A stretch of 17,671 nt of DNA, from positions 1-17,671 of the forward strand of contig JBBSWJ010000022.1 of the NCBI GenBank assembly GCA_038046345.1. Direction: 5' to 3'. The notes under the pieces are model-generated. The model ran no database searches. It worked only from the letters and a program-made list of their open reading frames with translations, and was not told the origin of the DNA. The DNA is from Nanobdellota archaeon (GTDB lineage: Archaea; Nanobdellota; Nanobdellia; SCGC-AAA011-G17; JACPNG01). This document shows positions 1-17,671 of this stretch, in pieces (position 1 is the first letter of the stretch; every line of letters starts with the position of its first letter). A program made the translations under genes and the position numbers.

Positions 1-2
1 CT

Positions 3-497
3 ATATCCCCGCTGCTTGGACAGGAATTTTTAAAAAACGCCATCATCGTAAGTGTTGCTGCAATACTAGCAGTTCTTGCTGTGATATACATTCGCTACAG
101 AAAACTTAAGATTGTCATACCAATGGCCATAACAATTATCAGTGAGGTTGTTATCACATTAGGATTTGCTCCATTATTCAAATGGAACCTTGATCTAGTT
201 GCTATTGCCGGTATAATCGCTGCTGTTGGAACCGGAGTTGATGATCAGATTGTTATTATTGATGAAGTACTCAGCGGAGCAACACAAGGTATTGGATGGA
301 CATTAAAGATTAAACAAGCATTCTCTATCATAATCACAGCATTTGCCACAACTTTTGCAGCAATGCTTCCATTGTTATGGGCAGGAGCCGGATTAATTCG
401 TGGTTTTGCATTCACAACTTTGATTGGAATAACTGTAGGCGTAGTAATAACCAGACCAGCTTACGCAGCAATCATTCAAAAACTGTTAAAAGAATAA
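3..497 (+). CDS. secD: Archaeal protein translocase subunit SecD, C-terminal part (5' end outside window)
   Basis: The frame is open from nt 3 (ISPLLGQEFLKNA...). It has multiple TM segments with IAGIIAAVGTGVDDQIVIIDEVL and GFAFTTLIGITVGVVITRPAY, typical of archaeal SecD. Confidence 0.85.
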   Translation: MSPLLGQEFLKNAIIVSVAAILAVLAVIYIRYRKLKIVIPMAITIISEVVITLGFAPLFKWNLDLVAIAGIIAAVGTGVDDQIVIIDEVLSGATQGIGWTLKIKQAFSIIITAFATTFAAMLPLLWAGAGLIRGFAFTTLIGITVGVVITRPAYAAIIQKLLKE

Positions 498-498
498 T

Positions 499-2448
499 CT
501 ATTTAAGCTTCGTTCTGCGCAACAGGTTAGCATTTGTAACAACAGTAATAGAAGATAATGCCATTGCAATTTCTGCTACAACTGGATGTAATACTCCTGC
601 AACTGCAAGTGGAATTGCAATTATGTTGTAAGCAAACGCCCAGAATAAGTTTTGTTTTATTTTTTTAAAGGTTGCTTTGCTTAACCTTATTGCTTGAACA
701 ACTCCGATTAATGAACTTTTAGCTAATACTAAATCTCCTGCTTCAATTGCTATGTCTGTTCCTGAACCTATAGCAATGCCAACATTTGCTTGTTTTAATG
801 CCGGTGCATCATTAATACCATCACCAACAAAAGCTACAAATCCAAACCGTTGTAGTTCTTCTACTTTTTTAGCTTTATCTTCTGGAAGAACATTTGCAAT
901 AACTTCTTTTATTCCGCATTGTTTGGCTATTGAATTGGCAGTTCTTTCATTATCTCCTGTAATCATAATTGTTCTGTATCTTTCTTTGTTTAAGATGTTT
1001 AGTGCAATTATAGAATCTTCTTTTATTGTGTCAGCAACAGCAATCACACCTATTAGCTTCTTATTTTTTACAACTATCATTGTTGTGTTTCCCTTATCTT
1101 CGTAATTAATTATCTTTTTTTCAAAGTCTTTAATATTGATTTTTCTTTCATTCATTAATGTTCTGTTGCCAACAAGTATTTCTTCTCCTAAAATTTTTCC
1201 TTCTACACCGCGTCCTCTTAAAACTTTGAATCCTGTTACTTTTTTATATTTTTTAAGTGAAGCCCTAGCAGTAATAGCTTTAGCGATTGGATGTTCACTT
1301 AATTTTTCTAAACTGCCAACAATGTTTAATAATTCTTGTTGTTTTATTTTGGAATATATGCCTACAACTTCTGGTTTTCCTTTTGTGATTGTTCCAGTTT
1401 TGTCAAACATAACTATTTTAACCTCTTTCATTGTCTGTATTGCTTCACCCTTTCTGATCAAGATACCTCTTTTTGCTCCCATTCCTGAACTTACCATTAA
1501 AGCAGTTGGTGTAGCTAATCCTAATGCACATGGGCAGGCAATGACTAATACTGCTACGCTTACTCCGATTGATTTGCTTAAATCTCCTGAGAAGTACCAC
1601 CAGCTTAGAAATGTTAAAATGCTTAAAGTTAAGATTATTGGAACAAAGACTGATGTTATTTTGTCCGCTAATTTTTGTATGGGTACTTTTGTTCCTTGCG
1701 CTTCTTCTACTAATTCAATTATGTGCGCTAAAAATGTGTCTCTTCCTATTTTTGTTGCTTTTACGTATAAGATTCCATCTTGGTTTATTGTAGCTCCAAT
1801 AACATTGTCCCCCTTTACTTTATCAACTGGCAAGCTTTCTCCAGTAACCATTGATTCATCAACGCTGCTTTCTCCTTTGACAACTACTCCATCTGTAGAT
1901 ATTTTTTCTCCTGGTTTAATGATCATAACATCCCCTGCTTTTACCTCTTCAATTGGGATCTCAATTTCTTTATTGTTTCTCAAGACTCTAGACATCTTAG
2001 CACCTAGTTGTAATAATTTTTTTATTTCCTGACTTGCCTTTCCTCTTGCTTTAGATTCTACATATTTTCCGGTTGTAAAGAAAGCCATTATCATTGCTGC
2101 AACACCAGAATAATCTTGAACTACACCTGTAAAATAAAATACTCCCGTTGTATATGCAACTATAGTTCCTAATGAAATTAAAGAATCCATATTAAAATAA
2201 AAAGTAAATAACCCTCTAATTCCTCCTTTGATAGTATCCCAACCAAATATAAAGACTACCGGAAAAGCTAAGATAAGAATAACTATGCTTGAATAAGGCA
2301 TTTTTATTAGTTGGAAATCGAATAATCTTTCAGACAACATTGTTATTACTATTGGGGTTGTTAGAATCCAAGATAAAATAAGTTTCTTTTTCCAGCTAGT
2401 TATTTCTGCATCTTCCGGTTCTTCATGTTTATGTTTGCGGTTTATCAT
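499..2448 (-). CDS. copA: Cu(I)-exporting P1B-1 ATPase without an N-terminal metal-binding domain
   Basis: Motifs TGES, CPC ([12 protein letters not shown]), [17 protein letters not shown] (AFAYN) and MxxSS (AMALSS). The N-terminus is only a short His/acidic tail. Confidence 0.95.
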
Positions 2449-2657
2449 TCTATCTTTGTTAATTTGTATCCAGCTCTTGCAACTGCTTTTCTTATTTCTT
2501 CTTCTCTAACTGAGTCTTCTGCTTCAACTGTTCCTCTTTTTAGCATTAAGCTTACACTTGCTGTTTTAATTCCTCTTGTATTCTTTAAACTCTTTTCTAT
2601 ATTTGAAGCACAAGACGCACAATGCATTCCTTCAATTATTAGTTTCAGTTTTTTCAT
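2445..2657 (-). CDS. copZ: Stand-alone HMA-domain copper chaperone (CopZ-like)
   Basis: 70 aa with [11 protein letters not shown] overlap with the copA start and an SD-like GGGAGA upstream. Confidence 0.9.
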
Positions 2658-2826
2658 TTTTCATCTCCCACACTCTTATTGCCTGTTTTTGATAATTAAG
2701 ATTACATGTTTTATGTTTTTCACACCATTTCTGACAGTTTACTGCTATTTTGTTGTCTCTGTACATCCATCCACACTTTTCACATGTGTAAACAATTTTG
2801 CCATCTAAGTTTGTTTCTTTTACCAT
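2632..2826 (-). CDS. Small Cys/His-rich putative metal-binding protein
   Basis: 64 aa with C-x2-C-x12-C-x3-C-x2-H-x2-C. SD GAGGT upstream; sits inside the cop operon and overlaps copZ by 26 nt. Confidence 0.75.
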   Translation of the reverse strand: MVKETNLDGKIVYTCEKCGWMYRDNKIAVNCQKWCEKHKTCNLNYQKQAIRVWEMKNEKTETNN

Positions 2827-2833
2827 TCTTACC

Positions 2834-3220
2834 TCATTCTGCGATTAATGTACCTGCAGCCATGCCCATACTACATGAAAAAGCATACTTGCCCGGGTTA
2901 GGCACAGTAAACTCTACTGAATCCTGCTCTGTCTTCATATACTTACGAACCCCAAGATCTCTTATAGTAAAATCCCTAAGACATCCATAAACACTTTTGT
3001 CTAAACTTAATCTTACAGGTTTTCCAGCTGCTACTTTAATAGTGTTAGGGAAGTAATTAAAATTTTTCATACCTAATACTATGTTTTGTACGTCTCCTTG
3101 AACTGTAGGACCAATAACATTACCAGTTATTGGAGGTTTTTCATTATTCAACAAGAAAAAACCACCTACAAATACAACAAGAATAATCCCAACAATATAA
3201 AACATTGAATTTTTAGTCAT
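2834..3220 (-). CDS. Membrane-anchored cupredoxin-fold protein, CupA-like copper chaperone
   Basis: Start moved to the ATG at 3220 (ATGA overlap with the upstream gene), giving 128 aa. One N-terminal TM helix, then YFPNTIKVAAGKPV, YGC and FSCSMGM, resembling the two-Cys plus CxMxM site of CupA. Confidence 0.85.
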   Translation of the reverse strand: MTKNSMFYIVGIILVVFVGGFFLLNNEKPPITGNVIGPTVQGDVQNIVLGMKNFNYFPNTIKVAAGKPVRLSLDKSVYGCLRDFTIRDLGVRKYMKTEQDSVEFTVPNPGKYAFSCSMGMAAGTLIAE

Positions 3221-3900
3221 TGTAACAACACACTCCTTGGTCCAGATATCATCATCCAAACTGTTATTATTGTCAATAAAGAACTTAAAAATATTACAAA
3301 TGATTCTTGATCTTTATGCTTTCTTTCTGCACCCCTTGTTTCTTTGTATATCATAAAGTTTAAATTAACCATTATTAATGCTGAGATAAGAAAGACTATA
3401 ACACTTGCGGCTTTTACATTATCATTAATCATCATTATTGCAGCCATTGCACCCATTAATCCACCCATAAATCCGGCAGTTAATCCTTCCATTACCCCCA
3501 TGATACCACAGCATTTTCCATTCCATACACCGAAACCTATTCCAACAGTCATACCAAAAACACTGCCCCAAAACATTCCATTAGTAGCCCCAATATAGAA
3601 TCCCGGCAAAAATCCTGCGATCATGCCCATTGTCATTCCAATCATCATACCGCTCATACACTGAAATTCCTTATATGCACGTACATATCTTATTGATGGT
3701 AAAATTAAAGCATAACTTAAAACCGCGAAGAATAAATAGAATCCATAATCTGATACAAAATCAGCAATAAATCTTAGCTTAAAGAAATAGAGCACTGTTA
3801 AAACTGCAAACGAAGCTACTATTGAAACAAAGATTGTTTTAACTAATTCTCCTTCAATATCCCCATTTGTTACAGCCTTTGCAAATTCTTTGAATGACAT
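3217..3900 (-). CDS. Met/Gly-rich polytopic membrane protein, first gene of the cop operon
   Basis: 227 aa, mostly hydrophobic, 20 Met. Contains CMSGMMIGMTMGM and CCGIMGVMEGLTAGFMGGLMGAM. TATA box about 28 nt upstream of the ATG. Confidence 0.8.
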   Translation of the reverse strand: MSFKEFAKAVTNGDIEGELVKTIFVSIVASFAVLTVLYFFKLRFIADFVSDYGFYLFFAVLSYALILPSIRYVRAYKEFQCMSGMMIGMTMGMIAGFLPGFYIGATNGMFWGSVFGMTVGIGFGVWNGKCCGIMGVMEGLTAGFMGGLMGAMAAIMMINDNVKAASVIVFLISALIMVNLNFMIYKETRGAERKHKDQESFVIFLSSLLTIITVWMMISGPRSVLLQ

Positions 3901-3920
3901 AAAAAACTGTAGAATTAAGA

Positions 3921-3937
3921 ATTATAAAAAGGTTATT
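3921..3937 (-). promoter_or_regulatory. Archaeal BRE/TATA promoter of the cop operon
   Basis: The minus strand reads ATAACC-TTTTTATAAT. TTTATAAT begins 28 nt upstream of the ATG at 3900, consistent with a leaderless transcript. Confidence 0.6.
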
Positions 3938-3938
3938 G

Positions 3939-3952
3939 TGAAACTAGTTTCA
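3939..3952. promoter_or_regulatory. Perfect 14-bp palindrome TGAAACTAGTTTCA, candidate operator
   Basis: Exact inverted symmetry, located between the two divergent BRE/TATA elements. Confidence 0.6.
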
Positions 3953-3957
3953 ACAGG

Positions 3958-3973
3958 CTAAACCTTTATATAA
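3958..3973 (+). promoter_or_regulatory. Archaeal BRE/TATA promoter of the membrane-anchored regulator
   Basis: CTAAACC-TTTATATAA; TTTATATA begins 30 nt upstream of the ATG at 3995. Confidence 0.65.
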
Positions 3974-3994
3974 CTAATAATCCGGTATTATAGC

Positions 3995-4507
3995 ATGGAA
4001 AATAAAAATGTAGGGTACATATTAGTTGGAGTTTCTGGTTTTATTGTAATGATTATATTAATGTTCAAACGTAATTTAACAAACTTTGTAGACTCTAGCT
4101 GCTCAATAGCCCATAACGGTGAATATTGTCCAATGTATGACACGATAAGCCAACAAACATATCTAGCTCTTGGTATAGTTGTATTATTGGTTATTGTTGG
4201 AATCATCTTAATACTTTCAAAACCGCAAGAAAAAATAATTATCAAAACTAAAACAATAAAGAACACACCACCAAAAAAAACGATAGATATTAACGGATTA
4301 AGACAGGAAGAGAGGATAGTTTTAGAACTTGTAAAAGAAAACAGAGCTATTTTTCAAGCAGAATTAATTGAAAAAACTGGTTATGGAAAAGCAAAGATAA
4401 CCCGCATACTGGACAGGCTGGAAGGGAATGGAATCTTAGAAAGGAAAAGACGGGGCATGACAAATGTTGTGGTGTTAAACGAAAATATGAACATGGAAAA
4501 AAAGTAA
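3995..4507 (+). CDS. Membrane-anchored winged-helix transcriptional regulator (COG2512-like) with a Cys/His/Met loop
   Basis: Two TM helices flank CSIAHNGEYCPM. The C-terminal wHTH reads IFQAELIEKTGYGKAKITRILDRLEGNGILERKRRGMTNVV. Confidence 0.8.
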   Translation: MENKNVGYILVGVSGFIVMIILMFKRNLTNFVDSSCSIAHNGEYCPMYDTISQQTYLALGIVVLLVIVGIILILSKPQEKIIIKTKTIKNTPPKKTIDINGLRQEERIVLELVKENRAIFQAELIEKTGYGKAKITRILDRLEGNGILERKRRGMTNVVVLNENMNMEKK

Positions 4508-4509
4508 AA

Positions 4510-4986
4510 CTATAATGAACTCAAAGCAATTTCAATTTTCTCAACAATTCTCTTTGCGTTCCATAACAACTCTTTCAATAGCCTCTCATTGACAGTTGTT
4601 TCTGTTCCATATTGAAACTCTTCTCTAAGAGCCTTTGCATCTTTGAAAGTCATCTGCTCAGTTGTTCTAATAAAAACAATATCTTTTAGATCAAGATTAA
4701 TCTTTCCTTCTCCAATCAAATATTCAACTGTATTGATTGTACACTCATGATTCTTTGATAAATAACCAAGCTTGAATAGAACAGCAAGCAAAGCATGATA
4801 CACTGAGTAGTAAGATTGTGAAACACCCCAATCACTAAATCCCCCTTTGATATTATAGTCAGCTGCACGTAAATTATGCTTTGCTTTGTTGATATGTTCT
4901 TCTGATAATCTATAATTTGGCTTAATCTTTTTCATTCTTGTTTCTTTTGCCAAACACCAATCAAGTTTTTGCTTATGAATTGACAT
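4510..4986 (-). CDS. HEPN-domain protein (putative toxin of an MNT-HEPN pair)
   Basis: Start moved to the ATG at 4986, which overlaps the MNT end, giving 158 aa. Contains SYYSVYHA, NHECTI and the R-x4-Y motif REEFQY. Confidence 0.85.
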   Translation of the reverse strand: MSIHKQKLDWCLAKETRMKKIKPNYRLSEEHINKAKHNLRAADYNIKGGFSDWGVSQSYYSVYHALLAVLFKLGYLSKNHECTINTVEYLIGEGKINLDLKDIVFIRTTEQMTFKDAKALREEFQYGTETTVNERLLKELLWNAKRIVEKIEIALSSL

Positions 4987-5557
4987 TTTTAATGACTCCA
5001 ACAAATATTGATTCACCCATCAATACAACACCCTCTTTGATCATACTTAAGATAGCTTCATTCTTGTTCTTAATTGCTCTTATTAAATCTTCCTGCTTCA
5101 TGATCAATGGAATAACTGGTTTGGTTCTAACCTTAGACATTTCTAAACAAAATTCATTAATCTTTTTTGTTTGATTGGTTAAAAATAGAATATCAACATC
5201 ATTAAACGCTTTTCCTTTTAGGACAGAACCAAACATGATAATCATCTCAGCGCCGATAAACTTGATAACATCTTCAGCATATATTTTTGCATAACCTTTA
5301 AGACTTCTCTTTTCTGCCAAAAGTAATAGCTCACATAATTTAACAGTTTCAAGATTATCAAAATTCAGCTTATACAAAGAGGAATTGCTTATTTCTTTTT
5401 TAATGACAATTTTATCTTTTTCTAAATTCTTAAGAATCTTAAACGCACTACCAACACTAATTTTGTTTAACCTTGCAATCTGATTGATGTTATAACCAAA
5501 TTCTTCTATATTTCTTAAAAGGTACATTACCAGTTTTGCGGTGTTTTTTGGTATCAT
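4973..5557 (-). CDS. Winged-HTH plus minimal nucleotidyltransferase (MNT) fusion, putative antitoxin
   Basis: Start moved to the ATG at 5557, giving 194 aa. N-terminal HTH (NINQIARLNKISVGSAFKILKNLE) and the MNT motif FGS-x8-DVD. Confidence 0.85.
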   Translation of the reverse strand: MIPKNTAKLVMYLLRNIEEFGYNINQIARLNKISVGSAFKILKNLEKDKIVIKKEISNSSLYKLNFDNLETVKLCELLLLAEKRSLKGYAKIYAEDVIKFIGAEMIIMFGSVLKGKAFNDVDILFLTNQTKKINEFCLEMSKVRTKPVIPLIMKQEDLIRAIKNKNEAILSMIKEGVVLMGESIFVGVIKNVNS

Positions 5558-5749
5558 TTTCAATATAAGTGAATAATTATTCAATAATTGTATATAATAT
5601 ATAAACGTTGCGTTTTGAACATCTGAAAAGGATCGTAAAGTCTGAAACGGTCTCTGATTCATAAATTTTCACGACCGATCTAAACAGTTACTTAAAATCG
5701 AAAAATATATAAGTAAGATATGTTTTACTTATCCTACTGGTGACGCAAT

Positions 5750-6013
5750 ATGCAAGTTGAACTAACTAGAATATCTGAAAAAGGACAAATAGTTATACCA
5801 TCTTCTTTAAGAAAAGAGATGGGAATAAAGAAATCAGACCAGTTTATGGTTTTTGGTGAAGCTGGAACAGTGATATTGAAGAAAATAGAAACTCCAGCAA
5901 TCAAAAAGACATTTGACGAGATTGCTAAGCCATTGCAGCAGGTCGCAAAACAAGCAGGATTATCAAGAGTAGATGTAAAAAAAGCTATCAAAGATGTTAG
6001 AAATGTTGCTTAA
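5750..6013 (+). CDS. AbrB/MazE/SpoVT-family DNA-binding protein (putative VapB antitoxin)
   Basis: TRISEKGQIVIPSSLRKEMGIKKSD is the AbrB signature. SD GGTGA upstream; overlaps the PIN gene start. Confidence 0.9.
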   Translation: MQVELTRISEKGQIVIPSSLRKEMGIKKSDQFMVFGEAGTVILKKIETPAIKKTFDEIAKPLQQVAKQAGLSRVDVKKAIKDVRNVA

Positions 6014-6421
6014 CCTGGTTCTTGACACTAACACGATTGTTTCAGCTTTCTTTTGGGAAGGAAATGAAGCTGAGCTATTTAGAAAAATAGAGCAAGGTAA
6101 GGCAAAGTTGTATATTACGATTAAGATTCTTAAAGAGATTGAAGAAGTGATAAAAGACCAAAATTTGATAAAGTTATGAAGAATGTCGGTTTAACACCAG
6201 ACCAGATTATGCAAAAGATTGTTTCACTTTCTCATTTGGTTATTGCTCCAAAATTGAACATAAAAGTTTGCAGAGATGAAAAAGACAATAAATTCCTTGA
6301 ATGTGCAGAAAGTGTAAAAGCAGATTACCTTATAAGTGGAGATGAAGATTTGCTTTCCCTAAAGGAATATAATGGAATTCCTATTCTGAGAACTTGGAAA
6401 ATATTGCAGTTATTGGAATAA
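6003..6421 (+). pseudogene. PIN-domain toxin (COG1569/PIN_3-like VapC) split by a 1-nt frameshift
   Basis: ORF 5994..6179 carries VLDTN; ORF 6176..6421 carries RDEKDNKFLECA and SGDEDLL. Adding one A to the run at 6152-6155 gives a continuous 139-aa frame reading VIKRPKFDKVMKN. Confidence 0.8.
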
Positions 6422-6424
6422 TGA

Positions 6425-6628
6425 TTATAGTAAATAATCATACTCAATTCTTGTTACAAATGTAAATATCAATACTAATACCCCTAGAAATATTAGTGCA
6501 TAATTTAAAGAAACATCAGCTATAAATCCAACAATTGGATATAGGATAGTTACAACAACTCTTTCTACTAATGAAATCGAAGCTAAAACTGCCAATACCC
6601 CAACTGGGGCTATGAAAGCGATAATATC
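6425..6628 (-). pseudogene. Orphan C-terminal fragment of a membrane transporter, probably MFS
   Basis: An ATG-less frame of 67 codons (DIIAF...ASISLVERVVVTILYPIVGFIADVSLNYALIFLGVLVLIFTFVTRIEYDYLL*) bounded upstream by TGA. The PIVGFIAD segment resembles the loop between the last two MFS helices. Confidence 0.4.
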
Positions 6629-6744
6629 TCATTTCTCTAATCCTTGCGGTTTTAACAATTTCTACCAATACTAAAAATTAAGTTTAGTCACGATAAAAAC
6701 ATTCAAGTTGAAAGAGTGACACTTACTTTACAGCTTAAAAAAAA

Positions 6745-6760
6745 GGAAATACTTATATAA
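6745..6760 (+). promoter_or_regulatory. Archaeal BRE/TATA promoter of the leader-trpS-tRNA-Trp unit
   Basis: GGAAAT-ACTTATATAA. TTATATAA begins 28 nt upstream of the uORF ATG at 6781 but 109 nt upstream of the trpS ATG. Confidence 0.7.
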
Positions 6761-6780
6761 GATAACTACTGCTTGTTTAC

Positions 6781-6828
6781 ATGAAAATTAAACCACAGAT
6801 GGGTGGTTGTCTTTGGCAGCCAAATTAA
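6781..6828 (+). CDS. Putative Trp-containing leader peptide (uORF) MKIKPQMGGCLWQPN upstream of trpS
   Basis: ATG AAA ATT AAA CCA CAG ATG GGT GGT TGT CTT TGG CAG CCA AAT TAA. The ATG lies at the predicted TSS, TGG is at 6814-6816, and the core is GC-rich with alternative hairpins. Confidence 0.55.
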   Translation: MKIKPQMGGCLWQPN

Positions 6829-6861
6829 GCTCTTTTTAGATAGTTTAAACGAGGTTTTAAC

Positions 6862-7932
6862 ATGAATATAGAAGAGAACATGACAAGTGATGCACAAATG
6901 CTCATTGAACGTTTTGGTGCTGAACCAGTTAAAGACTTAAAAGAAATACCTGAGTGTTATACCTTTCAGAAAGGACTTATTTATTCTCATAGAGACTTTG
7001 ATAAGTTTTTTGAGGCACTAAAAAAAGGTAAAAAATGTGCCATAGTATCCGGTTTAAACCCTTCAGGAACATTACATATCGGGCACAAAATTGTTTTTGA
7101 TACCAATCTATTTTTTCAAAAGAAGTATGGTATACCTGTGTTCATTCCATTATCTGAGGATGAAACTTATGTTACCGGAAAAGTTAAGTCACAAAGTGAA
7201 GGTTTACAAAATGCACTTAAGCTAGCCAAAGAGCTGTTAGCATATGGGTTTGATCCTAAGAAAACTTATTTTATTATAGATCAGGTTTACACAAATATTT
7301 ACAACCTTGCTATTAAATATTCTATTGGCACTAATCTTTCTACTATCAAACGAATATTTGGTTATGAGCTTGAGAATAATCCCGGGCTGTTTTTTTATCC
7401 AGTAGTTCAGACTGCACATATTCTCTTGCCTACTGAGTTAATTAAAGCTGAATATATTCTTGTCCCAATAGGACCAGATGAAGATACCCATATCAGAATT
7501 AGCAGGGAGATTGCTCAAAAGTTTAAACTTAACAAACCAGCAATTACTCACTCTGTATTCCTACCCGGACTTACTGGAACTAAGATGAGCGCCAGCAAAC
7601 CAGAGACTGCAATCTTCTTAAGCGACGATGAAAAAACCATCCGAAAAAAAATCATGAGTTCATTTAGTGGCGGACAAGAAACAATTAGTGAACATAAAAA
7701 AAAAGGTGGAAACCCATCTAATGATATTGCATGTATATATCTAAGCAAACTCTTTTACGATGAAAAACAAAGCAATAAGCTTATCAGTGACTACAGTTCA
7801 GGAAAATTATTGAGCAGCGAAGTTAAAGGATTGTTTGCTGATGAGATTATCAAGTTTGTTAATAAGTTTCAAAAGAGCTTGATAAAAGTTAAAAAGAAAG
7901 ACCTTGATAAGTGCATTTTAAAAAATCGTTAA
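6862..7932 (+). CDS. trpS: Tryptophanyl-tRNA synthetase, archaeal/eukaryal type
   Basis: HIGH and KMSAS motifs, YSHRDFD, VPIGPDEDTHIRISRE and FSGGQET. SD GAGGT upstream. Confidence 0.95.
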   Translation: MNIEENMTSDAQMLIERFGAEPVKDLKEIPECYTFQKGLIYSHRDFDKFFEALKKGKKCAIVSGLNPSGTLHIGHKIVFDTNLFFQKKYGIPVFIPLSEDETYVTGKVKSQSEGLQNALKLAKELLAYGFDPKKTYFIIDQVYTNIYNLAIKYSIGTNLSTIKRIFGYELENNPGLFFYPVVQTAHILLPTELIKAEYILVPIGPDEDTHIRISREIAQKFKLNKPAITHSVFLPGLTGTKMSASKPETAIFLSDDEKTIRKKIMSSFSGGQETISEHKKKGGNPSNDIACIYLSKLFYDEKQSNKLISDYSSGKLLSSEVKGLFADEIIKFVNKFQKSLIKVKKKDLDKCILKNR

Positions 7933-7933
7933 T

Positions 7934-8007
7934 GGGCGCATAGCATAATCCGGCTAGTGTGATCGGCTCCAACCCGATTGATCTGGGTTCAAATCCCAGT
8001 GTGCCCG
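7934..8007 (+). tRNA. tRNA-Trp(CCA), intronless, CCA end not encoded
   Basis: Acceptor stem GGGCGCA/TGTGCCC; anticodon arm ATCGG-CTCCAAC-CCGAT with CCA at 7969-7971; T arm CTGGG-TTCAAAT-CCCAG. Confidence 0.95.
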
Positions 8008-8070
8008 CTTTGTGTTTAAGCTTTGAATGAAAGTAAAAAAATTTAACTTTGCTATTAAGGCTTTTTAACC

Positions 8071-8085
8071 AAAAACCTTAAATAT
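8071..8085 (+). promoter_or_regulatory. BRE/TATA promoter of the 8110 ORF
   Basis: AAAAACC-TTAAATAT; the TATA element begins 32 nt upstream of the ATG at 8110. Confidence 0.5.
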
Positions 8086-8109
8086 TAGTCATCTCTATAC
8101 AAGAGTAAC

Positions 8110-8382
8110 ATGGCTGAAATTGAACATAATAACACGGATCTTGCTTGTAAAGTTTGGGCTGTAGACATAACACCTTCAGGAGAAGCACATAATTGTCATG
8201 CTAACCAACATGGATTAAAGGGGAACACATGGATCGGAAGATGGAGATTAGAAGAAGAATTAAGCTTAGGGGCATCATATACTAAGATGAATTGGCAGCT
8301 TAGAGGATGTAAACCAAATGATGACGGCTCAAATTGTGTTGATTGTTGCTATAAGCAATTTAAAGGAGTTTATTCAGATTAA
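8110..8382 (+). CDS. Hypothetical Cys/His/Trp-rich protein
   Basis: 90-aa ORF that fills the intergenic space, with its own promoter and a downstream terminator-like hairpin. 6 Cys, 4 His, 4 Trp; no family recognised. Confidence 0.65.
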   Translation: MAEIEHNNTDLACKVWAVDITPSGEAHNCHANQHGLKGNTWIGRWRLEEELSLGASYTKMNWQLRGCKPNDDGSNCVDCCYKQFKGVYSD

Positions 8383-8397
8383 AAATGTCTAAGTTAA

Positions 8398-8414
8398 ACT
8401 CAATTTTTTTGAGT
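8398..8414 (+). terminator. Putative terminator: T7 tract within an inverted repeat
   Basis: ACTCAA-TTTTT-TTGAGT, 15 nt after the 8382 stop. Confidence 0.4.
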
Positions 8415-8454
8415 ATACTTAAGAGAATAAGTTTAACACTGATTATATTAACAC

Positions 8455-8487
8455 CACAATACTTTTAAATTATTAACTATAGTTAAT
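8455..8487 (+). promoter_or_regulatory. suf operon promoter with a 16-bp palindromic operator candidate
   Basis: TTTTAAAT at 8463-8470 is followed by the perfect palindrome ATTAACTATAGTTAAT at 8472-8487. Confidence 0.6.
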
Positions 8488-8500
8488 TTACTGTGATCTT

Positions 8501-9901
8501 ATGGATATCAAACAATTTTCTGTGGACCGATCAAAGTACGATCAAGCTGATGAACATACGCCCGCGTTTGTTGCAAAACCAGGCTTAACCAAAGAGCTTG
8601 TTATAGAGATATCCAAAAAGAAAAATGAACCAGAATGGATGCTACAAAAACGTCTACAGGGATTTGAGCTATTCCAAAAAACAAAAATCCCAGTATGGGG
8701 GCCAGATTTAAGCCAGCTTGATTTAAACAATATTGTGTATTACATTGACCCAAATGCTAAAGAAACAGACTCATGGGATGAAGTTCCAGAAGAAATTAAA
8801 AAAACTTTTGACAGACTCGGAATACCGGAAGCTGAAAAAACAGCATTAGGGGGAGTAGGCTCACAATATGACAGCTCAGTTGTTTACCATAAAATAAAAA
8901 AAGATCTTGAAGATAAAGGTGTTATCTTTGAAAACATGGACACCGCAGTACAAAAATATCCTGAACTTGTAAAAAAATATTTTATGACATCCTGTATACC
9001 TGTTAATGATCATAAATTTATAATGTTACACGCAGCAATATGGAGCGGAGGGTCTTTTATCTATGTACCACAAAATGTAAAAGTAGATCTTCCATTACAA
9101 GCCTATTTCAGAATGAACGCACAAAGGAGTGGCCAATTTGAACATACATTAATAATAGTAGACAAAGGCGCACAATTACATTACGTGGAAGGTTGTAGTT
9201 CACCACTTTATAGTAATAATTCTTTACACGCGGGCTGCGTTGAACTTCATGTTTTGGAAGGAGCAAGAATGAGATACTCTTCAATAGAAAACTGGAGTAA
9301 AAACGTGTACAACCTAAACACCAAAAGAGCAATAGTACACAAAAACGCAGTTGTTGAATGGCTTAACGGGAATAATGGCTCACAATGCACAATGCTATAC
9401 CCTTGTTCAATCTTAATAGGAGAAGGCGCAAGATCTGATAGCCTCGGAATAGCATTCGCAAATACAGGACAAAATCAAGATACCGGAGCAAAAGTTATAC
9501 ATGCCGCACCAAGAACATCATCCACAATCCGGGCAAAAAGCATCAGCAAAGGCGGAGGTGTTTCATCCTACCGTGGTTCTGTTGTTGTAACAAAGAATGC
9601 AACTGATACAAAATCAAGTGTTACATGTGACGCATTATTAATAGACAACAAATCTATCTCCAACACTTACCCTTTTATGAAGATTGATACTAACAAAGTA
9701 GACATAGTACATGAAGCTTCTGTTGGTAAAATCGGTGAAGAAGAAATATTTTATTTAATGAGCCGCGGACTTACTGAAGAACAAGCAATTCAAATGGTTG
9801 TTTCAGGTTTTATTGAACCAGTTGTGAAAGCACTGCCCTTAGAATATGCAGTTGAATTGAACAAACTAATAGAAATGGAAATGGAAGGAGCAGTGGGATA
9901 A
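8501..9901 (+). CDS. sufB: Fe-S cluster assembly scaffold SufB
   Basis: GQFEHTLII, HYVEGCSSP, LHAGCVE, TCDALL and HEASVGKI...FYLMSRGL motifs. Confidence 0.95.
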   Translation: MDIKQFSVDRSKYDQADEHTPAFVAKPGLTKELVIEISKKKNEPEWMLQKRLQGFELFQKTKIPVWGPDLSQLDLNNIVYYIDPNAKETDSWDEVPEEIKKTFDRLGIPEAEKTALGGVGSQYDSSVVYHKIKKDLEDKGVIFENMDTAVQKYPELVKKYFMTSCIPVNDHKFIMLHAAIWSGGSFIYVPQNVKVDLPLQAYFRMNAQRSGQFEHTLIIVDKGAQLHYVEGCSSPLYSNNSLHAGCVELHVLEGARMRYSSIENWSKNVYNLNTKRAIVHKNAVVEWLNGNNGSQCTMLYPCSILIGEGARSDSLGIAFANTGQNQDTGAKVIHAAPRTSSTIRAKSISKGGGVSSYRGSVVVTKNATDTKSSVTCDALLIDNKSISNTYPFMKIDTNKVDIVHEASVGKIGEEEIFYLMSRGLTEEQAIQMVVSGFIEPVVKALPLEYAVELNKLIEMEMEGAVG

Positions 9902-11055
9902 TGCTTAACGAAAACACTTTAAGAACAATAGCTGAAAACGAACCTCAATGGCTAATAGACAACCGTTTAAGCTCCATGAAAAAATTTAAAGAATTAAGTT
10001 TACCTAAATTTAAATACGGTATTGGAATCCTAGTTGATACTTCAGAATTAAATTTGAATATCAACCCCTTACTAAAAAATGAAACTGTTATTGTTGCTGA
10101 TGAGTCAGTGAGAATATCAAGACTGCATGATGCTTTAGAAAATCATGGAGAGCTAATAAGAGAGATTATAACAAAACAACCAAATGATAACAAGATCAAC
10201 GCATTACATAACACTTTTTTCAATGACTTTATGTTAATACACATACCAAAAAATACTAAGATAGAAAAACCAATACAGATTAATAATAAAATTAATGATT
10301 GTCTGATACGCCATATCTTAATTATTGCTGAAGATAACTCTGAAGCAATTATTACCGAGCACACCATATCAGCAGCCAATAACCAAACATTCTGCAGCCA
10401 GTTTGTTAATGTCATTGTAAAAGAAAATGCAAAACTCAAGTATAATATTGCACAAGGCTTAAACACTAATGCTTATAACTTCTTGACAAGAAAAGCAAAT
10501 GTTGGAAGGAACGGAAAAATTACATGGATGACATGTTCAATCGGAAGCAAGTTTAACCAGTCCTCTACTAAAACTAACTTAATAGCTGAAGGTGCAGAAA
10601 GCAAAACGTTTAATGTTGCATTTGGTGACAGAGAACAATGCTACGACCTCAATGAAGAAAATAATCATATCGCTTCCAACACATTAAGCAGCTTACTTGC
10701 TAAACTAATTTTAAATGATAAAGCACGCATTGTTTTTAGAGGTTTAGTAAAGATAAACAATAAAGCAGAAGGCTGCGAAGGCTCTCAAAAAGAAGAAAGC
10801 ATCTTGTTAAGCGAAAATGCCCGCGTAGATATAGTCCCTAATCTTGAGATTAGTAATAATAATGTTAAATGCAATCATGGAGCAACAATAAGCCAAATCG
10901 ATGAAGAAACTTTATTCTATTTAATGAGCCGAGGTATACATGAAAACATGGCTAAAAAACTAATTATTGAAGGTATCTTTGATACTTTTATTTCAAAAGT
11001 TGACGATGAAAACCTTAAAAAAGAAATTAAAGAGGCAATAGCCGGAAGATTGTAA
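9901..11055 (+). CDS. sufD: Fe-S cluster assembly protein SufD
   Basis: SufB paralogue with PNLEISNNNVKCNHGATISQIDEETLFYLMSRGI. 1-nt overlap with the sufB stop. Confidence 0.9.
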   Translation: MLNENTLRTIAENEPQWLIDNRLSSMKKFKELSLPKFKYGIGILVDTSELNLNINPLLKNETVIVADESVRISRLHDALENHGELIREIITKQPNDNKINALHNTFFNDFMLIHIPKNTKIEKPIQINNKINDCLIRHILIIAEDNSEAIITEHTISAANNQTFCSQFVNVIVKENAKLKYNIAQGLNTNAYNFLTRKANVGRNGKITWMTCSIGSKFNQSSTKTNLIAEGAESKTFNVAFGDREQCYDLNEENNHIASNTLSSLLAKLILNDKARIVFRGLVKINNKAEGCEGSQKEESILLSENARVDIVPNLEISNNNVKCNHGATISQIDEETLFYLMSRGIHENMAKKLIIEGIFDTFISKVDDENLKKEIKEAIAGRL

Positions 11056-11056
11056 A

Positions 11057-12295
11057 ATGGAAGCTAAACAACTAATTGATCCAAACAAAATAAAGCAAGA
11101 TTTTAGTATTTTTAAAAGAAAAATAAATGGAAAACCTTTAGTATATCTAGATAACGGAGCTACCAGCTTAACCCCAGATATAGTTGTTAACGCAATAAAC
11201 AATTATTATCACAACTTCAACGCAAACATCCATCGAGGCGTTCATACCATGGGTGAAGATGCTACTATCGCTTACGAGTCTGCTCATGATAAAGTTGCTA
11301 AATTTATTAACGCTGACAATAAAGAGATTATATTCACTTCAGGAACAACTGCATCATTAAATATTCTTGTTCGTTCCATAAGATTAAACCCTGGTGATGT
11401 AATAATCCTAACTGAAATGGAACATCATAGCAATATTGTACCATGGTTAGAAGCAGCTAAAAAAGAAGGATACATAATTAAATACGTTAAAATAACTGAG
11501 AACGGCGAACTAGACATGAATCACCTTAAGTCTTTGCTTCTTAACTCACATGTTGGTGTTGTTTCAGTAACACACATGTCTAATGTACTTGGCAGTATAA
11601 ATAATGTTAAAGAAATAGCTAAACTAGCACATGAAAAAGGTGCTTTATGCATTGTAGACGGAGCACAATCAGTACCACATATACCAATTGATGTAAAAGA
11701 TATTGACTGCGACTTTTTTTGTTTTTCTGGACATAAAATGGCCGGACCAACAGGTATAGGAGTATTGTACGGAAAAAAAGAACTGCTTAATGACATGGAA
11801 CCAGCTAATTTTGGCGGGGACATGATCTCAGAAGTTCACTTTGACCATGCTACTTGGAATGACCTCCCATGGAAGTTTGAAGCTGGCACACCAAATATTG
11901 CGGGAGGAATTGGATTAGGAGCAGCAGTAGAATATTTAGACTCTATTGGAATGGATAAGATACGTGACTATGAGGAATTTCTAACTGAATATGCATTAAC
12001 AAAATTAAAAGGCATTGAAGGAGTGACTATATACGGCTCATCAAAAAAACGAGGCGGTGTAATCTCTTTTAATGTTAAAGATATTCATCCGCATGACGTT
12101 GGCACTATACTAGACCGGGACGGAATAGCAATTCGCGGTGGCCACATGTGCGCAATGCCACTAATTAAAACAGTATTAAAACTAAACAGCGTTTGCAGAA
12201 TATCACTATACTTTTATAACACCACAGAAGATATTGACAAACTTGTTACAGCAATTCATAAAGCAAAGGAGGTTTTTTGTAATGACCAATCCTAA
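11057..12295 (+). CDS. sufS: Group II cysteine desulfurase SufS
   Basis: YLDNGATS, PLP-lysine motif SGHKM, FEAGTP and RGGHMCA (a variant of RxGHHCA). Confidence 0.95.
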   Translation: MEAKQLIDPNKIKQDFSIFKRKINGKPLVYLDNGATSLTPDIVVNAINNYYHNFNANIHRGVHTMGEDATIAYESAHDKVAKFINADNKEIIFTSGTTASLNILVRSIRLNPGDVIILTEMEHHSNIVPWLEAAKKEGYIIKYVKITENGELDMNHLKSLLLNSHVGVVSVTHMSNVLGSINNVKEIAKLAHEKGALCIVDGAQSVPHIPIDVKDIDCDFFCFSGHKMAGPTGIGVLYGKKELLNDMEPANFGGDMISEVHFDHATWNDLPWKFEAGTPNIAGGIGLGAAVEYLDSIGMDKIRDYEEFLTEYALTKLKGIEGVTIYGSSKKRGGVISFNVKDIHPHDVGTILDRDGIAIRGGHMCAMPLIKTVLKLNSVCRISLYFYNTTEDIDKLVTAIHKAKEVFCNDQS

Positions 12296-12689
12296 TGAAC
12301 TCAACATCAAAGAAGAAATTTACAGAGAAAACATACTTGACCATTTCAAAAACCCACATAACTTCGGAGAGTTGGCTCCATGCTCTTTTTACCATTGCGA
12401 AGTCAACCAATTATGTGGTGATGAAGTTAAATTATTTGTAAAACTAGACGATAAAGAAACTGTTGCTGCGGCAAGATTTAATGGGCATGGCTGCGCTATA
12501 AGCGTAGCAAGCGCTTCGATGCTCACTGATTATATAATCGGTAAATCAATAGGGGAATTGAAATGCATACAATCAAGTGAGATCATTGAACTTTTAGGTG
12601 TAAAACTAAGTGTAGTAAGAATGAAATGCGGCTTACTAGTTTTGAAAACTCTAAGAAATGGTATTAAAACCATGGAGGTCAGACAATGA
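12282..12689 (+). CDS. sufU: SufU (NifU-like sulfur-transfer protein)
   Basis: Start moved to the ATG at 12282 after SD GGAGG, giving 135 aa. Contains ILDHFKNPHNFG, CGD, GCAISVASASML and RMKC. Confidence 0.9.
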   Translation: MTNPNELNIKEEIYRENILDHFKNPHNFGELAPCSFYHCEVNQLCGDEVKLFVKLDDKETVAAARFNGHGCAISVASASMLTDYIIGKSIGELKCIQSSEIIELLGVKLSVVRMKCGLLVLKTLRNGIKTMEVRQ

Positions 12690-13426
12690 GCCTCTTGATA
12701 AAAGATCTTCATGTTAGCATAAATGGAGTGGAGATACTAAAAGGAATTAACTTAGAAATTAAGAAAGATCAAATTCATGCCTTAATGGGCCCAAATGGCG
12801 CTGGAAAGAGCACTTTAGGCAATGTGCTTATGGGTCACCCAAATTACAAAATTGATTCTGGCTCTATAATGCTTGACGGCAAAGACATAACAAAACTAAG
12901 ACCTAACGAAAGAGCTAAACTTGGATTATTTCTATCATTCCAATACCCACGAGAAATCACTGGTGTAACAATAAGCAACTTTTTAAGAACTGCTTTAAAC
13001 GCTGTTAAAGGCACCAACATTGGAGTAGTTGAATTTTACAATTTACTAAAAGAAAAAATGGCAAGACTGAATATAGATTCAAGCTTTAGCAAACGCTATG
13101 TTAATGAAGGTTTTTCCGGTGGAGAAAAAAAGCGTGCTGAAATTCTTCAACTAAGCGTTCTAGAACCAAAGTATGCAATTCTTGATGAGACAGATTCCGG
13201 ACTTGATGCAGATGCATTAAAGATAGTAGCCAATGGAATTAATGAAATGCGTAATTCAGAAAGAGGATTTTTATTAATCACACATTATTACCGCATACTA
13301 AATATTATAACCCCGGACACAGTTAGCATCATCATTGATGGCAAAATAGTCAAGACTGGCGGTAAAGAACTTGCTCATGAAATTGAAGACAGCGGTTTTG
13401 CTGAATTCTTGGAGGCTAGTTTATGA
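12686..13426 (+). CDS. sufC: Fe-S assembly ABC ATPase SufC
   Basis: Walker A GPNGAGKS, FQYP, signature FSGGEKKR and Walker B ILDETDSGLD. Confidence 0.95.
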   Translation: MSLLIKDLHVSINGVEILKGINLEIKKDQIHALMGPNGAGKSTLGNVLMGHPNYKIDSGSIMLDGKDITKLRPNERAKLGLFLSFQYPREITGVTISNFLRTALNAVKGTNIGVVEFYNLLKEKMARLNIDSSFSKRYVNEGFSGGEKKRAEILQLSVLEPKYAILDETDSGLDADALKIVANGINEMRNSERGFLLITHYYRILNIITPDTVSIIIDGKIVKTGGKELAHEIEDSGFAEFLEASL

Positions 13427-13797
13427 AACAAAATGATTATGAACACTCTGAAAATAGTATACACCAAGAAAAATCTAAGAAAGTACCGGTCAGAGAACTT
13501 GAAAAGATTGATGAACTTAAAGGAATTATTGATATGCTTAAGAAAATAAATGACCCTGAACTAAATGTGGATATTTGGAGTTTAGAACTTATTTATAATA
13601 TTGAAATGAAAAATCATGATGAAGTAAGCATAGATATGACTTTTACCTCTCCGCTATGTCCTTTCGGACCACAAATTGTATCCCAAGTAACGCAAGGTCT
13701 TATTAACCTTGGTTTTATAAAACACAATGTCGAAGTGGTTATTGACCCACCATGGGAACCAAGCGAAGAAGTAAAGGAATTATTGGGGGTTGCATAA
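13423..13797 (+). CDS. sufT: DUF59/SufT (PaaD-like) Fe-S maturation protein
   Basis: DPELNVDIWSLELIY, MTFTSPLCP and PPWEP. ATGA overlap with sufC. Confidence 0.85.
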   Translation: MKQNDYEHSENSIHQEKSKKVPVRELEKIDELKGIIDMLKKINDPELNVDIWSLELIYNIEMKNHDEVSIDMTFTSPLCPFGPQIVSQVTQGLINLGFIKHNVEVVIDPPWEPSEEVKELLGVA

Positions 13798-13828
13798 GTA
13801 TTATAAACTTTTAAGGAGTGATGATAAA

Positions 13829-14206
13829 ATGGTAAAACAAATTCAACCACAGGAAATTGAAGTGTTCTATGTGCTTCCTGCACTGCGCCGTGAACTAACA
13901 ATCGCAATGAAGGAAATGGGATATACCCAAAAGAAGATCGCACGTTTATTGGGTGTTACAGAACCGGCAGTGAGTCAGTATGTTAATTCAAAGCGGGCTG
14001 TTAATGTTAACTTTAATGATCACCTAAAAGAACATATTAAAGATTCTGCAAAAAAAATACAAGATCCAATAACACTTACAGAAGAAACACAATTCTTATT
14101 AAGGATTGCAGGCAATGACAAGATAACATGCCGTGTCTGTAATGACGTTGCAAAAACAGATCAAGGATGCAGTGTATGCTTCCGTGAATCTTGTGAAGAG
14201 CACTAA
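13829..14206 (+). CDS. HTH transcriptional regulator (COG2522-like) with a C-terminal Cys cluster
   Basis: Start moved to the ATG at 13829 after SD AGGAGTGA, giving 125 aa. HTH TQKKIARLLGVTEPAVSQY; tail CRVC-x9-CSVC-x4-C. Confidence 0.85.
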   Translation: MVKQIQPQEIEVFYVLPALRRELTIAMKEMGYTQKKIARLLGVTEPAVSQYVNSKRAVNVNFNDHLKEHIKDSAKKIQDPITLTEETQFLLRIAGNDKITCRVCNDVAKTDQGCSVCFRESCEEH

Positions 14207-14213
14207 TACGAAA

Positions 14214-14795
14214 ATGGAATCAAAAAAATTAAAATACAAAAAACTTGATGGAATAAGTGAAAAGCAACTATCAGAACACCATGATGTCTTGTATGTTGGA
14301 TACGTTAACAAAGTAGCAGCAATTGACAAAGCATTAAAGAGCGTAAACCTCGAAGGTGTAAATGCTACATTTTCAGATCTGCGAGAATTAAAAATTGAAG
14401 AAACATTTGCAGTAAACGGAGTTAAACTTCATGAAGCATACTTTGATAACCTCGGAGGGAATGGGTTACCATCAGGTAAAATAACTGAATTAATCAAAAG
14501 AGATTTTGGTTCTATTGATTCATGGAAAAAAGAATTCATGGCATGCGGTCTAGCTGCAAGAGGATGGGTTGTATTAGCTTTTGATCTTGATACTAAGAAA
14601 CTTAGAAATGTAGTATGTGACCTGCATAACCAAGGTGGTGTATGGAACTGCGTTTCATTACTAGTACTTGATGTATATGAACATGCGTACTTTATTGATT
14701 TTGCAACAGCAAGGGCAAAGTATATTGATGTATTCATGAAAAACATAGACTGGGCAGACGTTAACTCTCGCCTAAAAAAATTTAAGGTGGAATAA
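14214..14795 (+). CDS. sod: Fe/Mn superoxide dismutase
   Basis: Start moved to the ATG at 14214, giving 193 aa. Ligand motifs SEHH, NGVKLHEAYF and DVYEHAY; GWVVL is present. Confidence 0.9.
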   Translation: MESKKLKYKKLDGISEKQLSEHHDVLYVGYVNKVAAIDKALKSVNLEGVNATFSDLRELKIEETFAVNGVKLHEAYFDNLGGNGLPSGKITELIKRDFGSIDSWKKEFMACGLAARGWVVLAFDLDTKKLRNVVCDLHNQGGVWNCVSLLVLDVYEHAYFIDFATARAKYIDVFMKNIDWADVNSRLKKFKVE

Positions 14796-14796
14796 T

Positions 14797-15360
14797 ATGA
14801 GCAATGCAATAACTGAAGATATCATGATCGGGGATTTAGTAAAGAATTTCCCAGCTGTAGCTGAAGTAGTAGAGAAATACGGAGTTCATTGTGTTGGATG
14901 CCATGTTTCTGAGTTTGAAACTCTTGGCCAAGGTTTAAGAGGACATGGAATGGATGATGAACAAGTTTCTAAGGTAATTATTGAAGTAAATGATTTTGTT
15001 TCAAACAGAAATATATCTGCTCCAAAGAACGGGGAATTATTAGCCATATCAGAAGTAGCTGCTAAAAAAGTAGTTGAACTTGCAAAAAGACAAGGAAAAA
15101 ATATTTTCTTTCTTCGTGCTTCTGTGAAAAAAGGCGGCTGCGCTGGATACACATCAAGCCTTGATTTCACTGATATTAAAAAAGATGATGATACCATTAT
15201 CGAAGCACATGGTATAAAAGTTATCGTAGATCCTACATCACAATCACACTTAGATGGAGCGATAATAGAATATGTTGAATCACTAAACGAGACTGGTTTT
15301 AAGATTAATAACCCTAAAGCAAAGCACTCATGCGCATGCGGCAGCAGCTTTAGTTCATAA
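14797..15360 (+). CDS. DUF1858-like CxxC domain fused to an A-type Fe-S carrier (IscA/ErpA/HesB)
   Basis: N-terminal IGDLVKNFPAVAEVVEKYGVHCVGCH...ETLGQGLRGHG. C-terminal GGCAGY and FKINNPKAKHSCACGSSF. Confidence 0.9.
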   Translation: MSNAITEDIMIGDLVKNFPAVAEVVEKYGVHCVGCHVSEFETLGQGLRGHGMDDEQVSKVIIEVNDFVSNRNISAPKNGELLAISEVAAKKVVELAKRQGKNIFFLRASVKKGGCAGYTSSLDFTDIKKDDDTIIEAHGIKVIVDPTSQSHLDGAIIEYVESLNETGFKINNPKAKHSCACGSSFSS

Positions 15361-15413
15361 CTGTTAAAATTATCACCAAAATGTTTATAATAATTAGTTT
15401 ACTTCAATTGTTT

Positions 15414-15749
15414 ATGGGTAAAAAAAAGATTGTTTTAACCTTGAATAGCCATCATTCACGTAATAACCTTGAAGTTGGAGTTTACGAGTTAAAACCGGGT
15501 GTTGAAGTTAAGGATCTAGAACAGGTAGCTAACAGCAGTTTCATTGGAGAAACATCTATTGAACGCCCAATTGACGAAGTTGCTAATGAAATTACAAAAA
15601 AGTATTGCCCATCAGCACATAGAAGGATAGACGATAAAAATGCTACATCACATCAGATGACCCTCCCTAGAGAAGTAATCAGCAAAATAAAAGATGATTA
15701 TTTTCCTAGAAGGCTAATCAAAAAGAAAATAGGTCTTGTTAAATTATGA
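15414..15749 (+). CDS. Hypothetical protein
   Basis: Start moved to the ATG at 15414, about 28 nt downstream of a TTTATAAT box near 15386, giving 111 aa. No family recognised. Confidence 0.55.
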   Translation: MGKKKIVLTLNSHHSRNNLEVGVYELKPGVEVKDLEQVANSSFIGETSIERPIDEVANEITKKYCPSAHRRIDDKNATSHQMTLPREVISKIKDDYFPRRLIKKKIGLVKL

Positions 15750-15815
15750 ATTCTTTTTTACAACAATATTTAAAAATAGCTACAATTAAAATTTTTATAA
15801 ATAATTATTACACAT

Positions 15816-16088
15816 ATGACAAACAATAATAATAAGCCAGCTGAAGAAAAAAAGGAACAGTTTAAATACGAACTAGAATACGACCGTGACGGCTGTATTG
15901 GAGCAGGCTCCTGTGTTGCAGTCTACCCAGAACAATGGTCCCTTGATGATGAAGGTAAAGCCGTTTTTGTAAAAAAAGAGTTCAATGACAATGAACTTGA
16001 AAAAAACAAAGAAGCTGCACAAGCATGCCCTGTAAATGTGATTCATATACGCAATAAACATACAGGCGAACTTATTGATCAAAAATAA
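15816..16088 (+). CDS. Single-cluster ferredoxin, probably [3Fe-4S]
   Basis: CIGAGSC (C-x2-A-x2-C) plus a distal CP (ACPVNVI); only three Cys in the protein. Confidence 0.85.
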   Translation: MTNNNNKPAEEKKEQFKYELEYDRDGCIGAGSCVAVYPEQWSLDDEGKAVFVKKEFNDNELEKNKEAAQACPVNVIHIRNKHTGELIDQK

Positions 16089-16149
16089 TATCTAAATACT
16101 TTGTTACTAATTTTTGCCTTAAGAATAAAATAAAAATAAAAAATGGGAG

Positions 16150-16353
16150 TTACTTTTTTTTACTTGCAGCGCACATTTCTTGACAGGCTGAACAGCTATT
16201 CTTTGCTATAGCAACAACTCCTAACAGTATGAACAATGCTGAATACCAGCTTACCCCCCAATTCCATACACCCAAGTCCCCTAAAAGGAAGACAAGGCCA
16301 AGAACTAAGAGAAGTACACCACTCACAGTCGAACATTTTTTGCATCCATACAT
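16150..16353 (-). CDS. Small two-TM membrane protein with N- and C-terminal CxxC motifs
   Basis: Start set at the ATG at 16353, 6 nt after SD GGAGGTG, giving 67 aa. CKKC, TM, WNWGVSW, TM, CSAC-x3-C. TATA TTTATAAA at 16396-16389. Confidence 0.7.
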   Translation of the reverse strand: MYGCKKCSTVSGVLLLVLGLVFLLGDLGVWNWGVSWYSALFILLGVVAIAKNSCSACQEMCAASKKK

Positions 16354-16399
16354 GCACATCACCTCCGGTTATTTAAGTAATTTTTCAGTTTATAAATTT

Positions 16400-16999
16400 T
16401 TACTTAAAGACTTCTCCTGTTTCTATACTCCAAAACAATAAATCTAAATGATCAAACGGAATATTAATTTCGTTTGCAAAATCTTTAAACTTTTCTTCTA
16501 TGGCTAGATATTGTTTTTTAGTAAGACTTTTAGGCAGCTCATTTATCACATTATATCTTTTTAAATTTTTTAATATGTGCCTATCAAGTATAGCTAAACC
16601 GTTTGTACCTGTATTTCTTAAGAAATGACTTGCCTCTTTATACCCAAATCCTCTGACGAAATTTATTAATTCTTCCCTCGCTAAACACTTTTCTTTTTTT
16701 CTTATGCTTACCACTTCATTCAAAATAGTTTTTGCATATTCTAAATTTTTAGACTTAGTATTATGAAACCTAACATGCTTTTTGAGAATGGGCTCCAACT
16801 TTAGTTTCTTGTTATAGAAATCTTTTTTCTTTAACTCTTGAACCACCAAATCACTTTTTCTACCTTTTGTTTGAACAGCCATTATACAAAAACATAACTC
16901 ATAGAATAATTCCTCATCACTCCAATTCTTATCAAAATCTTTTAATCTTTGTTCAATAATATTTTTTTTTTCACTGTAGATCTTTTTTAATTCGCGCAT
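16400..16999 (-). CDS. ogg: 8-oxoguanine DNA glycosylase/AP lyase, archaeal OGG2 type
   Basis: Start moved to the ATG at 16999, giving 199 aa. Contains ELCFCIM, HhH motif RGFGYKEASHFLRN, ILDRHIL and DLLFWS. Confidence 0.9.
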   Translation of the reverse strand: MRELKKIYSEKKNIIEQRLKDFDKNWSDEELFYELCFCIMAVQTKGRKSDLVVQELKKKDFYNKKLKLEPILKKHVRFHNTKSKNLEYAKTILNEVVSIRKKEKCLAREELINFVRGFGYKEASHFLRNTGTNGLAILDRHILKNLKRYNVINELPKSLTKKQYLAIEEKFKDFANEINIPFDHLDLLFWSIETGEVFK

Positions 17000-17072
17000 G
17001 ATTGATACAGTTAATATTGATATTTTAAATAGTTTCTGGGAGATAACAACCTCCACATAACACACAACAAAA

Positions 17073-17146
17073 AGCCCCCGGAGGGATTTGAACCCACAAC
17101 TTATTGCTTACGAAGCAATCGCTCTACCAAGTTAAGCCACGGGAGC
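17073..17146 (-). tRNA. tRNA-Thr(CGT), intronless, CCA end not encoded
   Basis: The minus strand gives GCTCCCG/CGGGGGC acceptor, ATTGC-TTCGTAA-GCAAT anticodon arm, and GTGGG-TTCAAAT-CCCTC T arm with one T-T mismatch. Discriminator is T. Confidence 0.92.
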
Positions 17147-17284
17147 ATGAATTTTTTCTTTGATTTCTTTTAGAGTAAACTCTTTCTGGCAAAGTTTGCA
17201 TACAGGCTTTTTCAGTACAAAAGTTCCATCTATTTTTTCTAAAAATGTAATTTCTATTTTTTTCTTACAAATACTACATTTCAT
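17132..17284 (-). CDS. 50-aa zinc-finger-like microprotein overlapping the 5' end of tRNA-Thr
   Basis: Translated by hand and absent from the ORF track: MKCSICKKKIEITFLEKIDGTFVLKKPVCKLCQKEFTLKEIKEKIHAPVA*. Two CxxC motifs; TATA-like TTTTAATA about 34 nt upstream. Confidence 0.7.
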   Translation of the reverse strand: MKCSICKKKIEITFLEKIDGTFVLKKPVCKLCQKEFTLKEIKEKIHAPVA

Positions 17285-17304
17285 ACTAAGACCATATAGT
17301 ATAC

Positions 17305-17322
17305 AGAAAGTATTAAAAATAT
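17305..17322. promoter_or_regulatory. Overlapping divergent TATA elements for the zinc-finger/tRNA-Thr/ogg unit and the esterase
   Basis: The plus strand has GAAAG-TATTAAAAAT, with TTAAAAAT 28 nt before ATG 17341. The same bases read TTTTAATA on the minus strand. Confidence 0.5.
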
Positions 17323-17340
17323 TCCTGATAACAGCATGCC

Positions 17341-17671
17341 ATGAAATGGATTAGCAGTTTAATTATTATAAGCTTGATCATTATCTTATTTACAAGCGGC
17401 TGCGCACAAAAATGCGGAGATGATATTTGCAGCCCAAAAGAAGAAAGAAGAGGCACATGCCCATCAGATTGTACTACTACACCAGGCAATAACCAGCTCA
17501 CTCCAGGAGATTATAGACTAACCCTAAACTATGATAGCCTTATAAGAGAATACGAGATACATGTCCCACAAGGTTATGATAATCAGGTTAGCACACCATT
17601 AGTCCTTAATTTTCATGGTGGCGCTGGAAATATAGACAATGCTAAAAAAGGAACCCAAATGAGTCCAGTAA
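17341..17671 (+). CDS. Secreted/lipoprotein alpha/beta-hydrolase, LpqC/PHB-depolymerase-like (3' end outside window)
   Basis: Translated by hand and absent from the ORF track. Signal peptide ending FTSGC, then CGDDIC-x9-CPSDC, then REYEIHVPQGYD and PLVLNFHGGAG. Confidence 0.75.
   Translation, partial: MKWISSLIIISLIIILFTSGCAQKCGDDICSPKEERRGTCPSDCTTTPGNNQLTPGDYRLTLNYDSLIREYEIHVPQGYDNQVSTPLVLNFHGGAGNIDNAKKGTQMSPV

Follow-up and report, generated by a model that had tools for sequence, protein, structure and literature searches.

In a tiny groundwater DPANN archaeon, an 81-base leader lies ahead of trpS with a 15-codon mini-gene at its head, and we found that this leader looks like a one-off insertion at the trpS start, not a demonstrated tryptophan sensor. 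Our main reading, to which we give a probability of about one half, is that the leader is specific to this lineage and came from DNA inserted or duplicated at a trpS start that was once leaderless, with its Trp codon incidental. Positions below are those of the window, which is the whole stretch of 17,671 nt that was analysed.

The predicted trpS transcript starts on the AUG of a 15-codon uORF

The trpS gene occupies 6862..7932 on the + strand and encodes 356 aa (TIGR00233, 234 bits against a cut-off of 177); two cluster relatives are P0121 (94% identity) and P0122. One nucleotide past the trpS stop codon lies tRNA-Trp(CCA) (7934..8008, + strand), the only tRNA-Trp gene found in the assembly. 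The best promoter site falls at -30 to -35 in 15 of 22 tRNA genes; tRNA-Trp has no promoter at that distance, and its best site (9.6 bits) is at -46, within trpS.

Using a BRE+TATA matrix trained on 416 upstream regions of the same genome, we found the trpS promoter at 11.5 bits, on the + strand only, with the TATA start at 6752 (BRE GAAA and TATA box CTTATATA, 6746..6759). Scores of at least 10 bits occur at 3e-4 of genome positions. With the same matrix, no site exceeds 2 bits between 6760 and 6862, which upholds the earlier note's claim of a single good TATA box and makes this the only credible trpS promoter. The distance from the TATA start to ATG 6781 is exactly 29 nt, the modal leaderless spacing of the genome (115 promoter hits of at least 8 bits lie exactly 29 nt from an ATG, and 261 lie at 26-33 nt). 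Hence, given this spacing and a trpS that has a Shine-Dalgarno (SD) sequence and no promoter of its own, the 5' end of the trpS mRNA is very probably the AUG of the 15-codon uORF. With its predicted transcription start set on ATG 6781 by the promoter geometry, trpS would therefore carry a leader headed by a leaderless uORF, as had been claimed.

The uORF itself is as first described: ATG 6781 opens MKIKPQMGGCLWQPN* (6781..6828, + strand), with its one Trp codon at 6814-6816 and TAA at 6826-6828, leaving a gap of 33 nt to the trpS ATG at 6862. The T5 tract is also where it had been placed (6833..6837, + strand), with no hairpin abutting it. The trpS SD, GAGGT (6851..6855, + strand), stands at -11, within the genome's SD peak of -14 to -9. 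There is no run or enrichment of Trp codons in the uORF, which has one TGG in 15 codons; at least one TGG turns up in 15% of shuffles, and of 98 trpS loci, 38 have a short ORF with a W codon no more than 200 nt away. The uORF is in frame with trpS, and we considered an N-terminally extended TrpRS made by read-through; this was rejected on the stops at 6826 and 6841 that lie between the two and on the orthologues, which have no extension.

The promoter at 6752 could instead serve a separate short RNA (a 15-aa peptide gene or a small RNA) that ends at T5, with trpS transcribed from an unrecognised weak promoter such as TTTAGATA at 6834. T5 tracts can terminate archaeal transcription, and TTTAGATA lies 28 nt before ATG 6862, a canonical spacing. 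However, it scores below 2 bits, has no BRE and has a G that is never found at that TATA position in the genome; as a trpS promoter it is ruled out by the matrix score. Moreover, the SD of trpS would be missing from a leaderless transcript. We consider two separate transcripts very unlikely.

Elsewhere in the genome, ATGs of ORFs of at most 30 codons are about 3-fold enriched at promoter +29/+30; some of them may therefore have a function, which speaks against a purely incidental leader. At promoter +28 to +31, the genome has further mini-ORFs, which lie upstream of rSAM, GatE, P-type ATPase and unknown genes. The gene downstream of two F-rich mini-ORFs (C19:10487/10503) is not PheRS; its protein has no match in NCBIfam.

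The leader is absent from orthologous trpS genes

A conserved uORF upstream of trpS in relatives had been put forward as a check on tryptophan sensing; when this was run, a leaderless uORF leader was found at 0 of 97 orthologous loci. Instead, a promoter lies 26-34 nt before an in-frame start ATG in 79 of these 97 genes (42 of the 47 with at least 50% identity and 37 of the 50 more distant ones), and the nearest orthologues (60-67% identity; L002, L003 and L084) are canonical leaderless genes. A 15-codon W12 uORF ahead of trpS in L017 was rejected as a homologue, since it is part of a longer ORF (54 aa) whose end overlaps the trpS start as ATGA.

The idea that other aaRS genes of this genome have analogous leaders did not hold either: a leaderless uORF of at least 4 codons precedes 0 of 15, and about 11 of the 15 are canonical leaderless genes. 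When the leader was compared by BLAST with its own genome and with 240 genomes of the order, all matches were short, AT-rich and attributable to chance (two inspected), and JGI metagenomes gave no match to a degenerate trpS peptide pattern or to a leader 21-mer.

The uORF start and the trpS start are near copies

We found a direct repeat at the two starts: copy 1 (TTTACATGAAAAT, 6776..6788, + strand) surrounds the uORF start and copy 2 (TTAACATGAATAT, 6857..6869, + strand) surrounds the trpS start, with 11 of 13 positions identical (P~0.003 relative to random pairs of leaderless starts). Hence, the near-copy heads point to an insertion or duplication at a leaderless start. From -2 to +20, the uORF head matches the trpS head at M1 in 15/23 positions (P~0.01) and at M7 in 17/23 (6e-4); beyond about 21 nt, the likeness is at background. 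Tandem duplication of the full 81 nt was rejected, with an ungapped identity of 33/81 (about the top 1.5% of offsets) that is confined to the first ~21 nt.

In our main reading, the old trpS BRE/TATA (6746-6759) would still fire about 29 nt downstream, where the start would now fall on a copy of the gene head (ACATGAAAAT...) and open the 15-codon uORF that runs to TAA 6826. The true trpS start (ACATGAATAT...) would have been displaced 81 nt downstream and would now be served by the GAGGT SD at -11, located in the inserted DNA. As with most mRNAs of this organism, ribosomes would probably load on the 5'-terminal AUG, and they would go on to translate the uORF; initiation at trpS would be a separate event at its own SD. 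The single Trp codon would be incidental, with no sensing of tryptophan.

As to where such DNA came from, the leader may be a copy of a mobile start-codon cassette that lands on leaderless starts, duplicates the start and brings in a mini-ORF and an SD. The flanking duplication spans the start codon, including CATG, the insert measures 81 nt with the SD inside it, its ends show a short terminal inverted match (AAACC/GGTTT), and a second small start duplication occurs in the genome at C11:3995. Against a cassette, the leader is single-copy in its genome and has no look-alike in the 240 genomes of the order or the JGI metagenomes, so we rate this origin as quite unlikely.

Hairpin B is the sole folding feature beyond chance

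Most of the pairings described in the earlier note exist. Helix AACCAC/GTGGTT (6791-6796/6803-6808) closes a 6-nt loop and forms hairpin A (6791..6808, + strand; -7.3 kcal/mol), and the GGTTG/CAGCC pairing is part of an 8-bp hairpin B with a 3-nt loop (6804-6811/6815-6822; 6804..6822, + strand; -9.5 kcal/mol) around the CTT-TGG junction. Between AAGCTC and GAGGTT, 5 of 6 positions can pair, an imperfect match as claimed. The third helix needs correction: TTTGGC/GCCAAA as written has a 1-nt loop and cannot form, but TTTGG/CCAAA with a 3-nt loop is possible.

Compared with dinucleotide shuffles, the whole leader folds no better (z = -0.35), and folding of 6820-6870 shows no stable structure over the trpS SD (-3.7 kcal/mol, z +0.4). 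The leader also has a GC island (53% over 32 nt); 4% of intergenic windows reach this value, and such an island is present in 34% of intergenic segments. A local hairpin as stable as B occurs in 1.75% of random intergenic 81-mers (P~0.02). The features of the leader thus mostly do not exceed chance, and hairpin B is the sole standout, a point against a purely incidental leader. A scan for bacterial-type terminators gave nothing on the + strand and one site on the minus strand, which is the complement of hairpin A. In Rfam, including the T-box, only two tRNAs match at E<=1, and the leader has no match.

A strain variant keeps the 3' half of the leader

Strain variant X9 offers one pairwise comparison, based on low-depth contigs, in which the uORF reads MKIKQQTGGCLWQPN and its ORF, ATG and TGG are kept, with 2 synonymous and 2 non-synonymous codon changes. 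Hairpin A falls from -7.3 to -1.3 kcal/mol in X9 through 6794 C>A and 6804 T>C, which are uncompensated; hairpin B is kept (-8.8 kcal/mol). There are 6 changes in 6775-6804, no difference is listed over 6805-6860 (56 nt), and trpS differs at 13 of about 66 third codon positions. Hence, the 56 unchanged nt argue that constraint acts on more of the leader's 3' half than the SD alone, and a purely incidental leader leaves this unchanged stretch of X9 unexplained.

This conservation could mean that the 3' half, which runs from hairpin B to the SD, acts as an operator or a stability element in the RNA, to which TrpRS or another factor might bind, with no role for the uORF. The E. coli thrS gene is autoregulated by binding of its synthetase, and it is in keeping with such an element that the 56 nt have no listed change in X9 and that hairpin B is both unusually stable for the genome and kept in X9. 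However, the leader does not resemble tRNA-Trp in sequence (local matches reach 5 nt at best), it has no CCA-presenting loop, and it has neither Rfam matches nor homologues. An operator here is decidedly improbable.

A classical attenuator does not fit the leader

The earlier note proposed that Trp-tRNA is sensed by an attenuator with mutually exclusive hairpins. In its classical form, a ribosome stalled at the Trp codon would select a hairpin and so cause termination at T5 or access to the SD. Several features suit this: hairpin B encloses the TGG of a leaderless uORF, helix A overlaps helix B, and T5 and the SD follow downstream. Leader-peptide transcription attenuation of an aaRS gene occurs at pheM-pheST of E. 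coli. In Streptomyces, attenuators have been predicted for trpS2 and leuS (PMC1262725).

Other features speak against it. There is one Trp codon only, and stalling at 6814 would place the two arms of hairpin B under the ribosome, so that no switch would remain. The T-tract has no abutting hairpin, the + strand has no terminator-like site, and the SD region is unstructured. The one stretch that can pair with the SD, AAACC (6790-6794), would not be covered by a ribosome stalled at 6814, and it carries a substitution in X9. Hairpin A is gone in X9 without compensation, the leader as a whole folds at chance level, and the genome has no sister leaders. None of the 97 orthologous loci has a uORF leader, which the earlier note had named as grounds for refutation; we regard the attenuator as extremely unlikely.

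The leader resembles pheM-pheST and the Streptomyces trpS2 and leuS leaders in that a short ORF with the cognate codon precedes a synthetase gene. Unlike them, it has one cognate codon and not a run, lacks a terminator/antiterminator pair and is not conserved, and its host is an archaeon, in which termination has no need of a hairpin. A second likeness is to the leaderless polycysteine sORFs of mycobacteria (Canestrari et al., bioRxiv 10.1101/834739): a leaderless ORF is the first cistron, here as predicted from promoter geometry, and the gene that follows is served by a ribosome-binding site of its own. In the mycobacterial sORFs, however, there are runs of Cys codons, and the stalled ribosome opens a duplex that hides the downstream ribosome-binding site (bioRxiv 10.1101/834739), whereas our leader has neither a codon run nor a structure that sequesters the SD.

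A possible +1 slip site leads to the trpS start

The Trp codon can also be read in another way. We found in the sequence that it is part of a heptamer, CTT-TGG-C (6811..6817, + strand), a look-alike of the prfB +1 slip site CUU-UGA-C. An internal SD-like GGTGGT (6802..6807, + strand) ends 3 nt before the CTT and pairs at 6/6 positions (one G-U) with the genome's own 16S 3' end (...GGATCACCTCCT). The +1 frame has stops at 6782 and 6863 only and is open from 6785 to ATGA, so a shifted ribosome would read 16 sense codons and then a TGA that overlaps the trpS ATG as ATGA (6815..6865, + strand). In shuffles, a W with an open +1 path arises in 4.9%, and one with CTT preceding the W in 0.12%. Among co-directional gene pairs of this genome, ATGA is the most frequent spacing (65 of 488).

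These features would fit a sensor that gauges tRNA-Trp charging through a prfB-like +1 frameshift and so controls trpS, and perhaps the co-transcribed tRNA-Trp too, a reading that we consider unlikely. Translation would start on the 5'-terminal AUG, and scarce charged tRNA-Trp would leave UGG in an empty A-site. The peptidyl-tRNA-Leu would then slip from CUU to UUU at CUU-UGG-C, aided by GGUGGU 3 nt upstream, and the ribosome would read 16 codons in the +1 frame, stop at the UGA in AUGA and reinitiate, so that TrpRS synthesis goes up. With ample Trp-tRNA, it would stop at UAA 6826, 33 nt upstream and too far for coupling. Termination-reinitiation coupling depends on overlapping genes and is lost at gaps of about 20 nt (PMC10666635).

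What favors such a sensor is that one base separates the heptamer from the prfB site, that the order of SD-like element, 3 nt and CUU is the prfB layout, and that the heptamer and an open +1 path would seldom coincide by chance (about 0.1% of shuffles). For a synthetase, regulation in this direction is also the right one. In the X9 comparison, the slip site and the whole +1 path are unchanged, with 6861 C>T preserving a sense codon and ATGA, and the 5' part of the uORF varies freely.

However, the pattern was found post hoc at one locus and recurs at 0 of 97 orthologous loci, the SD-like element is weakened in X9 (GGTGGT to GGCGGT), and the CUU-reading tRNA-Leu was not found in the assembly. 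Ordinary genes also have 20 in-frame CTT-TGG pairs. The depletion of this pair there (O/E 0.51) is common to ATT-TGG and GTT-TGG and is hence not specific to CTT-TGG; we therefore rejected specific avoidance of CTT-TGG in favor of a general xTT-TGG depletion. To our knowledge, no +1 programmed frameshift of this kind is established in archaea.

Known stimulators of +1 frameshifting are hungry codons in the A-site, slippery sequences in the P-site and SD-like elements upstream, and the P-site slip sequence of RF2 is 'CUU U' (PMC2377451). The putative sensor resembles the prfB (RF2) frameshift in having CUU-U in the P-site and a putatively slow A-site codon that would report the activity of the product, with a candidate SD-like stimulator 3 nt upstream (PMC2377451); the yeast Ty1 site CUU-AGG-C is grouped with prfB as a +1 frameshift comparison (PMC2377451). 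Unlike in prfB, the A-site codon would be a sense Trp codon, the locus is unique and its mechanism putative, and the shifted frame would end on the trpS stop/start overlap without continuing into the protein. The leader also resembles ATGA coupling (Huber et al., PMC6728339, PMC10666635), since the TGA of its +1 frame overlaps the trpS ATG; it departs from it in that the overlapping frame differs from the frame opened by the 5' AUG.

Discussion

This locus should not count as the first archaeal Trp attenuator, as the evidence does not carry that claim. If correct, the frameshift hypothesis would describe a new cellular mechanism for gauging tRNA charging, with TrpRS, and perhaps tRNA-Trp, made when charged tRNA-Trp runs short. 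For the organism, our results give a quantified view of strict leaderlessness in a DPANN genome, with the TATA start 29 nt before the ATG. They also suggest how a leaderless gene may outlast an insertion at its start: the old start would be kept as a mini-ORF, and the displaced gene would have gained an SD.

Promoter geometry and the start of the trpS mRNA

The genome to which the window belongs, as contig C22, has 821 kb (GC 34%, completeness 97%). We called 803 long ORFs in it and profiled the regions upstream of them. Where the upstream gap was at least 60 nt (416 genes), TTTAWAW starts concentrate at −32 to −27 (mode −29), with a smaller peak of SD-like words at −14 to −9. Hence, the organism is mainly leaderless, with SD sequences in a minority of genes. 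Using a genome-wide, EM-refined BRE+TATA matrix, we found 261 promoter hits of at least 8 bits 26–33 nt before a long-ORF ATG (115 at exactly 29 nt), with the consensus BRE RAAA and TATA TTTAWAWA starting 29 nt (range 26–33) before the ATG; the same consensus lies 30–35 nt before position 1 in 15 of the 22 tRNA genes. The leaderless architecture of this genome is very regular.

Re-reading the plus strand confirmed the elements described in the earlier note: the uORF MKIKPQMGGCLWQPN* (ATG 6781, TAA 6826–6828), its single Trp codon TGG (6814–6816), a T5 tract (6833–6837), the Shine-Dalgarno GAGGT of trpS (6851–6855, at −11, inside the SD peak of the genome) and the trpS ATG (6862), which opens a 356-aa TrpRS (TIGR00233; stop codon 7930–7932). 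The promoter site at 6752 scores 11.5 bits, on the plus strand only, and lies 29 nt upstream of ATG 6781; just 3e-4 of genome positions reach at least 10 bits. No second trpS promoter was found with this matrix, which nowhere exceeds 2 bits in 6760–6862 and rejects the TATA-like TTTAGATA located 28 nt upstream of the trpS start codon. With no rival site, the claim that the only credible promoter sets the mRNA 5' end on the uORF AUG held, and the prediction from sequence that the trpS mRNA begins there is sound.

One base past the trpS stop codon, tRNA-Trp(CCA) starts on the same strand (7934). It lacks a promoter at −30 to −35, where those 15 tRNA genes have their best-scoring site; its own highest-scoring site, with 9.6 bits, lies at −46, inside trpS in its Lys-rich terminal part. 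It may plausibly be co-transcribed with trpS. Elsewhere the two genes are linked at 2 of ~105 other loci (L005 and L084), arranged differently.

Upstream, a TIGR00305 PIN-domain toxin gene (5994–6421) is split between a 61-aa and an 81-aa ORF, which share an ATGA overlap and cover profile positions 2–54 and 67–115, respectively; it is either frameshifted or a two-piece gene. The ~330 nt that follow (6422–6750) hold no convincing gene; their minus strand has a 56-aa hydrophobic ORF (6425–6595, TTG start) and, in a different frame, ATG 6632, and may be a decayed membrane-protein gene beside the rearranged trpS start.

Orthologous trpS loci and other mini-ORFs

The comparison covered trpS orthologues at 97 loci: relatives within the family or order supplied 29 of them, and GTDB species the other 68; sources label the relatives of this TrpRS Woesearchaeota, Pacearchaeota or Nanoarchaeia. 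A promoter of at least 6 bits lies 26–34 nt before an in-frame start ATG in 42 of the 47 genes with at least 50% identity and in 37 of the 50 more distant ones; loci without that spacing are operon-internal or from other phyla. The nearest orthologues (L084, 67%; L002 and L003, ~60%) are canonical leaderless genes. A leaderless uORF precedes trpS at 0 of the 97 loci, an outcome that the earlier note had itself named as refuting. Among the 15 other aaRS genes of the genome, found via Pfam families, none has a leaderless uORF of at least 4 codons; ~11 have a promoter at −29 to −33, three lie behind an upstream gene or distant promoter, and one has a start that cannot be placed. The leader architecture is real and unusual for the lineage.

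The TrpRS shares 60–67% identity with other families of the order (genomes G025 and G029 and ~45 GTDB species) and only ~35–38% with the TrpRS of all 16 own-family genomes, a pattern from which xenologous replacement of trpS is possible.

Elsewhere in the genome, mini-ORFs at +28 to +31 from a promoter are tRNA 5' ends or the N-terminal piece of a seemingly frameshifted gene, and the remainder precede radical-SAM, GatE, P-type ATPase and unknown genes. At C21:13625–14305, on another contig, a 13-codon ORF MGLICGIDDSGSE stands at promoter +29 and may encode an RNase HII-type N-terminus. A 198-aa ORF begins 42 nt further on, and GPVIGP is encoded in the sequence upstream of it; the gene seems to be either frameshifted or misassembled. 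At C19:10487–10535, two overlapping Phe-rich mini-ORFs at a promoter, MFLNFFVWFFYF and MFGFFIFNFF, directly precede a 517-aa protein that has no NCBIfam match and is not PheRS; the stretch is possibly merely a T-rich spacer.

Origin of the leader

The uORF start TTTACATGAAAAT (6776–6788) and the trpS start TTAACATGAATAT (6857–6869) are identical at 11 of 13 positions (P~0.003 versus random pairs of the genome's leaderless starts). In the stretch from −2 to +20, 15/23 positions of the uORF head agree with the trpS M1 head (P~0.01) and 17/23 with the M7 head (P~6e-4), and the likeness is at background past ~21 nt. With every orthologue leaderless, an insertion at a leaderless trpS start is the simplest history: ~60–70 nt of unrelated DNA would have entered there, duplicating the start region and leaving a stub ORF under the old promoter, and the SD for the displaced trpS would have come with the insert or evolved. 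The insert is single-copy in its own genome, and nothing similar turned up in 240 genomes of the order or in JGI metagenomes; hence, it cannot be called mobile.

A second small start duplication lies at C11:3995–4022, where a promoter-proximal ATG opens MKKHKLH* and the true start of a signal-peptide protein follows 1 nt later (spacing 25 nt), in similar contexts (TAAATATGAAAAA / TTAATATGAAGTA).

Leader structure and strain variation

Folding of the 90-nt leader gave z −0.35 (dinucleotide shuffles); for the region around the trpS SD the value is −3.7 kcal/mol (z +0.4), with no structure hiding this site. Of intergenic windows, 4% equal the GC-rich core (53% over 32 nt), and one intergenic segment in three contains such a window. 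Shuffling the leader yields a uORF with at least one TGG in 15% of cases, and short W-containing ORFs occur within 200 nt of 38 of the 98 trpS loci examined. Hairpin B (6804–6822, −9.5 kcal/mol) is the one structural feature that stands out: just 1.75% of 81-mers drawn at random from the intergenic DNA of this genome contain a local hairpin of equal stability. The rest is mostly not above chance. The third helix, as proposed, would have a loop of 1 nt, with which it could not form.

Among the sequencing runs listed for the locus none is RNA; it is present in DNA runs of three groundwater studies, and one such run, X9, has a variant ~8% divergent. This variant retains the uORF, ATG 6781 and TGG; its listed changes in the leader are at 6775 (G>A), 6786 (A>G, synonymous, Lys codon), 6794 (C>A, P5Q), 6800–6801 (TG>CA, M7T) and 6804 (T>C, synonymous, Gly codon). 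The 6794 and 6804 changes both break hairpin A (6791–6808; −7.3 to −1.3 kcal/mol), and hairpin B is kept (−8.8 kcal/mol). Hence, the proposed pair of mutually exclusive helices is not conserved even between strains. A Trp attenuator built on such a hairpin switch, as first proposed, is very improbable given this loss, the unremarkable fold, the exposed SD and the orthologues; what stands of that proposal is its promoter/uORF architecture.

No X9 differences are listed in 6805–6860 (56 nt), in striking contrast to six in the 30 nt before it. If trpS third codon positions (13 of ~66 changed) are taken to give the neutral rate, 0.2 per site, the chance of no change at 56 sites is ~4e-6, in one pairwise comparison of contigs at depth 2–5. 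At face value, and on this thin basis, the 3' half of the leader appears to be under constraint. The X9 contig over 6820–7060 has twice the depth of that over 6743–6849, so a second haplotype may share trpS and differ upstream of 6820. Four more differences of the variant lie within 15 nt of the ends of the contig and, by a k−1 overlap argument, probably fall in 6743–6757, i.e. the BRE/TATA.

Function of the leader

The best-supported reading (probability about 0.5) is that the leader is incidental or at most generic: the stub would be translated leaderless from its 5' AUG, with termination at 6826, and trpS would be initiated separately by its SD. This leaves the conserved 3' half without explanation. 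That half would be accounted for by a prfB-like +1 frameshift, which we consider unlikely and which has specific sequence features behind it: a ribosome starved of Trp-tRNA would slip at CUU-UGG-C and reach the trpS start, and with ample Trp-tRNA it would terminate 33 nt short of trpS.

Shifting to +1 is stimulated when the A-site codon is hungry, when the P-site is slippery (CUU U in RF2) and when an SD-like element lies upstream (PMC2377451). The uORF 0-frame GGT GGT TGT CTT TGG C is the prfB slip site CUU-UGA-C with a Trp codon in place of the stop, and its SD-like GGUGGU, which pairs 6/6 with the genome's 16S 3' end, lies 3 nt upstream, as does the element before CUU in prfB. The +1 frame is stop-free from 6785 to a TGA overlapping the trpS ATG, and ATGA overlaps are the commonest gene junction in the genome (65/488 co-directional pairs). 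In Haloferax and E. coli, termination-reinitiation functions at such overlaps, and gaps of ~20 nt nearly abolish it (PMC10666635). Hence, slip site, open +1 frame and ATGA coupling could together deliver a starved ribosome to the trpS start. Among leader shuffles, 4.9% have W with an open +1 path, and 0.12% also have CTT preceding W. However, the pattern was spotted after the fact at a single locus, its SD-like element is weakened in X9, and CTT-TGG occurs 20 times in ordinary genes, its depletion being common to other xTT-TGG pairs.

Overall, the locus is best regarded as the product of an insertion at the start site, by which a leaderless stub ORF arose, and slippage of starved ribosomes towards trpS is a testable hypothesis that it provides.
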